Source: Escherichia phage 310Ecol104PP. Taken from it: DNA of 64,000 nucleotides. The notes below the pieces were generated by a model, which saw nothing but the letters and a program-made list of their open reading frames with translations, had not been told where the DNA came from and ran no database searches. Numbering within the stretch: position 1 is the first letter of the stretch; each line of letters opens with the position of its first letter. Shown here in pieces: positions 1-64,000 of the stretch. The translations under genes and the position numbers were made by a program. Location of the stretch: sequence record OR062946.1; one strand, written 5' to 3'.

Positions 1-983
1 CGTTGCTTCGTGAGATTTTTGACTTTTTCTTGTGCTTTTTCTAGCATCTTTTCAGCTTCTAACACTTCATTGGTCGCTTTAACGAGTTCATCATCTACTG
101 CCTTAAGAGACTTCTCAATCGCATCCGCGTGCCATTTTTCAACAGGTTTAAGACTCGGATTTTCAATAGGAAGAAAATTCGCTTTATTAAATTTCCATGC
201 ATCTTTATTACCTGAGCTATACATCCAAAATTTAGGATCGTTTGATGAGCAATTAGATAAATTTAAGTTATCTTGCACTTCCTGCTTTTTCTCTTGCGTG
301 ACTTCGTCTTTTCTCAAAAAATCATATTTAAATGAAACGATCATATCAAGTTCATATGTTGTTGTATGTTCCCAATTTCGCTCAAAACGAGGTAAAATCT
401 TAGACTGAACAGCGGCAACAACATCCATATACTTAAATGCTTCTGTCAACTGTGATTTAAGGCATTCACAAATTGAAAGAGAATTTTTTGTATTAGGTTT
501 AAAGCTAATTCGTGCAGTTCTATTATTTTCTTTTAACGGTCTTACTTCCATCTGAAGAGTATAACCATCAAATTTCAGATTCTTTAAGTTAATATCAGAG
601 CCTTTTAATCGACTAGCAGTAGACAAAATTTGCTTTAATTGTTTACGAAATAGAGCAATAAATCTCCATTCAATACGATAATGATTTGGATTAAAAAATC
701 CTGTTGATAAATCAACCTTACTCTGACCAACGCCTTGAACAAATAGAGGATTTTTATAATCAATAGTTTTACAGAAATCGGTGAGCTGCTCACGAGCAGT
801 CATTTGTGTAATATATCCCGCTTTACTAAAATGACGTAACCATTCACTGCTATTCATATACTTAAAGTGAATATCACGATTAACTTTATCAGGGTCTAAA
901 TTATTTTGGCACAAAAATGTCATAACATTACGGGTATAGCTGGCATTACGAACCATATCTTCGATTTGAGAACGAGTTTTCAT
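1..983 (-). CDS. hypothetical protein, partial (C-terminus lies beyond window start)
   Basis: ATG at 981-983 preceded by AAGGA; I checked every in-frame triplet down to position 3 and found no stop. Absent from ORF track because incomplete. N-terminus MKTRSQIEDMVRNASYTRNV. Confidence 0.5.
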   Translation of the reverse strand, partial: MKTRSQIEDMVRNASYTRNVMTFLCQNNLDPDKVNRDIHFKYMNSSEWLRHFSKAGYITQMTAREQLTDFCKTIDYKNPLFVQGVGQSKVDLSTGFFNPNHYRIEWRFIALFRKQLKQILSTASRLKGSDINLKNLKFDGYTLQMEVRPLKENNRTARISFKPNTKNSLSICECLKSQLTEAFKYMDVVAAVQSKILPRFERNWEHTTTYELDMIVSFKYDFLRKDEVTQEKKQEVQDNLNLSNCSSNDPKFWMYSSGNKDAWKFNKANFLPIENPSLKPVEKWHADAIEKSLKAVDDELVKATNEVLEAEKMLEKAQEKVKNLTKQ

Positions 984-991
984 GGTGTTCC

Positions 992-1900
992 TTAAGATTT
1001 AAGTAAATCAACAATTTTAATTAATTTTTCACGCTCAGATTTAGCTTTACTACTCAATCCAGATAGTCTGAAAATTTCATCGTCATACTGTTGAATAGAA
1101 ATATTCAGCTCTTCAATTTGCTTATTAAAATAATCAATTTGCTCAGAATGTTTTTCATTACTGCGAACTGGTACAGGTTTTGTAGGCAATTTAGTTAAAC
1201 TGGATTCATCCGGGCGATAAATTAAAATACAACTTGAACCAATCGGGCATTTAGCACCAGACACATATTCTAATGTTCCGGCTTCTTTTAAAACTTCAAA
1301 AGCTAAACAGAGATGATGCCCCATATTAACATAATCTGTAGAGCGAGCTCTGACGTAATAATCATCGCCGCGAATACTAAATTTAAAGCATTTAAGGTCT
1401 TCTGTATTATTGGTCTTAAAAATCATTTGTTTATCTAGACCTTTAGCTAATCGAGCGCCTAATGCTAATAATCGTCGTTGATTTTCCCACAAATCCGCAA
1501 TCATTTGATCGAATGATAATTTCGGCATTAGTCGACCATAAAGGTCATATCCTTTATTATAATTGCGAAGGATTTCACTCGCGTTAATACGAGACAACGC
1601 TCCAATTTTATTAAGGGCTTTCATGATGCGATTAGATAAACCCATTCCAGACCCGTTTGTTCGTTGTAAATGTTTATCTAATCCAAACCCAATATCAACT
1701 TTAAATTTATCTAAAATTTCAGCATGAACATCTCTGTCAATAACATTCAAATCCAAAGTTGGGTTAAATCTATGAAAAAATTTATCTGGCTCTCCACGAC
1801 GAAGTATAGTCCATTCATTCAATTTTTTATTAACTAAAGATTTAATTACTGCATTGACATTATTAATTACTACTGACATATTTTCCTCACTCAATTTCAA
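992..1900 (-). CDS. hypothetical early protein (302 aa)
   Basis: Long ORF in the co-oriented early gene array; tightly packed with neighbours; no motif recognised. Confidence 0.6.
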   Translation of the reverse strand: MKLSEENMSVVINNVNAVIKSLVNKKLNEWTILRRGEPDKFFHRFNPTLDLNVIDRDVHAEILDKFKVDIGFGLDKHLQRTNGSGMGLSNRIMKALNKIGALSRINASEILRNYNKGYDLYGRLMPKLSFDQMIADLWENQRRLLALGARLAKGLDKQMIFKTNNTEDLKCFKFSIRGDDYYVRARSTDYVNMGHHLCLAFEVLKEAGTLEYVSGAKCPIGSSCILIYRPDESSLTKLPTKPVPVRSNEKHSEQIDYFNKQIEELNISIQQYDDEIFRLSGLSSKAKSEREKLIKIVDLLKS

Positions 1901-2294
1901 TTTTACTAAATATACAGAATAAGATGGAACAGACTATATAAGCACCACACACAGATTGAACTAATACCATTCCAAAGAACCAAACAATATTATCAAACAA
2001 TGTCTGTTTTACGTCGAAAGGACGTAAACTTACAGTAATATTATCGCCTTTTTCTATTGATGAATACATCTCTGGTGAAATATATTCGCTAAATCTATAA
2101 CCGTCTTTGAGTTCATATACAGCAATAAACGATAAACTAGACCCCTTTCCTTGAGTTCCTGTAAAGGTATTAACTACAGTAACATCATAATCTTTATAAT
2201 GCATATAATCATTAATTGCGTAATAACTATATGCAACTACTACGCATAAACAACATATCAATAAATTCAATCTTTTAATTATCAACTGTTTCAT
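1887..2294 (-). CDS. small membrane protein (hydrophobic segments at N- and C-terminus)
   Basis: ORF with hydrophobic stretches LLICCLCVVVAYSYYAI and WFFGMVLVQSVCGAYIVCSILFCIF. Confidence 0.5.
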   Translation of the reverse strand: MKQLIIKRLNLLICCLCVVVAYSYYAINDYMHYKDYDVTVVNTFTGTQGKGSSLSFIAVYELKDGYRFSEYISPEMYSSIEKGDNITVSLRPFDVKQTLFDNIVWFFGMVLVQSVCGAYIVCSILFCIFSKIEIE

Positions 2295-2349
2295 AATAAT
2301 CTCAATTAAAAGGGCTTAGAACCATTATACCATCCTTGGTATAAAGCGG

Positions 2350-2877
2350 TTATGCGAGTACCGTCTTTAACCGTTCTTCAAACTTCCGAAGAGTATTTTG
2401 GCGTTCAGCTCTTTGCTTTTTGTAAGTTTCAATACGCTCTGAAATGAGAGTGTATCGTTCATTTACTGATTCTTTCATAAAATCAGGAATTTCACGAGAA
2501 GCTTTAATCTCATCAAATTTATCAATAACAGCTTGCTCTTCAGCAATTAAGTTATCATACATCAAAATATCTTTCTTGATGAACTCAATATCTTCTTGAG
2601 TTACACGAGATAATTTAGATGCTTTATCCTTTTTGTACTGTTCGTTAGTATCACGAGACCAGTGTAATGTACGATTTTTATTCGTATTCTTGTAAATTTC
2701 TACAATACCAATCTCATCGATAATAACGATCCAATTCCAACGAGATTTGTAAATTTGTCCTCCGTCAACCGTGATTTCACCTCCGATTGAGATGTCATTA
2801 AAGAACTTGCTTTGCGCTTCAGATTTAAATTTACCATCGTTGTAATTTACCAGGTTGAAAATATCTTTAGCGTTCAT
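2350..2877 (-). CDS. hypothetical early protein (175 aa)
   Basis: ATG at 2875-2877 (MNAKDIF) preceded by GGAGGAACAC; the longer track ORF translates the promoter leader. Confidence 0.55.
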   Translation of the reverse strand: MNAKDIFNLVNYNDGKFKSEAQSKFFNDISIGGEITVDGGQIYKSRWNWIVIIDEIGIVEIYKNTNKNRTLHWSRDTNEQYKKDKASKLSRVTQEDIEFIKKDILMYDNLIAEEQAVIDKFDEIKASREIPDFMKESVNERYTLISERIETYKKQRAERQNTLRKFEERLKTVLA

Positions 2878-2902
2878 TTTGTGTTCCTCCGTAGTTGATA
2901 GT

Positions 2903-2936
2903 TGTATAGTACCACAGAGGAACGGTCTTGTAAACA
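2903..2936 (-). promoter_or_regulatory. T4-type early promoter (minus strand; -35 GTTTAC, extended -10 TGnTACTAT) with conserved leader
   Basis: Plus-strand gtaaac near 2930 and tatagtacc near 2905; same module recurs upstream of many minus-strand genes. Confidence 0.5.
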
Positions 2937-2937
2937 A

Positions 2938-3252
2938 CTAAAAGAAACTTCTTTCACAATTTTTTCCACTGAACCACGCACTCACTGCTTTCTTAGTCTC
3001 AGGAGCAGTGTTATCCATAAACCATTCAAAGGCAGCCTTTTTATGATTCTGGAGGGCTTCTCGGGCTTTAATCTGCTCACGGTCTATTAACACTAACATA
3101 TGAGCCTTTCTTGTCACCAGGGGCTTCTTATGATTTTTTGAATACTCCCAATCATTTGTCCATCGCATCGTTGTTGCGAATTGAAGTACAGCTTCCTTAA
3201 TCTTAGTTTCGTAAATTTCACGAGCCTTTGAGTATAACATCACTACCTCCAT
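2938..3252 (-). CDS. hypothetical protein (104 aa)
   Basis: ORF in early array; no motif recognised. Confidence 0.45.
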   Translation of the reverse strand: MEVVMLYSKAREIYETKIKEAVLQFATTMRWTNDWEYSKNHKKPLVTRKAHMLVLIDREQIKAREALQNHKKAAFEWFMDNTAPETKKAVSAWFSGKNCERSFF

Positions 3253-3341
3253 TTACCAGTTTAATTCTAGTCATCTTTTTGATGGCAGTCCATATAATCT
3301 ATTTCTGAACTGCCTTTTTGTCATAGAAGTCCTCTTATGAA

Positions 3342-4310
3342 TTATTTCAGAAGAGTAACCTCAGCGATTTCTTCCCAACCGTTTTTGTCGGTCATAATAA
3401 AGTCAGCAAGATAAAGAGCAGTACGCAGTGAAACATTGCGTAAACGATTAACATTGAATTTCATCCATGATAATGCTTTATAAGTTTCTTCATCAGAAAG
3501 ACCGCGTTTTTGCATCATGTCAGTTGAAAGAATAACATCTTCAACCCTGACCATAATTTCTTCATTAGTGTGAACACCCAAATCCAAATAAACTGAGCGG
3601 GACACTAGCGCTTGTAAATGTGGAGCAAGTTTAGTACCACGGTCTAATTCGCGGTCAATGTCAACGTTTGTGATAAAAACAATCGTTCCTTTAAATTCAA
3701 ACTCACGGTCAATGCCTTTTTCTTCTAAGTAAGAAGATGCAGTGCTCCAGCAGACTTTACGGGTCTCTCCAGTGTCCAGAGCAGCTTTCAGAAGATTAAG
3801 AATGTCCATATCAGAGAAAACATCCACATCATCAATCAAAAGGACAGAATTCTCTTCACGATTATTCCAAAGCTGCTCATAAAGACCGATACCAGAGATT
3901 TTACCATTAATGCTTTTATACTCAATGTATCCAATATCATTTGCTTTATTCAAAGCTTTATCTAAAGAATACGTTTTACCAATACCTGCCGCACCAGAGA
4001 TAATTAATGAACGAATATTTCCGTTAATAATACCATTCGTCATCATTCCCATAACATTAAATCTTTTATTAATGCGGGTTTTCATATCTTCATATGATTC
4101 TTTAACTTCTTCAACTTTTACACCATCATATGAAATGTCTGATTTGTAAACCCAAACACCACGACGTTTACCATCAATTTCAACAAAAACTTTACCATCT
4201 CCTTGTGCATCTACCGGAGCATTATCTGGGAACCATTCGCCTAAGAGCTCAAAAGTTCCAGAGATTTCTTTACCGAAGTAGATACCCTTATTGATAGTTA
4301 CAGTTTTCAT
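3342..4310 (-). CDS. P-loop NTPase (AAA-like ATPase)
   Basis: Walker A SGAAGIGKT and Walker B-like VLLIDDVD in the 322 aa translation; ATG at 4308-4310 preceded by GGAG. Confidence 0.7.
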   Translation of the reverse strand: MKTVTINKGIYFGKEISGTFELLGEWFPDNAPVDAQGDGKVFVEIDGKRRGVWVYKSDISYDGVKVEEVKESYEDMKTRINKRFNVMGMMTNGIINGNIRSLIISGAAGIGKTYSLDKALNKANDIGYIEYKSINGKISGIGLYEQLWNNREENSVLLIDDVDVFSDMDILNLLKAALDTGETRKVCWSTASSYLEEKGIDREFEFKGTIVFITNVDIDRELDRGTKLAPHLQALVSRSVYLDLGVHTNEEIMVRVEDVILSTDMMQKRGLSDEETYKALSWMKFNVNRLRNVSLRTALYLADFIMTDKNGWEEIAEVTLLK

Positions 4311-4367
4311 TTTATTCTCCTTTGATTTGATAGGACTACTATAACATAGTCCTATCAGTTTGTATAC

Positions 4368-4568
4368 TTATTTTGACATTTCTTCGATGTCACGACGATA
4401 CCCGTCACGAACTTCACGAAGAGCTTCAAGGCCACACATAGGCTCGATACCAGTAATGTGAACTTGATTAATCTGATACTCTACATCTTCTAACTGAGCG
4501 AAAACATAACGACGTTCAGCTGCACAACCAGATTTAGCTTTACCGAAACGTTTATTCAAAGTAGTCAT
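4368..4568 (-). CDS. small hypothetical protein (66 aa)
   Basis: ORF directly downstream of an early promoter module. Confidence 0.4.
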   Translation of the reverse strand: MTTLNKRFGKAKSGCAAERRYVFAQLEDVEYQINQVHITGIEPMCGLEALREVRDGYRRDIEEMSK

Positions 4569-4605
4569 TTTGTATCTCCAATTTACTCATTTGTTTTGAT
4601 AGGTC

Positions 4606-4637
4606 TATAGTATCAACAACTACAGACCATGTAAACC
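4606..4637 (-). promoter_or_regulatory. T4-type early promoter (minus strand)
   Basis: gtaaac at 4631-4636 and tatagtatc near 4608 on plus strand. Confidence 0.5.
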
Positions 4638-4654
4638 GTTTTGTGAAAAATTTT

Positions 4655-4684
4655 TGAAATAAAAAAGGGAGCCCGAAGGCTCCC
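4655..4684 (-). terminator. rho-independent terminator (minus strand)
   Basis: GC hairpin gggagcccgaaggctccc followed on the minus strand by a T-run; immediately 3' of the nucleotidyltransferase gene. Confidence 0.6.
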
Positions 4685-4686
4685 TA

Positions 4687-5700
4687 TCATTTATAATAAC
4701 TTCGGTGGTTTTCAAGATAGACCTTCTCAAGGAAGTCATCCCAGAAACTCATGTCTACTGTTTTAGGCATACCGTTCTTAGAAGCTTCAGTAGATGCTGC
4801 TTCTACTTGATCGACCACATCTTCCAAAAACTCTTGAACTGTTTTAAATGGATGTTTACCCAACTTCACGTCGAGAATAAATGGAGCATCTTGAAGTGGA
4901 TAGACTAAGTCACCAGTTTTGTAAATTTCCAATAGTTGGAGTCCACCACGACAAGCATGACTTAGTGCTTTCCAATCAATGCCTTCATTGGCTTCGGCCT
5001 TACGAGCACGTTCACCGTATTCAGCATCTAATTTGTTCAGTGACTGCTTAAGCTCAATAAGAGAAAGCGTTGTCTGATATTTACGACCCAACACAGTGTA
5101 GAACGTTTGTGGGCCTGTTTTCTCATGATTATGGAACACCCATTCACAGAATTCGTTTTCTGGAAGACGATGCTTAATATCTTCAACTTTAGTACGACGC
5201 TGCTTAATGGAACCGTCTTCTTGGTAATCAACCCATTGCTCAGGGATTTGATTAACTACTTTCAATACATCACGTAATGCAGCCAAACGAGAACCCTTGA
5301 CGCCGTATTTAGAAGCTTGCTTGCGGACATATCCTAAATATGATTTCATGTTAGTCGTATAAAAACGAGAACGGTTGTCTTGAATAAACTTCCACACATC
5401 AGGCAAATCGGATTTAACCACTAGTTCAGGTGGAGTGTGAAGCATATCCAACGCTACAGTTTCACCATCTGCTGCTAATTTAAAGAAATATTTAAGACTG
5501 TATAGTTCATGGTCAATATCATCTTTAGTGTTTTTAGATGATGTATTGTTAGTATTTTTACTCATATGCTCTTTAACATTTCCGATAAGAATATCACGAG
5601 CAGGAGGAACAAAGATTTCTTTAAAATCTACATCAGATTCTGGGGTAGAAGTTCCATAAAGATGACTACCAAAATAGCTTTTCATTACTGTTTTCATCAT
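4687..5700 (-). CDS. Pol-beta superfamily nucleotidyltransferase-fold protein
   Basis: N-terminal motif YFGSHLYGTSTPESDVDFKEIF (GS ... DxD) with a downstream acidic residue (ALDML); 337 aa. Confidence 0.6.
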   Translation of the reverse strand: MMKTVMKSYFGSHLYGTSTPESDVDFKEIFVPPARDILIGNVKEHMSKNTNNTSSKNTKDDIDHELYSLKYFFKLAADGETVALDMLHTPPELVVKSDLPDVWKFIQDNRSRFYTTNMKSYLGYVRKQASKYGVKGSRLAALRDVLKVVNQIPEQWVDYQEDGSIKQRRTKVEDIKHRLPENEFCEWVFHNHEKTGPQTFYTVLGRKYQTTLSLIELKQSLNKLDAEYGERARKAEANEGIDWKALSHACRGGLQLLEIYKTGDLVYPLQDAPFILDVKLGKHPFKTVQEFLEDVVDQVEAASTEASKNGMPKTVDMSFWDDFLEKVYLENHRSYYK

Positions 5701-6158
5701 TCAGCCTTATATTCAATAACAGGACATACTTTAGCTTTACGAGCTTTTAAAAATTCAACGATAACCGATTTCTTGGGTTGAATAGGAGGTAAACCTTTAT
5801 ACGCCCTATCAATATTTTCTACGTGTAAAGCATAATCCTTTTTCCATTTATAATCTTTATATTTTTCACGCAAATGTGCAGGAATAACAAATGAACCGAT
5901 AATAAGTAAAACAACCAAAAGCGCAAGTATAAATGCTGATGGAAGCAAAGTCCATAAACTACCAAAAATAATCCAACGTTGTAGGCTTTCTGCACAAATA
6001 ATTGTTAGCCCTACGAGTATAGCACATCCAAAAATAGAAACGAAAAATGTAGGAATGGCAATAGACCAAAAATATGCGCACAGTGTCTTAGGTCGTTGCC
6101 ATTCATCGTTAAACAATTTGAATAATTTATAGTGCCAAGAGTTTTCATTAATAATCAT
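5697..6158 (-). CDS. two-pass transmembrane protein (153 aa)
   Basis: Two long hydrophobic helices (FWSIAIPTFFVSIFGCAILVGLTIICA; LLPSAFILALLVVLLIIGSFVIP); stop overlaps start of the nucleotidyltransferase gene. Confidence 0.55.
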   Translation of the reverse strand: MIINENSWHYKLFKLFNDEWQRPKTLCAYFWSIAIPTFFVSIFGCAILVGLTIICAESLQRWIIFGSLWTLLPSAFILALLVVLLIIGSFVIPAHLREKYKDYKWKKDYALHVENIDRAYKGLPPIQPKKSVIVEFLKARKAKVCPVIEYKAE

Positions 6159-6160
6159 AA

Positions 6161-6682
6161 TTATCCTTTCATTGAAGGCGTAACGGTTGTTAAATACTTA
6201 ATCATAGCTTCAGCTTCTGATTTTGATAGTGAAATTTCTTCACCGTTTTGGCGAATAGAAACAAAATCTGGATGACGATCACCACCAGCTTTTAAAACAC
6301 ACATATAAGTATCAGCTTCGCCTTCAATATTTGAAATGATTGAAGCAGTTCCACATGAATGCGGTTTTTGATAAATCAATACAGCTTTTCTTCCACCATT
6401 TGACTGTTCATAGGCTTTTAATACATCAAGCAAATCAGTTCTTTTATCAATAGCTAAGATGTTATTTTCATCTTCAATATTAAATCCTTCGGATACTTCA
6501 TAAAGAGTTACCCATAAATCACCGATGTCAATAACAGCATTTACTTTTCCACGGCTTTCAAGAGTATGACAAATTTTCTTGATTTCGTCATAACTCATTT
6601 TAATAATATCATCTCCTTGACTAAGGAAGATGTCATTTTTAAATTCAACACGAATTAAACCGCTTCCACTTGAAATAAACAT
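6161..6682 (-). CDS. hypothetical protein, paralog A (173 aa)
   Basis: C-terminus SKSEAEAMIKYLTTVTPSM resembles C-terminus of the adjacent ORF. Confidence 0.5.
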   Translation of the reverse strand: MFISSGSGLIRVEFKNDIFLSQGDDIIKMSYDEIKKICHTLESRGKVNAVIDIGDLWVTLYEVSEGFNIEDENNILAIDKRTDLLDVLKAYEQSNGGRKAVLIYQKPHSCGTASIISNIEGEADTYMCVLKAGGDRHPDFVSIRQNGEEISLSKSEAEAMIKYLTTVTPSMKG

Positions 6683-6688
6683 ATTTCC

Positions 6689-7243
6689 TCACTTTGAAAT
6701 CATAGTTGGAATAACAGAATCAAGATAAGTCTTTAGTGCAATAGCTTCGTCTTTGGTAAATGTGACAATATGTGCTCGAGAATCATCAATTTGACGAATA
6801 GTTAAGACATCTCCATCTTCATAACATTTTGATACGTTTAAAACAGTTTCATCATTCTGATTGCAAGCGTTAGTAATAATAGCATTGCAATTTTTAAACC
6901 ATTTTAAACTATGTTTTCTTTCATTAGAATAATAAAAATATTTAATCTTATCTATAAAACTATCCCAATGGATAACTGATAAGCATATTGACTCGCTTTC
7001 AATATTAAATCCTGGGCATGAAGAATAAAAATGAATTTTATGCTCATCATTAATGCTTACAATTTTATCAGTATAAGGATTTTCAATTTGGGTTAAATGA
7101 ATGATTTCACTAGGCGTAAAATATAACATATCGTCTTCTTGTGTCAAACGATACATATTATTTACTTTTTCTATAGCCAATTCACCAAAAAGTGAACTAA
7201 CTTCTAATACTAATCGTTTCATATTAATCCTTTTTATTGGCAC
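6689..7243 (-). CDS. hypothetical protein, paralog B (184 aa)
   Basis: C-terminus TKDEAIALKTYLDSVIPTM resembles the adjacent 173 aa ORF. Confidence 0.5.
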   Translation of the reverse strand: MPIKRINMKRLVLEVSSLFGELAIEKVNNMYRLTQEDDMLYFTPSEIIHLTQIENPYTDKIVSINDEHKIHFYSSCPGFNIESESICLSVIHWDSFIDKIKYFYYSNERKHSLKWFKNCNAIITNACNQNDETVLNVSKCYEDGDVLTIRQIDDSRAHIVTFTKDEAIALKTYLDSVIPTMISK

Positions 7244-7502
7244 GAATTTGTTCTAAAATTTTAGAGTATTCCTTTGTATCAGATTTACGTACAATCGATA
7301 CACTATACGGCATACTATCGGTGTCTTTTATAAAGCGTTCCAAATGACACTCTAATAAAATTTCTGGATTATAAATCGTGTACATCAAATTACCTGTTGC
7401 TCCACGATATTGACAGATTTCTACTGATTGAACACCATTCCATAATTTTGTTAAGACCAAATCACCTACTTCTAATTTAGGAAAGCCCATGTTATTCACC
7501 AA
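7224..7502 (-). CDS. hypothetical protein (92 aa)
   Basis: ORF in early array. Confidence 0.4.
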   Translation of the reverse strand: MVNNMGFPKLEVGDLVLTKLWNGVQSVEICQYRGATGNLMYTIYNPEILLECHLERFIKDTDSMPYSVSIVRKSDTKEYSKILEQIRANKKD

Positions 7503-7677
7503 TTAAAGTTTCAATATAAGAATCAAGATTTACTTTAGCTTCTTCCATAAGAGTTTTGTATTTAATCTTGTTAGCATGTCCGGAGAAAGCTGATTCATCA
7601 ATAACTGTTGATGTATGAACAGCTCTACTATACGTCTCAATTAATTCTCTTAATTTAAAAGCCTGCTCACTTGTCAT
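7492..7677 (-). CDS. small hypothetical protein (61 aa)
   Basis: ORF downstream of an early promoter module. Confidence 0.35.
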   Translation of the reverse strand: MTSEQAFKLRELIETYSRAVHTSTVIDESAFSGHANKIKYKTLMEEAKVNLDSYIETLIGE

Positions 7678-7808
7678 TACATACTCCTTTGAATCATATC
7701 AATAATATTGTTCACCAGATTATAGGTAAACATTGGGTAATTATATTGAATCATCACATATATAACAAACAAAACTTTCATTCTCTTCTCCTTGACAGTT
7801 GACAAGAT

Positions 7809-7840
7809 TACTATACCATAACCTTGCCAACTTGTAAACC
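7809..7840 (-). promoter_or_regulatory. T4-type early promoter (minus strand)
   Basis: gtaaac at about 7834-7839 and ctatacc near 7811. Confidence 0.45.
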
Positions 7841-8004
7841 GTTAAATGTTGTTTTCAATAAAATTCTGAAGCTTTGTGTGAGCATCAACCATGATTTTCA
7901 TTTCTTCCTTTGCGAAAGCTGTACCTCTTTCCCGAGCAGAATACTCATAGTCAGAAACTGCATTAGCATATTCTTCAATTAGCTTCATTAAAAACATCTG
8001 CTTT

Positions 8005-8199
8005 TCAGTTTTCATTATTCCACCTAATCATTTCAAGATATTGAACTAACTTAGCTTTAGATTTATCCAAATCCTTTTTAGCTGCTTCTATACCGTCGTA
8101 TGAATATCCTTCACAATGCTCAACTGCTAATTGATATGAATCTATTTCAATATCACGTGCTAATTTAATGATTTTTTCAAACTGTTCGCGTGTTAGCAT
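8005..8199 (-). CDS. small hypothetical protein (64 aa)
   Basis: ORF in early array. Confidence 0.4.
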   Translation of the reverse strand: MLTREQFEKIIKLARDIEIDSYQLAVEHCEGYSYDGIEAAKKDLDKSKAKLVQYLEMIRWNNEN

Positions 8200-8201
8200 A
8201 A

Positions 8202-8405
8202 TTAAACTCTCGTATTATGATCGATAATTTCATCAAGAAACATATCTAACGCTTCTAAAGCATTATCAACTTTAGTTTCAAAGTCTTTAATGCCTTTATT
8301 CGAAATACCCGATGAATACCAAGCAAAGTCAATCAGCTCTTCATCTGCTTTACGAATTGAAGCCACTAATTCCTTGATTTTATCTGCTTGCTCTATACTA
8401 ATCAT
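8202..8405 (-). CDS. small hypothetical protein (67 aa)
   Basis: ATG at 8403-8405 (MISIEQ) preceded by GGTGGAA. Confidence 0.4.
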   Translation of the reverse strand: MISIEQADKIKELVASIRKADEELIDFAWYSSGISNKGIKDFETKVDNALEALDMFLDEIIDHNTRV

Positions 8406-8593
8406 TATTCCACCACATATGACAGAGAGAATATTGCACACGCCATATGCGTTGCAGCTTCATCACACATATTATAACGTTTCTTCAAAACTTCAACAAG
8501 TTCTTCACTAGTAACTTCATCCATGTCGACGAAAAAATCACCATTAATGATGACGTAGATATTTCCTTCTTGATTGAGTGCTTCAATTTTCAT
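8405..8593 (-). CDS. small hypothetical protein (62 aa)
   Basis: ATG at 8591-8593 (MKIEALNQ) preceded by AGAGGAGAA; the longer track ORF translates the promoter leader. Confidence 0.4.
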
Positions 8594-8618
8594 GATGTTC
8601 TCCTCTTTATTCGATAGT

Positions 8619-8652
8619 TGTATAGTACCACAACTCAAACGGAAAGTAAACC
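8619..8652 (-). promoter_or_regulatory. T4-type early promoter (minus strand)
   Basis: gtaaac at about 8646-8651 and tatagtacc at 8621-8629. Confidence 0.5.
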
Positions 8653-8659
8653 GGTAAAA

Positions 8660-8684
8660 TGAAAAAAGTCTCCCGAAGGAGACT
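8660..8684 (-). terminator. rho-independent terminator (minus strand)
   Basis: Hairpin agtctcccgaaggagact followed on the minus strand by a T-run; 3' of the 128 aa ORF. Confidence 0.55.
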
Positions 8685-8688
8685 AATG

Positions 8689-9075
8689 TTATTCGAGGGA
8701 AAGAAGATACTTACTCTGGTAAAACATTCCAGTAATATCATCTATCGTGCTTTGAATGGCTGGAGGCATTTCTTTATAAATGCTGTTAGATTGGTCTAGT
8801 ATGCGATCAATCATTTTAATTGTGTCGGTAGGAAGTTTACTGGCATCTGGAATTGAAGGTGTGTATTTTCTACCAGAATACCCCAAATATTGCTCACCAA
8901 ATTTATCAATCAAATCTGGCAACTCGGAGAAAATAAAATCGTATGCTTTGTGTCTAGCATAACTTTTAGTTTCAAAATGTGCAGAATGAAAATAAGCTTG
9001 TGCAGCCATTAATAAACCTAAGTATTCATCTGCCTTTGAAGGTTTTCCACTTTGTGAAAAGTCGCTGAATTTCAT
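8689..9075 (-). CDS. hypothetical protein at the position of T4 rI.-1 (128 aa)
   Basis: Directly downstream of rI in transcription order; assignment by synteny only. Confidence 0.55.
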
Positions 9076-9365
9076 TCAGTCTCCAATTTAATGTTCATAA
9101 TTCTAGCGTATGATTGTGCCATCTCCGCGCCTCGTTCTATACATTCAAAATCAGAAGAGCACGGGTCATTTTTATAGGTCGTTCTCATAAAACTATAGAA
9201 TTGTTCAGACGATTCTACGCTTTTATTTTCAAAAAGCATATAAACATGTCTAATACCAGATTCCATAAATTTATCAAAATGAGGATCGACATTCGCTTCA
9301 ATCGATGGAGATAAAACAAATGACAATCCTAGCATGGCAAATAGTGCCGTTGCTTTTAAGGCCAT
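9072..9365 (-). CDS. rI: lysis inhibition regulator RI (membrane-anchored periplasmic protein)
   Basis: 97 aa with N-terminal signal-anchor MALKATALFAMLGLSFVLSPSIEA; adjacent to tk as in T4. Confidence 0.8.
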   Translation of the reverse strand: MALKATALFAMLGLSFVLSPSIEANVDPHFDKFMESGIRHVYMLFENKSVESSEQFYSFMRTTYKNDPCSSDFECIERGAEMAQSYARIMNIKLETE

Positions 9366-9377
9366 AAAGGCCTCCTA

Positions 9378-9590
9378 TCATTTTTGTCCTGTATTTACTT
9401 TATGCCGATGCACGGCCTTAACTTTATCAAGGTATTTTTCAAAATTTCGCAATCTAGTATAGTCTGCCGGAGATTGGTTGAGTGATACTTCTCGACGCAA
9501 AGCTGAAATAACATTTCCAACTTCCCTACGAATTTCATCTAATTGAAGCACAGTAAGATTGCGAAGTTGCTTTTCAGTTAATTGTAGCAT
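9378..9590 (-). CDS. small hypothetical protein at the position of T4 rI.1 (70 aa)
   Basis: ORF between rI and tk; synteny only. Confidence 0.45.
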
Positions 9591-9632
9591 ATATACCCCT
9601 TTAGTTAGATAAACCTATTTATAACTTTTGCA

Positions 9633-10214
9633 CTAACCGAGCTTTTTAGTTAATTCATTCCAATGTTTTCTACACAAAGAAACATAAATTTCATCACCAA
9701 TACAGATTTGATTACCTTCTTTAACTGGTGTTCCATCTTCCATTAATCGAGCTGTCATAATCGCTTTTTTGCCGCAATGACAAACTGCCTTTAGTTCAAT
9801 AAGTTTATCTGCAATCGCTAAAAGTTCTTTAGAACCTTCAAACAATTTTCCAGCGAAATCAGTCCTTAATCCATAAGCCATAACAGGAACATTATATGTA
9901 TCAACAATTCGGCTCAATTGATGTACTTGTTCAGTTTTTAAAAATTGGGCTTCATCTACAAATACGCAATGAATATCTTTTTGTGCTTCAGCCCATTTAT
10001 AGAACTCGAAAATATCCATATCATCTGTAATAATATTCGCTTCCTGTTTAATTCCAATGCGAGAAACGACTTCGCAGACAGAATCGCGAGTATCAATAGC
10101 AGGCTTAAGAACTAATACACTCATTCCACGTTCTTTATAATTATGTGCAGCAGTCAAAAGAGAAGCAGATTTTCCAGCATTCATTGCTGCATAAGTAAAA
10201 ATTAAACTCGCCAT
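9633..10214 (-). CDS. tk: thymidine kinase
   Basis: 193 aa with P-loop NAGKSASLL; recognised as T4 Tk-like. Confidence 0.95.
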   Translation of the reverse strand: MASLIFTYAAMNAGKSASLLTAAHNYKERGMSVLVLKPAIDTRDSVCEVVSRIGIKQEANIITDDMDIFEFYKWAEAQKDIHCVFVDEAQFLKTEQVHQLSRIVDTYNVPVMAYGLRTDFAGKLFEGSKELLAIADKLIELKAVCHCGKKAIMTARLMEDGTPVKEGNQICIGDEIYVSLCRKHWNELTKKLG

Positions 10215-10223
10215 ATCACCTTC

Positions 10224-10409
10224 TTAAAGCGTATTCACATAAGCTATTAATTCATTTTCTTTCTTATCAAACCGATCAGCAAATTCTTCCTGCTGTTCGG
10301 GAGATAGCGGGCCGTATTCATCATAAAAGGTGTTTGCTTCTATATGCTCATCTAGAAGTTCATGGATAAGCTCAAACAATTTATCTTTTTGTTCTTTACT
10401 CAGACTCAT
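10224..10409 (-). CDS. small acidic hypothetical protein (61 aa)
   Basis: ORF immediately downstream of tk. Confidence 0.4.
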   Translation of the reverse strand: MSLSKEQKDKLFELIHELLDEHIEANTFYDEYGPLSPEQQEEFADRFDKKENELIAYVNTL

Positions 10410-10575
10410 ATATTAATTTCCAGGAGTTTTAAAATAATTCGCTTTTGCTTAAATATTTCCATAGTTAAATGACCAGTATCTTTTTGACCGATTCCAATGG
10501 CAAAACCTTTATTAACAGCGAGTTCAATTAAATTATCAAGCTCACGTAACACTTCGTATTGTAACTCAAAACTAT

Positions 10576-10803
10576 TCATTTTGGTTTACCTTCTTTAACG
10601 AAATCAGGATAAGGATAAAATCCTGAATAAAATCCTTCACCTTTATGATTGATGCATCCTTTATTAGAACAATAGCACCAATAATCGAAATCACAAGCCA
10701 TTTCATCATTACATAAAGCAAAAACAACAGGCCATTTACACTTTTCACAATGGGCATGTTTAAGAATACTAGTTTGGCTCATAACCATGTAACCTTTAAG
10801 CAA
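10576..10803 (-). CDS. small Cys-rich protein, possible zinc-binding (75 aa)
   Basis: Eight-plus cysteines in CxxC-type spacing (CEKCKW ... CDFDYWCYCSNKGC). Confidence 0.45.
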   Translation of the reverse strand: MLKGYMVMSQTSILKHAHCEKCKWPVVFALCNDEMACDFDYWCYCSNKGCINHKGEGFYSGFYPYPDFVKEGKPK

Positions 10804-10991
10804 TATTCTTCTACATGTTGTTTACGACCTTTCTTATCAATAAAGGTATATTCAACGAATGTTCCAATGTAGTCTTTATCTACATCATGTGGACTATTAA
10901 TTGGACATTTAGTACGGCAAATGCGTTCCCATTGACGAATAATTTCCACTTTGTTTTTAGGATCAAACGGATGTGGGTAATGTACTTTCAT
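10779..10991 (-). CDS. small hypothetical protein (70 aa)
   Basis: ORF in tk-downstream array. Confidence 0.4.
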   Translation of the reverse strand: MKVHYPHPFDPKNKVEIIRQWERICRTKCPINSPHDVDKDYIGTFVEYTFIDKKGRKQHVEEYCLKVTWL

Positions 10992-11442
10992 AATCCACCA
11001 CTATTAAATCAATATCAGGAGTAAACATGTCGATTAATTTAGAAACCTTATCCCAATCGCCGCCAGCAATACCACAACCTATGCGTGGAATGTAAATTAC
11101 TGGTTTAAACAAAAGGGTTTCTGCCTGTAGATTTAATTCTATCATGCAGTTTACTAAAGCACCATAATCAAGATTAGGACCTGGTTCGTATTGCGTATAC
11201 AGGTTATAGCATATACCAAAACCATTAGGTTTATGTTTAAAAACAATAGACATATCGCCTAATTTATCACGAGAACCGTACTCAGTAGTGGTTTTATCTA
11301 TTTCTAAAATTTTGGGATAGGCTCTTGCTAATTGACCAGCTACACCTGAACCCATAGTATGAAAACAATTGCACCCGTGCGCAATAATATTACCTTGAAG
11401 AAATAGGGCGACAATATCGCCCTTGATATATTTTACAATCAT
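10963..11442 (-). CDS. macro domain protein, TARG1/OARD1-like (putative ADP-ribose hydrolase)
   Basis: Motifs KGDI, IIAHGCNCFHTMGSGVAG and IPRIGCGIAGGDWDKV parallel the TARG1 motifs LAHCISEDCRMGAGIA and MPRIGCGLDRLQWENV as I recall them; ATG at 11440-11442. Confidence 0.7.
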   Translation of the reverse strand: MIVKYIKGDIVALFLQGNIIAHGCNCFHTMGSGVAGQLARAYPKILEIDKTTTEYGSRDKLGDMSIVFKHKPNGFGICYNLYTQYEPGPNLDYGALVNCMIELNLQAETLLFKPVIYIPRIGCGIAGGDWDKVSKLIDMFTPDIDLIVVDYESTLPTSV

Positions 11443-11780
11443 CTAGTACTCAATCCTCGATTATAAGAATCTACCAAACGGTCAACCATTGAATGACAAG
11501 CGGCTTTATCTTTCTCCTCCGCAACTGAACATTCTAAGGTATTCCACTTTTTAGCATATCGTTTTAACAATGTATCATTTTTGTATCTGCTTGATTTATC
11601 TCTTTCTCCGTCTTTATATGCATATATTAATTTCTGCGCAAATTCAGCTTGGCATGCTTTATTTTTCCCGCAATAATCCGCTGCAGTACGGTTTACATAC
11701 TCTCTAATTTCAGTATATGATGTATCTGCTAACGCAGAAAATGAAATTAATCCTATACATAAAACCAAAATTTTAGTCAT
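11439..11780 (-). CDS. small secreted protein with signal peptide (113 aa)
   Basis: N-terminal MTKILVLCIGLISFSALA signal-like sequence; four Cys. Confidence 0.5.
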   Translation of the reverse strand: MTKILVLCIGLISFSALADTSYTEIREYVNRTAADYCGKNKACQAEFAQKLIYAYKDGERDKSSRYKNDTLLKRYAKKWNTLECSVAEEKDKAACHSMVDRLVDSYNRGLSTR

Positions 11781-12318
11781 TTACTATTTCCAAAAGTTTA
11801 TTATTTTTAAGGTAATTAGCCTTTTCTAGGACTTCAGAAGCATATTTAGAACCTGCTTTAACATTCCATCCCGAATTATAAGAGGATATTGCTTTTCTTA
11901 TATCGCCCTTATGTATATTTAACCAATAAGAAAGTTCAATGTACGCCCAGGAAGCTGAATTGGACCGTTTATTCAACATTCTTTTTATTTCAGCATCGGT
12001 CATATTATAACCAAGTTCCTTAACTCTTGCTCGCATAGTAGGCAAATAATTTTGGAACATTCCGTAGGCGTGATGCTTTGGTTTAGATTTTAAATTAACT
12101 CCGCCAGAGCTTTCTTGCCATAAAATAGCAGCCATTATATGACCTAATCCGCTCTTGTGGATATTTTTGTGTGTTTTATATTTTCCATCCTTAGAAAATT
12201 GTTCCCCGAATTGATACGCGTAACGCATGTTATCGAGTTGGACATTACTGAAAGTATGCTCGGAGCTATGTGCCATCATTGAAATGGCCAATAGACCAGC
12301 GAGTAGTGCTTTTCTCAT
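11773..12318 (-). CDS. periplasmic lytic transglycosylase-like (SLT domain) protein
   Basis: Signal peptide MRKALLAGLLAISMMAHS, then AILWQESSGG ... YGMFQ and SYNSG resembling SLT catalytic motifs. Confidence 0.55.
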   Translation of the reverse strand: MRKALLAGLLAISMMAHSSEHTFSNVQLDNMRYAYQFGEQFSKDGKYKTHKNIHKSGLGHIMAAILWQESSGGVNLKSKPKHHAYGMFQNYLPTMRARVKELGYNMTDAEIKRMLNKRSNSASWAYIELSYWLNIHKGDIRKAISSYNSGWNVKAGSKYASEVLEKANYLKNNKLLEIVND

Positions 12319-12325
12319 GCTTACC

Positions 12326-12787
12326 TCATTGAGTTTTAATTACTGCTTTAGAAGCCTTTCCTGGTAAACGACGACTGTTGATAATTGCCATCCTACATTG
12401 AAGTGACGGGTCTTTGAATTTCGCATTAGGTTTACAAACTGTAAATCCAAGCCAAAGATTTCCATCTGTGATTTCTAAACGTCCAGGACGATATTCAACC
12501 CCATCAATAAAATCCTCGTCAATGTCAGGACGCGGAGGCATACTCAGGAATTCATTAACTTCTAAAACATGGTCTTTTATTTTATGGAATAATTCAAAAA
12601 CATATGTCTCATCAATCTCCCGTTGAATTGCGCGATCAAGAAGATGCTGAGAATATTTTAGATGAAACGATGAGACCCCTGCTGCTTTTGATGCCTCACG
12701 AATCTCATTGTTAATTTGACGAAACTCCGACTCAAAGTGACGACGAAGCTTATTTCGACGGATAAAAACTTCTGTATTGATAGTCAT
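12326..12787 (-). CDS. regB: RegB site-specific endoribonuclease
   Basis: 153 aa starting MTINTEVFIRRNKLRRHFESEF, recognised as T4 RegB. Confidence 0.9.
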   Translation of the reverse strand: MTINTEVFIRRNKLRRHFESEFRQINNEIREASKAAGVSSFHLKYSQHLLDRAIQREIDETYVFELFHKIKDHVLEVNEFLSMPPRPDIDEDFIDGVEYRPGRLEITDGNLWLGFTVCKPNAKFKDPSLQCRMAIINSRRLPGKASKAVIKTQ

Positions 12788-12812
12788 GTTATTCTCCTCT
12801 TAACTGATAGAA

Positions 12813-12845
12813 AAATTATACCACAGTCAAGAGGAAAAGTAAACA
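12813..12845 (-). promoter_or_regulatory. T4-type early promoter upstream of regB (minus strand)
   Basis: gtaaac at about 12839-12844 and attatacc near 12815. Confidence 0.5.
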
Positions 12846-12846
12846 G

Positions 12847-13125
12847 TTATTCTTTAAATCTAATCAATTTATTCATAGACTTTGAAACTTCTGCATGAAC
12901 CTCATGTAAGTTTTTAAGCTGTTCAAGACGCTGTTCATAGTAAGCAATTTCATCTTCTTCGAGACAGTCCTGTGAATCTTCTTTAAGATAACGTGCATAG
13001 TCCTGAAAAGCTTTACGGACTACTTCCTGGAAGTCATCAAGACTTTGAATTTTCTTAGGAGCGGCAGATACACGACGAGGTGCAGTATAATACTCATAAC
13101 CAAACCCTGCGCTTAATTGAGCCAT
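12847..13125 (-). CDS. small hypothetical protein (92 aa)
   Basis: ATG at 13123-13125 overlapping stop of upstream gene. Confidence 0.45.
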
Positions 13126-13391
13126 TAGTATTTTTCCTCTGGTTGGAACACAGCACGGCAAGCCCACATACTTGCTTCTTTGAGTTTCGTTTTAGCAATA
13201 GTTAACTGATCGAGGCTTTCGGCGTAATTCTTCGCGAGTTCATCATCTTCACAGCTATCAAATGCTTCCCAAAATTCATCGTATAAAGCGTCAAAGATAA
13301 GTCCTAAACGAACTTCAGCGTCTTTGATAGCATTCACTTTACCGATTTTCTCTTCAGTATGCGGCTTATAACCCTTAATATCTTCAATCAT
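13125..13391 (-). CDS. small acidic protein (88 aa) at a position compatible with T4 vs.4 (Acb2); identity unverified
   Basis: Synteny only (second ORF after regB); sequence not independently recognised. Confidence 0.4.
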
Positions 13392-13605
13392 ATTTTACTT
13401 CCTCACCAGTACCTAAATCATATTCAACTAAACGAATAGGTTCATGAATGCCATATCCCTGAACAGAAATTTCTGTCGTAGGATAAATTCCATCAATATC
13501 ACCCATATTCCATGCTTCATTAAATTGCTGTTCGCCTGAATTACTAAACCATTCGGCGAAAGCATTTAGCACATCTTCAGAACCTTCAATAATTATCTTT
13601 GCCAT
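13384..13605 (-). CDS. small hypothetical protein (73 aa)
   Basis: ORF in the post-regB array. Confidence 0.4.
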   Translation of the reverse strand: MAKIIIEGSEDVLNAFAEWFSNSGEQQFNEAWNMGDIDGIYPTTEISVQGYGIHEPIRLVEYDLGTGEEVKYD

Positions 13606-13967
13606 TACAGACTCTCGGTAAAGGTACGAGCGATAACGTCGCGCTGCTGTTCCGGAGTCAGAGAGTTAAAGCGAACTGCATAACCGGATACACGGATGGT
13701 CAGCTGCGGATATTTTTCCGGATGCTTAACTGCATCTTCCAGAGTTTCACGACGCAGAACGTTTACGTTCAGGTGTTGACCACCTTCAATTTTAACTGTA
13801 GGTTGTGTTTCAATTTCAATTTCACGGGCATGTAAACCGTAGAAAATTTCTGGGTCTACAAAAGAGTCCTCTTTAAAGGTTTTAGAGACAATAATTCGTG
13901 CTTGAATACCGTCTTCAAAATAAATAGTACCTTTATGTGTGCCTTCAAGAATTTGATATGCTTTCAT
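13605..13967 (-). CDS. autonomous glycyl radical cofactor (GrcA/YfiD-like)
   Basis: C-terminal half ([60 protein letters not shown]) matches E. coli GrcA as I recall it, including the RVSGY glycyl-radical motif; host-like GC-rich codons. Confidence 0.9.
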
Positions 13968-13974
13968 ATAAACC

Positions 13975-14304
13975 TCAATTAGAAAATAAATTTATCCAAG
14001 ATTGTTCTTTAATTAAAAATGGCTCAGAATCATATGCCATTAAACTCTGTGTGATTAGTCCTTTAAAAGGCCCATCAATAAATTCCATGGTAAAATATGG
14101 AATTTTATTCATTAGCCGTGCATTAGGAGCAGTACATAAAACTCTGCATCCTTTGAATACACCTTTTTGTAATTTGTATTGCTTGGGATAAAATTCGCTC
14201 AAAATGTTGTTATTTGCCAAAATTTCAAAATGATTCACCAATTTATTTTTAATAGTTTTTGGCGAAAAATAAAGATATTCGAAAAGCTGTGTGTCTGTCA
14301 TCAT
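13975..14304 (-). CDS. hypothetical protein (about 109 aa)
   Basis: ATG at 14302-14304 overlapping stop of upstream gene. Confidence 0.4.
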
Positions 14305-14840
14305 TGCATTCCGATTACGAAAAACTGCGGACGAGTAATACCACCAATGCAACATTTACTATTACAGCAGTAGTGTACAGTGTCAATATGGACGCTATAA
14401 ATCTTATCCATATCAGGAGATTTGACAGGCTCATCGATTATATACAAAATTCGCGAAAGCGATAAACCTCTGAACTTACTTCCTTTATTACCAATAAAAC
14501 TGCGCACAGAATCAGTAAATAAACGAAAACGTATATCATCATTAGAATAACGCGAAAATTCCTTTTTAATGTTATTTGCAGAAATTTTAGCGTAAGCTGA
14601 AGTATTAGAAAGAACAATAACTGTTCCGCCATCATACAGCCAATTAGCAGCAAAGTTAGTCACAGCAATTGATTTACCGGATTGACGTCCACCATCTATA
14701 CGAAGTGTGCAGTACTGTTTAAGTAATTCTTCAAATGGCGGGATATATTCGTTTTTACAAATTTCTTCTACTCTAGCATCAGAATGGTGTGTAAAAGCAT
14801 TCATCAGGGATAGATACGGGCCAGTTAAAAATGTTCTCAT
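14301..14840 (-). CDS. small P-loop protein (about 179 aa)
   Basis: Walker A-like GGRQSGKS; ATG at 14838-14840 (MRTFLTGPY). Confidence 0.45.
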   Translation of the reverse strand: MRTFLTGPYLSLMNAFTHHSDARVEEICKNEYIPPFEELLKQYCTLRIDGGRQSGKSIAVTNFAANWLYDGGTVIVLSNTSAYAKISANNIKKEFSRYSNDDIRFRLFTDSVRSFIGNKGSKFRGLSLSRILYIIDEPVKSPDMDKIYSVHIDTVHYCCNSKCCIGGITRPQFFVIGMQ

Positions 14841-14981
14841 TTTATTCTCTCTAAATTTGGGCCATTCCATGGCGCATGAATTGTCCATTTCTGTATTTAC
14901 CCATTACCGCACTCAGGCTCGACCTTATTACAGGTTGGCGGGAATCCCTTATAGAATCATAAGGTCCAGGTTGTTCCCATA

Positions 14982-15455
14982 TTATTTGAATGATTTGACG
15001 TACTGAATAGAACCTTTACTATTCACAAAGGCAATTTTACCATTTTTGTTATACATGGTAGCAGTACGTTGATAACCATAAGTTTGTTTACCAGATTGAT
15101 AACCAACTAATGCAAAATTATCTTCACCCATTTTATTCTGCTTAGCGCGAATGCGTTCATGGCCATGTGCCATAAGAACCTTAGCATCACCCGTTGCAAT
15201 GGATCTACGAGTTTTTTCATCTTCAACTGTATTAACAAAGTCGTCAAATGAATCAAATTTAGCATGAGATTTATTATACAGTTTTCCATCTACTGCATAA
15301 TTATATCCTTGTACATCCATCTCAACTTCTGTACCGTCATCCAATACAGCAGTGATTTTCTGTCCTTTTTTAAATTTCAAAAGATCAGTAAAAGATTCAG
15401 CAATAATTTGAGAATTAATAGCTGCTTCAGTAATAAATTCTTGATATGTTTTCAT
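14982..15455 (-). CDS. internal protein candidate with capsid targeting sequence (157 aa)
   Basis: N-terminus MKTYQEFITEA matches the T4 internal-protein CTS (MKTYQEFIAEA-type); sits at the T4 ipII/ipIII position next to e. Confidence 0.65.
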   Translation of the reverse strand: MKTYQEFITEAAINSQIIAESFTDLLKFKKGQKITAVLDDGTEVEMDVQGYNYAVDGKLYNKSHAKFDSFDDFVNTVEDEKTRRSIATGDAKVLMAHGHERIRAKQNKMGEDNFALVGYQSGKQTYGYQRTATMYNKNGKIAFVNSKGSIQYVKSFK

Positions 15456-15471
15456 GTGTATCCTTTAATTT

Positions 15472-15789
15472 TTATTCTTTAGGGAAGTTTTTAGAATATG
15501 CATCATAAAGCTTATTTCCAATACGGCGGAAAACTCTAGCCGCAAAACGATTTTCTGGGTTTTTAATCATGATTTGCATCATATAAGTACCCGCGTCAGA
15601 AAGAGCTTCTTCATAGTACCCGTTAATTTCTTTAAGAGTCCTACGTTTACCACCAGGACCATCAACAGTGATTTTCCATTTACCTGTAGAAGTGCGACTT
15701 GGCGGCTCAACTTGTTCAATCCAGATATAACCACCTTCTACACGTTGTCCTGCAGCAGATTCTGCAATAAATTCTTTATACGTTTTCAT
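15472..15789 (-). CDS. internal protein candidate with capsid targeting sequence (105 aa)
   Basis: N-terminus MKTYKEFIAES; adjacent to the other CTS gene and to e. Confidence 0.65.
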   Translation of the reverse strand: MKTYKEFIAESAAGQRVEGGYIWIEQVEPPSRTSTGKWKITVDGPGGKRRTLKEINGYYEEALSDAGTYMMQIMIKNPENRFAARVFRRIGNKLYDAYSKNFPKE

Positions 15790-15823
15790 GTGTTTCCTTT
15801 AAATATTTTAATTAGTAACTGTG

Positions 15824-15857
15824 AATATACTATCACAGTTCTAGGAGAAAGTAAACA
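15824..15857 (-). promoter_or_regulatory. T4-type early promoter upstream of the CTS genes (minus strand)
   Basis: gtaaac at 15851-15856 and atatactatc near 15825. Confidence 0.5.
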
Positions 15858-15860
15858 ACT

Positions 15861-16391
<531 letters not shown>

Positions 16392-16847
16392 TTAAAAGAG
16401 GTTGTTCATTATTCGGTAAAGTGAAGGACCCATCACATATTGCCACTGAGTGCGAGGAATAAGAGCAAAAGCATCCATCTCTGGAATCATAACGCCATCT
16501 TTATTTTCAAAATAAGACTCGCAATGGCAATTTCTGAACATCTCATGCTCTACTGGAATCGTATAATAAAACAACTGTAGGTCTTTATTACTAGAATATT
16601 TAAATACACCTAGGTCTTCTAGAAGGTCTGGATTATAATTGCTAAAACCGGTCTCTTCTAAGCATTCTCTTCGTGCTGCATCTAATGCGCTTAAATCAGA
16701 ATTTTCTACACGGCCCTTTGGAATATCCCAACGATGTGCCATCATTCCAGGCTTACGAGAACCAGTAACCCGACCCATAAATAAATCTTTATCTTCTGTC
16801 ATAAAAATAATACCAGCTGATAATGTTTTCATTTTAATTTCCTGCAT
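16392..16847 (-). CDS. nudE: Nudix hydrolase
   Basis: Nudix box GRVENSDLSALDAARRECLEETGF; 151 aa adjacent to e as in T4. Confidence 0.8.
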   Translation of the reverse strand: MQEIKMKTLSAGIIFMTEDKDLFMGRVTGSRKPGMMAHRWDIPKGRVENSDLSALDAARRECLEETGFSNYNPDLLEDLGVFKYSSNKDLQLFYYTIPVEHEMFRNCHCESYFENKDGVMIPEMDAFALIPRTQWQYVMGPSLYRIMNNLF

Positions 16848-17317
16848 TCAGTGATAAAGTTATTTAAATTTTGAGTATATTTCTTTTCATCAAAAATCTT
16901 TTGCTGCCTACGTAACCGCCATGGCATTTCAATGAACACGCACCATATTCCTGATAGTACTGCTGCTGTAAAAATATTAACAAGTATAATTAAAAGAATC
17001 CAATCTTCCGTTCTGCCTACTGGACTTTCTCCAAAGAAGCAAAATACAAATGATGTCACAGGAAGACTAATGATATACCACAGAAGAACCTTCTTATCTG
17101 TGAACCAATCAGCATTCGTTAACTTAGCGCGACCATTTTGAATACACACGAATTTATCATCTGTTACAGTAAATGGCTTAGCTGCTTGATATCCCATTCT
17201 AAACTCCCTAATTAATCGCTTCTTTGTATCTTCAGAACAACCATTCCAGTCAACTCTATCAACTGGAATGCCATCATCCCCATCATCTAAATCATACCAG
17301 CGAGTTTTTAAAATCAT
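16829..17317 (-). CDS. membrane protein (about 162 aa)
   Basis: Hydrophobic segments (LLWYIISLPVTSFVFCFF; ILLIILVNIFTAAVLSGIWCVFI); track start is TTG, ATG at 17315-17317. Confidence 0.5.
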   Translation of the reverse strand: MILKTRWYDLDDGDDGIPVDRVDWNGCSEDTKKRLIREFRMGYQAAKPFTVTDDKFVCIQNGRAKLTNADWFTDKKVLLWYIISLPVTSFVFCFFGESPVGRTEDWILLIILVNIFTAAVLSGIWCVFIEMPWRLRRQQKIFDEKKYTQNLNNFITECRKLK

Positions 17318-17676
17318 CTGATTTTCCTGCAATCACTCACAAACTCTTTCATTGCTTCATTTTCAATATAAGAAATGTAGCTATTATATTCCTTTAATTG
17401 TATTTTGTAATCCTTTTTTCTTTGCCAATTTATTTTAAAATTATCATAATGAAAATATAAAATGATACCAAAGAATGAAAATAATGAAATAATTTTAGTA
17501 TAACAAAGCTCATTCCAAACTTCTGTTATATTTACTGTGCCGTCGATGTTTAAAATAAGACAGTCAATTAACAATCCAAAAAGACTACCCGCAAGAGCTG
17601 CAGCCAACGCCACAGCAAAAATTAAAAATGACTCAGAAAACGAATATTTGACTTTATTTAGTTTTGGCTTTTGCAT
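17314..17676 (-). CDS. membrane protein (120 aa)
   Basis: Two hydrophobic segments (FLIFAVALAAALAGSLFGLLIDCLIL; IISLFSFFGIILYF). Confidence 0.5.
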   Translation of the reverse strand: MQKPKLNKVKYSFSESFLIFAVALAAALAGSLFGLLIDCLILNIDGTVNITEVWNELCYTKIISLFSFFGIILYFHYDNFKINWQRKKDYKIQLKEYNSYISYIENEAMKEFVSDCRKIR

Positions 17677-18050
17677 CGTGATTCCTTAACAAATTTCATA
17701 ATTTCATTAAATTCATACTCAGCAAGTTTAAGCTGGTGTTCCTTTTTAATCTTTTTACACTGAGCTTTCCAATCGTGTACACGTTTACGATAATGTCTTC
17801 CTTGATACCAGTATCCTACCCAATTTACGGGTACTAATAAAAGTGGAACTACCAATGGAAGAATTAGCATTAACACAAGTATTTCGCCAGAATCAATATC
17901 AGTCATAACATCTAAAACACCTCCAATAATCAATAGAATTACAAATGATATAAGTATAACAGGACCTATTAATACATCAGTAGAAATTATCTGGTGCTTT
18001 GATTCATACTTCAAAGGTTTACTTGGAAGGTATAGTGATGGTTTTGACAT
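17658..18050 (-). CDS. membrane protein (about 130 aa)
   Basis: Hydrophobic segments (LIGPVILISFVILLIIGGVL; LVLMLILPLVVPLLLVPV); ATG at 18048-18050. Confidence 0.5.
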   Translation of the reverse strand: MSKPSLYLPSKPLKYESKHQIISTDVLIGPVILISFVILLIIGGVLDVMTDIDSGEILVLMLILPLVVPLLLVPVNWVGYWYQGRHYRKRVHDWKAQCKKIKKEHQLKLAEYEFNEIMKFVKESRCKSQN

Positions 18051-18624
18051 ATTCTCTACATTCCTTAACAAATTTTTCTAATAATAAATCGCTTTCAAAA
18101 TTGGGATTTTCCACGAATTTATCAAAAAGATCATCAACAATAGTTAAGATATTCTTTTTACTAAGAATACGTTTATTTTCATGCTTTGTTTCAGAATCAA
18201 CTATAAGAGTAAAGAAATATTTCTTTCCCTGAAATTTTACCGTAGTATCAATATAAAATAAATTTGACTTTTGTAAATTACGTTTAAACCATGCGTCACT
18301 TAAACTATAAACGCCAAGATAATCATAATCGTCGTTTAAATAACAAACCGTCCATTCAGGAGAAATGAAATCAGTAAATTCAACATCAAAATCACATGTC
18401 AATGAATGAATTGATTCAATACTTTTAATGAGTATTCCAGGACGTATTAAAGACTTTTTACCTTTATAAAATCCAGAAAGACTTTCATCAGTTTCATATG
18501 AAGACCCCCAATAGTAATTACGTCCTTCTGCCATGCGTTTAAGAGCATTTAGTAATTGGTCTGGAACATCAACCTGTCTTTGGAACTCTTCAAACATTGA
18601 ATTGAAATCACTTTGCATTTTCAT
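18019..18624 (-). CDS. hypothetical protein (201 aa)
   Basis: ORF in array between nudE and tRNA cluster. Confidence 0.5.
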   Translation of the reverse strand: MKMQSDFNSMFEEFQRQVDVPDQLLNALKRMAEGRNYYWGSSYETDESLSGFYKGKKSLIRPGILIKSIESIHSLTCDFDVEFTDFISPEWTVCYLNDDYDYLGVYSLSDAWFKRNLQKSNLFYIDTTVKFQGKKYFFTLIVDSETKHENKRILSKKNILTIVDDLFDKFVENPNFESDLLLEKFVKECREYVKTITIPSK

Positions 18625-18665
18625 TCCTATTTACTCCAAGTAATAGGGGCCGAAGCCCCTTATCA

Positions 18666-19259
18666 TTATTTCAGAGAATTAATATATTCCTGGACATCGG
18701 CAGAGGTAGTTTCAACCCCGGAAATATTACCGTTAAAGGTTTCAACTCGAGCAAGGGTATCTTCAATATCAACCTTAGTCAGTGCTGCAATTTCAACTAC
18801 ATCATCGGCAGTACTAATTCCAAGGGCATTTGCCGCACGAGTTTCACGGATATATTCCAATTTAACTGCAAGTTCTTGACGAGCATCATCTAACTCAACT
18901 ACTTTCTTGGCGATTTCAATTCGCATTTCAGCATAACCGTCAGCTTTAGTAGTCAATTGCTCAGATGTTCGACGATATAGTAAACCGAGTTTAGCATGCA
19001 TTGTTACATCTTGACCTTCGGAAAGAAGTTTACGAATTTCACGCTCTTTTGATTCGGCCTGTCGATTCTTTTCGATAACAAGTTCACGAATACGTTTTTC
19101 TTCATTAATAGATTTAACAGAAGCAGTTTTTAGATCTTTAATTTTATCAAGTAGTTTTGCTGCTGCAACAGTATACTGTTCTTCAACAGATAGATTTTTA
19201 GCCATAGCAGAACCAAGTTTAGTGCGAATAAACTCAACAATTTTCTTCAGTGTGTTCAT
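18666..19259 (-). CDS. alpha-helical coiled-coil protein (197 aa), PspA-like in composition only
   Basis: Charged heptad-like sequence throughout; homology not established. Confidence 0.45.
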
Positions 19260-19302
19260 AGTATTTCCTTAGGTTGATTAAGATTTAAAATCTGTGGAAG
19301 AA

Positions 19303-19833
19303 TTATATCCCATTATTTGAGAGATGTAAACTATTTTTAATTTTACAAATTCGTTCAGCTTCATCGATAGCAGCATTAATAATGCTTTTAGCTATAGGAG
19401 TACTAATACTAGTAGCTTTTACACTTAACACGATTTCTTTATTTTTACCAGGCCAACCCCACGATTTTTCACCGTGAGTGCCTTTAATTACAGCAGACAC
19501 CTCAAGTGAGCATCCATTATCACATGTTTTTACATTAACAACCCAAGGGTCACTTTTCTCAATCGGTTTCTCAATCGGTTTATCCCAGTAAATATTAAGA
19601 ATACGTGGAACATCAAATTTGGCAGGACAAATCTTAACCGTAAGACCTTCGCTTTCTAGCCAATTAATAAGAGGGCGTTCATACAGGCGACGATGTGGGC
19701 TTGGGATTCGACAAGCCTTATGTCCGTTGCTTGCGGCTTCACTAAGCTGTTCTAATACCTGCTTTTGCATTATTGATAAAATACCATCAAAAGATCTTTC
19801 GGAAGTTTCATTCAGTTCAGTATAAAGAGACAT
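19303..19833 (-). CDS. hypothetical protein (176 aa)
   Basis: ORF in early array. Confidence 0.5.
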   Translation of the reverse strand: MSLYTELNETSERSFDGILSIMQKQVLEQLSEAASNGHKACRIPSPHRRLYERPLINWLESEGLTVKICPAKFDVPRILNIYWDKPIEKPIEKSDPWVVNVKTCDNGCSLEVSAVIKGTHGEKSWGWPGKNKEIVLSVKATSISTPIAKSIINAAIDEAERICKIKNSLHLSNNGI

Positions 19834-19895
19834 AACAGTTTCCTCATGTCGGTATAATTAGATAATATCACGTTTCTAATAGATAGATTGTATAC

Positions 19896-20234
19896 TTATT
19901 CTTCATCTGAATTCAGCGTAATAAAGTCATCGATGGCCTCTATAATAGCATCGTTAATAGCCAGTAAAATAAAATCGTCGTCAGTACCTTTATAAGATTC
20001 TGAAGCATTGATATATGCTTGATTGACGAGTTCCCAAGCCTTTTTAAAATAAGGAGCTTCATCATCAGGACAAATATCCCGCACACCTTCAAAGATACGA
20101 TTGGCATAATCTAACACCCATTGTACAGGCATGTTTTGAGAACGTTCGTTAAACTCTTTAAATTCCTTAGATTCAAAAAGCTCTTCAGGATAATAATTTC
20201 GATTACAAAAAGCTTTACTAAAGTTACGTTTCAT
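19896..20234 (-). CDS. hypothetical acidic protein (112 aa)
   Basis: ORF in early array. Confidence 0.45.
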   Translation of the reverse strand: MKRNFSKAFCNRNYYPEELFESKEFKEFNERSQNMPVQWVLDYANRIFEGVRDICPDDEAPYFKKAWELVNQAYINASESYKGTDDDFILLAINDAIIEAIDDFITLNSDEE

Positions 20235-20289
20235 AATGTTCTCCTCAAGTTACAGGCTCATAATATCTCAATCATGAGCCTGTGTAAAC

Positions 20290-20553
20290 TTATTTCATAT
20301 TATTGAAATATTCTTCTGCGATTTCGTCGTTATCATGGTAAACTTTAGAAGACAGTTTAACATAACCTTCTGCTGTGAACATGTTAATCACAACCTTTAC
20401 AGTATACCACTGACCGTCTTCATTACCCATTACTGCGTAAGTTTCAAACATCGGATGATCAGGACCGATAACTTTAATATCATTCACTGTACGACCGAAA
20501 TCTTCTGAAACACATTTCATAAAGAAGTTGAACAGTTCGCCGTAATTATCCAT
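20290..20553 (-). CDS. hypothetical protein (about 87 aa)
   Basis: ATG at 20551-20553 (MDNYGELF) preceded by GGAGAACGAA. Confidence 0.45.
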   Translation of the reverse strand: MDNYGELFNFFMKCVSEDFGRTVNDIKVIGPDHPMFETYAVMGNEDGQWYTVKVVINMFTAEGYVKLSSKVYHDNDEIAEEYFNNMK

Positions 20554-20593
20554 TTCGTTCTCCAAGTTGTTTTCTGTATCAGTAGTTGATAGT

Positions 20594-20627
20594 TGTATAG
20601 TACCACGGAAAGACAAGGATGTAAACT
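20594..20627 (-). promoter_or_regulatory. T4-type early promoter (minus strand)
   Basis: gtaaac at 20621-20626 and tatagtacc at 20596-20604. Confidence 0.5.
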
Positions 20628-20754
20628 GTTTTGTGAAAATTTTTTAAAAAGTTTTGGGGAATTCTAGGGCAGGGAGGGGAAATCAAAGGATAGGATAATA
20701 TATTATAAAGGGTAGAAACTAAATGATGTCTAGAGAGGCCTGGAAAGGCCTAGA

Positions 20755-20786
20755 TGCCAAAAAGCCCCAACCTTTTGGTTAGGGCT
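20755..20786 (-). terminator. rho-independent terminator (minus strand), copy 2 of a duplicated hairpin
   Basis: ccaaaaagccccaaccttttggttagggct; near-identical to the hairpin at 21314-21344. Confidence 0.5.
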
Positions 20787-20793
20787 AAGAATG

Positions 20794-21267
20794 TTATTTG
20801 ATTTGTTTAGCAGACCAAATGCGGTCTTTAATAATCTTTTGGATGTCTTCAACATACTCTAGGTCATGAGCATGTGGATTATCTTTGAAACTATAGGCAC
20901 GGGCTAACTTTTGGCCTTCGGTTTTGATTACTAAAAGCTCTTTAAGGATAGCTTCATATTTAGCGATAATTCCTTTAACAATATTTTTTTCTTGTGCAGC
21001 TTTATGATCTGCTTTAGGAGCAGGTTTACCCGAAGCCTTTGCAAAAGCAGCGCCAGTAGCAACTAAACTTTTCCAGGCCATACTAACTGCATTTCCCGTA
21101 AATCCTTCTGCTTTCATGTCGCGAGCAAACTGGAATCGTGATTCGTCAGAAGCATCTTTATAGGAATATTTACCCGCTGCAATGGCTGCTTTTGCGACAG
21201 CTTGAATTTCGGTGCTAGATGCTTCATTTAACACCGCTTCATTTAAAAATTGAGCATATGATTTCAT
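20794..21267 (-). CDS. internal-protein-like gene with CTS-like N-terminus (157 aa)
   Basis: N-terminus MKSYAQFLNEA resembles the CTS; Ala/Lys-rich; ATG at 21265-21267. Confidence 0.55.
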   Translation of the reverse strand: MKSYAQFLNEAVLNEASSTEIQAVAKAAIAAGKYSYKDASDESRFQFARDMKAEGFTGNAVSMAWKSLVATGAAFAKASGKPAPKADHKAAQEKNIVKGIIAKYEAILKELLVIKTEGQKLARAYSFKDNPHAHDLEYVEDIQKIIKDRIWSAKQIK

Positions 21268-21306
21268 CTTATTTCCTGTTTTAATTCGTGATTTAATATA
21301 CTACTA

Positions 21307-21314
21307 TATTTATA
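21307..21314 (-). promoter_or_regulatory. T4 late promoter (TATAAATA on minus strand) for the CTS-like gene
   Basis: Plus-strand tatttata about 40 nt upstream of the ATG. Confidence 0.5.
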
Positions 21315-21317
21315 CCA

Positions 21318-21344
21318 AAAAGCCCCAACCTTTCGGTCGGGGCT
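21318..21344 (-). terminator. rho-independent terminator (minus strand), copy 1 of a duplicated hairpin
   Basis: ccaaaaagccccaacctttcggtcggggct; minus-strand hairpin followed by TTTTT. Confidence 0.5.
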
Positions 21345-21394
21345 AAGCCTTGCGGCAACCTTGTCGGGGTTCCACCTGCTAAGGCAAGTGTTTG

Positions 21395-21556
21395 TACGAA
21401 ACGCCGGGATTCGAACCCGGTTATTAAGTAGTTGACGCTACTTAATATTTTTAAAAGGCCATATCTCGACCATATCCGAACGTTCCGTCAAAAACGCTAC
21501 TCGGCTTACGGCAAAGATATTTCCTCGAATCGATAATTCGGTGCGCCGTTTCTGCT
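21395..21556 (-). ncRNA. candidate tRNA-like stable RNA (possibly analogous to T4 rnaC/rnaD)
   Basis: Canonical T-arm CCGGGTTCGAATCCCGG and acceptor-like pairing, but no standard cloverleaf or anticodon arm; lies just 3' of tRNA-Arg. Confidence 0.3.
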
Positions 21557-21655
21557 GTGATGTAAGAGGGCATCAACAAATCATAAAGATTTATTAACAC
21601 GATTCCTTACCCAGGGAACATCAGTCCGACGACTTACCGGTAGCGACCCGGTTTC

Positions 21656-22006
21656 TTAATATTCTTTTAAAGCATCAATCTGTTCACGGCGTAAACGCCA
21701 TAAATCAATTGCTTCATACGCAGATTCAGCATTTCGAATTAGCCGACATTTATATAAAGACTTATGATTTTGATATTGTGTAGATAACGGAATTTTATCT
21801 AAAAGGTCTTTACGTTCAAAATATTCGTAACCATCTAAACCAAATGAACGATTTTTAAGAAATTGCCAATGTCCAAATTCGTTTTCAACATAAACATAAT
21901 CTGCATGCTGATAAAGTAAATTAATTACACGTTCAGAAATAACAGTATCATTATGATTAAAATAGAATGTTAAATCATGAACTACTAAATAAACATTACC
22001 TTTCAT
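21656..22006 (-). CDS. hypothetical protein (about 116 aa) inside the tRNA region
   Basis: ATG at 22004-22006 (MKGNVYLVV) preceded by GAGGAAAA; the longer track ORF overlaps tRNA-Arg. Confidence 0.45.
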   Translation of the reverse strand: MKGNVYLVVHDLTFYFNHNDTVISERVINLLYQHADYVYVENEFGHWQFLKNRSFGLDGYEYFERKDLLDKIPLSTQYQNHKSLYKCRLIRNAESAYEAIDLWRLRREQIDALKEY

Positions 22007-22024
22007 ATTTTCCTCACTTATAAT

Positions 22025-22100
<76 letters not shown>

Positions 22101-22104
22101 GTAT

Positions 22105-22179
22105 TTGGCGGACGTGATAGGATTCGAACCTATAACCAATCGCTTAACAGGCGATCGCTCTGCCATTGAGCTACACATC
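22105..22179 (-). tRNA. tRNA-Asn (anticodon GTT)
   Basis: Cloverleaf GGATGTG-TA-GCTCAATGGCAGAGC; anticodon loop CTGTTAA; T-loop TTCGAAT; CCA encoded. Confidence 0.8.
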
Positions 22180-22183
22180 CAAA

Positions 22184-22270
22184 TTGGTGGGGAGTGATGG
22201 AGTCGAACCACCCGAGTCGCAATGACAATGGATTTACAGTCCACACCGCTACCTCTACGGGATAACTCCC
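22184..22270 (-). tRNA. tRNA-Tyr (anticodon GTA), long variable arm
   Basis: Acceptor GGGGAGT/ACTCCCC; anticodon loop CTGTAAA; T-arm GGTGG-TTCGACT-CCATC; D-stem imperfect; CCA encoded. Confidence 0.7.
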
Positions 22271-22279
22271 CAAATTAAT

Positions 22280-22354
22280 TTGGTGGCCCTGGGTGGAATT
22301 GAACCACCATCTGGCGATTATGAGTCGCTTGCTTGAACCTTCCAGCTACAGGGC
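22280..22354 (-). tRNA. tRNA with CAT anticodon (Ile2-type or elongator Met)
   Basis: Acceptor GGCCCTG/CAGGGCC; anticodon loop CTCATAA; at the position of T4 tRNA-Ile. Confidence 0.7.
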
Positions 22355-22355
22355 C

Positions 22356-22431
22356 TTGGTGCTGATTGACGGAATCGAACCGCCGACCTTCTCATTACAA
22401 GTGAGTTGCTCTACCTACTGAGCTAAATCAG
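22356..22431 (-). tRNA. tRNA-Thr (anticodon TGT)
   Basis: Acceptor GCTGATT/AATCAGC; D-arm AGCTCAGTAGGTAGAGC; anticodon loop CTTGTAA; CCA encoded. Confidence 0.8.
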
Positions 22432-22436
22432 CAAAA

Positions 22437-22526
22437 CTGGCGGAGGCGATAGGATTTGAACCTATGAGTCGCCGGAGCGACTGCCGGTTTTCAAGACCGG
22501 TGCATTAAACCACTCTGCCACGCCTC
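22437..22526 (-). tRNA. tRNA-Ser (anticodon TGA), long variable arm
   Basis: Acceptor GGAGGCG/CGCCTCC; anticodon stem CCGGT/ACCGG with loop CTTGAAA; CCA encoded. Confidence 0.8.
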
Positions 22527-22528
22527 CA

Positions 22529-22602
22529 GTCTCCATACAAGGATTTGAACCTTGGACCTCCTGATCCCAAATCAGGCGCTCTACCAAACTGAGCTACACG
22601 GA
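22529..22602 (-). tRNA. tRNA-Pro (anticodon TGG)
   Basis: Acceptor CTCCGTG/TATGGAG; anticodon loop TTTGGGA; T-loop TTCAAAT; CCA not encoded. Confidence 0.75.
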
Positions 22603-22612
22603 GTAAATTAAA

Positions 22613-22687
<75 letters not shown>

Positions 22688-22691
22688 AAAT

Positions 22692-22778
22692 TTGGTGCGA
22701 GAAGTGGGACTCGAACCCACAAGGAAATCATTCCGCAGCATTTTAAGTGCTGTGCCTTTACCAATTTGACCATTCTCG
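22692..22778 (-). tRNA. tRNA-Leu (anticodon TAA), long variable arm
   Basis: Acceptor GCGAGAA; anticodon stem CAGCA/TGCTG with loop CTTAAAA; T-loop TTCGAGT; CCA encoded. Confidence 0.8.
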
Positions 22779-22779
22779 C

Positions 22780-22852
22780 GCTGGGAATAAAGGACTCGAA
22801 CCTTTGCATCCTGGAATCAAAATCCAGTGCCTTACCAACTTGGCTAATTCCC
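22780..22852 (-). tRNA. tRNA-Gln (anticodon TTG)
   Basis: Acceptor TGGGAAT/ATTCCCA; anticodon stem CTGGA/TCCAG with loop TTTTGAT; CCA not encoded. Confidence 0.75.
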
Positions 22853-22950
22853 AATTATTAACAAAGGCTCTCTAACAAGAACCCTTGATGATAGAGGGTA
22901 TTAATCAGTGCGGTATGAGTTAATAATAACAAATAATTCTTAAAGCATAT

Positions 22951-23244
22951 TTACCATTTATGATGATACATACTTACGATGCATTCAAGACCCAAAGGAT
23001 TCTTGAAAATATCATATTCAAGAGGACCTTTTTCTGTTTCAATAAAGAAATCAAAATTTACTGTATTAAATTTACGGTCTTCCTTTACTAATTTAACTTG
23101 AGAAGATGAACGATCAATGTAAACCTTTTCAACTTCAAAACACGTTAAAATGCCATAATCATCGATCAAGGCTTTAGCTGCATCTTGATCATATTTATAT
23201 CCATTTTCAATGGATGATACTTTAGCATAAAGAATCATTATCAA
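22951..23244 (-). CDS. hypothetical protein (97 aa)
   Basis: ORF directly upstream of the tRNA cluster. Confidence 0.45.
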   Translation of the reverse strand: MIMILYAKVSSIENGYKYDQDAAKALIDDYGILTCFEVEKVYIDRSSSQVKLVKEDRKFNTVNFDFFIETEKGPLEYDIFKNPLGLECIVSMYHHKW

Positions 23245-23651
23245 CCTCTATCAACAATAGCATGAGTATGGGCATTTACGATTTGCCACCAGTCGAAACG
23301 ATTGGAACCATAATCTGGTTTATTTTCATTTTCTTTAATGATATCACGCAGCTTATCTTCTGTTTCAGCATACGCAATTAAATCATCATACCCACCACAA
23401 GGATAATAATTATCACCTGCGAATAAAAGAAAATTTACCTTAGATGGATTTACGTAATAATGGTCTTTAGGATATTTAGTTCCTCTCCAATCAGTTACTT
23501 CAACATAACGGTAAGAAAATCCATTTTTACTTTCAATCCAACTCCACGCTTCAAAAGGAGTATTAAAAACTTTATCAGGTATTAAATTACCTTCAAAATG
23601 AGAAGGATTTGCATAATCCCCGGCATAAACATAATATTCGTTAATACTCAT
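23241..23651 (-). CDS. hypothetical protein (136 aa), Tyr/Trp-rich
   Basis: ORF with overlapping stop/start to neighbours. Confidence 0.5.
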   Translation of the reverse strand: MSINEYYVYAGDYANPSHFEGNLIPDKVFNTPFEAWSWIESKNGFSYRYVEVTDWRGTKYPKDHYYVNPSKVNFLLFAGDNYYPCGGYDDLIAYAETEDKLRDIIKENENKPDYGSNRFDWWQIVNAHTHAIVDRG

Positions 23652-23837
23652 TTATTCACCTTTAGAAATTTTATCCATAACGATAGCGATTAAACCAATT
23701 AAAAATGCTACTACAAGTGAAAACACATTTTCTGCTGTAGTTAATAATCCGCATATAAATCCAGCAAACATTGAAAAACTAAAAGCGGAAGCAGAAATTG
23801 CAATAGCAACATTTCGAATTAATTCACAGCGTTTCAT
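23652..23837 (-). CDS. small two-TM membrane protein (about 61 aa)
   Basis: ATG at 23835-23837 (MKRCELIR); hydrophobic segments; the longer track ORF translates the promoter leader. Confidence 0.45.
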   Translation of the reverse strand: MKRCELIRNVAIAISASAFSFSMFAGFICGLLTTAENVFSLVVAFLIGLIAIVMDKISKGE

Positions 23838-23858
23838 TTTATTCTCCTCAGTAGTTGA

Positions 23859-23893
23859 TAGTGTAATAGTATCACAACTAAAACCGCATGTAA
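23859..23893 (-). promoter_or_regulatory. T4-type early promoter (minus strand)
   Basis: gtaaac at 23887-23892 and taatagtatc near 23861; near-identical to the module at 24868-24902. Confidence 0.5.
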
Positions 23894-23898
23894 ACAAT

Positions 23899-24123
23899 TT
23901 ATTCAACACCAGCGGCTTTCAAAAGTTTCTTAAGATTGGCAACACCTTGAGCAGAAAATGTGACCTTTCCACCTTTTTCACTGATAGAACCAACCAATTT
24001 AGCAAGTTTATCATTAGGAATTTTTTTAAAATCAGCCAATGTTCCATCAAAGGTTTTTGAAACAAAAGGCAGTTCATCTTCATGTCTTTTAGCTTCTACA
24101 ATAAATTTTTGATATGTTTTCAT
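23899..24123 (-). CDS. internal protein candidate with CTS (about 74 aa)
   Basis: ATG at 24121-24123 gives MKTYQKFIVEAK; Lys-rich small protein. Confidence 0.6.
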   Translation of the reverse strand: MKTYQKFIVEAKRHEDELPFVSKTFDGTLADFKKIPNDKLAKLVGSISEKGGKVTFSAQGVANLKKLLKAAGVE

Positions 24124-24156
24124 TTTAGTTTCCATTTAGATGTTTTGTTTTGATAG

Positions 24157-24191
24157 GGTAATAATATCACTACCCCATCTAAAAGTAAACA
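24157..24191 (-). promoter_or_regulatory. T4-type early promoter (minus strand)
   Basis: gtaaac at 24185-24190 and taataatatc near 24159. Confidence 0.5.
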
Positions 24192-24200
24192 GTTTATAAA

Positions 24201-24509
24201 CTATTTTATTCCGCGTGATGCAATTGTGTTCTGCCGTTTAACGCCAGTTTGTTTAAAGTCATGATTGTCGATTTGATCGGTACGAGCAACTCCGAATGAT
24301 GATTTGATTTTAGCCTTAGATCCTTTAGTTATAGAAATAAACATCTCGGAAGCCCCTTTCTTAAAGTCCGAGGCGATTACTTCAACGCCGTTCTTAGCAA
24401 GTGACTTCAGAATTGCCTCTGCATACTCATCGTCAAGACTCGTCTGAGTATTAATAACGAATGTCTTTGGCGCAGCCGCTTCATTGATAAATTCTTTAAA
24501 TGTTTTCAT
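24201..24509 (-). CDS. internal protein candidate with CTS (102 aa)
   Basis: N-terminus MKTFKEFINEA. Confidence 0.6.
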   Translation of the reverse strand: MKTFKEFINEAAAPKTFVINTQTSLDDEYAEAILKSLAKNGVEVIASDFKKGASEMFISITKGSKAKIKSSFGVARTDQIDNHDFKQTGVKRQNTIASRGIK

Positions 24510-24535
24510 TTTATTTTCCTAATTAATTTTGATGA

Positions 24536-24570
24536 GATAATAGTACCACAACCCTATTTAAAAGTAAACT
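24536..24570 (-). promoter_or_regulatory. T4-type early promoter (minus strand)
   Basis: gtaaac at 24564-24569 and taatagtacc near 24538. Confidence 0.5.
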
Positions 24571-24842
24571 CATTTTAAATAAATTGCGTATTTTTTATAA
24601 CCCGCTGACTCATGACGAAGACCCTTATCATTAGCAAAACGCTCAATGTTGTTAATTTGATTCTGGTCAAGTTCAGAGATGTCAAACACGAAAAAGTTAC
24701 GTTTGTTACCAACTGTTACATAGTCAGTTAAATCAATATCATATAGGTAATTGATGTCAGCAATCAAAGTCTTGACAGCTTTGCTAATTTTTACTTTTTC
24801 GTTAAAAGCAGCTTCAGCAATAAATTCTTGATACGTTTTCAT
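24570..24842 (-). CDS. internal protein candidate with CTS (90 aa)
   Basis: N-terminus MKTYQEFIAEA (canonical CTS); coordinates from ORF track. Confidence 0.6.
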   Translation of the reverse strand: MKTYQEFIAEAAFNEKVKISKAVKTLIADINYLYDIDLTDYVTVGNKRNFFVFDISELDQNQINNIERFANDKGLRHESAGYKKYAIYLK

Positions 24843-24867
24843 TTTATTCTCCTCAGTAGTTGATAGT

Positions 24868-24902
24868 GTAATAGTATCACTACCTCATCAGCATGTAAAC
24901 AA
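24868..24902 (-). promoter_or_regulatory. T4-type early promoter (minus strand)
   Basis: gtaaac at about 24896-24901 and taatagtatc near 24870. Confidence 0.5.
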
Positions 24903-24912
24903 CTTTGTGAAA

Positions 24913-25609
<697 letters not shown>

Positions 25610-25610
<1 letters not shown>

Positions 25611-26335
25611 TATAGTACCTTTAGTGTATTTTTAATTTTAGAAAAAAGTTCTTCAAGAGAACCATCGTTTGTAATTACTAAATCGCCATCACGAATTGGC
25701 AATCCAGCTTCTGTAATATGAGTATCATTGGATTTTTGACCAGGACGAACTACATGAATTACTGTAGCACCCATCGCCCTAGCCGCATCCATTTCATGAT
25801 CTTGACGAGTATCAGGAACGATATAATAATCATAACCTGAGTTAAATTTATCAAGATAATCTAAAGCAAATAATTTTACCCAGTACATGCGATCGAAGTT
25901 ATTAACAATCAAATCCGTACCTAGGGCTTGCATCAGACGACGGACTGACCATTGATCTTCAATATTATTTATAACGTCAATAATCTTGTTAAATGCTACG
26001 GAATTAACTGATTCTTGTCCTTCGTCATCAAAAACAAACACGCCTTTAATTGGGCTTTTACTATTAAGATAGCAAAATGCTTGTTCCATAATCGTGATTA
26101 CTTCTAATTTAGTCAGATTCAAATTAGTCTCACGATCATAGTCAATTCCTTCAAACTCTTTACGAGTTAAGCAAGAATAGTCAGTGTTTGCTGCGAATAC
26201 GCCCCATGCATAAGCCAATGCATCTTTAATAGGACCAGCAAGTTGATATTTAACTGCAGAATAATTATTCATGATAAAATCTGCGGTAGTATCTTTTCCA
26301 CTACGCTTTACACCACTTAAAAAGATTAGTTTCAT
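25610..26335 (-). CDS. 1: deoxynucleoside monophosphate kinase
   Basis: 241 aa with P-loop SGVKRSGKDT; recognised as T4 gp1. Confidence 0.95.
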
Positions 26336-26384
26336 ATGTTTCTCCTCAAATTTAGTTAAGATTATAACACATGAAACTTAAGCA

Positions 26385-26915
26385 TTAAACTTCTGCTATA
26401 ATTTTACCATCTTTTTCTACTTGAAAATACGTATAAGGAATCGTTGCTGTACATACTAAAGCTGGGTCTGAATCTTCAGTGTAGCTAAATTCTACTTCGG
26501 ACAGGTCAGAAACCCAAGGCTTATAAAAATTTATTGACATCACGATTTCAGTTTTACTATTATCTAAAATGTAAAGCGTAATGTATTCAGGACCTGTTTT
26601 TTGGGCAGTATTTTCGCCTGTAAGATAGTTACTAGTTCCTAGCATCCATTCATACATTCCTATCCATGACTTAAGCTCTTCATCAACTATAAATCTCACG
26701 ATGAGTGGGTCGTACTCAAATGTAACTCCTGGACGTTGTGCTCGGCCTAGTCCAAACGGCCCAGTCACGGTATCAGTAACAGGTATCCTAATTCCCGGAA
26801 TAGGAACTGACTGAGCATTTAAAGTAAAAGCAGATGTAGTATTACTATGCGGTATTGATACTACAAAGTTAGTTGTATTTGCTTGGTTAAAAATTTGTTG
26901 TAGCGCTTGCGACAT
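26385..26915 (-). CDS. 3: tail completion and sheath stabilizer protein gp3
   Basis: ATG at 26913-26915 (MSQALQQIFNQ) gives 176 aa, the T4 gp3 length. Confidence 0.85.
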   Translation of the reverse strand: MSQALQQIFNQANTTNFVVSIPHSNTTSAFTLNAQSVPIPGIRIPVTDTVTGPFGLGRAQRPGVTFEYDPLIVRFIVDEELKSWIGMYEWMLGTSNYLTGENTAQKTGPEYITLYILDNSKTEIVMSINFYKPWVSDLSEVEFSYTEDSDPALVCTATIPYTYFQVEKDGKIIAEV

Positions 26916-27021
26916 ATATTCCTCATAATGCTTTATAAGTGTTGGTGGTATAATGGGTCTAAGTCCCTTCCATTCAATTCCAATTAGAACAAACAATAGA
27001 AAAGAATGGAAGATAATAGAA

Positions 27022-27846
27022 TTAGATATTTGACCAGACTTTGTTTGCAGAGAAACGTTTTCCTTTTGAAACGAACTGCTGAAGTGGCATTAACACAACG
27101 TTCGCCCAGTCTTTCGGGGCGATTTCAACAAGGCTACCCATAATATTACCAGGTATATATGCCTTAATCATTTGGTCTGCACCCCTAAATCCTTTCACTT
27201 GACTCCAATCAATTTTTAATTTCGTTTTATTAGTAATAGTAGGTGTATTTGAATATTGCTTTAAAAGCTCTTCTAGAAATTGCTGACGAGCTTTAGGTGG
27301 AATATAGTGCAAGTTCAATCCGTACATTAAATTATGTTTACCTAAACCGAGGTAAATTATCAAAGGAAATTTATCCCAATAAGGAAGAGTTTCTTTGTGT
27401 TTAGCATCATAAGCAAAAGCATATATTCGTCCCGGCTGCGGGCGAACAACTTTATGTCCTTTTACTTGCTTAATAGTTTCAGCAAACCACTTTCTGGTTT
27501 TATTATTAATTGCTGCACCTTCATTACGAATTTTATCACGCAACGTTTGCCTGAATGAATTTATCATAAGCAGTTGTCTTTCTTGCTTATTGAGTTTATT
27601 CATTGGTTTTGATTCAAGCTTTTGAATCTTTTCAGCCGTTTTAATTCCTGAAGCATATTTTGACATTGCCGAAGTAAACGTAGAATATTTAATTCCTCTT
27701 TTTTCAGCAAATTGCTTTCCTGTCATTCCTTTTGCTTTGGCCTTTTTGTATTCAAGACCTATCTGAATCCATTTCTTTTCGTTTAATGATTGCTTAACCT
27801 TTGGAACTTGGGGAGTGCTTTCATTAATTATTTGAAAAATAGCCAT
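27022..27846 (-). CDS. 2: DNA end protector protein gp2
   Basis: 274 aa between genes 3 and 4, T4 order and length. Confidence 0.9.
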
Positions 27847-28298
27847 TATGCCCCCTTAAAGCCAAGAGCTCGTAATCCATCTTCTGTTAGAATTCTAAAT
27901 TTTATTCCACGCTTTTCAGCTAAAGCTTGAGCTGCTTTCCATTTATCAGTATTAACGGAATATGTATAAATTTCATTCATAAATCTTTTCTTCGCTGCAG
28001 TTGTTAGATGTGCCGGTTTAACTGGTGGTTGTGTTTCTTTTTTAGGTTTTATTTCAATAAAAAATTCTTGCCCAGAAGAATCTTTCATCCAAATATCCAT
28101 GAAGTATCTACGTTTTTTCCCTTCTGCATTACAAAAATAAGGAATTACTGCTGTTTCACTACCCCATGCAATAATTTCTGGATTTTTATCTAACCATTCA
28201 AAAAAGAATTTTTCCCAATTTGATCTATACGTAATTTTTTTAGGGTCACCTCTATATTTTGATATATTTTTAGGAACCCATTTTCCAGAATATGCCAT
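27846..28298 (-). CDS. 4: head completion protein gp4
   Basis: 150 aa divergent from gene 53, as in T4. Confidence 0.9.
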
Positions 28299-28309
28299 TG
28301 GATTCTCCT

Positions 28310-28317
28310 TATAAATA
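28310..28317 (+). promoter_or_regulatory. T4 late promoter (TATAAATA) for gene 53
   Basis: Exact TATAAATA about 29 nt upstream of the gene 53 ATG. Confidence 0.6.
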
Positions 28318-28345
28318 TATTATCTATTTATAAACAGGAGGGCCC

Positions 28346-28936
28346 ATGCTCTTTACATTTTTTGATCCGATTGAATATGCGGCCAAAACGGTGAATAAAA
28401 ACGCGCCGACTATTCCTATGACAGATATTTTTAGAAACTATAAAGACTATTTTAAACGCGCTCTTGCGGGATACCGCTTACGTACTTATTATATTAAAGG
28501 TTCACCACGCCCAGAAGAATTAGCAAATGCTATATATGGAAATCCGCAGTTGTATTGGGTTTTATTGATGTGTAATGATAATTATGATCCGTATTATGGA
28601 TGGATTACTTCGCAAGAAGCTGCTTATCAAGCATCTATACAAAAATACAAAAACGTAGGTGGAGACCAAATAGTATATCATGTGAATGAGAACGGTGAAA
28701 AATTTTATAATTTAATATCATACGATGATAATCCATATGTTTGGTATGACAAAGGCGATAAAGCTAGAAAATATCCTCAATATGAAGGAGCACTTGCTGC
28801 GGTCGATACGTATGAAGCTGCTGTTCTTGAAAATGAAAAACTTCGTCAAATAAAAATAATAGCAAAATCAGACATCAATTCATTTATGAACGACCTTATA
28901 CGTATAATGGAGAAATCTTATGGAAATGATAAGTAA
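28346..28936 (+). CDS. 53: baseplate wedge protein gp53
   Basis: 196 aa, first gene of the plus-strand baseplate block. Confidence 0.9.
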   Translation: MLFTFFDPIEYAAKTVNKNAPTIPMTDIFRNYKDYFKRALAGYRLRTYYIKGSPRPEELANAIYGNPQLYWVLLMCNDNYDPYYGWITSQEAAYQASIQKYKNVGGDQIVYHVNENGEKFYNLISYDDNPYVWYDKGDKARKYPQYEGALAAVDTYEAAVLENEKLRQIKIIAKSDINSFMNDLIRIMEKSYGNDK

Positions 28937-30647
28937 TAACCTTAATTGGTTTGTTGGTGTTGTTGAAGATAGAATGGACCCATTAAAATTAGGTCGTGTT
29001 CGTGTTCGTGTGGTTGGTCTGCATCCACCTCAAAGAGCGCAAGGCGACGTAATGGGTATTCCAACAGATAAATTACCATGGATGTCAGTTATTCAACCTA
29101 TAACTTCTGCAGCAATGTCTGGAATTGGAGGCTCCGTTACTGGTCCGGTAGAAGGAACTAGAGTTTATGGTCATTTTTTAGACAAATGGAAAACTAATGG
29201 AATTGTCCTTGGCACGTATGGTGGAATAGTTCGCGAAAAGCCTAATAGACTTGAAGGATTTTCTGACCCGACTGGACAGTATCCTAGACGTCTAGGAAAT
29301 GATACTAACGTATTAAACCAAGGCGGAGAAGTAGGATATGATTCGTCTTCTAATATTATCCAAGATAGTAATTTAGATACTGCGATAAATCCTGATGATA
29401 GACCACTATCAGAGATTCCAACTGATGATAATCCAAATATGTCAATGACTGAAATGCTTCGCCGTGACGAAGGATTAAGACTAAAAGTTTATTGGGATAC
29501 TGGAGGATATCCGACAATTGGTATTGGTCATCTTATCATGAAGCAGCCAGTTCGTGATATGACCCAAATTAATAAAGTTTTATCAAAACAAGTTGGTCGT
29601 GAAATTACCGGAAATCCAGGTTCTATTACAATGGAAGAAGCGGTAACTTTATTTGAACGTGATTTAGCTGATATGCAACGTGACATTAAATCACATTCTA
29701 AAGTTGGCCCAGTTTGGAAAGCAGTTAATCGTTCTCGTCAAATGGCATTAGAAAATATGGCATTTCAGATGGGCGTTGGCGGTGTAGCTAAATTTAACAC
29801 AATGTTAACAGCTATGTTAGCCGGAGATTGGGAAAAAGCATATAAAGCTGGTCGTGATTCATTGTGGTATCAACAAACAAAAGGCCGTGCATCCCGTGTT
29901 ACCATGATTATTCTTACAGGTAATTTGGAATCATACGGTATTGAAGTTAAAACACCAGCTAGGTCTTTGTCAGCAATGGCTGCTACTGTAGCAAAGTCTT
30001 CTGATCCAGCTGACCCTCCTATTCCGAATGATTCGAGAATTTTATTCAAAGAACCTGTTTCTTCATATAAAGGTGAATATCCGTATGTTCACACAATGGA
30101 AACTGAAAGCGGTCATATTCAGGAATTTGACGATACCCCGGGACAAGAACGATACAGATTAGTTCATCCGACTGGAACATATGAGGAAGTATCACCGTCA
30201 GGAAGAAGAACAAGAAAAACTGTTGACAATTTGTATGATATAACAAATGCTGATGGTAATTTTTTGGTAGCTGGCGATAAAAAGACTAACGTCGGTGGAT
30301 CAGAAATTTATTACAACATGGATAATCGTCTCCACCAAATAGATGGAAGCAATACAATATTTGTGCGTGGCGATGAAACTAAGACGGTTGAAGGTAATGG
30401 AACTATCCTAGTCAAAGGTAATGTTACTATTGTAGTTGAAGGTAATGCTGACATTACAGTTAAAGGGGATGCTACCACTTTAGTTGAAGGAAATCAGACT
30501 AATACAGTAAATGGAAATCTTTCTTGGAAAGTTGCTGGGACAGTTGATTGGGACGTTGGTGGTGATTGGACAGAAAAAATGGCATCTATGAGTTCTATTT
30601 CATCTGGTCAATACACAATTGATGGATCGAGGATTGACATTGGCTAA
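28920..30647 (+). CDS. 5: baseplate hub subunit and tail lysozyme gp5
   Basis: 575 aa starting MEMISNNLNWFVGVVED; internal lysozyme domain (EMLRRDEGLRLKVYWDTGGYPTIGIGHL) and C-terminal VxGxxxV beta-helix repeats. Confidence 0.95.
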   Translation: MEMISNNLNWFVGVVEDRMDPLKLGRVRVRVVGLHPPQRAQGDVMGIPTDKLPWMSVIQPITSAAMSGIGGSVTGPVEGTRVYGHFLDKWKTNGIVLGTYGGIVREKPNRLEGFSDPTGQYPRRLGNDTNVLNQGGEVGYDSSSNIIQDSNLDTAINPDDRPLSEIPTDDNPNMSMTEMLRRDEGLRLKVYWDTGGYPTIGIGHLIMKQPVRDMTQINKVLSKQVGREITGNPGSITMEEAVTLFERDLADMQRDIKSHSKVGPVWKAVNRSRQMALENMAFQMGVGGVAKFNTMLTAMLAGDWEKAYKAGRDSLWYQQTKGRASRVTMIILTGNLESYGIEVKTPARSLSAMAATVAKSSDPADPPIPNDSRILFKEPVSSYKGEYPYVHTMETESGHIQEFDDTPGQERYRLVHPTGTYEEVSPSGRRTRKTVDNLYDITNADGNFLVAGDKKTNVGGSEIYYNMDNRLHQIDGSNTIFVRGDETKTVEGNGTILVKGNVTIVVEGNADITVKGDATTLVEGNQTNTVNGNLSWKVAGTVDWDVGGDWTEKMASMSSISSGQYTIDGSRIDIG

Positions 30648-30657
30648 TATACTTCCA

Positions 30658-31176
30658 ATGAGCGCTGATTTAGGAGAATCCATGGAAGGTTCTTCTATCG
30701 ACGTCACCTTTACCGCTCAATTAGAAACAGGTGAAACGTTAGTATCTATAAATATAACTAGTTACGAAGAAACTCCTGGGGTTTTAGTAGAAGAAAATCG
30801 TTTATATGGAACGTATGAATCTGTATTTGGATTTGGAAATGATGCGTTGAAATATCGTTTAGATAATGAATTTAAAACCGCTGCTTCATGGGAAGACCTT
30901 CCAACTGATTCTAATACTCAGTTATATCTATGGAAAGCTCCTCAAAACCTCCAGAAGACATTCACTTACGAAGTAACATTAATATATGACTACCAAGAAC
31001 AAAGTGAATCTGGAGGTTCTGGCAGTAATTCTAGGTCATCTTCTGATACTACTGAACCAACGAATCCTCCAGCTCCAATAAGAAAAACTCTTGTTAAAAA
31101 TTACACAAAAACTATAGTTGGAAATTGGAGTCGTTGGGCTAATAAATTGAGAAGCTACGTGTATGAGAGGCCATAA
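30658..31176 (+). CDS. 5.1: hypothetical protein gp5.1
   Basis: ATG at 30658 after gp5 stop (track ORF starts at TTG inside gene 5); acidic Ser-rich. Confidence 0.6.
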
Positions 31177-31470
31177 ATGTCAGGATTAAGTTATGATAAA
31201 TGTGTTACTGCCGGCCATGAAGCATGGCCTCCAACAGTTGTGAATGCTACACAAAGTAAAGTATTCACTGGAGGAATTGCTGTTCTCGTAGCAGGTGATC
31301 CAATTACAGAACATACAGAAATTAAAAAGCCATATGAAACACATGGCGGAGTGACACAACCTAGAACTTCTAAGGTATATGTCACTGGAAAGAAAGCTGT
31401 TCAAATGGCTGATCCAATATCATGCGGTGATACAGTGGCTCAGGCATCATCTAAAGTATTCATTAAATAG
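31177..31470 (+). CDS. 5.4: PAAR-repeat spike tip protein gp5.4
   Basis: 97 aa between genes 5.1 and 6 with PAAR-like Gly/Val repeats ([12 protein letters not shown]). Confidence 0.85.
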
Positions 31471-31478
31471 GATTTAAA

Positions 31479-33461
31479 ATGGCAAATACCCCTGTAAATT
31501 ATCAATTAACAAGAACAGCAAATGCTATTCCCGAGATATTCGTCGGGGGTACATTTGCTGAAATAAAACAAAACCTCATTGAATGGCTTAATGGTCAAAA
31601 TGAATTTTTGGATTATGATTTTGAAGGCTCAAGATTAAACGTTTTGTGTGACCTTTTGGCTTATAATACATTGTACATTCAGCAGTTTGGTAATGCTGCC
31701 TTGTATGAAAGCTTTATGCGTACTGCTAATTTGCGTAGTTCAGTAGTTCAAGCTGCACAAGATAATGGATATTTACCTACTTCAAAATCAGCTGCTCAAA
31801 CTGAAATTATGCTAACTTGTACAGATGCATTGAATAGAAATTACATTACTATTCCTCGTGGTACTCGCTTTTTAGCATATGCAAAGGATACTTCCGTTAA
31901 TCCTTACAACTTTGTATCTACCGAAGATGTTATTGCTATTCGCGATAAAAATAACCAATATTTTCCGCGTTTAAAATTAGCCCAGGGGCGTATAGTAAGA
32001 ACTGAAATCATTTATGATAAATTAACACCTATTATCATTTATGACAAAAATATAGATAGAAACCAAGTTAAACTATACGTTGATGGAGCAGAATGGATTA
32101 ACTGGACAAGAAAGTCAATGGTTCATGCTGGTTCTACATCAACAATTTACTACATGCGTGAAACTATTGATGGAAATACTGAGTTTTATTTTGGTGAAGG
32201 TGAGATTTCTGTTAACGCGGCAGAAGGAGCATTGACCGCTAATTATATTGGAGGTCTTAAACCTACTCAGAACTCTACGATTGTTATTGAGTACATCAGT
32301 ACTAATGGTGCAGATGCGAATGGCGCAGTCGGATTTTCATATGCAGATACATTAACAAATATAACTGTCATCAACATTAATGAAAATCCAAACGATGACC
32401 TAGATTTTGTTGGGGCAGATGGCGGCGGTGATCCAGAAGATATTGAGCGTATTCGCGAATTGGGTACTATTAAACGCGAAACCCAGCAACGCTGCGTAAC
32501 TGCGACTGACTATGATACATTCGTTTCAGAGAGATTTGGTTCTATTATTCAAGCAGTTCAGACTTTCACTGATTCTACTAAACCTGGTTATGCATTTATT
32601 GCTGCTAAACCTAAATCAGGGTTGTATTTAACTACTGTACAACGCGAAGATATTAAAAATTATCTCAAAGACTATAATTTAGCTCCTATTACGCCATCAA
32701 TTATTTCTCCTAATTATCTTTTTATTAAGACTAATTTAAAAGTCACATATGCTTTAAATAAGCTGCAAGAATCCGAACAGTGGCTCGAAGGTCAAATAAT
32801 TGATAAAATTGATCGTTATTATACCGAAGACGTAGAAATTTTTAACTCATCTTTCGCTAAATCTAAGATGTTGACATATGTAGATGATGCAGATCATTCT
32901 ATCATTGGCTCATCAGCGACAATTCAAATTGTTCGTGAAGTACAAAACTTCTATAAAACGCCTGAAGCAGGTATTAAATACAATAATCAAATAAAAGATC
33001 GTTCTATGGAATCTAATACGTTTTCATTTAATTCCGGACGAAAGGTTGTAAATCCTGATACTGGTTTAGAAGAAGATGTATTATATGACGTTCGCATAGT
33101 ATCAACAGACCGAGATTCTAAAGGAATTGGTAAAGTTATTATTGGTCCATTTGCTTCTGGCGATGTTACAGAAAATGAAAACATTCAGCCGTATACAGGC
33201 AACGATTTTAACAAATTAGCAAATTCTGATGGACGCGACAAATACTATGTTATCGGTGAAATAAATTATCCAGCTGATGTGATTTATTGGAATATCGCTA
33301 AAATTAATTTAACATCTGAAAAATTTGAAGTTCAGACTATTGAATTATATTCTGACCCAACCGATGATGTTATCTTTACTCGCGATGGTTCACTGATTGT
33401 ATTTGAAAATGACTTACGTCCACAATACTTAACTATCGATTTGGAGCCTATATCACAATGA
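31479..33461 (+). CDS. 6: baseplate wedge protein gp6
   Basis: 660 aa in T4 order. Confidence 0.95.
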   Translation: MANTPVNYQLTRTANAIPEIFVGGTFAEIKQNLIEWLNGQNEFLDYDFEGSRLNVLCDLLAYNTLYIQQFGNAALYESFMRTANLRSSVVQAAQDNGYLPTSKSAAQTEIMLTCTDALNRNYITIPRGTRFLAYAKDTSVNPYNFVSTEDVIAIRDKNNQYFPRLKLAQGRIVRTEIIYDKLTPIIIYDKNIDRNQVKLYVDGAEWINWTRKSMVHAGSTSTIYYMRETIDGNTEFYFGEGEISVNAAEGALTANYIGGLKPTQNSTIVIEYISTNGADANGAVGFSYADTLTNITVININENPNDDLDFVGADGGGDPEDIERIRELGTIKRETQQRCVTATDYDTFVSERFGSIIQAVQTFTDSTKPGYAFIAAKPKSGLYLTTVQREDIKNYLKDYNLAPITPSIISPNYLFIKTNLKVTYALNKLQESEQWLEGQIIDKIDRYYTEDVEIFNSSFAKSKMLTYVDDADHSIIGSSATIQIVREVQNFYKTPEAGIKYNNQIKDRSMESNTFSFNSGRKVVNPDTGLEEDVLYDVRIVSTDRDSKGIGKVIIGPFASGDVTENENIQPYTGNDFNKLANSDGRDKYYVIGEINYPADVIYWNIAKINLTSEKFEVQTIELYSDPTDDVIFTRDGSLIVFENDLRPQYLTIDLEPISQ

Positions 33462-36400
33462 CAGTAAAAGCACCTTCAGTCACTAGTCTCAGAATTTCCA
33501 AGTTATCCGCAAATCAGGTGCAAGTACGCTGGGATGACGTTGGTGCTAATTTCTACTATTTTGTAGAAATCGCTGAGACAAAAACAAACTCGGGGGAAAA
33601 TCTCCCGAGTGATCAATATCGTTGGATTAATTTAGGGTATACAGCAAATAATAGTTTCTTTTTTGATGATGCTGATCCACTAACATCATACATCATTAGA
33701 GTAGCTACAGCTGTACAAGATTTTGAGCAATCTGATTGGGTTTATACAGAAGAGTTTGAAACTTTTGCTACGAATGCTTACACATTTCAAAACATGATTG
33801 AAATGCAATTAGCCAATAAATTCATTCAGGAAAAATTTACTCTTAACAATTCTAATTATGTCAATTTTAATAATGACACTATAATGGCTGCATTGATGAA
33901 TGAATCGTTTCAATTCAGCCCATCATATGTTGATGTTTCATCAATCAGTAATTTTATTATTGGTGAAAATGAGTATCATGAAATACAAGGTTCTATTCAG
34001 CAAGTATGTAAGGATATTAACCGAGTTTATTTGATGGAATCAGAAGGGATTCTATATCTTTTTGAGCGCTATCAACCCGTAGTTAAAGTATCCAATGATA
34101 AAGGACAAACCTGGAAAGCTGTAAAGCTCTTCAATGACCGCGTAGGATATCCTTTATCTAAGACTGTATATTACCAATCTGCGAACACAACATACGTTCT
34201 AGGATACGACAAGGTCTTCTATGGCCGTAAATCTACTGATGTTAGATGGTCAGCTGATGATGTCAGATTTAGTTCACAGGATATAACATTTGCTAAATTA
34301 GGAGACCAACTTCATTTAGGATTCGATGTTGAAATCTTCGCTACTTATGCTACTTTACCAGCGAATGTATATCGCATTGCAGAAGCTATTACTTGCACCG
34401 ATGATTACATTTACGTTGTCGCCAGAGACAAAGTTAGATACATAAAAACGAGTAATGCACCTATAGATTCTGATCCATTATCTCCAACATATTCGGAAAG
34501 ACTTTTTGAACCTGATACCATGACTATAACTGGAAATCCTAAAGCAGTATGCTATAAAATGGATTCTATCGGTGATAAAGTTTTTGCTCTTATTATTGGT
34601 GAAGTTGAAACATTAAATGCTAATCCTAGAACATCAAAAATAATTGATTCCGCTGATAAAGGAATATATGTTTTAAATCATGACGAAAAAACATGGAAAA
34701 GAGTTTTTGGTAATACCGAAGAAGAAAGAAGACGTATTCAACCCGGATATGCGAATATGTCAACTGACGGTAAATTAGTTTCTCTATCATCGAGTAATTT
34801 TAAATTTTTAAGTGATAATGTTGTTAATGACCCTGAAACTACAGCAAAATATCAGTTAATCGGTGCTGTTAAATATGAATTTCCTCGTGAATGGTTAGCT
34901 GATAAGCATTATCATATGATGGCATTTATAGCAGATGAAAAGTCTGATTGGGAAACTTTTACTCCTCAGCCGATGAAATACTATGCAGAACCATTCTTTA
35001 ACTGGTCTAAAAAATCTAACACACGTTGTTGGATAAACAACTCTGATAGGGTTGTAGTAGTTTATGCTGATTTAAAATACACTAAAGTTATAGAAAATAT
35101 TCCGGAAACATCACCAGATAGATTAGTTCATGAATACTGGGACGATGGCGATTGCACTATAGTAATGCCAAATGTTAAATTCACTGGATTTAAAAAATAT
35201 GCATCTGGGATGCTTTTCTATAAAGCCTCTGGTGAAATAATTTCTTACTATGATTTTAACTATCGTGTTAGAGACACTGTCGAAATTATTTGGAAGCCAA
35301 CTGAAGTATTTTTAAAAGCATTTTTACAAAACCAAGAGCATGAAACTCCTTGGTCGCCTGAAGAAGAGCGTGGATTAGCTGACCCTGATTTAAGACCATT
35401 GATTGGCACAATGATGCCTGATTCTTATTTGTTACAGGATTCGAATTTTGAGGCATTTTGCGAAGCATATATTCAATATCTTTCTGATGGATATGGAACT
35501 CAGTATAACAATTTACGAAATTTAATTCGTAACAAATATCCACGAGAAGAGCATGCATGGGAATATTTGTGGTCAGAGATATATAAAAGAAACATTTATT
35601 TAAATGCTGACAAACGTGATGCTGTTACAAGATTTTTCGAATCACGTAGCTATGATTTTTATTCTACTAAAGGAATTGAAGCATCATATAAATTTCTTTT
35701 TAAAGTTCTTTATAATGAAGAAGTTGAAATTGAAATTGAATCTGGGGCTGGTACTGAATATGATATAATCGTTCAATCTGATTCTTTGACTGAAGACTTA
35801 GTAGGACAAACGATTTATACAGCTACAGGAAGATGTAATGTTACTTATATAGAAAGAAGTTATTCTAACGGTAAATTGCAATGGACCGTAACTATTCATA
35901 ATCTTTTGGGAAGATTAATTGCCGGTCAAGAAGTTAAAGCAGAAAGACTCCCTAGTTTTGAAGGCGAAATTATTCGCGGGGTTAAAGGGAAGGATTTGCT
36001 TCAAAATAATATAGACTATATTAATAGAAGTCGATCATATTATGTAATGAAAATTAAATCCAATTTACCTTCTTCCCGCTGGAAATCTGACGTTATTCGT
36101 TTTGTTCATCCAGTAGGATTTGGATTTATAGCAATTACTCTTTTAACAATGTTTATTAATGTTGGTTTAACTCTTAAACATACAGAGACTATAATTAATA
36201 AATACAAAAACTATAAATGGGATTCTGGATTGCCTACTGAATATGCTGATAGAGTAGCTAAATTAACTCCAGCTGGTGAAATTGAACATGATCCAGTAAC
36301 AGGCGAAGCAATTTATGAACCTGGTCCAAAGGCTGGTGTAAAATATCCTCTTCCTGATGACTATAATGCTGAAAATAATAATTCAATATTTCAAGGTCAA

Positions 36401-36556
36401 TTGCCGTCTGAACGACGTAAATTAATGAGTCCTTTATTTGATGCATCTGGAACAACATTTGCGCAATTTAGAGATTTAGTTAATAAACGTTTAAAAGATA
36501 ATATAGGAAATCCAAGAGACCCTGAAAATCCAACACAGGTTAAAATAGATGAATGA
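33458..36556 (+). CDS. 7: baseplate wedge initiator gp7
   Basis: 1032 aa in T4 order. Confidence 0.95.
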   Translation: MTVKAPSVTSLRISKLSANQVQVRWDDVGANFYYFVEIAETKTNSGENLPSDQYRWINLGYTANNSFFFDDADPLTSYIIRVATAVQDFEQSDWVYTEEFETFATNAYTFQNMIEMQLANKFIQEKFTLNNSNYVNFNNDTIMAALMNESFQFSPSYVDVSSISNFIIGENEYHEIQGSIQQVCKDINRVYLMESEGILYLFERYQPVVKVSNDKGQTWKAVKLFNDRVGYPLSKTVYYQSANTTYVLGYDKVFYGRKSTDVRWSADDVRFSSQDITFAKLGDQLHLGFDVEIFATYATLPANVYRIAEAITCTDDYIYVVARDKVRYIKTSNAPIDSDPLSPTYSERLFEPDTMTITGNPKAVCYKMDSIGDKVFALIIGEVETLNANPRTSKIIDSADKGIYVLNHDEKTWKRVFGNTEEERRRIQPGYANMSTDGKLVSLSSSNFKFLSDNVVNDPETTAKYQLIGAVKYEFPREWLADKHYHMMAFIADEKSDWETFTPQPMKYYAEPFFNWSKKSNTRCWINNSDRVVVVYADLKYTKVIENIPETSPDRLVHEYWDDGDCTIVMPNVKFTGFKKYASGMLFYKASGEIISYYDFNYRVRDTVEIIWKPTEVFLKAFLQNQEHETPWSPEEERGLADPDLRPLIGTMMPDSYLLQDSNFEAFCEAYIQYLSDGYGTQYNNLRNLIRNKYPREEHAWEYLWSEIYKRNIYLNADKRDAVTRFFESRSYDFYSTKGIEASYKFLFKVLYNEEVEIEIESGAGTEYDIIVQSDSLTEDLVGQTIYTATGRCNVTYIERSYSNGKLQWTVTIHNLLGRLIAGQEVKAERLPSFEGEIIRGVKGKDLLQNNIDYINRSRSYYVMKIKSNLPSSRWKSDVIRFVHPVGFGFIAITLLTMFINVGLTLKHTETIINKYKNYKWDSGLPTEYADRVAKLTPAGEIEHDPVTGEAIYEPGPKAGVKYPLPDDYNAENNNSIFQGQLPSERRKLMSPLFDASGTTFAQFRDLVNKRLKDNIGNPRDPENPTQVKIDE

Positions 36557-37553
36557 TTCAAGTGTTATCTATCGTGCGATAGTTACTTCAAAATTTAGAA
36601 CAGAAAAAATGTTGAATTTTTATAATTCAATTGGAAGTGGTCCGGATAAAAACACTATCTTTATCACATTTGGAAGATCAGAACCGTGGTCATCAAATGA
36701 AAATGAGGCGGGCTTTGCCCCGCCTTATCCCACTGATTCTGTATTAGGTGTAACTGACATGTGGACGCATATGATGGGAACCGTGAAGGTTCTTCCATCT
36801 ATGCTTGATGCAGTTATTCCTCGTCGAGATTGGGGAGATACTCGATATCCTGATCCATACACATTTAGAATTAATGACATTGTAGTGTGTAACTCAGCTC
36901 CTTACAACGCTACTGAATCAGGCGCAGGCTGGTTAGTATATCGTTGTTTAGATGTTCCTGATACCGGAATGTGTTCAATCGCATCTTTAACTGATAAAGA
37001 TGAATGCCTTAAGTTAGGTGGAAAATGGACTCCTTCTGCTAGGTCAATGACTCCTCCTGAAGGTCGAGGAGACGCGGAAGGAACAATTGAACCTGGAGAC
37101 GGATATGTTTGGGAATATCTTTTTGAGATTCCGCCTGATGTGTCTATAAATAGATGCACGAATGAATATATCGTGGTTCCTTGGCCTGAGGAATTAAAAG
37201 AAGACCCGACTAGATGGGGATATGAAGATAATCTCACATGGCAGCAAGATGATTTTGGATTAATTTACCGGGTTAAGGCAAATACTATTCGTTTTAAAGC
37301 ATATTTAGATTCAGTTTATTTTCCTGAAGCTGCATTGCCGGGAAATAAAGGATTTAGACAAATATCAATAATCACGAATCCTCTTGAAGCTAAAGCTCAT
37401 CCAAATGACCCAAACGTTAAAGCTGAAAAGGATTATTATGATCCGGAAGATTTAATGAGGCATTCGGGCGAAATGATTTATATGGAAAATAGGCCACCTA
37501 TTATCATGGCAATGGATCAAACAGAAGAAATCAATATTCTGTTTACATTTTAA
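36549..37553 (+). CDS. 8: baseplate wedge protein gp8
   Basis: 334 aa in T4 order. Confidence 0.95.
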   Translation: MNDSSVIYRAIVTSKFRTEKMLNFYNSIGSGPDKNTIFITFGRSEPWSSNENEAGFAPPYPTDSVLGVTDMWTHMMGTVKVLPSMLDAVIPRRDWGDTRYPDPYTFRINDIVVCNSAPYNATESGAGWLVYRCLDVPDTGMCSIASLTDKDECLKLGGKWTPSARSMTPPEGRGDAEGTIEPGDGYVWEYLFEIPPDVSINRCTNEYIVVPWPEELKEDPTRWGYEDNLTWQQDDFGLIYRVKANTIRFKAYLDSVYFPEAALPGNKGFRQISIITNPLEAKAHPNDPNVKAEKDYYDPEDLMRHSGEMIYMENRPPIIMAMDQTEEINILFTF

Positions 37554-37556
37554 CTT

Positions 37557-37583
37557 AAGGGAGCCCATGGGCTCCCTTTTTCT
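37557..37583 (+). terminator. rho-independent terminator after gene 8
   Basis: Hairpin gggagcccatgggctccc followed by TTTTT. Confidence 0.65.
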
Positions 37584-37584
37584 T

Positions 37585-37592
37585 TATAAATA
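37585..37592 (+). promoter_or_regulatory. T4 late promoter (TATAAATA) for gene 9
   Basis: Exact TATAAATA about 25 nt upstream of the gene 9 ATG. Confidence 0.6.
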
Positions 37593-37616
37593 CTATAAAC
37601 TCATAAGGAAACCGCT

Positions 37617-38483
37617 ATGTTCATTCAAGAACCAAAGAAATTGATTGATACCGGCGAAATTGGTAACGCTTCTACTGGTGATATCTTATTCGACGGTGGT
37701 AATAAAATTAATAGTGATTTTAACGCAATTTATAATGCGTTTGGCGATCAGCGCAAAATGGCAGTAGCAAATGGCACTGGAGCAGATGGTCAAATTATCC
37801 ACGCTACTGGATATTATCAAAAACACTCTATTGCGGAGTACGCAACTCCAGTAAAAGTTGGCACTAGACATGATATTGATACCTCTACTGTAGGTGTTAA
37901 AGTTATCATTGAAAGAGGTGAACTTGGTGATTGCGTTGAATTTATTAACTCAAATGGATCTATATCAGTTACTAATCCTTTAACGATTCAAGCGATTGAT
38001 TCAATTAAAGGTGTTTCTGGTAATTTAGTAGTAACTAGCCCATATAGTAAAGTAACTTTACGTTGTATTTCATCTGATAATTCTACATCAGTTTGGAATT
38101 ATTCTATTGAAAGTATGTTTGGACAAAAGGAATCACCTGCTGAAGGTACATGGAATATTTCTACATCCGGATCAGTTGATATTCCACTATTTCATCGTAC
38201 TGAATATAACATGGCTAAATTGTTAGTTACATGTCAATCGGTAGATGGAAGAAAAATTAAAACGGCAGAAATAAATATTCTTGTGGATACTGTTAATTCA
38301 GAGGTCATTTCTTCTGAATATGCTGTCATGCGAGTTGGGAATGAAACCGAAGAAGACGAAATCGCTAATATTGCATTTAGTATTAAAGAAAATTATGTAA
38401 CGGCGACTATAAGTTCTCCAACTGTCGGTATGAGAGCAGCAGTTAAAGTTATCGCTACGCAGAAAATCGGGGTGGCTCAATAA
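37617..38483 (+). CDS. 9: baseplate wedge / long tail fiber connector gp9
   Basis: 288 aa in T4 order. Confidence 0.95.
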   Translation: MFIQEPKKLIDTGEIGNASTGDILFDGGNKINSDFNAIYNAFGDQRKMAVANGTGADGQIIHATGYYQKHSIAEYATPVKVGTRHDIDTSTVGVKVIIERGELGDCVEFINSNGSISVTNPLTIQAIDSIKGVSGNLVVTSPYSKVTLRCISSDNSTSVWNYSIESMFGQKESPAEGTWNISTSGSVDIPLFHRTEYNMAKLLVTCQSVDGRKIKTAEINILVDTVNSEVISSEYAVMRVGNETEEDEIANIAFSIKENYVTATISSPTVGMRAAVKVIATQKIGVAQ

Positions 38484-40291
38484 TGAAACAAAATATTAAT
38501 ATCGGTAATGTTGTTGATGATGGTACCGGTGACTACCTGCGTAAAGGTGGTATAAAAATAAATGAAAACTTTGATGAGCTTTATTACGAGCTTGGTGATG
38601 GAGATGTTCCATATTCAGCCGGTGCCTGGAAAACTTATGATGCTTCATCTGGTCAAACATTAAAAGCTGAGTGGGGAAAATCATACGCTATTAATACCTC
38701 TTCTGGAAGAGTGACTATAAATCTTCCAAAAGGAACTGTCAATGATTACAACAAGGTAATTAGAGCTAGAGACGTATTTGCTACATGGAACGTCAACCCA
38801 GTTACATTAGTAGCTGCTTCCGGCGATACGATTAAAGGGTCTGCAGTACCAGTTGAAATTAATGTTCAATTCAGCGATTTGGAATTAGTGTATTGCGCCC
38901 CAGGACGTTGGGAATATGTCAAAAATAAACAAATTGACAAAATTACCAGTTCAGACATTAGTAATGTAGCTCGTAAAGAATTTTTAGTCGAAGTCCAAGG
39001 ACAAACAGACTTTTTAGATGTTTTCCGTGGAACTAGTTATAATGTAAATAACATCAGAGTAAAACATCGTGGTAACGAATTGTATTACGGCGATGTATTT
39101 AGTGAAAACAGTGATTTTGGCTCTCCGGGCGAAAATGAAGGCGAATTAGTTCCTCTTGATGGATTTAATATTCGATTAAGACAGCCTTGTAATATTGGTG
39201 ACACTGTTCAAATTGAAACATTTATGGACGGTGTATCACAGTGGAGAAGTTCATACACAAGACGCCAAATTAGACTGTTAGATTCAAAATTAACGTCAAA
39301 AACTTCTTTAGAAGGAAGCATTTACGTTACTGATTTATCAACAATGAAATCAATTCCATTTTCAGCTTTTGGATTAATTCCAGGTGAACCTATTAATCCT
39401 AATTCTCTCGAGGTTCGTTTTAATGGAATTTTACAAGAATTGGCCGGAACAGTTGGAATGCCATTATTTCATTGTGTTGGTGCTGATTCAGACGATGAAG
39501 TAGAATGCGCTGTTCTAGGTGGAACTTGGGAACAGTCTCATACCGATTACTCAGTTGAAACTGATGAAAACGGCATACCGGAAATTTTACATTTCGATAG
39601 AGTATTTGAGCATGGTGACATTATCAATATCACCTGGTTTAATAATGATTTAGGTACATTATTAACAAAAGATGAGATTATTGATGAAACTGATAATCTC
39701 TATGTATCACAAGGACCGGGAGTAGATATTTCTGGTGATGTAAATTTAACAGACTTCGATAAAATTGGTTGGCCAAATGTAGAAGCAGTTCAATCCTATC
39801 AACGCGAATTTAATGCTGTTTCAAATATCTTTGATACGATTTATCCTATCGGAACTATATATGAAAACGCTGTTAATCCAAATAACCCTGTTACATATAT
39901 GGGATTCGGCTCATGGAAATTATTTGGGCAAGGAAAAGTTTTAGTTGGATGGAATGAAGATATTTCGGACCCTAACTTTGCTCTAAATAACAACGATTTA
40001 GATTCTGGCGGAAATCCTTCGCATACTGCAGGTGGAACAGGTGGTTCTACTTCTGTTACATTGGAAAATGCTAATCTTCCTGCAACTGAAACAGATGAAG
40101 AAGTTCTAATAGTTGATGAAAATGGATCAGTCATTGTTGGTGGGTGTCAATACGATCCAGATGAATCCGGTCCAATTTACACTAAATACCGTGAAGCTAA
40201 AGCATCTACTAACTCTACTCACACTCCGCCAACATCAATAACTAACATTCAACCATATATTACAGTTTATCGTTGGATAAGGATTGCATAA
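38483..40291 (+). CDS. 10: baseplate wedge subunit and tail pin gp10
   Basis: 602 aa in T4 order. Confidence 0.95.
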
Positions 40292-40950
40292 TGAGTTTAC
40301 TTAATAATAAAGCGGGAGTTATTTCCCGCTTAGCCGATTTTCTTGGTTTTAGACCTAAAACTGGCGACATCGATGTAATGAATCGTCAATCAGTTGGGTC
40401 AGTGACAATTTCTCAATTAGCGAAAGGATTTTATGAACCAAACATAGAATCAGCTATTAATGATGTTCATAATTTTTCTATAAAAGACGTTGGTACAATT
40501 ATTACTAATAAAACTGGTGTTTCTCCTGAGGGTGTTTCTCAAACTGATTATTGGGCATTTTCAGGAACTGTGACAGATGATTCGCTTCCTCCTGGTTCTC
40601 CTGTTACTGTATTAGTATTTGGTCTTCCAGTTTCAGCAACAACTGGAATGACAGCTATTGAGTTTGTCGCCAAAGTTCGTGTTGCACTGCAAGAAGCTAT
40701 TTCGTCATTTACTGCTATCAATTCATATAAAGACCATCCAACCGATGGTAGTAAATTAGAAGTTACTTATTTAGATAATCAGAAACATGTATTAAGCACA
40801 TATTCTACATATGGAATAACTATTTCCCAAGAAATTATTTCCGAATCTAAGCCTGGATATGGCACATGGAATTTGCTTGGTGCACAAACTGTAACTTTAG
40901 ATAATCAGCAAACTCCAATAGTACTTTATCATTTTGAGAGAACAGCATGA
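40291..40950 (+). CDS. 11: baseplate wedge subunit and tail pin gp11
   Basis: ATG at 40291 ([20 protein letters not shown]) overlapping gp10 stop; 219 aa; track ORF begins at an upstream TTG. Confidence 0.95.
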
Positions 40951-42530
40951 GTAATAATACATACCAACACGTTTCTAATGAATCTCGCTATGTAAAATTT
41001 GATCCAACTGGCACAAATTTTCCAGCAGAGATTACTGATGTTCAGGCTGCTATAGCAGCCATTTCTCCTGCTGGTGTAAATGGAGTTCCTGATGCATCAT
41101 CAACAACAAAAGGAATTTTATTTCTTGCTACAGAACAGGAAGTTATCGATGGAACTGATAATACAAAGGCAGTTACACCAGCAACATTGGCAACAAGATT
41201 ATCTTATCCAAACGCAACTGAAACTGTTTATGGATTAACAAGATATTCAACCAATGACGAAGCAATTGCGGGAGTTAATAATGAATCTTCTATAACTCCT
41301 GCTAAATTTACTGTTGCCCTTAATAATGCCTTTGAAACTCGTGTTTCAACTGAATCGAAGAATGGAGTTATTAAAATTTCATCTCTACCGCAAGCATTAG
41401 CTGGCGCAGATGATACTACTGCAATGACTCCATTAAAAACGCAGCAGTTAGCTATTAAATTAATTGCGCAAATTGCTCCTTCTGAAACCACAGCTACCGA
41501 ATCGGACCAAGGTGTTGTTCAATTAGCAACAGTAGCGCAGGTTCGTCAGGGAACTTTAAGAGAAGGCTATGCAATTTCTCCTTATACGTTTATGAATTCA
41601 TCTGCTACTGAAGAATATAAAGGCGTAATTAAATTAGGAACACAATCAGAAGTTAACTCGAATAATGCTTCTGTTGCGGTTACTGGCGCAACTCTTAATG
41701 GTCGTGGTTCTACAACGTCAATGAGAGGCGTAGTTAGATTAACAACAACGGCCGGTTCACAGAGTGGAGGAGATGCTTCATCAGCCTTAGCTTGGAATGC
41801 TGACGTTATCCACCAAAGAGGCGGTCAAACTATCAATGGAACACTTCGCATTAATAACACGCTTACAATAGCTTCAGGTGGAGCAAATATTACCGGAACA
41901 GTTAACATGACCGGTGGTTATATTCAAGGTAAGCGTGTCGTAACACAAAATGAAATTGATAGAACTATTCCTGTCGGAGCTATTATGATGTGGGCCGCTG
42001 ATAGTCTTCCTAGTGATGCTTGGCGTTTTTGCCACGGTGGAACTGTTTCAGCGTCGGATTGCCCATTATATGCTTCTAGAATTGGAACAAGATACGGCGG
42101 AAGCTCATCAAATCCCGGATTGCCTGACATGCGTGGTCTTTTTGTTCGTGGTTCTGGTCGTGGCTCTCACTTAACAAATCCAAATGTTAATGGTAATGAC
42201 CAATTTGGTAAACCTAGATTAGGTGTAGGTTGTACTGGTGGATATGTTGGTGAAGTACAGAAACAGCAGATGTCTTATCATAAACATGCTGGTGGATTTG
42301 GTGAGCATGATGATTCTGGGGCATTCGGTAATACCCGTAGATCAAATTTTGTTGGTACACGTAAAGGACTTGACTGGGATAACCGTTCATACTTCACCAA
42401 TGATGGATATGAAATTGACCCGGCATCGCAGCGAAATTCCAAATATACGTTAAATCGCCCTGAATTAATTGGAAATGAAACACGTCCATGGAACATTTCT
42501 TTAAACTACATAATTAAGGTAAAAGAATGA
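40947..42530 (+). CDS. 12: short tail fiber protein gp12
   Basis: 527 aa in T4 order. Confidence 0.95.
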
Positions 42531-43990
42531 CAGATATTGTACTGAATGACTTACCATTCGTTGACGGCCCTCCTGCAGAGGGCCAGAGCCGCATTTCCTG
42601 GATTAAAAACGGCGAAGAAATATTAGGAGCTGACACACAGTATGGAAGCGAAGGTTCAATGAATAGACCTACAGTTTCTGTACTAAGAAATGTTGAAGTT
42701 CTTGATAAAAACATTGGAATACTTAAAACATCTTTAGAAACCGCAAATAGTGATATTAAAACAATTCAGGGCATCTTAGATGTATCTGGTGATATTGAAG
42801 CTTTGGCCCAAATAAGTATCAATAAAAATGATATTTCTGACCTTAAAACGCTAACCAGTGAACATACAGAAATATTAAATGGGACTAATAGTACAGTTGA
42901 CAGCATTCTTGCTGATATTGGTCCATTTAACTCCGAGGCCAACTCTGTATACAGAACGATCAGAAATGATTTACTATGGATAAAGCGTGAACTTGGACAA
43001 TACACAGGTCAAGATATTAATGGTCTTCCTGTTGTAGGAAATCCTAGTAGTGGAATGAAGCATCGCATTATTAATAATACTGATGTCATTACTTCACAGG
43101 GAATACGTTTAAGCGAATTAGAAACAAAATTTATTGAATCTGATGTAGGTTCTTTGACTATTGAAGTTGGTAATCTTCGCGAAGAGCTTGGACCAAAACC
43201 ACCGTCATTTTCACAGAACGTTTACAGTCGTTTAAATGAAATTGACACTAAACAGACAACAGTTGAGTCTGACATTAGTGCTATTAAGACCTCAATAGGA
43301 TATCCAGGAAATAATTCGATTATCACGAGTGTTAATACAAACACTGATAATATTGCATCTATTAATTTAGAGCTAAATCAAAGTGGAGGTATTAAACAAC
43401 GTTTAACCGTTATTGAAACTTCTATTGGTTCAGACGATATTCCTTCGAGTATTAAAGGCCAAATTAAAGATAATACAACTTCAATCGAATCTTTAAATGG
43501 AATCGTCGGTGAAAACACTTCATCTGGTTTAAGAGCGAATGTTTCATGGTTAAACCAAATTGTTGGAACTGATTCTAGTGGTGGACAACCTTCTCCTCCT
43601 GGGTCTCTTTTAAACCGAGTTTCTACAATTGAAACTTCTGTTTCAGGCTTGAATAATGATGTTCAAAACCTACAAGTAGAGATTGGTAATAACAGCACAG
43701 GAATTAAAGGGCAAGTTGTAGCGTTAAATACTTTAGTAAATGGAACTAATCCAAACGGTTCAACTGTTGAAGAACGCGGATTAACCAATTCAATAAAAGC
43801 TAACGAAACCAACATTGCATCAGTTACACAAGAAGTGAATGCAGCTAAAGGCAATATATCTTCTTTACAAGGCGATGTTCAAGCTCTCCAAGAAGCCGGT
43901 TATATTCCTGAAGCGCCAAGAGATGGGCAAGCTTACGTTCGTAAAGACGGCGAATGGGTATTGCTTTCTACCTTTTTATCACCAGCATAA
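42527..43990 (+). CDS. wac: fibritin (whisker antigen control)
   Basis: 487 aa; C-terminal foldon [27 protein letters not shown]. Confidence 0.97.
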
Positions 43991-44021
43991 CATGGGGCCG
44001 CAAGGCCCCAAAGGATTTTAA

Positions 44022-45723
<1,702 letters not shown>

Positions 45724-45764
45724 TAAATATTATAAACTAATTAAAGCCCAGATTAGGAGAAATC

Positions 45765-48905
<3,141 letters not shown>

Positions 48906-48933
48906 TATTAAAGCATATTAAAGAGGATTAAAA

Positions 48934-50913
48934 ATGACTTTATTATCTCCGGGCATTGAGCTCAAAGAAACTACGGTTCAAAGCACCGTGGTTAATAACT
49001 CTACTGGTACAGCAGCTTTGGCCGGTAAATTCCAGTGGGGTCCTGCTTTTCAGATTAAACAGGTTACAAATGAAGTAGATTTAGTTAATACTTTTGGTCA
49101 ACCAACCGCTGAAACTGCTGACTATTTTATGTCTGCAATGAATTTCTTGCAATACGGAAATGATTTGCGAGTTGTGCGTGCTGTCGATAGAGATACCGCT
49201 AAAAACTCATCTCCAATTGCCGGTAATATTGAATACACTATTTCTACCCCAGGTAGTAACTACGCGGTTGGAGATAAAATCACGGTCAAATATGTTTCAG
49301 ATGCTATTGAAACTGAAGGTAAAATTACTGAAGTAGACACAGATGGAAAAATTAAGAAAATTAATATTCCTACTGCAAAAATTATCGCTAAAGCTAAAGA
49401 AGTCGGTGAATATCCAGAATTAGGTTCTAACTGGACCGCGGAAATTTCTTCATCTTCCTCTGGTTTAGCTGCAGTAATAACTCTTGGAAAAATTATTACT
49501 GATTCTGGTATTTTATTAGCTGAAATTGAAAATGCTGAAGCTGCTATGACAGAGGTTGGCTTTCAAGCAAATCTCGAAAAATACGGAATTCCAGGAGTAG
49601 TAGCTCTTTATCCGGGCGAATTAGGCGATAAAATTGAAATTGAAATCGTATCTAAAGCTGACTACGCAAAAGGGGCTTCTGCATTACTGCCAATTTATCC
49701 AGGCGGTGGTACTCGTGCATCTACTGCTAAAGCTGTGTTTGGATATGGACCACAAACTGATTCACAGTACGCTATTATAGTTCGTCGCAATGATGCTATT
49801 GTTCAAAGTGTTGTTCTTTCAACTAAGCGTGGTGAAAAAGATATTTACGATAGTAACATCTATATCGATGACTTTTTCGCAAAAGGTGGTTCAGAATATA
49901 TTTTCGCAACTGCACAAAACTGGCCAGAAGGCTTCTCTGGAATTTTAACTCTGTCTGGCGGATTATCATCAAATGCTGAAGTAACAGCAGGAGATTTGAT
50001 GGAAGCTTGGGACTTCTTTGCTGACCGCGAATCTGTTGATGTTCAGTTGTTTATTGCGGGTTCTTGCGCCGGCGAATCTTTAGAAACAGCATCTACTGTC
50101 CAAAAACACGTCGTTTCAATTGGTGATGCTCGCCAAGATTGCTTAGTATTGTGCTCACCGCCGCGCGAAACTGTAGTTGGAATTCCTGTAACTCGTGCTG
50201 TTGATAACTTAGTCAATTGGAGAACTGCGACAGGTTCATACACTGATAATAACTTTAATATCAGTTCAACCTATGCAGCAATTGATGGTAACTACAAGTA
50301 TCAGTATGACAAATATAATGATGTGAATCGTTGGGTTCCATTAGCAGCTGATATTGCTGGTTTATGCGCAAGAACTGATAACGTTTCTCAGACTTGGATG
50401 TCTCCAGCTGGTTATAATCGTGGCCAGATTCTTAACGTTATTAAACTTGCTATTGAAACTCGCCAGGCGCAGCGCGACCGTTTATACCAAGAAGCTATCA
50501 ACCCGGTAACCGGTACAGGTGGTGATGGTTACGTATTGTATGGTGATAAAACAGCTACTTCTGTTCCTTCTCCATTTGATCGTATTAACGTTCGTCGTCT
50601 GTTTAATATGTTGAAAACGAATATCGGACGTAGTTCAAAATATCGTTTGTTCGAATTAAACAACGCGTTTACCCGTTCATCATTCCGCACAGAAACTGCC
50701 CAGTACTTACAGGGAATTAAAGCTCTCGGTGGAATTTATGAATATCGTGTAGTTTGCGATACAACAAATAACACTCCGTCAGTAATTGATAGAAATGAGT
50801 TTGTTGCAACATTCTACATCCAACCGGCTAGAAGCATTAACTACATTACCTTGAACTTCGTAGCAACTGCTACTGGTGCAGATTTCGATGAGTTAACTGG
50901 TCTTGCAGGTTAA
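48934..50913 (+). CDS. 18: tail sheath protein gp18
   Basis: 659 aa in T4 order. Confidence 0.95.
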   Translation: MTLLSPGIELKETTVQSTVVNNSTGTAALAGKFQWGPAFQIKQVTNEVDLVNTFGQPTAETADYFMSAMNFLQYGNDLRVVRAVDRDTAKNSSPIAGNIEYTISTPGSNYAVGDKITVKYVSDAIETEGKITEVDTDGKIKKINIPTAKIIAKAKEVGEYPELGSNWTAEISSSSSGLAAVITLGKIITDSGILLAEIENAEAAMTEVGFQANLEKYGIPGVVALYPGELGDKIEIEIVSKADYAKGASALLPIYPGGGTRASTAKAVFGYGPQTDSQYAIIVRRNDAIVQSVVLSTKRGEKDIYDSNIYIDDFFAKGGSEYIFATAQNWPEGFSGILTLSGGLSSNAEVTAGDLMEAWDFFADRESVDVQLFIAGSCAGESLETASTVQKHVVSIGDARQDCLVLCSPPRETVVGIPVTRAVDNLVNWRTATGSYTDNNFNISSTYAAIDGNYKYQYDKYNDVNRWVPLAADIAGLCARTDNVSQTWMSPAGYNRGQILNVIKLAIETRQAQRDRLYQEAINPVTGTGGDGYVLYGDKTATSVPSPFDRINVRRLFNMLKTNIGRSSKYRLFELNNAFTRSSFRTETAQYLQGIKALGGIYEYRVVCDTTNNTPSVIDRNEFVATFYIQPARSINYITLNFVATATGADFDELTGLAG

Positions 50914-50948
50914 TACAGTGCATTCTAAAGGCCTGTTTCGACAGGCCA

Positions 50949-50956
50949 TATAAATA
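50949..50956 (+). promoter_or_regulatory. T4 late promoter (TATAAATA), distal of two upstream of gene 19
   Basis: Exact TATAAATA in the 18-19 intergenic region. Confidence 0.5.
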
Positions 50957-51009
50957 CACTATATCCTTAATTCTTTAATTCTATATGCCCTAGGTTAAAC
51001 ATAGGGATA

Positions 51010-51017
51010 TATAAATA
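51010..51017 (+). promoter_or_regulatory. T4 late promoter (TATAAATA), proximal, for gene 19
   Basis: Exact TATAAATA about 15 nt upstream of the gene 19 ATG. Confidence 0.55.
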
Positions 51018-51031
51018 CTACAGAGGCTAAT

Positions 51032-51523
51032 ATGTTTGTAGATGATGTAACACGAGCGTTTGAATCTGGTGATTTTGCTCGACCTAACTTATTCCAAGTA
51101 GAAATTTCTTATCTTGGACAAAATTTTACGTTTCAATGTAAAGCCACTGCTTTACCAGCTGGTATTGTAGAAAAAATTCCAGTCGGATTCATGAACCGTA
51201 AAATTAACGTAGCAGGCGATCGTACATTCGATGACTGGACTGTTACAGTAATGAACGATGAGGCACATGATGCTCGTCAGAAGTTCGTTGATTGGCAAAG
51301 CATTGCTGCGGGGCAAGGAAACGAAATTACTGGTGGAAAACCTGCAGAGTATAAAAAGAGCGCTATCGTTCGTCAATATGCTCGTGACGCTAAAACAGTA
51401 ACAAAAGAAATTGAAATTAAAGGTCTGTGGCCTACTAACGTGGGTGAACTTCAATTAGATTGGGATTCAAACAATGAAATCCAAACATTTGAAGTAACTC
51501 TTGCTCTCGATTATTGGGAATAA
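51032..51523 (+). CDS. 19: tail tube protein gp19
   Basis: 163 aa MFVDDVTRAFESGDF in T4 order. Confidence 0.95.
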   Translation: MFVDDVTRAFESGDFARPNLFQVEISYLGQNFTFQCKATALPAGIVEKIPVGFMNRKINVAGDRTFDDWTVTVMNDEAHDARQKFVDWQSIAAGQGNEITGGKPAEYKKSAIVRQYARDAKTVTKEIEIKGLWPTNVGELQLDWDSNNEIQTFEVTLALDYWE

Positions 51524-51555
51524 AATGAATGGGGAGAAATCCCCATCCTGCTTAA

Positions 51556-53180
<1,625 letters not shown>

Positions 53181-53181
<1 letters not shown>

Positions 53182-53387
53182 TGGAAGGTTTAATTGAAGC
53201 TATTAAATCAAACGACCTCGTAGCCGCTCGTAAATTATTTGCTGAAGCCATGGCTACAAGAACGATTGATTTAATTAAAGAAGAAAAAATCGCTATCGCT
53301 CGTAATTTCTTAATCGAAGGTGAAGAACCTGAAGACGACGAAGATGATGACGAAGACGAAGATGACGAAGACGAGGATGATGAATAA
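53181..53387 (+). CDS. 67: prohead core protein gp67 with poly-acidic C-terminus
   Basis: 68 aa between genes 20 and 68; C-terminal [21 protein letters not shown] tail. Confidence 0.85.
53322..53384 (+). repeat. GA-rich low-complexity codon repeat (Asp/Glu codons) at the gene 67 3' end
   Basis: gaagacgacgaagatgatgacgaagacgaagatgacgaagacgaggatgatgaa. Confidence 0.8.
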
Positions 53388-53812
53388 TGCTTCTGATCCC
53401 TGAAACTCATGAATTAGTTCTCGAGAATGTCGAAGCACTTATTCCTGAAGCACAGGGTCGCTTTGACGAATTGTCTTCTGCTTTAAATAAAGACGATATA
53501 AATACAATTGTCGAGAATATGCTTGATGATGAAACTGATTTAGCGGTTGCATTAGCTTCTATTAATGAAAATATGCCGTTAAATGAATTCATCGTTAAAC
53601 ATGTTTCCGCCCGTGGTGAAATTACTCGCACTAAAGACCGCAAAACGCGTGAACGTAATGCATTTCAAACCACTGGGCTGTCTAAAGCAAAACGTAGACA
53701 AATTGCTCGTAAAGCTACCAAAACGAAGATTGCCAATCCAGCAGGTCAATCTCGTGCTCAGCGTAAGCGTAAAAAAGCTCTTAAACGCCGTAAAGCATTA
53801 GGATTAAGCTAA
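53387..53812 (+). CDS. 68: prohead core protein gp68
   Basis: 141 aa in T4 order. Confidence 0.85.
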
Positions 53813-54450
53813 TGAATGAACCCCAATTACTAATTGAAACTTGGGGTCAACCTGGCGAAATTATTGATGGCGTGCCAATGCTTGAATCTCACGATGGAAA
53901 AGACTTAGGTTTAAAACCGGGTTTATACATCGAAGGAATATTCATGCAAGCGGAAGTTGTCAATAGAAATAAACGTCTTTATCCAAAACGCATATTAGAA
54001 AAAGCGGTAAAAGACTATATTAATGAGCAAGTTTTAACTAAACAAGCTCTCGGAGAATTAAATCATCCTCCACGCGCTAATGTTGACCCAATGCAAGCCG
54101 CTATCATTATAGAAGATATGTGGTGGAAAGGAAATGACGTATACGGACGAGCTCGTGTTATTGAAGGTGACCATGGTCCTGGAGATAAATTAGCAGCTAA
54201 TATTCGTGCCGGATGGATTCCAGGAGTTTCTTCTCGTGGATTAGGTTCATTGACTGACACAAATAAAGGTTATCGTATCGTAAACGAAGGATTCAAATTA
54301 ACTGTAGGTGTTGATGCAGTATGGGGTCCAAGTGCTCCAGATGCATGGGTAACTCCTAAGGAAATTACCGAATCACAGACGGCGGAAGCCGATACAAGTG
54401 CCGATGACGCCTATATGGCTCTCGCAGAGGCCATGAAAAAAGCGTTATAA
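53812..54450 (+). CDS. 21: prohead core scaffold protein and protease gp21
   Basis: 212 aa in T4 order. Confidence 0.95.
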   Translation: MNEPQLLIETWGQPGEIIDGVPMLESHDGKDLGLKPGLYIEGIFMQAEVVNRNKRLYPKRILEKAVKDYINEQVLTKQALGELNHPPRANVDPMQAAIIIEDMWWKGNDVYGRARVIEGDHGPGDKLAANIRAGWIPGVSSRGLGSLTDTNKGYRIVNEGFKLTVGVDAVWGPSAPDAWVTPKEITESQTAEADTSADDAYMALAEAMKKAL

Positions 54451-54453
54451 ATA
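54446..54453 (+). promoter_or_regulatory. T4 late promoter (TATAAATA) for gene 22
   Basis: Exact TATAAATA overlapping the gene 21 stop. Confidence 0.6.
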
Positions 54454-54480
54454 TTATTATCTAAACAACAGGACTACAAA

Positions 54481-55290
54481 ATGCTTAAAGAACAACTGAT
54501 TGCCGAAGCGCAGAAAATTGATGCTTCCGTTGCTCTTGATAGTATTTTCGAATCAGTTAATATTTCTCCGGAAGCAAAAGAAACTTTCGGCACTGTATTC
54601 GAAGCTACCGTCAAGCAGCACGCCGTTAAATTAGCTGAATCTCATATCGCTAAAATTGCTGAAAAAGCAGAAGAAGAAGTAGAAAAAAATAAAGAAGAAG
54701 CCGAAGAAAAAGCTGAGAAGAAAATCGCTGAGCAAGCTTCTAAATTCATTGACCATCTTGCGAAAGAATGGCTCGCTGAAAATAAATTAGCAGTTGATAA
54801 AGGCATCAAAGCCGAACTGTTTGAATCCATGCTTGGTGGATTAAAAGAGCTCTTTGTTGAACACAACGTTGTTGTTCCAGAAGAATCAGTTGATGTTGTG
54901 GCTGAAATGGAAGAAGAGCTGCAAGAACATAAAGAAGAATCAGCTCGTCTGTTCGAAGAACTCAATATGCGCGACGCATATATCAATTATGTGCAGCGTG
55001 AAGTGGCATTGAGCGAAAGTACTAAAGATCTGACTGAGTCTCAAAAAGAAAAAGTCTCTGCTCTGGTCGAAGGTATGGATTATTCAGATGAATTCTCAAA
55101 TAAATTGAGTGCCATCGTAGAAATGGTGAAGAAGTCTAATAAAGATGAAAGCACTATTACTGAGGGTATAAATACTCCTGATACTGAAGCAGCCGGACTG
55201 AATTTCGTCACTGAAGCTGTAGAAGATAAAGCTGCACCTGGTGCAGAAGATATTGTAAGTGTATATGCGAAAGTCGCATCTCGTTTCTAA
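54481..55290 (+). CDS. 22: prohead core scaffold protein gp22
   Basis: 269 aa acidic coiled-coil in T4 order. Confidence 0.95.
   Translation: MLKEQLIAEAQKIDASVALDSIFESVNISPEAKETFGTVFEATVKQHAVKLAESHIAKIAEKAEEEVEKNKEEAEEKAEKKIAEQASKFIDHLAKEWLAENKLAVDKGIKAELFESMLGGLKELFVEHNVVVPEESVDVVAEMEEELQEHKEESARLFEELNMRDAYINYVQREVALSESTKDLTESQKEKVSALVEGMDYSDEFSNKLSAIVEMVKKSNKDESTITEGINTPDTEAAGLNFVTEAVEDKAAPGAEDIVSVYAKVASRF
55167..55174 (+). promoter_or_regulatory. T4 late promoter (TATAAATA) for gene 23, inside the 3' end of gene 22
   Basis: Exact TATAAATA about 135 nt upstream of the gene 23 ATG. Confidence 0.55.
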
Positions 55291-55308
55291 TTTTAAAGGT
55301 TAACACAA

Positions 55309-56874
55309 ATGACTATCAAAACTAAAGCTGAACTTTTGAACAAATGGAAGCCATTACTGGAAGGTGAAGGTTTACCGGAAATTGCTAATAGCAAACAAGC
55401 GATTATCGCTAAAATCTTTGAAAACCAGGAAAAAGATTTCCAGACAGCTCCAGAGTACAAAGACGAAAAAATTGCTCAGGCATTTGGTTCTTTCTTAACA
55501 GAAGCTGAAATCGGCGGTGACCACGGTTACAATGCTACTAACATCGCCGCAGGTCAGACTTCTGGCGCAGTAACTCAGATTGGCCCAGCTGTTATGGGTA
55601 TGGTACGTCGTGCTATTCCTAACCTGATTGCTTTCGATATTTGCGGTGTTCAGCCGATGAACAGCCCGACTGGCCAGGTATTCGCACTGCGCGCAGTATA
55701 TGGTAAAGACCCAATCGCTTCCGGTGCTAAAGAAGCATTCCACCCAATGTATGGTCCAGATGCAATGTTCTCTGGTCAGGGTGCTGCTAAGAAATTCACA
55801 GCTCTGGCTGCTAGCACACAAACTACAGTAGGTGATATCTATACTCACTTCTTCCAGGACACTGGTACTGTGTATCTGCAGGCTTCTGCTCAAGTAACAA
55901 TTAGTTCTACTGCAGATGATGCAGCTAAATTAGATGCTGAAATTAAGAAACAAATGGAAGCTGGTGTACTGGTAGAAATCGCTGAAGGTATGGCTACTTC
56001 TGTCGCTGAACTTCAGGAAAGTTTCAACGGTTCTACCGATAACCCATGGAATGAAATGGGCTTCCGTATCGATAAACAAGTTATCGAAGCTAAATCTCGT
56101 CAGCTGAAAGCTGCTTACTCTATCGAATTAGCACAAGACCTCCGCGCTGTTCACGGTATGGATGCTGATGCTGAACTGTCTGGTATTCTGGCTACCGAAA
56201 TCATGCTGGAAATTAACCGTGAAGTTGTTGATTGGATTAACTACTCAGCTCAGGTTGGTAAATCTGGTATGACCCTGACTCCGGGTTCTAAAGCTGGTGT
56301 ATTTGACTTCCAGGATCCGATTGATATTCGTGGTGCTCGCTGGGCGGGTGAATCCTTTAAAGCTCTGTTGTTCCAGATTGACAAAGAAGCAGTTGAAATT
56401 GCTCGTCAGACTGGTCGTGGTGAAGGTAACTTCATTATCGCTTCCCGTAACGTAGTTAACGTTCTGGCTTCAGTTGATACCGGCATTTCTTATGCTGCAC
56501 AGGGTCTGGCTACCGGCTTTAACACTGATACTACCAAGTCAGTATTTGCTGGTGTTCTGGGTGGTAAATACCGTGTATATATCGACCAGTATGCTAAACA
56601 GGATTATTTCACTGTAGGTTATAAAGGTCCGAACGAAATGGATGCTGGTATTTACTATGCTCCATATGTAGCTCTGACTCCGCTGCGCGGTTCCGATCCG
56701 AAGAACTTCCAACCAGTAATGGGATTCAAAACTCGTTACGGTATCGGTATCAACCCATTTGCAGAATCCGCTGCTCAGGCTCCGGCTTCTCGCATTCAAA
56801 GCGGTATGCCTTCTATTCTGAATAGCCTTGGTAAAAACGCTTACTTCCGCCGTGTATATGTTAAAGGTATCTAA
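55309..56874 (+). CDS. 23: major capsid protein gp23
   Basis: 521 aa MTIKTKAELLNKWKPLLEGEGLPEIANSKQAIIAKIFENQEKDF; recognised as T4 gp23. Confidence 0.98.
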   Translation: MTIKTKAELLNKWKPLLEGEGLPEIANSKQAIIAKIFENQEKDFQTAPEYKDEKIAQAFGSFLTEAEIGGDHGYNATNIAAGQTSGAVTQIGPAVMGMVRRAIPNLIAFDICGVQPMNSPTGQVFALRAVYGKDPIASGAKEAFHPMYGPDAMFSGQGAAKKFTALAASTQTTVGDIYTHFFQDTGTVYLQASAQVTISSTADDAAKLDAEIKKQMEAGVLVEIAEGMATSVAELQESFNGSTDNPWNEMGFRIDKQVIEAKSRQLKAAYSIELAQDLRAVHGMDADAELSGILATEIMLEINREVVDWINYSAQVGKSGMTLTPGSKAGVFDFQDPIDIRGARWAGESFKALLFQIDKEAVEIARQTGRGEGNFIIASRNVVNVLASVDTGISYAAQGLATGFNTDTTKSVFAGVLGGKYRVYIDQYAKQDYFTVGYKGPNEMDAGIYYAPYVALTPLRGSDPKNFQPVMGFKTRYGIGINPFAESAAQAPASRIQSGMPSILNSLGKNAYFRRVYVKGI

Positions 56875-56888
56875 GATATAACCTTATT

Positions 56889-56920
56889 ATGGGAGACTTC
56901 GGTCTCCCATTCTTGTTTCT
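56889..56920 (+). terminator. rho-independent terminator after gene 23
   Basis: Hairpin gggagacttcggtctccc followed by a T-rich run. Confidence 0.6.
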
Positions 56921-56970
56921 ATACTACGCAATCTTAACTCGACGGTTGATGATATCACGGAAGTCAATAC

Positions 56971-56997
56971 GATTTTCTTGGATTTTCTTGGATTTTC
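56971..56997. repeat. 10-bp tandem direct repeat (gattttcttg x 2.7)
   Basis: gattttcttggattttcttggattttc at the 3' end of the small minus-strand ORF. Confidence 0.9.
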
Positions 56998-57190
56998 AGC
57001 CAGTTACCAGATTTGTCTTTGGTATGGGTAGAATATTCACCATTCCACCAGAAGTCAGTATGGTTTCATATTTCTTAACTAACGCATTCACTGCATTACC
57101 GTTAGGATTGGAACCATATTTTTCTACCAGGGCTTTAATGTCTTTATCAAGAGCGGAAAGAGTAGTACGAATAAAGTTTAACTTGTTCAT
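56996..57190 (-). CDS. small early-strand protein in the 23-24 intergenic region (64 aa)
   Basis: ATG at 57188-57190 with SD GAGGAG 7 nt upstream and an early promoter module; Lys-rich helical. Confidence 0.55.
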   Translation of the reverse strand: MNKLNFIRTTLSALDKDIKALVEKYGSNPNGNAVNALVKKYETILTSGGMVNILPIPKTNLVTG

Positions 57191-57216
57191 TTTAATCTCC
57201 TCATGTTTTTGATAGG

Positions 57217-57250
57217 TCTATAGTAACATGTGATAACCTTGCTGTAAACA
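57217..57250 (-). promoter_or_regulatory. T4-type early promoter (minus strand) for the 64 aa ORF
   Basis: gtaaac at 57244-57249 and tatagtaac near 57219. Confidence 0.5.
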
Positions 57251-57255
57251 ACTTT

Positions 57256-57263
57256 TATAAATA
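57256..57263 (+). promoter_or_regulatory. T4 late promoter (TATAAATA) for gene 24
   Basis: Exact TATAAATA about 29 nt upstream of the gene 24 ATG; back-to-back with the minus-strand early promoter. Confidence 0.6.
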
Positions 57264-57291
57264 AACATATACCCTCAATAAGGAAAGCGCA

Positions 57292-58575
57292 ATGGCTAAA
57301 ATCAACGAACTTTTGCGCGAATCAACCACAACGAATAGCAACTCAATCGGTCGCCCAAATCTCGTTGCTTTGACTCGCGCTACCACTAAATTAATATATT
57401 CTGACATTGTAGCAACGCAAAGAACTAATCAACCTGTTGCTGCTTTTTATGGTATCAAATACCTTAACCCAGATAACGAATTTACATTTAAAACTGGTGC
57501 TACTTACGCTGGCGAAGCTGGGTACGTAGACCGAGAACAAATCACAGAATTAACAGAAGAGTCTAAATTAACTCTCAATAAAGGCGATTTATTCAAATAT
57601 AATAATATCGTTTATAAAGTATTAGAAGATACACCATTTGCTGATATTGAAGAAAGCGATTTAGAATTAGCTCTTCAGATTGCAATTGTTCTTTTAAAGG
57701 TTCGTCTATTTTCTGATGCTGCAGTAACAAGCAAATTTGAAAACTCTGATAGCGAAATTGCGGATGCTAGATTCCAGATTAATAAATGGCAAACCGCAGT
57801 TAAATCTCGTAAACTTAAAACTGGCATTACAGTTGAATTAGCACAAGATTTAGAAGCAAATGGATTCGATGCTCCTAATTTCTTGGAAGATTTGCTTGCA
57901 ACTGAAATGGCAGATGAAATCAATAAAGATATTCTGCAATCTTTGATTACAGTATCAAAACGCTATAAAGTTACAGGAATTACTGATAGTGGATTCATCG
58001 ATTTGAGTTATGCATCTGCTCCTGAAGCTGGTCGTTCATTATACCGAATGGTATGTGAAATGGTTTCGCATATCCAAAAAGAATCAACTTATACAGCAAC
58101 GTTCTGTGTTGCTTCTGCTCGTGCCGCTGCGATTCTTGCTGCATCAGGTTGGTTAAAACATAAACCAGAAGATGACAAATATCTTTCGCAAAATGCCTAT
58201 GGGTTCTTAGCTAATGGTTTACCGCTTTATTGCGATACTAACAGCCCATTAGATTATGTAATCGTTGGCGTAGTAGAAAATATTGGTGAAAAAGAAATTG
58301 TCGGATCAATTTTCTATGCTCCGTATACAGAAGGTCTTGACTTAGATGACCCTGAACATGTAGGTGCATTTAAAGTTGTAGTTGATCCAGAAAGCTTACA
58401 ACCATCTATCGGTTTATTGGTTAGATATGCTTTATCTGCAAATCCTTACACTGTAGCAAAAGATGAAAAAGAAGCAAGAATAATTGATGGTGGAGACATG
58501 GATAAAATGGCGGGTCGTTCAGATTTGTCTGTTTTATTAGGTGTTAAATTACCAAAAATTATCGTTGATGAATAA
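57292..58575 (+). CDS. 24: capsid vertex protein gp24
   Basis: 427 aa gp23 paralog in T4 order. Confidence 0.95.
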   Translation: MAKINELLRESTTTNSNSIGRPNLVALTRATTKLIYSDIVATQRTNQPVAAFYGIKYLNPDNEFTFKTGATYAGEAGYVDREQITELTEESKLTLNKGDLFKYNNIVYKVLEDTPFADIEESDLELALQIAIVLLKVRLFSDAAVTSKFENSDSEIADARFQINKWQTAVKSRKLKTGITVELAQDLEANGFDAPNFLEDLLATEMADEINKDILQSLITVSKRYKVTGITDSGFIDLSYASAPEAGRSLYRMVCEMVSHIQKESTYTATFCVASARAAAILAASGWLKHKPEDDKYLSQNAYGFLANGLPLYCDTNSPLDYVIVGVVENIGEKEIVGSIFYAPYTEGLDLDDPEHVGAFKVVVDPESLQPSIGLLVRYALSANPYTVAKDEKEARIIDGGDMDKMAGRSDLSVLLGVKLPKIIVDE

Positions 58576-58578
58576 AAC

Positions 58579-58606
58579 AAAGGGACCGAAAGGTCCCTTT
58601 TTATTT
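58579..58606. terminator. bidirectional rho-independent terminator between gene 24 and rnlB
   Basis: Hairpin agggaccgaaaggtccct flanked by A-run and T-run. Confidence 0.6.
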
Positions 58607-59609
58607 AACTTACCAGTTCAATCCAAGCCGGACGAAGTACATCTTGTACCATTTTAACTAATTCCTTTTTAATCAAAGAAGGATTATCCGCTTGAGTTAG
58701 AGTAATACCTTCACGAGAAGTTTCTTCCAAAATATCTTGAACAGTTAGTCCCATCACCTTTCCAAAATCTTTTGGACCAATTTCGCCAATTTTAGAAATA
58801 ACGTTATTTACTCGGTTCAGTGTAACGTAGCAAGCTAAAATTCCCAGCAATTTATTATCAGCTTCTGACAGTTCAACTTTAGCTTTAATAGGCTTATCAG
58901 ACTTTTTCTTTTCGCTAAATTTAGAGTTCTTGCATTTAATAGCTACACGATTGCCATTAGGCATCCAAGAAGGATAACAAGGTTTCAATACATATCCTTC
59001 AGCAGTAAATACTTCGCCTTTTGCTTCGGCATTCCAAACGCATTTATTTGCATCAACTAATCCAGCATGGTCTACTGTAAAATTATAATCCTGGACGACA
59101 GAATCTAAATCATTTGGCAATTTAATAAGCTCTTCAAATTTACCGCGACCTAAAAGTGGAGCCATTTTAAATTTGAATGTATTACAGAATGATTCCAACA
59201 TATAATCATCGACATAAGTCACATCACCACTTTCGGTAGTAACAATAATGTCAAATACATAAAAATCTTTATCACCATAATCAACATTCTTCTGAATGCC
59301 AGGTCCAGCGAATTCGCCAAAGACTTGATAAGATACAACTGCCGAAGTTTCCATAATATCTTGTACTGCTTTAATGGAATCAGCGTAATTCTTTAGAATA
59401 ATTTCATACCCAAAGAAATCTTCAGCAGGAAGAATCGGTCCAGTACGTTTAGCACAAGTTGCTTTATCGCGTTCAATAATCAGTGAGAAATTTGTGCCAT
59501 GAATCTTTTCACGAGCTACCCATTCGCCGCCAGTCAATCCTAAGCTGTAAAGTTTTTCAATGAATTTAGAATTATAATGATTTTCAAGACTGCTATACTT
59601 TTTAAACAT
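58605..59609 (-). CDS. rnlB: RNA ligase 2
   Basis: 334 aa [23 protein letters not shown] ... EKIHGTNFS (lysine nucleotidyltransferase motif KxHG); recognised as T4 Rnl2. Confidence 0.95.
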
Positions 59610-59618
59610 AATTAATCC

Positions 59619-59897
59619 TCAAAATGTAATTTCTAACCAATCACCATCACGCTGATCACTATTGACTTTAAAGCTAAATCCTTCTTTTCTCAGCCAATCA
59701 CCAATTTCTTCAGTAATCAATTTATCGCGAGCAGTACAATAATAACTAAAATATGTTTTACCTTGTTCAGCTGCTTTATTAGCAAGTTCCGAAAAATCTT
59801 TAATAAAACACTCTAGCTTGAACTGTTTGCTTTTAAGTGCTTTTTCGCGTAATTGATTAGCAAAAGATTCATTTTCATAAAGATCATACTGTTCCAT
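59619..59897 (-). CDS. hypothetical protein at the T4 24.2 position (92 aa)
   Basis: Small ORF between rnlB and hoc; synteny only. Confidence 0.5.
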   Translation of the reverse strand: MEQYDLYENESFANQLREKALKSKQFKLECFIKDFSELANKAAEQGKTYFSYYCTARDKLITEEIGDWLRKEGFSFKVNSDQRDGDWLEITF

Positions 59898-60099
59898 TTT
59901 TCACCTTTTTATTAATATGTCTTTTTCTATAGACAACTTTTTCTCGAGTCTCAAATTTATTCTTAGCAGTCATAGCTCGAGCCCATAATACAGCCACTTC
60001 CTTTGCCTGTAAGTTCAATTCACGAGCAATTTCAATGAATGACTTTCCAGACTCATGGAGTGTAAACACCACAACCTCAGTTCTCATAATCAATCTCAT
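59884..60099 (-). CDS. hypothetical protein at the T4 24.3 position (71 aa)
   Basis: Small ORF between rnlB and hoc; synteny only. Confidence 0.45.
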   Translation of the reverse strand: MRLIMRTEVVVFTLHESGKSFIEIARELNLQAKEVAVLWARAMTAKNKFETREKVVYRKRHINKKVKNGTV

Positions 60100-60154
60100 G
60101 TTATCGAGTTGGTGCCATTATATACATCATTTTCTGAGTGTGTTTTGTGTGCTT

Positions 60155-60183
60155 TCAAAATGAAGAAAGGGGCCGAAGCCCCT
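60155..60183 (-). terminator. rho-independent terminator (minus strand) after hoc
   Basis: Hairpin ggggccgaagcccc followed on the minus strand by a T-rich run. Confidence 0.55.
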
Positions 60184-60187
60184 GAGA

Positions 60188-61606
60188 TTATGGATAGGTA
60201 TAGATGATACCAGTTTCTAAAGCAGTTTTATGAATGATGTATCCATTACGCGATTCTTGAACATCAACTTCTGGATAGTCTTTCATCATCTTCTGAAGAG
60301 TGTAACGATGCAGGTAGTATTTACTATCTGGATCTTCAGTTTTCCAATCTTTACCTTCTTCAGTCATTTTTTGGATTTCATCCATAACCCACCAACCGCA
60401 CCAGATGTAAGCTGAGCTACGGTGTGGAAGAGGATGAACATAAGGTAATTCACCTTCTGGTTCTGGAGCAACTTTATCAGTTACCTGAACTTGACCTGTT
60501 GTTTTAACTGTTTTGCTATCATAATCAGTTGCTGTAACGACAGCAGTAACTTCAATAGTTTGACTTCCAACAGATGAAGTATCAACGGTGTATACATTAG
60601 TTGACCCTTCTACAGGAGAAGAATCTTTCTTCCATGAATATTCAATTTGCGCTTCTTCTGGAGCACCAGTAACATTAGCAGTAAATGTAGCCGAAGCATC
60701 TTGTTGAACGTTAATAGAAGGAGGAGTCAATGTAACCTGTGGATTCATTGTCTTCTTATTAACCGTTAATGATACTTCATTCGAAGTAACTTCCTTTTCA
60801 TTGTAATTTTCTGCAGTTACTTGGGCTACGCATTTAATTCTTTTTACTCCACTTGTAGTTGGAGTATAGCTAAATGTAGAGTTAGTTTCTCCACTAATTT
60901 GAGAATCATCTACATACCATTTATATGTAGCAGACGCTCCATCAGGTTGAGAAACTAAAGCAGCAGTAAATTGAACCGGGGTTCCAATTACTCCTGCTGG
61001 AGGACTATCAGGAGTTACTGCCAAAGTAGTTGTCTGCTCCTTTTTATTAACAGTCAGTGATACTTCATTAGAAGTAACGCTTAGTGCATCATAATCTGTC
61101 GCGGTTACTTGAGCTACACACTTAATTTTTTTAACTCCGCTTGTGGCAGGAGTGTAATTGAATGTAGCGCTAGTTGCTTCGTCCACAGGAGAACCGTCAA
61201 CGTACCATTGATACGTAGCAGATGCACCTGATGGCTGTGAAGCTAAAGCGGCAGTAAATTCAATAGCTGTTCCGATTACTCCAGCATCAGGGCTACCAGG
61301 AGTTACGGCTAAAGTAGTTGTTTGTGTCTTATTTTGAATTGTGATAGTTGTACTAATTTCAGCTGTTTCGGGACTACTATCGGCAACTTGATTTGTTGCA
61401 ACTACTTTAATAGTCTTTTGACCGGCAGGTCCTTTTAGTACATAACTAAAAGTTGCTGACGTTTCTTCCTGTTGAACATTATCTACAGTCCAAGCATATG
61501 TAATAGGTCCATCTCCAGTTTGACCACTGGGTGTAGCAGTAAACTGCTGAGTCTGATCTATAACTCCAGTAGGTGTTTTAGGAGTTATATCAACTGTAAA
61601 AGTCAT
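60188..61606 (-). CDS. hoc: highly immunogenic outer capsid protein Hoc with an extra tandem Ig-like domain
   Basis: 472 aa; N-terminus MTFTVDITPKTPTGVID and C-terminus GWWVMDEIQKM ... IIYTYP as in T4 Hoc (376 aa as recalled); two tandem ~96 aa Ig-like copies. Confidence 0.9.
   Translation of the reverse strand: MTFTVDITPKTPTGVIDQTQQFTATPSGQTGDGPITYAWTVDNVQQEETSATFSYVLKGPAGQKTIKVVATNQVADSSPETAEISTTITIQNKTQTTTLAVTPGSPDAGVIGTAIEFTAALASQPSGASATYQWYVDGSPVDEATSATFNYTPATSGVKKIKCVAQVTATDYDALSVTSNEVSLTVNKKEQTTTLAVTPDSPPAGVIGTPVQFTAALVSQPDGASATYKWYVDDSQISGETNSTFSYTPTTSGVKRIKCVAQVTAENYNEKEVTSNEVSLTVNKKTMNPQVTLTPPSINVQQDASATFTANVTGAPEEAQIEYSWKKDSSPVEGSTNVYTVDTSSVGSQTIEVTAVVTATDYDSKTVKTTGQVQVTDKVAPEPEGELPYVHPLPHRSSAYIWCGWWVMDEIQKMTEEGKDWKTEDPDSKYYLHRYTLQKMMKDYPEVDVQESRNGYIIHKTALETGIIYTYP
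60755..61330 (-). repeat. tandem in-frame duplication (2 x ~288 bp) encoding two Ig-like domains inside hoc
   Basis: Protein copies QTTTLAVTPGSPDAGVIGTAIEFTAAL ... SLTVNKK and QTTTLAVTPDSPPAGVIGTPVQFTAAL ... SLTVNKK, about 75 percent identical by eye. Confidence 0.85.
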
Positions 61607-61615
61607 AAGTTATCC

Positions 61616-62296
61616 TTATTTTAATGTTACGAAAGAAGAATTGCGTGTTTCACGAATTAAAACTGATCCGTCACGGTTAATGTAATAAATTAAGCTAAAT
61701 AAAGTTTGGTGTGCTGACGCATGCTCAAAACTTGTTGGGTGAGATTTCCAATCCGGAGTTTCAGCAATCCATTGATAAATCCACCAAGGAACAGTGCAGA
61801 ATCCTGGATTTTTTCCAATCAGCTGAAGATTCGGACTAAAGTTTTCCGGAAGAGTAAATACAGACGGCTTTTCAGATTCAATAATCTCAGCTACAGCCTG
61901 TTCAAACTTTTCTTCAACAAAGGGAGTATCTTCAATCAAAACATCGGTATTTTCAGGAATTTTATCCGTTTCTACTACTTCAATTTTAATGTCAGATTTA
62001 ACCGGAGAATCAATCAGAAGTGCTGCTTCTGGATTGACTTCTTCATCGTCATATTTTAACCCCTCTGCAGCATCAGCAGCATCAATTAAGTCTTTAATAG
62101 ATAACCCATCAGTCTCCGGCATAGGTTCACTAGCGAGCTTCTGGAGGGCTTCTTCAATATCAACAACGATATTATCAAAAGATTTATTCTTTTTGACCTT
62201 TATACCAAACTGTTCAGCGTATTCAGCTAATTTAGCTTTAGCTTCTTTATTATCATCAAGAGCCTTCAGCTCTGCAATATAATCTTTATCTATCAT
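61616..62296 (-). CDS. inh: inhibitor of prohead protease gp21
   Basis: 226 aa between hoc and uvsW, T4 order and length. Confidence 0.8.
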   Translation of the reverse strand: MIDKDYIAELKALDDNKEAKAKLAEYAEQFGIKVKKNKSFDNIVVDIEEALQKLASEPMPETDGLSIKDLIDAADAAEGLKYDDEEVNPEAALLIDSPVKSDIKIEVVETDKIPENTDVLIEDTPFVEEKFEQAVAEIIESEKPSVFTLPENFSPNLQLIGKNPGFCTVPWWIYQWIAETPDWKSHPTSFEHASAHQTLFSLIYYINRDGSVLIRETRNSSFVTLK

Positions 62297-62309
62297 AATA
62301 TTTCCTCAG

Positions 62310-62317
62310 TATAAATA
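62310..62317 (+). promoter_or_regulatory. T4 late promoter (TATAAATA) for uvsW
   Basis: Exact TATAAATA about 30 nt upstream of the uvsW ATG. Confidence 0.6.
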
Positions 62318-62346
62318 TAGATATATTTATTACATGGTATTTAGAC

Positions 62347-63858
62347 ATGACTGACATTAAAGTACATTTTTATGATTTTAGTCACGTGAGAATTGATTGT
62401 GAAGAAAGTACATTTCATGAACTCCGTGATTTCTTTAGCTTTGAAGCTGATGGGTATCGTTTTAATCCGAAATACAAATATGGTCACTGGGATGGACGAA
62501 TCCGTCTTTTAGATTATAATCGTCTTCTTCCATTTGGCTTAGTCGGGCAAATTAAAAAGTTCTGTGATAACTTTGGCTATAAAGCCTGGATTGACCCGCA
62601 AATTAACGAAAAAGAAGAATTATCAAGAAAAGATTTTGATGAATGGCTTTCTAAATTAGAAATCTATTCAGGAAATAAAAGAATTGAACCGCATTGGTAT
62701 CAAAAAGATGCAGTGTTCGAAGGATTAGTTAATCGTCGTAGAATTCTTAATCTTCCAACATCCGCTGGTAAATCTTTAATTCAAGCTTTGCTTGCGCGAT
62801 ATTATTTGGAAAATTATGAAGGTAAAATTCTTATCATTGTTCCAACAACTGCTCTGACAACTCAGATGGCTGATGACTTTGTTGACTATCGTTTATTCAG
62901 TCATGCAATGATAAAGAAAATTGGTGGCGGAGCATCAAAAGATGATAAATATAAAAATGATGCACCAGTCGTTGTTGGTACATGGCAAACTGTAGTTAAA
63001 CAACCGAAAGAATGGTTCTCACAGTTTGGAATGATGATGAATGATGAATGCCATCTTGCTACAGGAAAAAGTATTTCATCTATCATATCAGGTTTAAATA
63101 ACTGCATGTTCAAATTCGGTTTGTCTGGTTCATTACGTGATGGCAAAGCCAATATCATGCAGTATGTTGGAATGTTTGGTGAAATATTTAAGCCAGTAAC
63201 GACTTCTAAATTAATGGAAGATGGACAAGTAACTGAGCTAAAAATTAATAGTATTTTTCTTCGCTATCCCGATGAGTTCACTACTAAATTAAAGGGAAAA
63301 ACTTACCAAGAAGAAATAAAAATTATTACTGGGCTCAGTAAAAGAAATAAATGGATCGCTAAATTAGCTATTAAGCTTGCGCAAAAAGATGAAAACGCTT
63401 TTGTCATGTTTAAACATGTATCGCATGGTAAAGCTATTTTCGATTTAATTAAAAATGAGTACGATAAAGTTTATTACGTATCAGGGGAAGTTGATACCGA
63501 AACCCGCAATATAATGAAAACCTTAGCTGAAAATGGTAAAGGAATAATTATAGTAGCTAGTTATGGTGTATTTTCTACTGGTATTTCAGTTAAAAATCTG
63601 CATCACGTTGTTTTAGCGCACGGTGTTAAATCAAAAATCATTGTATTACAAACAATCGGTCGTGTATTACGTAAGCATGGTTCTAAAACAATCGCAACAG
63701 TCTGGGACCTCATAGATGATTGTGGCGTTAAGCCAAAATCTGCTAATACGAAAAAGAAATATGTTCATTTGAACTATCTTTTAAAACACGGCATTGATCG
63801 TATTCAGCGCTACGCAGATGAAAAATTTAATTACGTAATGAAAACAGTTAATTTATAA
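62347..63858 (+). CDS. uvsW: UvsW DNA/RNA helicase (SF2)
   Basis: 503 aa; Walker A PTSAGKS and DECH box; recognised as T4 UvsW. Confidence 0.97.
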   Translation: MTDIKVHFYDFSHVRIDCEESTFHELRDFFSFEADGYRFNPKYKYGHWDGRIRLLDYNRLLPFGLVGQIKKFCDNFGYKAWIDPQINEKEELSRKDFDEWLSKLEIYSGNKRIEPHWYQKDAVFEGLVNRRRILNLPTSAGKSLIQALLARYYLENYEGKILIIVPTTALTTQMADDFVDYRLFSHAMIKKIGGGASKDDKYKNDAPVVVGTWQTVVKQPKEWFSQFGMMMNDECHLATGKSISSIISGLNNCMFKFGLSGSLRDGKANIMQYVGMFGEIFKPVTTSKLMEDGQVTELKINSIFLRYPDEFTTKLKGKTYQEEIKIITGLSKRNKWIAKLAIKLAQKDENAFVMFKHVSHGKAIFDLIKNEYDKVYYVSGEVDTETRNIMKTLAENGKGIIIVASYGVFSTGISVKNLHHVVLAHGVKSKIIVLQTIGRVLRKHGSKTIATVWDLIDDCGVKPKSANTKKKYVHLNYLLKHGIDRIQRYADEKFNYVMKTVNL

Positions 63859-63883
63859 GGGCTTCGGCCCTTTGGAGAAAAAG

Positions 63884-64000
63884 ATGTTACTAGAATTTAA
63901 ACAATTTCTTTATGAAGCTTCTATTGATGAATTTATGGGTAAAATTGCCTCTTGTCAAACATTAGAAGGTTTAGAAGAACTTGAAGCTTATTATAAGAAA
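63884..64000 (+). CDS. uvsW.1: small protein UvsW.1, partial (runs off window end)
   Basis: ATG at 63884 after a hairpin; MLLEFKQFLYEASIDEFMGK; open to window end. Confidence 0.55.
   Translation, partial: MLLEFKQFLYEASIDEFMGKIASCQTLEGLEELEAYYKK

Follow-up and report, generated by a model that had tools for sequence, protein, structure and literature searches.

In T4-like phages, the small e.6 protein is, by profile comparison, a divergent homologue of PspA/IM30/Vipp1 within the ESCRT-III superfamily, the link being transitive through other members of its family and their profile, and the proteins encoded directly after it carry a common motif, F-[IV]-x-x-C-R, close to their C-termini. We tentatively read e.6 and its neighbors e.5, e.4, e.3 and e.2 as an early-expressed, Psp-like module that would preserve the inner membrane, with the tagged partners docking on e.6, and we hold this reading at somewhat short of probable. 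T4 is among the best-studied viruses, yet e.2 to e.6 are still annotated as hypothetical proteins, and to our knowledge the classical T4 rapid-lysis screens never picked them up.

Layout of the e.2-e.6 cluster

The genes were examined in a window of 64,000 nucleotides, the whole stretch of DNA analyzed here, from a T4-like phage (Tequatrovirus). All five lie on the minus strand between e/nudE and the tRNA region, in the same gene order as in T4 (NC_000866), and are by synteny the orthologues of T4 e.2, e.3, e.4, e.5 and e.6. The features are listed below in the direction of transcription.

19302..19330, minus strand: candidate sigma-70-type (T4 early-like) promoter, TTTACA-17-TATAAT, just upstream of e.6, identified by consensus match alone
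18666..19259, minus strand: e.6 orthologue, 197 aa, phrog_1203 (E 9e-87), divergent PspA/IM30/Vipp1-like protein (ESCRT-III superfamily) by profile comparison
18645..18660, minus strand: GC-rich stem-loop GGGGCUUCGGCCCC with a UUCG tetraloop, between e.6 and e.5, an inverted repeat flagged by a scan
18019..18624, minus strand: e.5 orthologue, 201 aa, soluble, phrog_2607 (E 1e-107), FVKECR at residues 185-190 (nt 18055-18072)
17658..18050, minus strand: e.4 orthologue, 130 aa, two predicted TM helices, phrog_2604, motif variant FVKESR at nt 17676-17693
17314..17676, minus strand: e.3 orthologue, 120 aa, two predicted TM helices, phrog_2330, FVSDCR at nt 17326-17343
16829..17317, minus strand: e.2 orthologue, 162 aa, two predicted TM helices, phrog_2203 (E 1e-76), FITECR at nt 16841-16858

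The five reading frames, whose boundaries an earlier note on this DNA had already drawn, stand unchanged, and they are real genes, because each matches a PHROG (E 1e-57 to 1e-108) and the 4.9-kb stretch that holds them is at least 80% covered in 334 phage records. Phage FriedrichMiescher is 98% identical over the whole stretch, and the e.2 stretch aligns with T4 at 96% mean column identity. In the T4 reference genome e.2 is frameshifted, and therefore at least this partner is evidently dispensable in the laboratory. The earlier note had placed the genes downstream of nudE, which is the reverse of their true order: being on the minus strand, they are located 5' of nudE, and hence upstream of it, with respect to transcription. 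Its impression of overlaps of a few nucleotides was well founded, as e.3/e.2 overlap by 4 nt, e.4/e.3 by 19 nt and e.5/e.4 by 32 nt, and an AGGA-type Shine-Dalgarno sequence precedes each downstream ATG of these pairs within the upstream gene. These short overlaps suggest translational coupling, in line with the co-translation that the note had proposed. It had also stated that orthology to characterized T4 e.2-e.8 proteins with unrelated roles would count against its view; this objection does not apply, as the orthologues are e.2 to e.6, for which our literature searches found no published function or phenotype. None of the five window proteins gave a significant match when scanned against Pfam, NCBIfam and PADLOC.

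The promoter candidate upstream of e.6 ranks first among sites in the region, agreeing with the consensus at 11 of 12 positions. Presumably, e.6 to e.2 constitute a single early-transcribed module of T4-like phages.

Relationship of e.6 to the PspA/IM30/Vipp1 family

The similarity between e.6 and PspA is remote, and it emerged only once the e.6 family had been widened by an exhaustive search of representatives. The Pfam model PF04012 (PspA_IM30) gives no match to the window's own e.6 at E up to 1, so that e.6 itself falls below the curated threshold, a profile of close relatives finds only insignificant matches in the PDB, and hhalign comparison of the close-relative alignment (A1) with E. 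coli PspA yields an E-value of 0.11. Among 1.84 billion representatives, a profile built from T4-like e.6 alone recovered 45 of about 200 aa. Two proteins, P0077 and P0078, belong to the e.6 family over their full length (E 1e-21 and 2e-20 with the T4-like profile), and both pass the PF04012 gathering score of 33.9 bits (35.1 and 39.0 bits, respectively), their residues 6-146 aligning to model positions 2-143 and their next best Pfam matches having E-values above 0.03. The wider family profile (A2) aligns in register with Synechocystis Vipp1 (residues 1-146 to 1-147, E 7.9e-5), a match that carries high composition bias, as well as with residues 1-57 of E. coli PspA (E 5e-4). PspA loci from bacterial genomes were 83-100% identical to each other and consequently gave no useful PspA profile.

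Structural modeling is compatible with this relationship. The earlier note had described the 197-aa protein as all-helical and recommended its comparison with PspA, Vipp1 and ESCRT-III, and both suggestions proved apt. The AlphaFold2 model (mean pLDDT 77) is all-helical: helix a0 (residues 2-22) precedes a hairpin made up of residues 25-80 and 86-145, and the short helices at the C-terminus adopt an a4/a5 layout. A Foldseek search with this model returned Vipp1 for PDB matches 1-8 and next CdvB2, an ESCRT-III protein of archaea. Among solved structures, the best sequence and fold matches to e.6 are Vipp1/IM30 of cyanobacteria and chloroplasts, together with ESCRT-III. In the model, e.6 appears to follow the helix order of Vipp1 and to place its hairpin tip at the corresponding position (about residues 81-86). 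Identity is only 15-18%, and the Vipp1 matches end at about residue 146, leaving the C-terminal third of e.6 unmatched. Residues 2-19 of a0 are amphipathic with a hydrophobic moment of 0.45, compared with 0.42 for E. coli PspA and 0.57 for Vipp1; as about 7% of shuffles reach this value, it offers modest support. Two hydropathy scales identified no membrane-spanning candidate in e.6. The protein is highly conserved (68% mean column identity in A1), its C-terminal end, Y-x-x-S-L-K, is nearly invariant and its sequence contains no cysteine. The GenBank label "host specificity protein" found no support in this analysis.

The PspA homology of the e.6 PHROG family had been noted before, which lends independent support. 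Gendre et al. 2022 (PMC9409062) linked phrog_1203 to PspA by HHpred, and their "phage-encoded PspA", Kuttervirus Gp_125, falls into the same PHROG as e.6. A Kuttervirus homologue is likewise labeled "PspA/IM30 family protein" in GenBank (MT499896). As far as the available part of that paper extends, one Kuttervirus protein is treated in passing, and T4 e.6, the partner genes and the motif go unmentioned (PMC9409062).

Predicted two-helix membrane proteins and the soluble e.5

The two hydrophobic helices that had been noticed in each of the three small proteins are supported by two hydropathy scales, which agree on exactly two membrane-spanning candidates apiece in e.2, e.3 and e.4. The second e.3 helix is the weakest of these (Kyte-Doolittle 1.78; Hessa-scale sum +1.55). 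In e.2, whose PHROG (phrog_2203) is annotated as "membrane protein", about 75 residues at the N-terminus form a soluble part ahead of the helices. The interhelix loops are acidic, with no K/R in e.3 or e.4 and no more than one in e.2; together with the basic flanks, this predicts that the N and C ends of all three proteins are cytoplasmic.

On profile comparison e.2, e.3 and e.4 are paralogous inner-membrane proteins, their profile-profile similarity being significant only in the C-terminal tail. The e.3 protein also matches the PHROG of e.4, phrog_2604 (E 0.002), and hhalign aligns it with the e.4 set over the C-terminal tail only (E 1.8e-5), while e.2 aligns with the e.3 set over the last 20 residues (E 3.4e-6) and e.4 is matched by profiles of the two-helix family. 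Hydrophobic composition was considered as a source of this signal and rejected, as 46 other ORFs from the same loci with at least two hydrophobic segments remained unmatched.

No membrane-spanning candidate was found in e.5 with either hydropathy scale. Across genera, its F185 and C189 are invariant and R190 is nearly so. Its AlphaFold2 model was unusable (pLDDT 46.6), a profile search of the PDB gave no match and word-indexed searches found few diverse relatives. The precomputed Pfam accession PF26876 is attached to e.5 relatives. The GenBank label "site-specific RNA endonuclease" was dismissed, since comparison of e.5 to T4 RegB gave an E-value of 0.43.

A shared C-terminal motif

The motif F-[IV]-x-x-C-R is found near the C-terminus of e.2, e.3, e.5 and, as a variant, e.4, along with other small ORFs of the island. 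Its strict form occurs in 118 of the 1290 ORFs of the 40 examined loci, and in 117 of these it is located no more than 20 residues from the C-terminus. Of the 117, 64 are two-helix proteins, 36 are e.5 and 17 are other small proteins encoded in the island. Over the approximately 114 kb scanned (the 64-kb window and T4 1-50 kb), the strict motif is present only in e.2, e.3 and e.5. The codons encoding it are varied, with TGT used 49 times vs. 41 for TGC, TTT 72 times vs. 26 for TTC, and Arg specified by both CGN and AGR. From this synonymous codon variety it follows that the motif is under selection at the protein level. A constraint imposed by Shine-Dalgarno sequences was ruled out as its source, both by the codon variety and by the shifting position of the ribosome-binding site, which falls on differing motif codons from gene to gene. 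In some members the Cys is swapped for S, V, M, I or A. The conserved positions i, i+1, i+4 and i+5 would be expected to occupy one face of a helix. No description of the motif was found in the literature searches that were run.

The motif sits on proteins with otherwise unrelated bodies, and its presence on both the soluble e.5 and the membrane proteins, together with its confinement to the island, argues for a common partner. We propose that this partner is e.6, onto which one helix face of the motif would dock. It is also conceivable, albeit improbable, that the motif is instead a signal for a host machine, either a protease or chaperone such as FtsH, ClpXP or Lon or a localization factor, and that e.6 either works by itself or targets the host Psp system, perhaps titrating PspF/PspBC. 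A location at or near the extreme C-terminus in 117 of 118 cases is indeed reminiscent of degradation tags, the carriers are unrelated outside the motif, and e.6 has no cysteine with which the motif Cys could pair. However, in two different phage families the motif is found alongside an e.6-family gene, its spacing is well suited to helix-on-helix packing, and we know of no degron that resembles it.

Both the motif that ties these genes together and the paralogy of the three membrane proteins had escaped the earlier note.

Conservation and spread among phages

Over a thousand sequenced genomes of T4-like phages contain the conserved e.2-e.6 block. An e.5-family ORF directly follows e.6 in 39 of 40 loci, and genes of the two-helix family lie no more than 6 kb away in 34 of the 40. 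The partner set differs strongly between genera, ranging from one to four or more two-helix genes accompanied by extra tagged ORFs. In Aeromonas-type loci, e.6 and e.5 are present, but two-helix genes are absent within 6 kb. In the Kutterviruses, genes for two single-pass membrane proteins come after a PspA-like gene; these proteins end in I-V-x-x-A-R, as compared with F-I-x-x-C-R in T4-like phages, and no homology was detectable between e.5 and the 190-aa Kuttervirus membrane protein beyond the motif region.

The absence of two-helix genes near the Aeromonas-type loci could be taken to mean that e.2, e.3 and e.4 are independent membrane proteins for superinfection exclusion or lysis timing, functionally unconnected to e.5 and e.6 and adjacent to them merely through the packing of T4 accessory genes. 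The cluster does adjoin the endolysin gene e, and T4 encodes similar small membrane proteins, Imm and Sp, elsewhere in its genome. We nevertheless consider this explanation quite unlikely. Comparisons with Pfam and PHROG revealed no match of e.2-e.4 to the holin/antiholin (T, RI), Imm or Sp families, nor to any lysis or exclusion family, and no late promoter (TATAAATA) exists at 16400-21300 on the strand of the cluster, the late-promoter motif being found only directly upstream of e, outside e.2-e.6. Furthermore, the C-terminal motif, confined to the island, is common to the membrane proteins and the soluble e.5, and Kutterviruses, which are unrelated, show this arrangement as well. The lack of family matches and of a late promoter in the cluster likewise tells against superinfection exclusion and holin/antiholin control, two of the roles put forward in the earlier note. 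These roles, like the inhibition of membrane-bound defense effectors that it also suggested, are generic and have no specific support here.

Comparison with bacterial systems

The likeness of the phage cluster to Psp- and Lia-type operons is one of architecture and gene order only, rather than of partner homology. E. coli PspA (222 aa) and e.6 (197 aa) both belong to the PspA/IM30 family and combine an amphipathic helix at the N-terminus with a long hairpin, in e.6 a modeled one, and in pspABCD, as in the phage cluster, genes for small inner-membrane proteins directly follow that of the effector in an operon-like unit. Unlike the psp operon, the phage cluster encodes membrane proteins with two TM helices and no PspB/PspC family match, has neither a PspF-like regulator nor sigma-54 control, and includes an extra soluble partner, e.5. 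The PspB, PspC, LiaI/LiaF and PspM families of Pfam and NCBIfam were all unmatched by e.2-e.5 at E up to 1. We know of no C-terminal motif common to all partners in any Psp system.

For e.2-e.4, the closest functional analogy is the lia system of Bacillus subtilis, in which the PspA homologue LiaH is encoded beside the small membrane protein LiaI, by which it is tethered to the membrane (PMC11237479). By this analogy, e.2-e.4 may serve as membrane anchors. The LiaI-LiaF-TM domain is a four-helix region (PMC11237479), whereas the phage proteins have two helices and no detectable homology to it. The gene order is also reversed, with liaI before liaH, whereas e.6 precedes its partners.

Proposed function

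Following infection, T4 shuts off host transcription, which leaves the cell unable to induce its sigma-54-dependent psp operon. For this reason, the phage may supply a Psp-like system of its own, which would prevent the inner membrane from leaking and sustain the proton-motive force while infection proceeds. DNA injection, superinfection, holin accumulation and membrane-depolarizing abortive-infection effectors could be among the threats to be countered. The membrane-embedded motif carriers e.2-e.4 would draw e.6 polymers to the inner membrane or nucleate them there, in the manner of LiaI anchoring LiaH or PspB/PspC engaging PspA. The soluble e.5 would compete for the same site and thereby hold e.6 in reserve, by analogy with the switching of PspA between PspF and PspBC. 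A more ambitious version of this scheme, which is possible but in our view doubtful, envisions a viral ESCRT-III-superfamily machine in T4-like phages and, by way of the motif variant, in Kutterviruses. In such a machine, an e.6 polymer would be steered through a single C-terminal docking peptide by the diversifying adaptors e.2-e.5 and further tagged proteins, and switching between soluble and membrane adaptors would set where and when the inner membrane is sealed, thus holding the proton-motive force after host shut-off and resisting membrane-depolarizing abortive infection.

Alternatively, the module might be devoted specifically to neutralizing abortive-infection systems that depolarize or permeabilize the inner membrane, with e.6 sealing the lesions and the diversifying partners recognizing different effectors. 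Such an anti-defense role was proposed for the phage PspA homologue by Gendre et al. 2022 (PMC9409062). Partner copy number and sequence vary strongly between genera, a pattern often seen in counter-defense loci, and the genes are apparently early and, with e.2 broken in T4, at least partly dispensable. However, a PADLOC scan returned no model for any of the five proteins, and the high conservation of e.6 fits a housekeeping function as well as an arms race. We regard this specialized role as unlikely.

Should the preferred reading of a Psp-like module prove correct, T4-like phages would encode a "phage shock" effector of their own along with tagged partners, some in the membrane and some soluble, and the block maintained in so many of their genomes would be explained. 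The module would then provide a compact and tractable system for studying how short peptide motifs target PspA/ESCRT-III-type polymers to membranes, and it would point to a phage route against defenses that kill by membrane depolarization. The motif itself is an immediately testable handle.

Possible RNA signals within the cluster

At its downstream end, the stop codon of e.2 overlaps a nudE ATG as ATGA. The stem-loop GGGGCUUCGGCCCC between e.6 and e.5 is not followed by a U-run on the coding strand, and may represent an RNA 3'-end or stability element, or else a partial terminator.

Organization of the e.2-e.6 cluster

The window derives from a Tequatrovirus, and its stretch 15800-20700 shares 98% identity with Escherichia phage FriedrichMiescher (Bas39), and 334 phage records span 80% or more of it. 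All genes in this stretch are carried on the minus strand. The five ORFs that an earlier note had singled out are confirmed and are recognizable, by both order and sequence, as orthologues of T4 e.2-e.6, and the block lies between nudE/e and the tRNA region:

16829-17317, minus strand: e.2 orthologue (order and sequence versus T4), end FITECRKLK
17314-17676, minus strand: e.3 orthologue (order and sequence versus T4), end FVSDCRKIR
17658-18050, minus strand: e.4 orthologue (order and sequence versus T4), end FVKESRCKSQN
18019-18624, minus strand: e.5 orthologue (order and sequence versus T4), end FVKECREYVK...
18666-19259, minus strand: e.6 orthologue (order and sequence versus T4)

The same note had placed these genes downstream of nudE, which inverts the arrangement, as they lie upstream of it in the direction of transcription. 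Successive genes overlap by 32 (e.5/e.4), 19 (e.4/e.3) and 4 nt (e.3/e.2), and each downstream ATG is preceded by an AGGA-type ribosome-binding site located within the upstream gene. Likewise, the stop codon of e.2 overlaps a nudE ATG as ATGA. This ATG, at 16832, follows an AGGAAA site and looks like the likelier nudE start (146-aa product); the annotated start is the ATG at 16847 (MQEIKM...), inside e.2.

A strong sigma-70-like promoter candidate, matching the consensus at 11 of 12 positions, is found directly upstream of e.6. The late-promoter motif TATAAATA is absent inside the cluster and has its sole occurrence at 16369-16389, directly upstream of e. Because of this promoter and the presence of the late motif only at e, e.2-e.6 appear to constitute an early or middle unit, apart from late endolysin expression. 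Between e.6 and e.5 (18645-18660), GGGGCUUCGGCCCC forms a perfect hairpin capped by a UUCG tetraloop. A U-run is absent on the coding strand, and the hairpin could provide a stable 3' end for the e.6 transcript and thereby yield more e.6 than partner proteins. A terminator is annotated under e.6 in one related record (H47).

In the T4 reference, e.2 (NC_000866 67472-67960; locus L001, 3473-3961) carries, relative to the window, a 1-nt deletion followed about 77 nt later by a 1-nt insertion. Only a 102-aa N-terminal product is annotated, the motif-bearing end being a separate 36-aa ORF, and most relatives encode an intact 162-aa e.2. Since the gene is frameshifted in this reference, at least e.2 is dispensable in the laboratory.

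e.6, a divergent PspA/IM30/Vipp1 homologue

The idea that the coiled-coil protein should be compared with PspA proved correct: a family profile and members passing the Pfam threshold together show a PspA-family ancestry. Alone, the window e.6 has no Pfam match, and a profile of its close relatives gives insignificant Vipp1 matches. An exhaustive search with that profile recovered 45 representatives among 1.84 billion proteins; the family is small and uniform, with full-length members of about 200 aa. Two of its members, which that profile recovered over their full length at E 1e-21 and 2e-20, exceed the Pfam PspA_IM30 gathering score, with residue 6 aligned to model position 2 and no rival family close. 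Once widened, the profile aligns with Synechocystis Vipp1 at E 7.9e-5 (1-146 to 1-147), with E. coli PspA 1-57 at 5e-4 and with other Vipp1/PspA chains at about 1e-3. A weak, collinear match extends to the a4/a5 region as well. The AlphaFold2 model (pLDDT 77) consists of a0 (2-22), a hairpin (25-80, 86-145) and short C-terminal helices, and a0 is comparable in amphipathicity to that of PspA and Vipp1. With this model, Vipp1 occupies the top eight Foldseek matches in the PDB, followed by archaeal CdvB2, and the first annotated match among viral models is a "PspA/IM30 family protein".

The PspA homology of the e.6 family is already known, yet unnoticed for T4's protein, which is still labeled a conserved hypothetical protein; one Kuttervirus record carries a PspA/IM30 annotation. 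e.6 belongs to phrog_1203, which Gendre et al. 2022 (PMC9409062) describe as homologous to PspA by HHpred, suggesting an anti-abortive-infection role. In keeping with that suggestion, one alternative to the function proposed below would be an anti-defence specialisation of the same machine.

At its C-terminus, e.6 also carries Y-x-x-S-L-K (residues 192-197; 18669-18686), which is near-invariant across the T4-like family and recurs in Kuttervirus homologues as NYLASLVK and NYLANLSK, suggesting a second conserved C-terminal peptide.

Membrane proteins and a common C-terminal motif

The two hydrophobic helices originally noted in each small protein are seen on both Kyte-Doolittle and Hessa-type scales in e.2, e.3 and e.4, the second helix of e.3 being the weakest; neither scale gives a membrane-spanning candidate in e.5 or e.6. 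Each helix pair is joined by a short acidic loop holding one K/R at most (e.3 and e.4 have none) and is bordered by basic flanks, so the positive-inside rule predicts that both termini are cytoplasmic. Iterative profiles within 40 related loci fuse e.2, e.3 and e.4 into one family, and match only these three in the window; none of 46 further hydrophobic ORFs in the loci is matched. In profile-profile comparisons of strict orthologue sets (e.2 versus e.3, E 3e-6; e.3 versus e.4, E 2e-5), significance is confined to the cytoplasmic C-terminal tail, and paralogy therefore rests on the common architecture plus this tail.

The tail contains a cluster-specific motif, selected at the protein level and common to e.2-e.4 and the soluble e.5. 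A scan of the 40 loci finds the strict pattern [FW][IV]xxC[RK] in 118 of 1290 ORFs, with 117 of the 118 having it within 20 residues of the C-terminus; these comprise 64 two-helix proteins, 36 e.5-family members and 17 additional small soluble proteins encoded in the island. In the 64-kb window and T4 positions 1-50 kb, only e.2, e.3 and e.5 contain it. Across e.5 proteins from different genera with <20% identity, F185 and C189 are among four invariant residues and R190 is near-invariant. A by-product of ribosome-binding sites is ruled out, as the Shine-Dalgarno sequence coincides with K-E in e.5 and e.4 versus C-R-K in e.3 and e.2. Synonymous codons are used freely among 104 distinct instances (TGT 49 versus TGC 41; TTT 72 versus TTC 26), with Arg encoded as CGN or AGR. 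The conserved positions i, i+1, i+4 and i+5 form one helix face. In some members S, V, M, I or A stands in for Cys, which suggests packing rather than chemistry.

The other soluble carriers (92-162 aa; for example, L019 8848-9147, L024 8665-8952, L029 6636-6917 and L033 7830-8225, in related loci of other genera) lie downstream of e.6, have a C-terminal F-I-x-x-C-R and are unmatched by e.5 and two-helix profiles. In L029, such an ORF of 93 aa stands where e.5 would be. e.5 itself has no recognisable fold or family by family search, PDB profile search or AlphaFold2 model. Some GenBank records (e.g. PV390659) label it a "site-specific RNA endonuclease", and it has no similarity to T4 RegB; the "host specificity protein" label on e.6 (e.g. 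PV390659; L003 2718-3961) is likewise without support here. Both labels look like propagated annotation errors.

Conservation and possible function

Phage records with an e.6 relative number 1106, those listed being large myovirus genomes of about 150-230 kb or fragments. An e.5-family gene directly follows e.6 in 39 of 40 loci, and 34 of the 40 have two-helix genes within 6 kb, the exceptions being Aeromonas-type phages. In several genera, additional genes separate the e.2 orthologue from the first two-helix genes. In RB43 (NC_007023; L127 3394-3986), e.6 appears split, with a 54-aa ORF for the N-terminal part and the annotated 97-aa ORF for the C-terminal part, owing to a frameshift or an error in sequencing, and is followed by one small ORF and then an e.5-like protein ending in FIHSCK. 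In Kutterviruses (Ackermannviridae), a PspA-like gene precedes two single-pass membrane proteins with cytoplasmic ends that contain IVDRAR and IVDKAR, or IIRRAR and IIKQAR; relative to the T4-like motif, the spacing is identical, whereas Ala replaces Cys.

We propose the motif as a docking helix for e.6. Through it, the two-helix proteins would tether e.6 to the inner membrane or nucleate it there, in the manner of LiaI with LiaH and of PspBC with PspA, with e.5 perhaps a competing soluble holder. T4 shuts off host transcription, so the host psp response would no longer be inducible; the phage module may stand in for it and preserve membrane integrity during infection or against defences that depolarise the membrane. 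Alternatively, the motif might be read by a host factor instead of e.6, or the small proteins might have independent roles. The literature searched contained no interaction, localisation or phenotype data on e.2-e.6, nor any earlier description of this architecture of motif-bearing partners.

Neighboring genes

Directly upstream of e.6 is a 176-aa ORF (19303-19833; phrog_6869) with a KPIEKPIEK repeat. Relatives of 128-202 aa occur in part of the related loci; in T4, e.7 is directly next to e.6, without a gene of this size. The ORFs 14982-15455, 15472-15789 and 20794-21267 start with MKTYQEFI..., MKTYKEFI... and MKSYAQFL..., a start that presumably resembles the capsid-targeting sequence at the N-terminus of T4 internal proteins. 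Of these ORFs, two sit at the ipII/ipIII position beside e, and because their lengths are unlike those of T4's genes, the internal-protein set probably differs from that of T4.

What the first reader, a model, noticed from the sequence alone, without database searches (positions are those of the whole stretch)
20755..21344. CTS-like late gene bracketed by a duplicated terminator hairpin next to the stable-RNA region
The 157 aa gene (MKSYAQFLNEA) is flanked by two near-identical minus-strand terminator hairpins (ccaaaaagccccaacctttcggtcggggct and ccaaaaagccccaaccttttggttagggct) and has a TATAAATA late promoter just upstream. The duplicated hairpin looks like the footprint of cassette insertion by recombination between terminator sequences. 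A late-expressed, CTS-bearing gene here is not part of the T4 layout as I recall it.
Basis: partly seen in the sequence, partly recalled or inferred. Interest (0 to 1): 0.6.

Follow-up and report, generated by a model that had tools for sequence, protein, structure and literature searches.

The report
Unnamed injected-protein gene cassette, T4-like phage
A T4-like phage carries, just after its tRNA/stable-RNA genes, a small late gene that looks like one of the "internal proteins" packed into the capsid and injected with the DNA. The gene sits between two copies of a terminator hairpin that let it be swapped in and out, and T2, T4 and T6 all lack it.

Summary
Gene 21267..20794 (minus strand, 157 aa, MKSYAQFLNE|A) lies between two near-identical terminator hairpins (21315-21344 and 20757-20786). 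A TATAAATA box sits 39 nt upstream of its ATG.

The window is a Tequatrovirus. The gene lies between stable RNA rnaC and e.8. In T2, T4 and T6 that interval is empty and holds a single hairpin copy.

Related phages show four states whose junctions fall exactly in the hairpin: empty, the 157-aa gene alone, a second leader-bearing 187-aa gene alone, or both. In a spread sample the 157-aa state is the commonest and the T4-like empty state is a minority.

Homologues sit in the same place, with the same hairpin / late-box / leader layout, in Mosigvirus, Jiaodavirus and Tegunavirus. Loss in the classical T-evens is therefore at least as likely as insertion here.

The leader, the LxE cleavage motif, the basic mature protein and the window's own gp21/gp22 all fit the T-even internal proteins. 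T4 Ip1-3 are published inhibitors of GmrSD type IV restriction enzymes.

Every database calls the gene hypothetical. The RB32 record already notes the flanking 34-bp repeat. Packaging, late transcription and target are untested. I rate it a new member of a known kind, of moderate interest.

The parts
21315..21344 (-). Upstream hairpin. It is the intrinsic terminator ending the tRNA / rnaD / rnaC transcription unit and the right-hand copy of the duplicated element.
   Evidence: 10-bp stem, 7 GC pairs, GAAA loop, U run; listed by the terminator scan. Folds at -20.3 kcal/mol, z -3.3. Identical to the single copy in T2, T4 and T6.
21307..21314 (-). T4-type late promoter consensus box TATAAATA, 2 nt after the terminator's U run and 39 nt before the ATG.
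   Evidence: Exact TATAAATA stands at the equivalent position in Jiaodavirus KP01 and Tegunavirus fHe-Yen9-01; Mosigvirus has AATAAATA. Function not tested.
21274..21277 (-). Shine-Dalgarno-like AGGA, 6 nt before the ATG.
   Evidence: Read directly from the sequence.
20794..21267 (-). 157-aa CDS, a putative unnamed internal (capsid-packaged, injected) protein. Parts: leader residues 1-10, helical N-domain about 18-75, PAPK-rich linker 76-87, C-terminal helical hairpin 88-154.
   Evidence: ORF. PHROG 2280, unknown function, E 4.9e-59. No Pfam match above cut-off. AF2 mean pLDDT 73.7. No informative fold or PDB match. tblastn finds it in 511 phage records.
21238..21267 (-). Codons for the 10-residue CTS-like leader MKSYAQFLNE, ending in a gp21-type LxE|A site.
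   Evidence: Compare MKTYQEFIAE|A of T4 IPII and IPIII. The DNA around the start codon is 60-74% identical to that of the other leader-bearing genes in the window (family D1). The leader is kept in remote homologues.
21221..21246 (-). 15-bp tandem duplication (GCTTCATTTAA twice, spacing 15) that repeats LNEA(V/S) and creates a second LNE|A site after residue 15.
   Evidence: family D9; LxE sites at 10 and 15; absent in the Mosigvirus-type homologues P0004 and P0009.
20757..20786 (-). Downstream hairpin. It is the gene's own terminator and the left-hand, slightly diverged copy (3 substitutions, one G-U pair).
   Evidence: -17.5 kcal/mol, z -3.7. In G50 the equivalent copy has a stem identical to the rnaC terminator.
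20597..20625 (-). Context: early-type promoter (TTTACA, 17 nt, TACTAT, with an extended TG) driving e.8 and the downstream genes. It marks the conserved left flank.
   Evidence: It belongs to the same repeat family as the early-promoter elements at the ipI locus (family D4). Conserved in T4.
21395..21533 (-). Context: homologue of T4 rnaC (stable RNA species 1), the conserved right flank. Coordinates are transferred from the T4 annotation by a fixed offset and are approximate.
   Evidence: T4 annotation, sequences, alignment A2. No Rfam family matches it.

Best explanation
The interval is a self-contained late transcription unit: terminator, TATAAATA, ribosome-binding site, 157-aa ORF, terminator. 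It encodes a so far unnamed member of the T-even internal-protein (Ip) class.

Inferred mechanism:
1. gp55-dependent late transcription starts just after the rnaC terminator and stops at the gene's own hairpin.
2. The 10-residue N-terminal capsid targeting sequence takes the protein into the scaffolding core of the prohead.
3. The prohead protease gp21 removes the leader after Glu10 (LNE|A), possibly also after Glu15.
4. The basic mature protein of about 16 kDa is packed with the DNA and injected at the next infection.
5. There it most likely neutralises a host defence. By analogy with Ip1, Ip2 and Ip3, the target would be a subtype of GmrSD-family type IV restriction enzyme aimed at glucosyl-hmC DNA.

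At the DNA level the gene lies in a third ip locus, between rnaC and e.8. It is a module bounded by copies of the tRNA-operon terminator. Homologous recombination within the roughly 30-36-bp hairpin repeat adds, removes or reshuffles modules. This gives the four observed alleles: empty, 157-aa gene, 187-aa gene, or both.

Shown here: the anatomy, the allelic series with exact junctions, the conserved position and leader across genera, and the presence of gp21 and gp22 in the window.

Inferred only: late transcription, packaging, cleavage, injection, the anti-defence role, and the direction of each event.
For: Leader:
- MKSYAQFLNE|A against MKTYQEFIAE|A of T4 IPII and IPIII. Mature protein pI 9.4, 16.0 kDa.
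- In the 64-kb window the leader occurs on 6 ORFs of 74-157 aa only. Three are at the ipI locus, two at the ipII/III locus, and one is this gene.
- The protein bodies are unrelated, as is known for Ips (PMC12373910).
- The leader persists in remote homologues: MKFKEFLAE, MLEYSEFLKE, MLKFNEFLAE, MINFSDFLNE, MKSFSSFLNE.

Machinery: gp21 protease, gp22 scaffold and gp23 are in the window.

Late box: exact TATAAATA directly after a terminator in three genera, 7 of 8 bases in a fourth. This is the only leader-bearing gene in the window with its own box.

Cassette:
- T4, T2 and T6 have one hairpin and no gene.
- G50 has three hairpins and two leader-bearing genes.
- IME340 has only the 187-aa gene. 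Its junction equals the left context of G50's middle hairpin joined to the right context of G50's right hairpin.
- Junction alignment A2.
- Among 36 resolved rows of an evenly spaced sample of 729 records: 6 empty, 23 with the 157-aa gene only, 2 with the 187-aa gene only, 4 with both, 1 other.
- Mosigvirus has a different hairpin sequence, again duplicated on both sides of the gene and identical over 29 nt including a TT/TT mismatch. This is concerted evolution of the pair.

Function by analogy: Ip1-3 each block one GmrSD variant (PMC12373910). CTS-directed packaging is described in PMC3012670.
Against: - No transcript, virion-proteome or injection data for this protein or any homologue were found.
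- The leader differs from the T4 consensus at 5 of 10 positions (T3S, Q5A, E6Q, I8L, A9N). The tolerance of the CTS to these exact changes is not known to me.
- TATAAATA occurs 20 times in the window against about 10 expected, so a single box is weak evidence.
- The classical ip genes carry early-type promoters with stem-loops, so this cassette is built differently.
- The protein is highly conserved within Tequatrovirus: 341 of 511 records are 95-99% identical. That is not the rapid diversification expected of an arms-race inhibitor.
- Several truncated or nonsense variants exist, so the gene is dispensable.
- There is no structural or sequence hint to any target.
Confidence: 0.72

Rival explanations
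1. Recent insertion. A T4-like ancestor had an empty site, and a circular or linear cassette carrying one hairpin integrated into the rnaC terminator by homologous recombination, duplicating the hairpin.
For: The empty site has exactly one hairpin, identical to the right-hand copy. The filled site shows the duplication expected from integration of a one-hairpin circle. Such circles are documented for PeSL cassettes in RB49 and phi1 (PMC2839356). Gene order differs between G50 (157 then 187) and fHe-Yen9-01 (189 then 178), so modules do move.
Against: Homologues lie at the same post-tRNA site in Mosigvirus, Jiaodavirus and Tegunavirus. The filled state is the majority in Tequatrovirus. Presence is therefore probably ancestral and the empty state derived. 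The process is reversible, so the two readings do not exclude each other at the population level.
Confidence: 0.25
2. The ORF is an ordinary non-packaged late (or read-through) accessory protein. Its N-terminus resembles the CTS only because the 5' end was acquired by recombination with an ip gene.
For: The DNA around the start codon is 60-74% identical to that of other ip genes (family D1), so the leader could be a recombination relic. There is no proteomic evidence. The locus is outside the two classical ip loci (PMC12373910 speaks of two Ip loci).
Against: The leader is retained in homologues from other genera, where the surrounding DNA and the rest of the protein have diverged strongly. 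That argues for selection on the leader. An LxE|A/G/S site follows it in most homologues. The second cassette gene at the same locus, and both Tegunavirus genes, carry it too.
Confidence: 0.15
3. The two hairpins are independent terminators that resemble each other by convergence, and the presence/absence polymorphism arose by illegitimate recombination or homing-endonuclease (SegB) co-conversion rather than hairpin-hairpin exchange.
For: Any gene following the tRNA operon needs a terminator on each side. Jiaodavirus and Tegunavirus have non-identical flanking hairpins. segB lies about 0.4 kb away in T4 and T6, and SegB drives preferential inheritance of the tRNA region (cited in PMC4122927).
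Against: The similarity covers 36 nt, including unpaired flanking bases and the loop. Mosigvirus has a different sequence that is again duplicated, including a shared internal mismatch. All four alleles have junctions exactly at the repeat. T2 lacks segB yet is empty, and RB32 has segB yet carries the gene.
Confidence: 0.05

Closest known systems
T-even internal proteins (T4 IPI/Ip1, IPII/Ip2, IPIII/Ip3; Ip4-Ip10 and further Ips of related phages; Repoila et al. 1994 as cited in PMC12373910, PMC3012670 and PMC4122927)
   Same: A roughly 10-residue N-terminal leader of the MKTYQEFIAE type ending in (L/I)xE|A. A small, basic, dispensable protein that is polymorphic between phages. The body is unrelated to other Ips. 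The gene is bounded by short conserved repeats. The phage encodes gp21 and gp22.
   Different: It lies in neither of the two recognised ip loci (57B-trna.4, and next to gene e) but between rnaC and e.8. It has its own TATAAATA box and terminators instead of the early-promoter/stem-loop element. It is absent from T2, T4 and T6. It carries no Ip name in any record checked. Packaging is not demonstrated.
PeSL (promoter-early stem-loop) cassettes and PeSL-mediated modular shuffling in T4-type phages (Arbiol et al. 2010, PMC2839356; Comeau et al. 2014, PMC4122927)
   Same: An ORF flanked on both sides by copies of a short regulatory repeat that contains a terminator stem-loop. The related genome has a single copy at the empty site. 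Recombination between copies explains gain, loss and reordering.
   Different: The repeat here is a terminator hairpin plus U run, without a sigma-70-type early promoter. The promoter inside the module is a late one. Mini-circles were not tested.
RB32ORF133c (GenBank NC_008515), annotated 'hypothetical protein; flanked by 34 bp imperfect direct repeat'
   Same: A 157-aa gene at the same locus with the same flanking repeat. Another phage record names RB32ORF133c for its 96.2%-identical homologue.
   Different: The record gives no function and does not label it an internal protein, although Ip4, Ip5, Ip7 and Ip9 are named in the same record.
GmrSD (type IV restriction) inhibitors Ip1, Ip2, Ip3 (Silas et al. 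2025, PMC12373910; Bair and Rifat papers cited there)
   Same: The proposed mode of action: a pre-made inhibitor co-injected with glucosyl-hmC DNA.
   Different: There is no sequence or fold similarity and no target is known. In that study ip4-10 gave no reproducible inhibition, and I could not establish whether this family was among them.

Membership tests
T-even internal proteins (Ip) | N-terminal capsid targeting sequence of about 10 residues (consensus MKTYQEFIAE) | tested here: met
   MKSYAQFLNE matches M1, K2, Y4, F7 and E10, with conservative S3 and L8. The motif is found only on ip-locus ORFs and this ORF in the window. It is conserved in remote homologues.
T-even internal proteins (Ip) | gp21 prohead-protease site (L/I)xE| at the end of the leader | tested here: met
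   LNE|A at residue 10 and a duplicated LNE|A at residue 15. Cleavage itself is not testable here.
T-even internal proteins (Ip) | Physically present in the mature capsid and injected with the DNA | not testable with these tools
   No virion proteome or injection data were found for this family.
T-even internal proteins (Ip) | Phage encodes the scaffold core and the gp21 protease that the CTS pathway uses | tested here: met
   Peptidase_S77 at 53812-54450 (E 1.5e-111), T4_CASP at 54481-55290, Gp23 at 55309-56874.
T-even internal proteins (Ip) | Small, basic, dispensable, variable between related phages | tested here: met
   Mature protein 16.0 kDa, pI 9.40. Presence/absence polymorphism. Nonsense and truncated variants.
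T-even internal proteins (Ip) | Encoded in one of the two recognised ip loci (57B-trna.4, or next to gene e) | tested here: not met
   It lies between rnaC and e.8. This is a feature of location, not of the protein, so I treat it as a new locus and not as a failure of class membership.
PeSL cassettes | Repeat unit contains a strong sigma-70-type early promoter | tested here: not met
   No early-type promoter lies in or next to the hairpins. The ipI-locus genes of the same window do have one.
PeSL cassettes | Repeat unit contains a stem-loop terminator and flanks the ORF on both sides; the empty allele keeps one copy | tested here: met
PeSL cassettes | Recombination between flanking repeats yields excised mini-circles | not testable with these tools
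   Needs inverse PCR on infected cells (method in PMC2839356).
T4 late transcription units | TATAAATA box at about -10 upstream of the gene, on the coding strand | tested here: met
   21314..21307. Conserved in homologous loci. Promoter activity not testable here.
Rho-independent terminators | GC-rich stem-loop followed by a U run | tested here: met
   The upstream copy passes the scan. The downstream copy folds at -17.5 kcal/mol, but by my reading has only 4 T in the 8-nt tail window (5 U counting the closing pair), so it is marginal.
GmrSD / type IV restriction inhibitors | Demonstrated inhibition of a GmrSD-family nuclease | not testable with these tools
   Analogy only (PMC12373910). No fold or sequence link.

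The most novel reading that the evidence does not exclude
T4-like phages have a third internal-protein locus, immediately downstream of the tRNA/stable-RNA operon, that the literature I could read does not describe. It is ancestral to at least four Tevenvirinae genera and was missed because T2, T4 and T6 all carry the empty allele. It holds one or two late-only cassettes (the 157-aa and 187-aa families) encoding injected proteins. Their targets could be host defences for which no phage inhibitor is yet known, for example the GmrSD variants that Ip1-10 failed to block.
Probability: 0.45. Interest if true: 0.6.

Novelty: new member of a known kind. Interest (0 to 1): 0.45.

Why it matters
Internal proteins are the pre-made, co-injected anti-restriction proteins of T-even phages. 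In 2025 all three T4 Ips were shown to block distinct GmrSD type IV restriction enzymes, and that paper speaks of two Ip loci.

This finding adds a candidate third locus with two protein families that carry the packaging leader. Both are labelled 'hypothetical protein' in every record and cluster member I inspected. In my spread sample most Tequatrovirus genomes carry the 157-aa gene, and many of these are therapeutic or typing phages.

That gives concrete new candidates for anti-defence screens. It may also help explain host-range differences between T4 and its wild relatives.

The clean four-allele series bounded by a 30-36-bp terminator hairpin is a compact natural example of repeat-mediated module exchange, and it uses a terminator instead of the published promoter/stem-loop element. 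If the protein turns out not to be packaged, what remains is an ordinary accessory-gene polymorphism.

Tried and rejected
- Function by homology: Pfam gave only sub-threshold noise. PHROGs gave an unknown-function family. A PDB profile search found nothing below E = 2.
- Structure: the AF2 model (pLDDT 73.7, all helical) searched with Foldseek against PDB and BFVD matched only its own family.
- Homologue searches: the word-index search and the exhaustive HMMER search found a small, phage-restricted family. Only 13 clusters were found among 1.84 billion representatives, and no member has a functional name.
- Rfam: no family matches the hairpins or rnaC/rnaD, only the tRNAs.
- Literature: no paper mentions RB32ORF133c or its neighbours. 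No virion proteomics was found for fHe-Yen9-01 or the fPS phages. Repoila 1994 is not held. The supplement of PMC4122927 is not held. The Silas 2025 supplements do not give the ip4-10 sequences. I therefore could not exclude that this family is one of the older numbered Ips, although the RB32 annotators, who named Ip4, 5, 7 and 9, did not recognise it.
- SegB co-conversion as the cause of the empty allele: rejected, because T2 is empty without segB and RB32 carries both segB and the gene.
- Strict PeSL membership: rejected, because there is no early promoter.
- The first occupancy survey with a 1.65-kb T4 query was confounded by e.7 variation. I repeated it with a 431-bp query.

Full report
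**1. What is in the sequence**

The window is a Tequatrovirus. Bases 20600-21450 are 99.9% identical to Escherichia phage FriedrichMiescher (Bas39), and 686 phage records match.

On the minus strand the order is:
- ten tRNA genes at 22853-22025;
- homologues of the T4 stable RNAs rnaD and rnaC, at about 21658-21395 by transfer from the T4 annotation;
- a hairpin at 21344-21315;
- TATAAATA at 21314-21307;
- an AGGA ribosome-binding site;
- a 157-aa ORF at 21267-20794;
- a second hairpin at 20786-20757;
- an early-type promoter at 20625-20597 and the e.8 homologue.

The two hairpins are a 36-nt direct repeat, 89% identical. No other copy exists in the window and none appeared in 100 shuffles. 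Both fold as 10-bp GC-rich stems followed by a U run, at -20.3 and -17.5 kcal/mol, and no shuffle folds as well.

The TATAAATA octamer alone is weak evidence, with 20 copies in the window against 9.7 expected. Its placement is what matters (section 3).

**2. The locus compared with T4, T2, T6 and others**

In T4 the ipI gene lies between 57B and trna.4, upstream of the tRNA cluster. ipII and ipIII lie beside gene e. The interval between rnaC and e.8 in T4 has no gene and exactly one copy of the hairpin, identical to the window's right-hand copy. T2 and T6 are the same.

Phage G50 has two genes and three hairpins here. The extra gene encodes a 187-aa protein starting MKTYAEFLTE|A.

Phage IME340 has only the 187-aa gene. 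Its right junction is exactly the left context of G50's middle hairpin joined to the right context of G50's right hairpin.

Alignment of all junctions shows that homology to the empty site breaks precisely at the hairpin on each side.

I took an evenly spaced sample of the 729 records that match a 431-bp T4 probe across the site. Of 36 rows that could be resolved:
- 6 were empty;
- 23 had the 157-aa module only;
- 2 had the 187-aa module only;
- 4 had both;
- 1 was something else.

tblastn finds the 157-aa protein in 511 phage records and the 187-aa protein in 165. The classical T-evens therefore carry the minority allele.

**3. Conservation across genera**

Homologues of the 157-aa protein occupy the same post-tRNA position in three other genera.

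| Genus (phage) | Upstream hairpin | Late box | Leader | Downstream |
|---|---|---|---|---|
| Mosigvirus (KAW3E185) | yes | AATAAATA | MKSYAEFLTE | hairpin |
| Jiaodavirus (Klebsiella KpV477 / KP01) | yes | TATAAATA | MKFKEFLAE|A | hairpin, then early promoter and an e.8-like gene |
| Tegunavirus (Yersinia fHe-Yen9-01) | yes | TATAAATA | two genes in tandem, MLQYNEFLKE and MLEYSEFLKE | hairpin |

The first Tegunavirus gene is a weak homologue of the G50 187-aa protein, at 24% identity over the full length with pairwise E = 2e-4.

This distribution makes ancestral presence, with loss in some Tequatrovirus lineages, at least as likely as insertion.

In Mosigvirus the flanking hairpins have a different sequence from Tequatrovirus. 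They are nevertheless identical to each other over 29 nt, including an internal TT/TT mismatch. That is concerted evolution of the pair and argues for continuing exchange between the copies. In the Klebsiella and Yersinia phages the two hairpins differ from each other.

**4. What the protein is**

Its first ten residues, MKSYAQFLNE, followed by Ala, match the capsid targeting sequence of T4 IPII and IPIII (MKTYQEFIAE|A) at the key positions. They end in the (L/I)xE motif cut by the prohead protease (role of the CTS in PMC3012670).

Across all six reading frames of the window, this leader occurs on six ORFs of 74-157 aa only. Three are at the ipI locus, two at the ipII/III locus, and one is this gene. 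The DNA around the start codons is homologous, at 60-74% identity over 53 nt. The protein bodies are unrelated, as published for Ip1-3 (PMC12373910).

The mature protein would be 16 kDa with pI 9.4, similar to the known Ips. gp21, gp22 and gp23 are encoded in the window.

The exhaustive profile search found only 13 clusters among 1.84 billion representatives. All full-length remote homologues begin with a leader of the same type, so the leader appears to be under selection.

The AF2 model has mean pLDDT 73.7. It shows a small helical N-domain, a Pro/Ala/Lys linker and a C-terminal helical hairpin. Neither fold nor sequence searches point to a function. The N-domain is the part shared with the Klebsiella and Yersinia homologues, while the C-terminal part differs.

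**5. How it most likely works**

Shown here:
- the modular anatomy;
- the exact-junction allelic series;
- the conserved position and leader;
- the presence of the packaging and processing machinery.

Inferred:
- late transcription from the TATAAATA box;
- CTS-directed incorporation into the prohead core;
- removal of the leader by gp21;
- injection with the DNA;
- an anti-defence role.

The last step rests on analogy. Ip1, Ip2 and Ip3 each inhibit one GmrSD-family type IV restriction enzyme (PMC12373910).

Gain, loss and reordering of modules by homologous recombination within the hairpin repeat is the simplest reading of the junction data. It parallels the published PeSL mechanism (PMC2839356, PMC4122927).

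**6. Comparison with what is known**

The class (internal proteins) and the process (repeat-mediated modular shuffling of ip and other accessory genes) are both published.

The differences here are:
- The locus is neither of the 'two Ip loci' named in the 2025 paper.
- The bounding repeat is a terminator hairpin without the early promoter that defines PeSLs. The T4 ip genes and the window's ipI-locus genes do have such early promoters, and lack their own TATAAATA.
- The module carries a dedicated late promoter.

The RB32 GenBank record already notes that its homologue is 'flanked by 34 bp imperfect direct repeat', yet calls it hypothetical while naming Ip4, Ip5, Ip7 and Ip9. Every member I inspected in the protein clusters is 'hypothetical'.

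I could not read Repoila 1994. I therefore cannot exclude that the family corresponds to a numbered Ip.

**7. Verdict**

I classify it as a new member of a known kind: an unnamed Ip-like family in a third, polymorphic ip locus. Interest is moderate (0.45). It becomes useful if virion mass spectrometry confirms packaging, because it then supplies new candidates for injected anti-defence proteins that T2, T4 and T6 lack.

Noticed in passing
window 23899-24910 (minus strand): The classical ipI locus of this phage holds three leader-bearing genes: 24842-24570 (90 aa), 24509-24201 (102 aa) and 24123-23899 (74 aa). Each is preceded by a roughly 53-nt repeat containing an early-type promoter (GTTTAC..TA(C/T)TAT) overlapping a stem-loop. 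This is the arrangement attributed to Repoila 1994 and to PeSLs.
   Followed up: partly
window 14982-15789 (minus strand): Two more leader-bearing genes at the ipII/ipIII-equivalent locus: 15789-15472 (105 aa, MKTYKEFIAE|S) and 15455-14982 (157 aa, MKTYQEFITE|A). Two TATAAATA boxes lie further upstream at 16389 and 16376 on the minus strand, the arrangement seen upstream of gene e in T4.
   Followed up: partly
window 21221-21246: A 15-bp tandem duplication inside the leader region repeats LNEA(V/S), giving two adjacent gp21-type sites after E10 and E15. The Mosigvirus-type homologues lack it.
   Followed up: partly
L012 about 1729-1757 and 2273-2301 (Mosigvirus KAW3E185): The two hairpins flanking the homologue are identical to each other over 29 nt, including a TT/TT internal mismatch, but differ from the Tequatrovirus pair. 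The flanking terminators have evolved in concert.
   Followed up: partly
L005 2996-3534 (Klebsiella phage KpV477): The homologue is interrupted by a TAA stop where phage KP01 has a Lys codon, so only the N-terminal domain would be made. Several Tequatrovirus variants are also truncated after the N-domain: P0006 (111 aa), P0008 (93 aa), P0009 (108 aa), P0019 (97 aa).
   Followed up: no
protein P0014 (94 aa, 2.9-kb metagenomic contig); compare window 23241-23651 and 20794-20890: A chimeric protein. Its N-terminal part resembles the Trna.3-like ORF of the window (..NFLLFAGDNYYP.GGY..LRDIIKEN). This is fused to the last 32 residues or so of the 157-aa family (PHAHSLEYVEDIQKIIKDRIWSAKQIK). It suggests a deletion in some phage that removes the whole tRNA/stable-RNA cluster.
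   Followed up: no
window 22025-22853, compared with L003: The window has 10 tRNA genes and no tRNA-His, whereas FriedrichMiescher has 11 including His. The window is therefore not exactly that phage, despite 99.9% identity across the finding. ORF 21656-22054 as listed overlaps tRNA-Arg, and its real start is probably an internal ATG, because the PHROG match begins at residue 17.
   Followed up: no
L002 3258-3352 (G50) and L014: The 187-aa cassette gene has only a 7-of-8 late box (AATAAATA) 46 nt before its ATG, and its own, different terminator hairpin (GCCCTATCATTTAGATAGGG). How it is transcribed is unclear.
   Followed up: no

Follow-up and report, generated by a model that had tools for sequence, protein, structure and literature searches.

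Identification of the locus

The window, i.e. the whole stretch of 64,000 nucleotides analysed here (Escherichia phage 310Ecol104PP, sequence record OR062946.1), carries on its minus strand a cluster of tRNA genes followed by two small RNA genes and a terminator:

22853-22025, minus strand: ten tRNA genes (Gln, Leu, Gly, Pro, Ser, Thr, Met(CAU), Tyr, Asn, Arg) according to ARAGORN and Rfam
21540..21659, minus strand: ortholog of rnaD (species 2 RNA), directly upstream of rnaC; ends transferred from the T4 annotation
21395..21533, minus strand: ortholog of rnaC (species 1 RNA), 139 nt; mature ends taken over from the T4 annotation; covariance model R1 scores 161.9 bits over 21390-21534
21316..21344, minus strand: intrinsic terminator of the tRNA/rnaD/rnaC unit according to a terminator scan; 10-bp stem with 7 G-C pairs, then a U tract

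According to a pairwise alignment the minus strand from 21533 to 21395 matches rnaC of phage T4 (NC_000866, 70908..71046) without gaps and over its full length, 135 of the 139 positions being identical and four substituted. The T4 feature is labelled 'rnaC; small, stable RNA; species 1 RNA'. In the T4 reference the homologous DNA is annotated as two misc_RNA features, rnaD (71053..71171) and rnaC, which follow straight after tRNA-Arg. The order of tRNA cluster, rnaD, rnaC and terminator is the same in the window, as is the strand relative to the tRNA cluster, so that rnaC lies at the distal end of the tRNA cluster, 3' of rnaD and 5' of the operon terminator. The covariance model R1 scored T4 rnaC (161.1 bits) much like the sequence of the window. 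The T4-annotated rnaC begins 1 nt before the acceptor stem and finishes with ...GUA, not with CCA.

The initial annotation, which was made from the sequence of the window alone, had suggested that the locus encodes a stable RNA other than a tRNA, comparable to T4 species 1 or species 2 RNA, and had named an alignment to T4 rnaC and rnaD as a check. This alignment assigned 21533..21395 to rnaC and about 21659..21540 to rnaD, near base for base, and together with the synteny it decides for species 1; the species 1 reading is correct because of the nearly complete agreement with T4 rnaC. The interval originally proposed, 21395-21556, holds for the part occupied by rnaC, whereas its upper end (21534-21556) consists of the spacer and the 3' end of rnaD. 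BLAST searches detected close homologs in 761-806 phage records (761 by megablast, nearly all from Tequatrovirus), a few of which are labelled rnaC. The rnaC gene of the window is an already known RNA that has been rediscovered.

Species 1 RNA of T4 was reportedly sequenced in the 1970s, and tRNA-type base modifications in its T loop are said to be described in the RNA sequencing literature of that decade. RNAC has been detected as a stable transcript in T4 infection by Northern blot (PMC9697503), and the T4 tRNA transcript ends after the species I gene (PMC2330249). The function of species 1 and species 2 RNAs is still called unknown, which for rnaC makes it a question about 50 years old (PMC3014915; PMC9697503; PMC12685909). 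A literature search, whose reach stopped short of the 1975 sequence paper and the processing papers of the 1980s (RNase III, p2Sp1), retrieved neither a function nor a covariation-based structure for rnaC.

ARAGORN predicted ten tRNAs at 22025-22853 and neither a tRNA nor a tmRNA at rnaC, where it also reported no tag reading frame. The Rfam search likewise found no curated family at its gathering score, the tRNA family included, in agreement with the original call of a non-tRNA species. The sole permissive match was tRNA-Sec at 21396-21488 with 17.6 bits and an E value of 0.93, compared to a gathering score of 47. The families of tmRNA and of the bacterial Y RNA YrlA gave no match at E values up to 10 within 21200-21750, and the locus is assigned to neither. 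Folding of the minus strand, which had also been suggested as a check, indicated far more structure than expected by chance: the minimum free energy (MFE) of 21390-21560 is -57.3 kcal/mol (z = -4.78), and none of 200 shuffled sequences folded equally well.

Secondary structure of rnaC

The covariation set comprised 25 homologs from at least eight phage genera. Alignment A3 was built with MAFFT from 23 distinct sequences and alignment A5 with a covariance model from 25 sequences. The comparison established a predicted secondary structure of rnaC in which an acceptor stem, a 68-nt rod, a 9-bp hairpin and a T arm are joined in a cloverleaf-like four-way junction:

21526..21532, minus strand: acceptor 5' strand CGAUUCG at the annotated mature 5' end, pairing with 21403-21397 over 7 bp
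21457..21524, minus strand: rod, a 68-nt irregular hairpin in the position of the D arm, made of five helical segments with a bulge of 3-4 nt and a 6-nt loop at its apex, predicted from fold and covariation
21486..21491, minus strand: apical loop of the rod, UUGACG (loop partner 1), complementary to 21437-21432
21447..21456, minus strand: A/U-rich single-stranded linker UUUUAAAAAU from the rod to hairpin 3, with an AAAA(U) core conserved in alignments A3 and A5
21423..21446, minus strand: hairpin 3 with 9 bp in the position of the anticodon arm or variable arm; 8 of 9 pairs compensatory, 92% of the cells paired
21432..21437, minus strand: loop of hairpin 3, CGUCAA (loop partner 2), the full complement of UUGACG
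21404..21420, minus strand: T arm with a 5-bp stem and the canonical T loop UUCGAAU; 100% paired, two pairs compensatory
21395..21403, minus strand: acceptor 3' strand CGUUUCG (21403-21397), discriminator-like U (21396) and A (21395, annotated 3' end), from T4 annotation and alignment

In alignment A3 the proposed pairs were formed in 91.8% of the cells, compared to 31-45% when the partner columns were slid; changes on both sides were seen in 20 of 32 pairs, and none of 500 shuffles reached an equal value. Taking A3 and A5 together, the values range from 89 to 92% against 31-47% for slid columns, again with no equal among 500 shuffles. Furthermore, the MFE fold of mature rnaC alone contains the same four-way junction. 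The topology resembles a cloverleaf: besides the acceptor and the T arm, whose stem abuts the acceptor as in tRNA, one arm takes the D position and another the anticodon or variable position. The fold contains neither a D loop nor an anticodon loop.

The T arm recognised in the initial annotation (CCGGGTTCGAATCCCGG at 21420..21404, minus strand) was recovered. Its motif GGTTCGAATCC occurs ten times in the window when one mismatch at most is allowed, namely eight times in tRNA genes, once at rnaC and once as a stray one-mismatch copy at 57105, compared to 0.7 occurrences in shuffled sequences. The 8-bp hairpin described there (UUAAGUAG/CUACUUAA at 21445..21424) corresponds to hairpin 3 and extends to 9-10 bp with the 6-nt loop CGUCAA. 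The stem of hairpin 3 is wholly different in one homolog (L015), which has the loop unchanged. The statement that there is no standard cloverleaf holds insofar as ARAGORN and Rfam call no tRNA; however, it overlooked the cloverleaf topology of the junction and the 68-nt rod at 21524..21457 in the position of the D arm. Structural conservation among T-even genomes, on which the initial annotation had made its proposal depend, was observed, the fold covarying over the 25 homologs.

Within the rod, 14 of the 17 middle pairs are changed on both sides with 88% of the cells paired, and five of the six pairs of the apical helix are compensatory. Although the rod occurs in two unrelated sequence types, independent folds of single sequences gave one irregular structure of 68-70 nt for all lineages.

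Pairing between the loops of the rod and hairpin 3

The two 6-nt loops were found in four matched versions: UUGACG/CGUCAA in most lineages, UUGAUG/CAUCAA in Yersinia phage TG1, UUGGCG/CGCCAA in Marfavirus and UUAGCG/CGCUAA in phage MHG19. Pairing is complete in all 138 cells of this helix (23 sequences), with double changes at three of the six positions and not a single uncompensated change. Ascertainment does not explain the matching of the loops, since the variants were obtained by BLAST without patterns fixing the loops. These replacements point to a loop-loop (kissing) helix of 6 bp that joins the rod to hairpin 3 and that could also be formed between molecules, giving rise to dimers, instead of within one molecule.

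If the pairing is intramolecular, the lengths of the helices would suit a closed arrangement. The lower rod would lead outward from the junction over about 21-24 stacked layers, the 3-4 nt bulge would allow a turn, and the way back to the junction would be made up of the apical helix and the loop-loop helix with 6 bp each and of hairpin 3 with 9-10 bp. The three-dimensional arrangement suggested by the loop-loop pairing would consist of two helical stacks lying side by side, with no anticodon loop. The covariation-supported fold and the loop-loop pairing add to the descriptions in the sources consulted.

Distribution of rnaC homologs

Distant BLAST searches detected rnaC without rnaD in Moonvirus, Karamvirus, Tegunavirus, Gelderlandvirus, Kanagawavirus, Marfavirus and unclassified relatives. 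In most homologs outside Tequatrovirus, including those of Moonvirus, Karamvirus and Gelderlandvirus, rnaC starts 5-7 nt past the CCA end of a tRNA-Trp or tRNA-Met, and a tRNA-Gly follows about 6 nt after its end. True homologs scored 107-162 bits with model R1, while ordinary tRNAs reached at most 28 bits. The model identified no homolog among unrelated viral contigs, nor among the hits from 185,579 bacterial and archaeal genomes, and pattern scans of IMG/VR, metagenomes and bacterial genomes gave true homologs only from contigs of T4-like phages. The candidate L024, the candidates L025-L046 retrieved with a loose pattern, and the hits L063 and L064 in bacterial metagenome-assembled genomes (at most 13 bits) were rejected as chance matches.

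Two Dhakavirus phages, EcWhh-1 (L061) and ESCO10 (L062), keep rnaD, the trailer and the terminator and precisely lack rnaC when compared with phage LHE83 (L052) and with 21395-21539 of the window. At their junction ...GCGCACCGAA is directly followed by CACTTGCC...; the same junction can be written as CCGAA followed by CACTTGCC. Thus, rnaC behaves like a separate module of about 141 nt.

The GenBank records of T4-like phages are mostly blank at rnaC or carry a 'hypothetical protein' or a spurious tRNA (tRNA-Met, tRNA-Lys, tRNA-Phe). One record places a 'head vertex protein' over rnaD, and rnaC and rnaD are named only in T4 and some records of the RB series. rnaC has no Rfam family, and a covariance model of it could correct hundreds of annotations.

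A recurring motif, ...TTTGTAC(T)NTNT(A/G)GACCCGGA..., was observed upstream of tRNA genes or rnaC in Marfavirus (L047-L049), phage NM4.3 and phage MHG19 (L055, L057). This intergenic motif may represent a promoter or a processing signal.

The acceptor stem and its alternatives

The 3' strand CGUUUCG(U) at 21403-21396 has three competing partners, namely GAAACG at 21552-21547, ACGGAACG at 21488-21481 and CGAUUCG at 21532-21526. The stem CGAUUCG/CGUUUCG is found in all 25 sequences. Its pair 3-70 is G-C in 19 sequences and A-U in the six of T4 type. A tandem U.U is present in 23 of 25 sequences and is replaced by U-A and C-G in TG1 and by C-G and U.G in MHG19. Judging from this comparison the predicted true acceptor stem of rnaC is the one formed by 21532-21526 with 21403-21397. 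Taken alone it is weak (-3.9 kcal/mol) because of the two U.U mismatches.

The acceptor-like helix of the initial annotation, with strands about 150 nt apart, is formed by another pair of strands:

21547..21552, minus strand: GAAACG in the 3' part of rnaD, alternative partner of 21403-21398 in the MFE fold of the precursor

If this architecture were the functional one, the locus would encode a tRNA-like RNA of about 158 nt with a GAAACG/CGUUUC acceptor; in a weaker form of the proposal, the helix would exist only in the precursor, linking rnaD to rnaC and ordering their processing. The pairing of 21552..21547 with 21403..21398 is indeed chosen in the MFE fold once the upstream sequence is included, and its duplex energy of -7.7 kcal/mol surpasses that of the internal acceptor stem. 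Furthermore, TG1 carries GGUUCG at the aligned upstream position, which pairs with its altered 3' strand CGGACU by three double changes, so that an alternative pairing confined to the precursor is possible. However, this covariation comes from one lineage and the probability of its arising by chance was estimated at a few percent. The helix is not a conserved acceptor: its 5' strand lies inside rnaD according to the T4 annotation, where it is predicted to be partly paired in the 3' stem of rnaD itself, and GAAACG is unchanged in the Dhakavirus phages lacking rnaC. At least five genera have a tRNA at this position and lack the helix, whereas the internal acceptor is present in all 25 sequences. 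As acceptor strand of the mature RNA, GAAACG was rejected, given that the 3' end of a tRNA takes its place in Moonvirus, Karamvirus and Gelderlandvirus and that CGAUUCG covaries instead. Taken together, a functional role of GAAACG/CGUUUC in either form seems quite improbable. The third partner would turn rnaC into a tRNA that is degenerate or unusual, of class II or selenocysteine type for example, and still charged or decoded, with an 8-bp acceptor formed by ACGGAACG (21488-21481) and CGUUUCGU (21403-21396). Such a tRNA would agree with the weak tRNA-Sec match and the 8-bp pairing in the sequence of the window, with the class II tRNA-Ser genes being the best non-homolog hits of R1 (24-27 bits) and with the U-CCA end encoded in Marfavirus. 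Yet the tRNA-Sec score stays far below the gathering score, ARAGORN calls no tRNA, three pairs of the stem are broken in 7-15 of 23 sequences without real covariation, and the stem competes with two covarying helices of 100% pairing, namely the apical helix of the rod and the loop-loop helix. Considering also the lack of a 7-nt anticodon loop and a tail of ACA or UCA, not CCA, in most lineages, we regard an unusual tRNA as very improbable.

The 3' tail reads U-ACA in the window, U-UCA in TG1 and U-CCA in Marfavirus, C75 and A76 being conserved and position 74 variable. In the Marfavirus Klebsiella phages EI, MY02 and Clarke_MM3 (L047-L049) rnaC encodes the discriminator U and the full CCA after the acceptor stem, with UUCGAGU or UUCGAGC as altered T loop. 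The Marfavirus homologs are best suited to a test of CCA-dependent activities.

Processing and possible function

The acceptor/T-arm minihelix is the element that is recognised in tRNAs by RNase P, 3'-trimming exonucleases and T-loop modification enzymes. We consider it highly probable that the locus represents the rnaC of a Tequatrovirus, i.e. the last RNA of the tRNA operon, which would be released via its acceptor/T-arm mimic and would adopt a non-decoding fold with loop-loop pairing. The best-supported mechanism would be an excision by tRNA-processing enzymes that yields a rigid non-decoding tRNA mimic. rnaC is presumably transcribed as the final RNA of the tRNA operon. Structure and genomic context suggest that a stable RNA of about 139 nt would be released by virtue of its two ends, which pair into an acceptor stem of tRNA type with a canonical T arm stacked on it. 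RNase P and 3' trimming would act on this minihelix, and in the other genera the 3' end of rnaC would become free once the following tRNA is cut at its 5' end. In the precursor of T4 type the 3' acceptor strand may pair instead with GAAACG in the tail of rnaD. The compact closed fold would explain the stability of the RNA.

rnaC presumably cannot decode, since it has no anticodon loop; a role in translation seems unlikely. A function in trans, in which rnaC would mimic a tRNA and, through its acceptor/T-arm half, occupy or recruit a factor of host or phage that binds tRNA, either as decoy or as scaffold, is offered as a guess that may well be wrong. A wider proposal is more doubtful still: rnaC might represent an RNA architecture absent from the sources consulted, a tRNA-like four-way junction locked by a 6-bp loop-loop helix in at least eight T4-like genera, acting as a mimic that titrates or recruits a tRNA-binding host factor (e.g. 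a defence nuclease directed at tRNAs or an enzyme that processes or modifies them), with a maturation gated by the rnaD tail in T4-type phages. T4 remains viable in laboratory hosts when its tRNA region is deleted, which counts against the main explanation, as does the loss of rnaC in some Dhakavirus phages.

This loss is equally compatible with a purely cis-acting rnaC, which would shield the tRNA transcript from 3' exonucleases or space the processing sites, the stable RNA being a by-product. The position of rnaC as the last structured element before the terminator in T4-type phages fits such a role, and the fact that the literature consulted reports no rnaC phenotype (PMC3014915) also counts in its favour. 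However, in other genera rnaC sits between two tRNAs, where a protection of the transcript end is unnecessary, and the rod length, both loops, the tandem U.U and the A-rich linker are kept across genera while the stems turn over. The latter pattern argues for selection on the folded rnaC molecule itself, and an exclusively cis-acting role is considered unlikely. The possibility that the locus encodes a small protein is practically negligible. An ORF for 49 aa is present at 21451-21600 of the window and 'hypothetical protein' annotations lie under the BLAST matches in many GenBank records; yet this ORF spans the boundary of rnaD and rnaC, other genera have a tRNA in place of its upstream half, the substitutions in this region track base-pair compensation and not codon structure, and T4 and RB phages annotate RNA genes at this locus. 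The predicted 49-aa protein is an annotation artefact like the other 'hypothetical protein' calls over rnaC. The comparative model of rnaC offers testable features, namely the acceptor with the tandem U.U, the rod, the loop-loop pairing and the placement between tRNA-Trp and tRNA-Gly outside Tequatrovirus.

Comparison with other RNAs

rnaC shares with tRNA (RF00005), especially with class II tRNAs and their long variable arm, the 7-bp acceptor joined to a 5-bp T stem, the loop UUCGAAU and the four helices meeting at one junction; it is also embedded among tRNA genes with tRNA-like spacers. In contrast to tRNA, a 68-nt rod and loop-loop pairing replace the D arm and anticodon loop, the acceptor carries a tandem U.U, most lineages do not encode CCA and the scores remain below the threshold. 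In tmRNA's tRNA-like domain and in YrlA, an acceptor/T-arm mimic on a large non-tRNA body gives access to tRNA enzymes. rnaC is alike in principle, whereas its body differs in consisting of two hairpins closed by their loops.

The kissing complexes of HIV TAR-TAR* and ColE1 RNA I/RNA II have fully paired loops of 6-7 nt, and the 6-nt loops of rnaC are likewise complementary over their full length. However, those complexes are formed by separate RNAs, while rnaC has both loops in one molecule beside a tRNA-like junction. The 3' tRNA-like structures of plant viruses (TYMV, BMV) are further viral mimics of the acceptor/T half of tRNA that rely on tertiary pairing (PMC13191261). They are aminoacylated genomic 3' ends with a pseudoknot acceptor arm, whereas rnaC is free-standing, has an ordinary acceptor helix of 5' and 3' strands and would have its tertiary pairing in the distal half.

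rnaD, trailer and flanking genes

Compared with T4, the window has the same rnaD upstream and the same conserved trailer and terminator downstream of rnaC, and the substitutions in the stem of hairpin 3 amount to A-U/G.U changes; nothing functional differs. The window differs from T4 in an ORF for 116 aa between tRNA-Arg and rnaD and an extra ORF past the terminator. About 340 nt of non-coding sequence lie between the 116-aa ORF and the end of the operon, closing in the terminator, whose hairpin lies at 21344-21321.

A consensus fold of nine rnaD variants contains an invariant T-arm-like 5' hairpin (ACCGG-GUCGCUA-CCGGU), an invariant stem of GUCGUCG with the 3' end CGGCG(C)AC and a hypervariable central hairpin between them with some compensatory changes. 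The 3' end of T4 rnaD, ...GCGCACCA, resembles the end of a tRNA. The trailer (21345-21394, minus strand), which is retained even in the absence of rnaC, contains a 7-bp hairpin (CACUUGC-CUUA-GCAGGUG). Its first CCCCGAC copy could replace the second in pairing with GGUUGGGG of the terminator, which would be an attenuator-type arrangement.

Searches of both flanking ORFs against Pfam and PHROGs yielded only families of unknown function. The 116-aa ORF (21656-22006, minus strand) belongs to phrog_3355, has no Pfam hit and separates tRNA-Arg from rnaD, which are adjacent in T4; its stop codon overlaps the first bases of rnaD. The extra ORF for 157 aa (20758-21267, minus strand; phrog_2280) follows the operon terminator and is itself followed by a near-duplicate terminator hairpin, AGCCCTAACCAAAAGGTTGGGGCT, at about 20786-20763. 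As T4 lacks this ORF and has a single terminator, the arrangement suggests that a cassette was inserted and the terminator duplicated.

The tRNA set differs from that of T4 in the presence of Tyr, Asn and a different tRNA-Arg(UCU) and in the absence of the segB homing endonuclease. At 22281-22355 a tRNA called Met(CAT) occupies the place of the annotated tRNA-Ile of T4, and tRNA-Tyr scores barely above its Rfam threshold (30.2 versus 29 bits).

What the first reader, a model, noticed from the sequence alone, without database searches (positions are those of the whole stretch)
23899..24902. Cassette of three tandem capsid-targeting-sequence genes, each with its own early promoter, at the ipI position
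Three consecutive small ORFs begin MKTYQKFIVEA, MKTFKEFINEA and MKTYQEFIAEA, the N-terminal CTS that in T4 directs internal proteins into the prohead and is removed by gp21. Each gene is preceded by a near-identical promoter-leader module. Mature regions are unrelated to one another. Internal proteins are injected with the DNA and T4 IPI is a known anti-restriction factor, so these are candidate injected anti-defence effectors of unknown specificity.
Basis: partly seen in the sequence, partly recalled or inferred. Interest (0 to 1): 0.7.

Follow-up and report, generated by a model that had tools for sequence, protein, structure and literature searches.

The report
Known T-even internal-protein genes ip9, ip7, ip8
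The three small genes are the already named internal-protein genes ip9, ip7 and ip8 of T4-like phages, in the variable ipI locus described in 1994; they are real and probably encode injected counter-defence proteins, but they are not a new find.

Summary
On the minus strand, three consecutive ORFs start with the T4 capsid-targeting sequence: 24570-24842, 24201-24509 and 23899-24123. Each sits behind its own T4-type early promoter. They lie between 57B and trna.4, where T4 has ipI. Their mature parts are unrelated to each other and to T4 IPI, IPII and IPIII.

The promoter modules are mosaics whose crossover lies in the conserved -10 core. This matches the published model of module-mediated shuffling at the IP loci.

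The anti-defence idea is also published. T4 Ip1, Ip2 and Ip3 each inhibit a different GmrSD type IV restriction enzyme. Silas et al. 2025 tested ip4-10 against GmrSD variants and found no reproducible target, so the targets of Ip7, Ip8 and Ip9 are still unknown.

One modest extra: the Ip9 mature domain also occurs without the targeting sequence. In Kagunavirus-like siphoviruses it is the first gene of a rightward operon. In an Agtrevirus it is the C-terminal domain of a 660-aa protein.

The parts
24843..24900 (-). ip9 promoter-leader module. It has -35 GTTTAC at 24895-24900, -10 TACTAT at 24871-24876, Shine-Dalgarno GAGGAG at 24849-24854, and then the ATG.
   Evidence: The module is a mosaic: its 5' half matches the RB15 ip5 promoter and its 3' half matches the RB15 ip9 leader. 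It has no stable stem-loop (z = -0.13).
24570..24842 (-). ip9, 90 aa. The CTS is MKTYQEFIAE (24813-24842). The predicted mature protein is 80 aa with pI 8.2.
24510..24569 (-). ip7 promoter-leader module. It has -35 GTTTAC at 24564-24569, which directly abuts the ip9 stop codon, -10 TACTAT at 24540-24545, and Shine-Dalgarno AGGAA.
   Evidence: It has no stable stem-loop (z = +1.6).
24201..24509 (-). ip7, 102 aa. The CTS is MKTFKEFINE. The predicted mature protein is 92 aa with pI 9.65 and a basic C-terminal tail that the model does not resolve.
   Evidence: It is 99% identical to RB15 and T2 Ip7 and matches phrog_2667 at 5.2e-41. The AF2 model has pLDDT 68.8 and a generic ferredoxin-like core.
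24124..24190 (-). ip8 promoter-leader module. It has -35 GTTTAC at 24185-24190 and -10 TATTAT at 24161-24166. The -10 lies inside a stable hairpin at about 24152-24179.
   Evidence: The fold energy is -18.7 kcal/mol with z = -4.3, and 0 of 200 shuffles folded as well.
23899..24123 (-). ip8, 74 aa. The CTS is MKTYQKFIVE. The predicted mature protein is 64 aa with pI 9.6.
23838..23895 (-). Fourth copy of the promoter-leader module. It drives the trna.4 homologue and marks the downstream border of the variable locus.
   Evidence: It shares 69 nt at 90% identity with the ip9 module.
23652..23837 (-). trna.4 homologue, a 61-aa predicted membrane protein without a CTS. It is the conserved flank of the locus.
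   Evidence: It matches phrog_1692 at 5.4e-35. Synteny with T4, T2, RB32 and RB15 is shown.
24913..25368 (-). 57B homologue (Acb1 anti-CBASS family). It is the conserved upstream flank of the locus.
   Evidence: Pfam Acb1 at 2.6e-60. Synteny is shown.
53812..54450 (+). Gene 21 prohead protease. This is the enzyme expected to remove the CTS. The gp22 scaffold gene lies next to it at 54481-55290.
   Evidence: Pfam Peptidase_S77 at 1.5e-111 and T4_CASP at 1e-89.
14982..15789 (-). Second IP locus, at the ipII/ipIII position. It holds two further CTS genes: 15472-15789 (105 aa, Ip10-like) and 14982-15455 (157 aa).

Best explanation
The window comes from a Tequatrovirus (T4-like coliphage). The finding is the phage's ipI hyperplastic locus, which here holds the known internal-protein genes ip9, ip7 and ip8.

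Each unit consists of a T4-type early promoter, a short leader with a Shine-Dalgarno sequence, ten codons of capsid-targeting sequence (CTS), and a small, basic mature domain with no relatives among the other units.

Proposed mechanism:
- The CTS binds the protein to the gp22 scaffolding core while the prohead is built.
- The gp21 protease cuts after Glu10 of the I-x-E motif.
- The mature 64-92-aa proteins stay in the head with the DNA and enter the cell with it.
- By analogy with T4 Ip1, Ip2 and Ip3, they arrive before any phage gene is expressed and each blocks one specific host defence.

The repeated promoter-leader-CTS modules also serve as short homology patches. Recombination between them inserts, deletes or swaps whole ip units between related phages.

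What is shown here: the gene identities, the motifs, the promoters, the synteny, the presence of gp21 and gp22, and the mosaic modules. What is inferred from T4: packaging, cleavage, injection and the anti-defence role. The targets of Ip7, Ip8 and Ip9 are unknown.

For: Locus: synteny with T4 and G4498 is shown.

CTS: the targeting determinants at residues 4 and 7 (Y/F and F) and the processing determinants at residues 8 and 10 (I and E) are as defined for IPIII in PMC9026906. All three proteins have them. The gp21 protease and gp22 scaffold genes are in the same window.

Promoters.

Combinatorial arrays in relatives: T4 has ipI; T2 has ip5-ip7; RB32 has ip5-ip9-ip7; RB15 has ip5-ip9-ip7-ip8; G8 has ip7 alone; G4498 has ip9-ip7-ip8.

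Mosaic modules: the crossover lies in the invariant GTGATACTATTA. This fits the published model that PeSL-like elements shuffle the IP loci (PMC2839356; PMC4122927).

Function by analogy: Ip1, Ip2 and Ip3 each inhibit a distinct GmrSD enzyme (PMC12373910).
Against: No experiment on these three proteins was found in the library, either for presence in virions or for any target. Silas et al. tested ip4-10 against a panel of GmrSD variants. The apparent ip7/CLS_011 and ip8/CLS_018-019 effects were not reproducible, so the most obvious target class is so far unsupported.

No TATAAATA late promoter lies inside the array. Expression at the time of head assembly would have to come from continued early transcription or from read-through, for example from the TATAAATA at 25966-25973. 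That is inference.
Confidence: 0.88

Rival explanations
1. The three proteins are specifically inhibitors of further GmrSD-type (type IV) restriction enzymes that cut glucosyl-hmC DNA, as Silas et al. proposed for all proteins of the two IP loci. This is a narrower version of the best explanation.
For: All three T4 Ips inhibit GmrSD variants, with one inhibitor per variant (PMC12373910). The locus is the same one that holds ipI.
Against: ip4-10 gave no reproducible inhibition of the tested GmrSD groups. The Ip9 mature domain also occurs without a CTS in small siphoviruses and a Seuratvirus. From my own knowledge, not tested here, these phages are not expected to carry glucosyl-hmC DNA, which argues that at least Ip9 has a target not tied to that modification.
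Confidence: 0.35
2. They are generic basic head-filling proteins that neutralise DNA charge or aid packaging and ejection, and have no specific host target.
For: The mature parts are basic, with pI 8.2-9.65. Lysines of T4 internal proteins contact DNA phosphates, and a role in packaging rate was proposed (PMC3012670). Ip7 has a basic C-terminal tail that the model does not resolve.
Against: A generic role does not explain why the mature domains are unrelated, why content differs between near-identical phages, or why each family is kept at 78-100% identity across genera. Ip9 is predicted to be a compact folded domain (pLDDT 89.9). It also exists as a non-packaged early protein in other phages.
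Confidence: 0.08
3. The N-terminal similarity persists only because the first 33 nt belong to the recombining promoter-leader module. On this view the proteins are ordinary early cytoplasmic proteins that are not packaged.
For: The repeated DNA extends from the promoter into the CTS codons (family D1). The CTS codons are 76-88% identical at the nucleotide level.
Against: The trna.4 gene uses the same promoter-leader (90% identity to that of ip9) but has no CTS, so the module does not force the peptide. In T4 the first 10 residues suffice to package foreign proteins (PMC9026906). The residues that matter for targeting and cleavage are kept, while the other positions vary.
Confidence: 0.03

Closest known systems
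[not shown]
   Same: The proteins are the same (97.8-100% identity). The gene order ip9-ip7-ip8 is the same, and so are the flanks, 57B and trna.4. The same promoter modules are present.
   Different: The window lacks the ip5 unit that RB15 has upstream of ip9. Its ip9 promoter is a hybrid of the RB15 ip5 and ip9 modules. The closest complete genome, G4498, has the same three genes but a different leader in front of ip9.
T4 IPI (Ip1), the inhibitor of GmrSD from E. coli CT596, and T4 Ip2 and Ip3
   Same: The locus is the same as that of ipI. The proteins share an N-terminal targeting and cleavage peptide, a small basic mature protein and early transcription. The presumed mode of delivery, co-injection with the DNA, is also shared.
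   Different: The mature parts show no sequence similarity. No target is known, and the tested GmrSD variants were not reproducibly inhibited. From the known 76-residue mature form, IPI appears to have a longer propeptide.
PeSL (promoter-early stem-loop) cassettes of RB49/phi1, and the analogous elements at the T-even IP loci (Arbiol et al. 2010; Comeau et al. 2014)
   Same: Both are repeated units of promoter, optional stem-loop and Shine-Dalgarno sequence that flank small non-essential genes and coincide with insertion/deletion borders between close relatives.
   Different: Here the promoters are of the T4 early type (GTTTAC...TAYTAT). Only the ip8 module, and the Ip10-like gene's module at the second locus, fold into a clearly stable hairpin. 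The repeat also extends into the coding region, across the CTS.
P1 Dar proteins and other capsid-delivered anti-restriction proteins
   Same: The concept is the same: anti-defence proteins are packed in the head and injected with the DNA (PMC12810830, listed).
   Different: The proteins and the packaging signals are unrelated. This is an analogy only.

Membership tests
T-even internal proteins (CTS-bearing Ip family) | N-terminal capsid-targeting sequence of about 10 residues, MKT(Y/F)(Q/K)(E/K)F..., with aromatic residues at positions 4 and 7 | tested here: met
   MKTYQEFIAE, MKTFKEFINE and MKTYQKFIVE. The determinants are as described in PMC9026906. There were 5 occurrences in the window against 0 in 200 shuffles.
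T-even internal proteins (CTS-bearing Ip family) | gp21 processing motif (I/L)-x-E at residues 8-10 | tested here: met
   The motifs are IAE, INE and IVE, each followed by Ala. Actual cleavage cannot be tested with these tools.
T-even internal proteins (CTS-bearing Ip family) | Gene lies in one of the two IP loci (57B-trna.4, or the e-denV side) | tested here: met
   The genes lie between the 57B/Acb1 homologue and the trna.4 homologue.
T-even internal proteins (CTS-bearing Ip family) | Orthology to a named Ip | tested here: met
   Ip9 97.8%, Ip7 99% and Ip8 100% identity.
T-even internal proteins (CTS-bearing Ip family) | The genome encodes the T4-type prohead protease and scaffold that read the CTS | tested here: met
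   gp21 Peptidase_S77 at 1.5e-111 and gp22 T4_CASP at 1e-89.
T-even internal proteins (CTS-bearing Ip family) | The processed protein is present in the virion and injected with the DNA | not testable with these tools
   This needs virion proteomics. No such data for Ip7, Ip8 or Ip9 were found in the held literature.
GmrSD (type IV restriction) inhibitors of the Ip1/Ip2/Ip3 kind | Sequence or fold similarity to IPI*, Ip2 or Ip3 | tested here: not met
   [not shown]
GmrSD (type IV restriction) inhibitors of the Ip1/Ip2/Ip3 kind | Inhibits a GmrSD enzyme in vivo | not testable with these tools
   A published screen of ip4-10 found no reproducible inhibition (PMC12373910, Supplementary Fig. 9).
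PeSL-like promoter/stem-loop shuffling modules | Early promoter plus Shine-Dalgarno sequence, repeated before each small gene | tested here: met
   Four copies lie within 1 kb.
PeSL-like promoter/stem-loop shuffling modules | Stable stem-loop within the module | tested here: inconclusive
   The ip8 module is clearly stable (z = -4.3), and the second-locus module in front of the Ip10-like gene gives z = -2.5. The ip9, ip7 and trna.4 modules fold no better than shuffles.
PeSL-like promoter/stem-loop shuffling modules | Insertion/deletion borders between relatives fall inside the modules | tested here: met
   The ip5 indel relative to RB15, and the leader swap relative to G4498, both map to the module.

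The most novel reading that the evidence does not exclude
Ip9 may not be a glucosyl-hmC-specific anti-restriction factor. Its mature domain could be a portable early-acting module that different phage lineages deliver in different ways.

In several T4-like lineages it is fused to a capsid-targeting sequence and injected. In Kagunavirus-like siphoviruses it is a 72-aa protein encoded by the first gene of a rightward operon. In an Agtrevirus it forms the C-terminus of a 660-aa protein.

If this is right, its target is a defence or host function that is independent of T-even DNA modification. The CTS-less homologues would then offer an easy genetic system in which to find that target.
Probability: 0.3. 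Interest if true: 0.45.

Novelty: already known. Interest (0 to 1): 0.15.

Why it matters
Injected internal proteins are a real and currently active topic. Three of them (T4 Ip1-3) were recently shown to be one-to-one inhibitors of type IV restriction enzymes, and the other known variants (more than 30 by one count) have no known target. This window adds no new member and no new arrangement. It is a further copy of the ip9-ip7-ip8 array, which is already annotated in RefSeq genomes. Its value is as a clean example of module-mediated shuffling. It also shows that at least the Ip9 domain has relatives that are not packaged, which may help future target hunting.

Tried and rejected
1. Function from sequence. 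Pfam, PADLOC and PDB sequence searches of the three proteins gave nothing significant.

3. Conserved hairpin around the -10. I tested whether every module has one. Only the ip8 module and the second-locus module in front of the Ip10-like gene are stable. The apparent 'covarying' arms in the others fold no better than shuffles. The literature already describes these stem-loops as weak and variable.

4. Late promoters. No TATAAATA lies inside the array.

5. Literature by gene name. Searches for Ip7, Ip8 and Ip9 returned only unrelated papers such as inositol phosphates and interview codes. The Repoila 1994 paper itself is not held, so it is cited only through its EMBL record and through papers that describe it.

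6. Word-indexed protein searches. The single-sequence searches reached only near-identical relatives. A profile seeded with tblastn hits was needed to reach the CTS-less Ip9 relatives.

Full report
WHAT IS THERE

The window is part of a Tequatrovirus (T4-like) genome. The 1.8 kb around the finding matches 669 phage records. The best match is Escherichia phage vB_EcoM_G4498, at 97.8% identity over 99% of the query.

On the minus strand the gene order is as follows:
- gene 1, dNMP kinase (25610-26335)
- 57A (25368-25610)
- 57B (24913-25368; Pfam Acb1, 2.6e-60)
- three small ORFs
- a trna.4 homologue (23652-23837)
- trna.3
- trna.2
- ten tRNA genes

T4 has the same order, with the single gene ipI in place of the three ORFs.

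The three ORFs are 24570-24842 (90 aa), 24201-24509 (102 aa) and 23899-24123 (74 aa). They begin MKTYQEFIAEA, MKTFKEFINEA and MKTYQKFIVEA. The mechanical ORF list starts the third one four codons earlier, at METK. Homologues and the public annotation start it at MKT.

IS IT MORE THAN CHANCE?

Yes. A loose pattern for the capsid-targeting sequence (CTS) occurs five times in the six-frame translation, always at an ORF start. Three are at this locus and two are at the ipII/ipIII position (15472-15789 and 14982-15455). It occurred 0 times in 200 shuffles.

All five proteins have (I/L)-x-E at residues 8-10. Residues 4 and 7 (targeting) and residues 8 and 10 (processing) are the positions mapped experimentally for IPIII (PMC9026906).

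The T4-type early promoter pattern GTTTAC-N17-19-TAYTAT has 11 matches in the window, all on the minus strand, against 0.15 expected. Four of them lie within this 1 kb, one in front of each ip gene and one in front of trna.4. The -35 of each promoter starts within 0 to 13 nt of the previous stop codon.

'Near-identical' overstates the similarity of the modules. The ip promoter-leaders are 70-72% identical, the CTS codons are 76-88% identical, and the rest of the coding sequences are about 50% identical, which is background level. Only the ip9 and trna.4 modules are 90% alike.

The mature parts show no similarity to each other or to T4 IPI, IPII or IPIII.

WHAT IT IS

tblastn against the phage collection names all three proteins:
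- The first is Ip9, 97.8% identical to the RB32 protein annotated 'Ip9'.
- The second is Ip7, 99% identical to the RB15 and T2 proteins annotated 'ip7'.
- The third is Ip8, 100% identical to RB15 'Ip8'.

PHROGs already holds each protein in a family labelled internal head or virion protein. RefSeq annotates the G4498 copies the same way.

Relatives carry other combinations at the same site:
- T4: ipI
- T2: ip5-ip7
- G8: ip7 alone
- KIT06: a 95-aa ip gene, then ip9, ip7 and a shortened ip8

HOW THE ARRAY IS BUILT AND RESHUFFLED

An alignment of the modules shows that they are mosaics. The window's ip9 module equals the RB15 ip5 promoter up to the invariant core GTGATACTATTA, and equals the RB15 ip9 leader after it. 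G4498 is otherwise 97.8% identical to the window, yet it has an RB15 trna.4-type leader in front of ip9. The ip5 deletion border and the leader swap thus both fall inside the module.

This is the published picture. [quoted passage not shown] These are based on T4 early promoters with weak, AT-rich stem-loops of variable size, and were proposed to confine Ip shuffling to those loci (PMC2839356; PMC4122927).

My folding test agrees on the variability. The ip8 module forms a strong hairpin with the -10 in it (-18.7 kcal/mol, z = -4.3). The second-locus module, in front of the Ip10-like gene, forms a moderate one (z = -2.5). The ip9, ip7 and trna.4 modules fold no better than shuffles.

HOW IT MOST LIKELY WORKS

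Shown here: the CTS and cleavage motif, the early promoters, and the presence of the gp21 protease (53812-54450), gp22 scaffold, gp20, gp23 and gp24 in the same window.

Inferred from T4:
- The CTS docks the protein onto the scaffolding core.
- gp21 cuts after Glu10.
- The mature proteins of 80, 92 and 64 aa (pI 8.2-9.65) remain with the DNA and are injected with it.

In T4 the first 10 residues are sufficient to package foreign proteins.

By analogy, each protein neutralises one host defence on arrival. Ip1 inhibits GmrSD of strain CT596, Ip2 inhibits GmrSD/BrxU of ECOR21, and Ip3 inhibits the two-gene GmrSD of ECOR17, with no cross-protection (PMC12373910). [quoted passage not shown] It predicts that the proteins of both loci all target GmrSD variants.

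[quoted passage not shown] Supplementary Fig. 9 names ip4-10. It says that the apparent ip7/CLS_011 and ip8/CLS_018-019 effects could not be reproduced.

No late promoter consensus lies inside the array. The nearest on the minus strand is at 25966-25973, inside gene 1. Supply of these proteins during head assembly thus probably relies on continued early transcription or on read-through. That is inference.

WHAT I ADDED BEYOND IDENTIFICATION

Sequence and structure gave no functional lead.
- Ip9 models confidently (pLDDT 89.9). It has an N-terminal helix covering the CTS, then an alpha-beta-beta-alpha-beta-beta core.
- Ip7 models weakly (pLDDT 68.8). It has a ferredoxin-like core and a basic tail that the model does not resolve.
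- Pfam, PADLOC and PDB sequence searches gave no significant hit.

The Ip9 mature domain is not confined to packaged proteins.
- tblastn hits that start at about residue 17 led to 72-74-aa proteins without a CTS. These are in Bas70 (a 43-kb phage) and in KS_A3 (Seuratvirus). A further hit is the C-terminal domain of the 660-aa protein gp077 of Salmonella phage SKML-39, an Agtrevirus.
- In three Kagunavirus-like contigs of 41-44 kb, the CTS-less gene is the first gene of a rightward operon. It follows an intergenic gap of about 480 bp.
- A profile search of 1.84 billion representative proteins found only 39 clusters at E <= 0.001. Some of them have CTS-like N-termini of other T4-like lineages (MKSFKEYLTES, MKSFKEFVTES, MKTFQEFLNEA). 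Others have none.

This suggests that the domain moves between packaged and non-packaged contexts, and that its target need not depend on glucosyl-hmC DNA. That is a lead, not a result. By contrast, the listed Ip7 and Ip8 matches all begin at residue 1 and lie in T4-like phages.

COMPARISON AND VERDICT

The finding is a member of the T-even internal-protein family by every feature that can be tested in silico. It is orthologous to named members. It is not a demonstrated member of the functional class 'GmrSD inhibitor'.

The arrangement, the repeated modules and the anti-defence hypothesis have all been published. Novelty: already known. Interest: low (0.15). The remaining interest lies in the unknown targets of Ip7, Ip8 and Ip9 and in the CTS-less Ip9 relatives.

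Noticed in passing
window 24570-24842 (-); L004 2507-2725; L005 2492-2716; L006 752-2734; L012-L014 4001-4219: The Ip9 mature domain has relatives without a capsid-targeting sequence. There are 72-74-aa proteins in Kagunavirus-like phages and in a Seuratvirus. In the Kagunavirus-like phages the gene is the first of a rightward operon, after a gap of about 480 bp. The domain is also the C-terminus of the 660-aa protein gp077 of Agtrevirus SKML-39. The small proteins are annotated 'internal head protein', which is probably an annotation-transfer error in siphoviruses.
   Followed up: partly
window 24913-25368 (-): The 57B homologue directly upstream of the ip array belongs to the Acb1 anti-CBASS family (Pfam 2.6e-60). 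Many records still label it 'RNA ligase'. The ip array therefore sits next to a known counter-defence gene.
   Followed up: partly
window 15472-15789 (-) and 14982-15455 (-): Two more CTS-bearing genes lie at the ipII/ipIII position. One is a 105-aa protein, 70% identical to 'Ip10' of Shigella phage SP18. Most of the listed records call it hypothetical, and its PHROG is labelled 'unknown function'. The other is a 157-aa protein in an 'internal virion protein' PHROG. Neither resembles T4 IPII or IPIII beyond the CTS. The first has a promoter whose -10 sits in a perfect 8-bp inverted repeat (AACTGTGA...TCACAGTT).
   Followed up: partly
window 23838-23900 (-) and 23652-23837 (-): The 61-aa membrane protein gene trna.4 uses a promoter-leader that is 90% identical (69 nt) to that of ip9, although it has no CTS. 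This shows that the module is a general regulatory and recombination unit that marks the border of the variable locus.
   Followed up: yes
window 22025-22853 (-): A cluster of ten tRNA genes (Arg, Asn, Tyr, Met, Thr, Ser, Pro, Gly, Leu, Gln) with no segB homing-endonuclease gene inside it. T4 has eight tRNAs, including Ile, with segB among them.
   Followed up: no
L001 3742-3830 (G4498) compared with window 24843-24915: The closest relative, G4498 (97.8% identical overall), has a different leader in front of ip9. It is the type found in front of trna.4 in RB15. The promoter modules are therefore exchanged even between nearly identical phages.
   Followed up: yes
window 25966-25973 (-): A TATAAATA late-promoter consensus lies inside gene 1, upstream of 57A-57B and the ip array. 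It is the only candidate source of late transcription into the array.
   Followed up: no
L006 752-2734 (SKML-39 gp077): The N-terminus of this 660-aa Agtrevirus protein (MATPSFLNFLEE...) ends in an L-x-E-like motif. It might be an analogue of a prohead-protease propeptide, which would make this a large internal protein with an Ip9-like C-terminal domain.
   Followed up: no

Follow-up and report, generated by a model that had tools for sequence, protein, structure and literature searches.

A small antisense cassette with an early-type promoter between genes 23 and 24 of Escherichia phage 310Ecol104PP carries a frameshifted copy of an 88-aa T-even gene

Layout of the spacer between genes 23 and 24

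We have analysed a window of 64,000 nucleotides from Escherichia phage 310Ecol104PP, a Tequatrovirus isolated for an anti-mastitis cocktail and assembled with SPAdes from Illumina reads (PMC11510089), and have focussed on the spacer between genes 23 and 24. In the phage collection, vB_EcoM-G28 comes closest to it (96.9% over 10 kb). The features of the spacer are summarized in Table 1. It holds a 64-aa ORF on the minus strand, with a strong Shine-Dalgarno sequence and an early-type promoter of its own, which lies back-to-back with the late promoter of gene 24 (7 nt separate the latter from the -35 hexamer). Apart from this distance, all of it had been described in the initial annotation, and it was borne out here. 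The gene 23 terminator hairpin doubles as the downstream boundary of this antisense cassette. A homologous hairpin was found in G28, JS98, PhAPEC2 and T4, and an Rfam scan of positions 56700-57500 returned a sub-threshold match to this hairpin and nothing else. On the other side, in most Tequatrovirus genomes the homology to 310Ecol104PP returns exactly at 57256, that is, at the gene 24 late promoter. There is also a plus-strand ORF of 107 aa (56889-57212) overlapping the cassette, which we discarded as mirroring the real gene: the minus strand is favoured by homology, promoter and Shine-Dalgarno sequence alike.

Table 1. Features of the spacer between genes 23 and 24 in 310Ecol104PP (positions in the 64,000-nt window).
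Feature	Position	Strand	Remarks and basis
Gene 23	55309-56874		521 aa
Gene 23 hairpin terminator	56889-56920 with tail (hairpin 56889-56910)	+	GGGAGAC-TTCG-GTCTCCC, T-rich tail
Ancestral stop TAG	56924-56926	-	
Former 3' coding part, no longer translated	56924-56995	-	Translation past TGA; alignment to JS98, G28, IME08
10-bp tandem repeat, 2.7 copies	56971-56997		Tandem Repeats Finder
Premature stop TGA, product of the upstream frameshift	56996-56998	-	
64-aa ORF	56996-57190	-	ATG start, MNKLNFIRTT...
Frameshifted segment, codons 44-64 (ILTSGGMVNILPIPKTNLVTG)	56999-57061	-	Alignment, translation
10-bp deletion junction (TGGCTTATGC lost, gene strand)	57059-57061	-	DNA alignment
Native N-terminal coding part, codons 1-43	57062-57190	-	PHROG 6003 match, family alignment A2, structure models
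Shine-Dalgarno GAGGAG	57197-57202	-	6 nt 5' of ATG
Sigma-70/T4-early-type promoter TTTACA-17-TACTAT	57248-57220	-	-35 at 57243-57248; TG-extended -10 at 57220-57225
Gene 24 late promoter TATAAATA	57256-57263	+	28 nt 5' of the gene 24 ATG (57292)
Gene 24	57292-58575		427 aa; followed by rnlB

The early promoters of T4 have the consensus (G)TTTAC(A) at -35, a spacer of about 17 nt, TAnnnT at -10 and an A/T-rich upstream region. The antisense promoter of 310Ecol104PP has the -35 hexamer, the 17-nt spacer and the TG-extended -10 of this type and is preceded by ATAAAAGTTG. It is the sole minus-strand sigma-70-like site between 56700 and 57450. The count of such sites alone is no higher than in shuffled sequences (2 found, 2.2 expected); what is conserved is the position, which is kept across four genera despite divergence of the spacer sequence. 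TTTACA-17-TACTAT is present in JS98, IME08, G28, 310Ecol104PP and PhAPEC2, and VR7 has TTTACA-17-CATAAT. The empty 23-24 spacer of phage RB10 lacks the promoter. A literature search found no transcriptome for any phage carrying the cassette, and to judge from the promoter sequence the gene would be transcribed early.

The 88-aa family and its predicted fold

Residues 1-44 of the 64-aa ORF match positions 1-44 of PHROG 6003 (E = 4.7e-20), which establishes a coding origin of the ORF beyond chance. The match ends at residue 44 of the 90 in the profile, while the 88-aa protein of G28 matches positions 1-88 (E = 5.8e-50). The members of PHROG 6003 are uninterrupted proteins of 88-93 aa, whereas the copy in 310Ecol104PP is shifted in frame by a 10-bp deletion and ends at 64 aa. 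The initial annotation had described a gene of 64 aa, overlooking the deletion. Its natural form is a different one: in the relatives that have the same spacer, the protein has 88-93 aa. The ORF does lie in the slot typical of the family, in antisense orientation in the 23-24 spacer.

With the 88-aa protein as tblastn query we found 237 phage genomes in which a single place covers at least 80% of the query, and all of the 60 rows sampled were single uninterrupted pieces. The homologues lie at this position downstream of the same promoter and are of the types JS98 orf173, RB69ORF188c/189c and VR7 ORF190c, with an intact length of 84-93 aa: JS98 orf173 (EpJS98_gp173) and G28_00177 have 88 aa, VR7 ORF190c has 93 aa, and IME08 orf166 is annotated as 93 aa from an upstream ATG. 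JS98 orf173, G28_00177, IME08 orf166 and VR7 ORF190c share with the 310Ecol104PP copy the slot, the promoter and the Shine-Dalgarno sequence; over residues 1-43 this copy has 98-100% identity with the proteins of G28 and JS98. A more distant branch is found in Mosigvirus (RB69ORF188c type, 89 aa, e.g., PhAPEC2 LD34_gp220), with 31-38% identity over the full length; slot and promoter are the same and the sequence subtype is different. Among intact copies compared in pairs by the Nei-Gojobori method dN/dS was 0.03-0.13, with dS up to saturation. By these ratios, the intact gene is under strong purifying selection.

AlphaFold2, run on a 10-sequence alignment of the family (A2), predicts the 88-aa form as a single compact unit with a pLDDT of 92.3 and the succession H3-25, H31-48, E52-61, E67-71 and H77-87, in which the beta-hairpin and the last helix pack on the helical hairpin to form one domain. 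Helix 1 and most of helix 2 are encoded by codons 1-43, as is the conserved LVEKYG..NGNA loop. In the model of the 64-aa product only these two helices are left (pLDDT ca. 80, falling to 42-52 in the frameshifted tail), so that the helix-helix-beta-hairpin-helix fold is not preserved. Of the 16 positions that are invariant in alignment A2, 12 lie within the retained residues 1-43; A45, W51, Q71 and I80 are lost.

Searches for relatives of assigned function were fruitless. Pfam gave no family for either the 64-aa or the 88-aa form, and no GIY-YIG nuclease domain, NCBIfam nothing meaningful, the PDB sequences searched with the family profile nothing significant, and Foldseek no match in the PDB; in BFVD the family itself was found and no other neighbour. 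When 1.84 billion representatives were searched exhaustively with an HMM, no more than ca. 7 real clusters of small proteins (84-90 aa) came up. Three other matches were rejected as spurious: P0031 and P0034, both long and in multiple stretches, belong to repeat proteins, and P0035 comes from a chimeric contig. One 90-aa member (P0027) bears the name "NADPH-dependent curcumin reductase CurA" in its JGI source, almost certainly a mis-transferred annotation. No paper on RB69ORF188c was found in a literature search. The family is already catalogued and none of its members has an assigned function; by sequence searches and the predicted structure it is an orphan restricted to T-even phages, with an orphan fold. 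Judging by other small early proteins of T4, its product would probably target a host component within minutes of the onset of infection.

Two 10-bp lesions in the 310Ecol104PP copy

Aligned to JS98, G28 and IME08, the 310Ecol104PP locus differs by a 10-bp deletion and a 10-bp insertion, exactly, 63 bp apart in DNA that is otherwise ca. 98% identical. The deletion falls after codon 43 and shifts the frame, so that 21 unrelated residues follow (the junction peptide reads ...KKYETILTSGGMVNILPIPK) before the premature TGA. The insertion, 63 bp downstream, is one unit added to a pre-existing 1.7-copy repeat, GAAAATCCAAGAAAATC. Because the two indels cancel, the ancestral frame returns right after the TGA and continues through KSKK and the native last 19 residues (IQENRIDFRDIINRRVKIA) to TAG, for a total of 88 codons. 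The stop intervenes whichever of the two events came first, and the second indel therefore gave no rescue.

The repeat has a period of 10, 100% matches and a score of 54 in Tandem Repeats Finder (unit GATTTTCTTG on the plus strand, GAAAATCCAA on the gene strand). Among the ca. 8 arrays of the 64-kb window, it is the sole one with a period that is not a multiple of 3. It had been placed at the 3' end of the gene and tentatively put down either to slippage or to a recombination scar. The 2.7 copies do overlap the TGA, at the first repeat unit on the gene strand, but the natural stop is the TAG situated 72 nt further on. The slippage origin is upheld by the comparison with the relatives, which have 1.7 copies of GAAAATCCAA against 2.7 in 310Ecol104PP. 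A perfect extra unit on a pre-existing 10-bp repeat is a trait in common with slipped-strand duplication or deletion at short tandem repeats, a general mechanism of mutation. Unlike in a contingency locus, no variation in copy number was seen among isolates, the relatives all having 1.7 copies. Since the repeat starts at the premature stop, it is translationally silent and selectively neutral in the present allele.

This allele has been seen only once. The 64-aa protein (WLY86363.1, hypothetical protein 310Ecol104PP_00148) is a singleton cluster among ca. 15 billion proteins, while in the same collection the 88-aa form makes a cluster of 48 members from many contigs. A tblastn search with the 64-aa query did retrieve 91 genomes at a coverage of at least 80%, but in each of the full-coverage matches listed the hit splits into two pieces whose frames differ, and the span is 202 nt instead of 192 nt. 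The deletion junction was found neither in IMG/VR nor in JGI metagenome contigs and the triple-copy form of the repeat was not found in IMG/VR, where 5 contigs have the wild-type junction and the 1.7-copy form. A 27-mer with the triple repeat occurs in 2 bacterial MAGs and 5 metagenome contigs that have nothing else in common with the locus, and we attribute these to chance. Conservation in relatives with the same spacer, which had been proposed as the test of the ORF, thus holds for the 88-aa form and fails for the 64-aa one.

An allele seen a single time raises the question of sequencing or assembly artefacts in a phage that really carries the intact 88-aa gene. Along 3.4 kb aligned to G28 (97.65% identity) there are just three indels (+10, -10 and -1), and all three are within the 300-bp cassette, one of them in a tandem repeat and another in an A-run, a clustering that might look suspicious. 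However, it is also what is expected for a gene freed from selection. Besides, 10-bp indels are rarely made when Illumina reads are assembled with SPAdes, the sequence around the 10-bp deletion is unique and free of repeats, and the large flanking genes are intact (genes 23 and 24 have zero indels compared to G28). We consider it very improbable that the lesions are artefacts.

The third indel, of 1 bp, affects the A-run at 57189-57196 (AAAA instead of the AAAAA of the relatives), reducing the Shine-Dalgarno spacing from 7 to 6 nt. It also puts out of frame the upstream ATG (MRRLK...) that serves as the start in some annotations, giving 93 aa, which favours the downstream ATG as the true start. 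As for substitutions, the gene has six SNPs compared to G28, all of them synonymous in the ancestral frame, including one derived in 310Ecol104PP (AAC to AAT at 57042) inside the segment that is now shifted. This suggests that the frame was under selection until lately and that the damage is recent.

We think it likely that the locus is a small antisense early-gene cassette with a copy of the 88-aa family gene inactivated by frameshift, plus a separate slippage of the repeat. The cassette would have entered the spacer with the gene 23 terminator on one side and the late promoter of gene 24 on the other, and would consist of the sigma-70-type early promoter, a leader with GAGGAG and the gene that in relatives encodes the compact 88-aa protein. 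In 310Ecol104PP the 10-bp deletion after codon 43 would have inactivated the gene, the 21 unrelated residues and the TGA leaving a 64-aa product that would keep the N-terminal helical hairpin without the beta-hairpin and the C-terminal helix, and the 10-bp repeat would be an independent slipped-strand duplication on the pre-existing 1.7 copies. The 310Ecol104PP copy is most likely a recent pseudogene or null allele, and we suggest that the annotation of WLY86363.1 (64 aa) be corrected to that of a frameshifted allele, or pseudogene, of the JS98 orf173-type gene for 88 aa. Two observations go against this explanation. One is that 12 of the 16 invariant positions are in the 43 retained residues, so that the stump may keep partial function. 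The other is that indels of equal size that cancel exactly look like compensation and not like two independent neutral events; given a second indel with a length not divisible by 3, chance alone would have it cancel the first in about half of the cases.

The first of these observations would fit a functional shortened variant, in which the N-terminal helical hairpin with its LVEKYG..NGNA loop is active without the C-terminal half. Promoter, Shine-Dalgarno sequence and start codon are all intact in this allele, and the two helices are retained in the AlphaFold2 model at a pLDDT of ca. 80. Nevertheless, purifying selection extends to the C-terminal half, which the 237 other copies all retain (60 rows sampled), and in the 88-aa model the beta-hairpin and last helix belong to the same domain as the hairpin on which they pack. 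With a singleton allele that has moreover lost the invariant A45, W51, Q71 and I80, such a variant appears unlikely.

The second observation brings up a compensated frameshift in which read-through of the UGA gives a protein of 88 aa with native termini and a recoded 25-residue middle. Of the stop codons of E. coli, UGA is the leakiest one, a point in favour of this reading, and translation past it gives exactly 88 codons ending in the native 19 residues. However, the recoded middle removes the beta-hairpin, W51 and Q71, and the predicted 88-aa fold could not form. With the stop in the way in either order of the indels, the second one offered no rescue on which selection could act. Neither did we find any read-through signal, and the in-frame TGA is limited to 310Ecol104PP, being absent from the 237 relatives (60 rows sampled), contrary to what programmed read-through would imply. 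The +1 and -1 indels of RB69 (see below), which also have a net length of zero, are plainly unrescued, and such pairs arise by chance. We regard read-through as exceedingly improbable in this specific form. A somewhat broader idea is that of a true compensated frameshift in which low-level read-through of the UGA samples an altered form of the orphan-fold early protein or, in a milder version, that of a 43-residue hairpin that is the active module of a host-directed early protein; we would give it a very small chance.

Cargo of the 23-24 spacer

We found the 23-24 spacer of T-even phages in four states: empty, with segD, with the small ORF, and with the small ORF plus segD. Many Tequatroviruses have no cassette, e.g., RB10, with a spacer of 83 bp. 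The initial annotation had noted that T4 has segD at this place, and indeed the T4 genome carries it there in antisense orientation. This gene for a free-standing GIY-YIG homing endonuclease shares with the small ORF the spacer, the orientation and a promoter that aligns with it, whereas 310Ecol104PP has no segD in the spacer and its small protein has no GIY-YIG similarity in Pfam. In IME08, segD is directly downstream of the small ORF, in one transcription unit, and inserted ca. 45 bp from the position of the repeat.

The segD gene begins 4 nt past the stop of the small ORF (TAAAATATG; positions 2206-2213 of the IME08 locus, L002), an arrangement also found in vB_EcoM_005 (L013). The divergence between alleles with and without segD is confined to the small ORF's last 4 codons and, on sequence comparison, marks the probable boundary of the segD insertion.

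A promoter specific to segD could not be identified according to a 2010 review (PMC2988022), and our literature search found no T4 transcriptome paper that mentions segD. T4 segD is preceded by TTTACA-17-TATTAT with TG (a 10/12 match; minus strand, positions 5254-5282 of the T4 locus L015, from NC_000866), and this match aligns with the small-ORF promoter of 310Ecol104PP, at 57220-57248. The promoter is kept across cargo types, which suggests that the T4 site drives segD.

A hot-spot with four states, in which segD of IME08 sits 4 nt past the small-ORF stop and ca. 45 bp from the repeat, makes one think that a homing endonuclease of the SegD type cleaved here and that the indels are scars of repair or alleles of resistance. 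But nothing puts a SegD cleavage site at either indel, and the segD-containing allele of IME08 and the segD-less one of JS98 are identical across both indel positions. T-even phages mend double-strand breaks by homologous recombination and not by end joining, and there is no co-converted foreign tract beside the indels. The same lack of foreign sequence flanking either of them leaves the recombination scar suggested in the initial annotation without support. We find it extremely unlikely that SegD-type cleavage produced these indels, and return to ordinary decay of the gene by frameshift.

The gene also appears broken elsewhere. In the RB69 reference a +1 and a -1 indel split it into the annotated ORF189c (29 aa) and ORF188c (41 aa). 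As in 310Ecol104PP, the split involves two cancelling indels, but the lesions are different and independent. The +1 insertion sits in a cluster of mismatches, and the split might be either a real pseudogene or the result of old Sanger sequencing errors in the reference. The RB69 fragments (positions 9292-9532 of L014, from NC_004928) add up to a single gene of 89 aa, which other Mosigviruses have intact. For phage mogra and a few contigs, a C-terminal piece of 51 aa is all that is called. These independent breaks in RB69 and mogra indicate that the gene is dispensable, at least in the laboratory, and being accessory, dispensable cargo of a variable slot fits the 310Ecol104PP copy as a recent null allele.

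The 23-24 spacer of T-even phages can be seen as the seat of a mobile early-promoter cassette with changing cargo: nothing, a small protein of orphan fold, segD, or the two together. Where it occurs, the small protein shows strong conservation (dN/dS ca. 0.1), yet it has been independently broken at least three times (310Ecol104PP, RB69 and mogra). Such a pattern is typical of a host-dependent accessory gene and makes the family a reasonable, if not urgent, target for functional work. What we describe is ordinary decay of an accessory gene, and current understanding is not challenged by it. The wider points are modest, namely a conserved family with an orphan fold, and an early-type promoter common to the small ORF and to T4 segD.

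Some differences between genomes were seen on the gene 24 side of the spacer. Dhakaviruses have two tandem gene 24 paralogues, 24a and 24b (positions 1918-3421 of the JS98 locus, L001, and 2578-4081 of L002 from IME08). 310Ecol104PP has a single gene 24 with rnlB directly next to it, and downstream of rnlB there is a 288-bp tandem repeat (60752-61321, 2.0 copies, 75% identity), whose position points to hoc (head outer capsid) and the Ig-like domains that are repeated in this gene.
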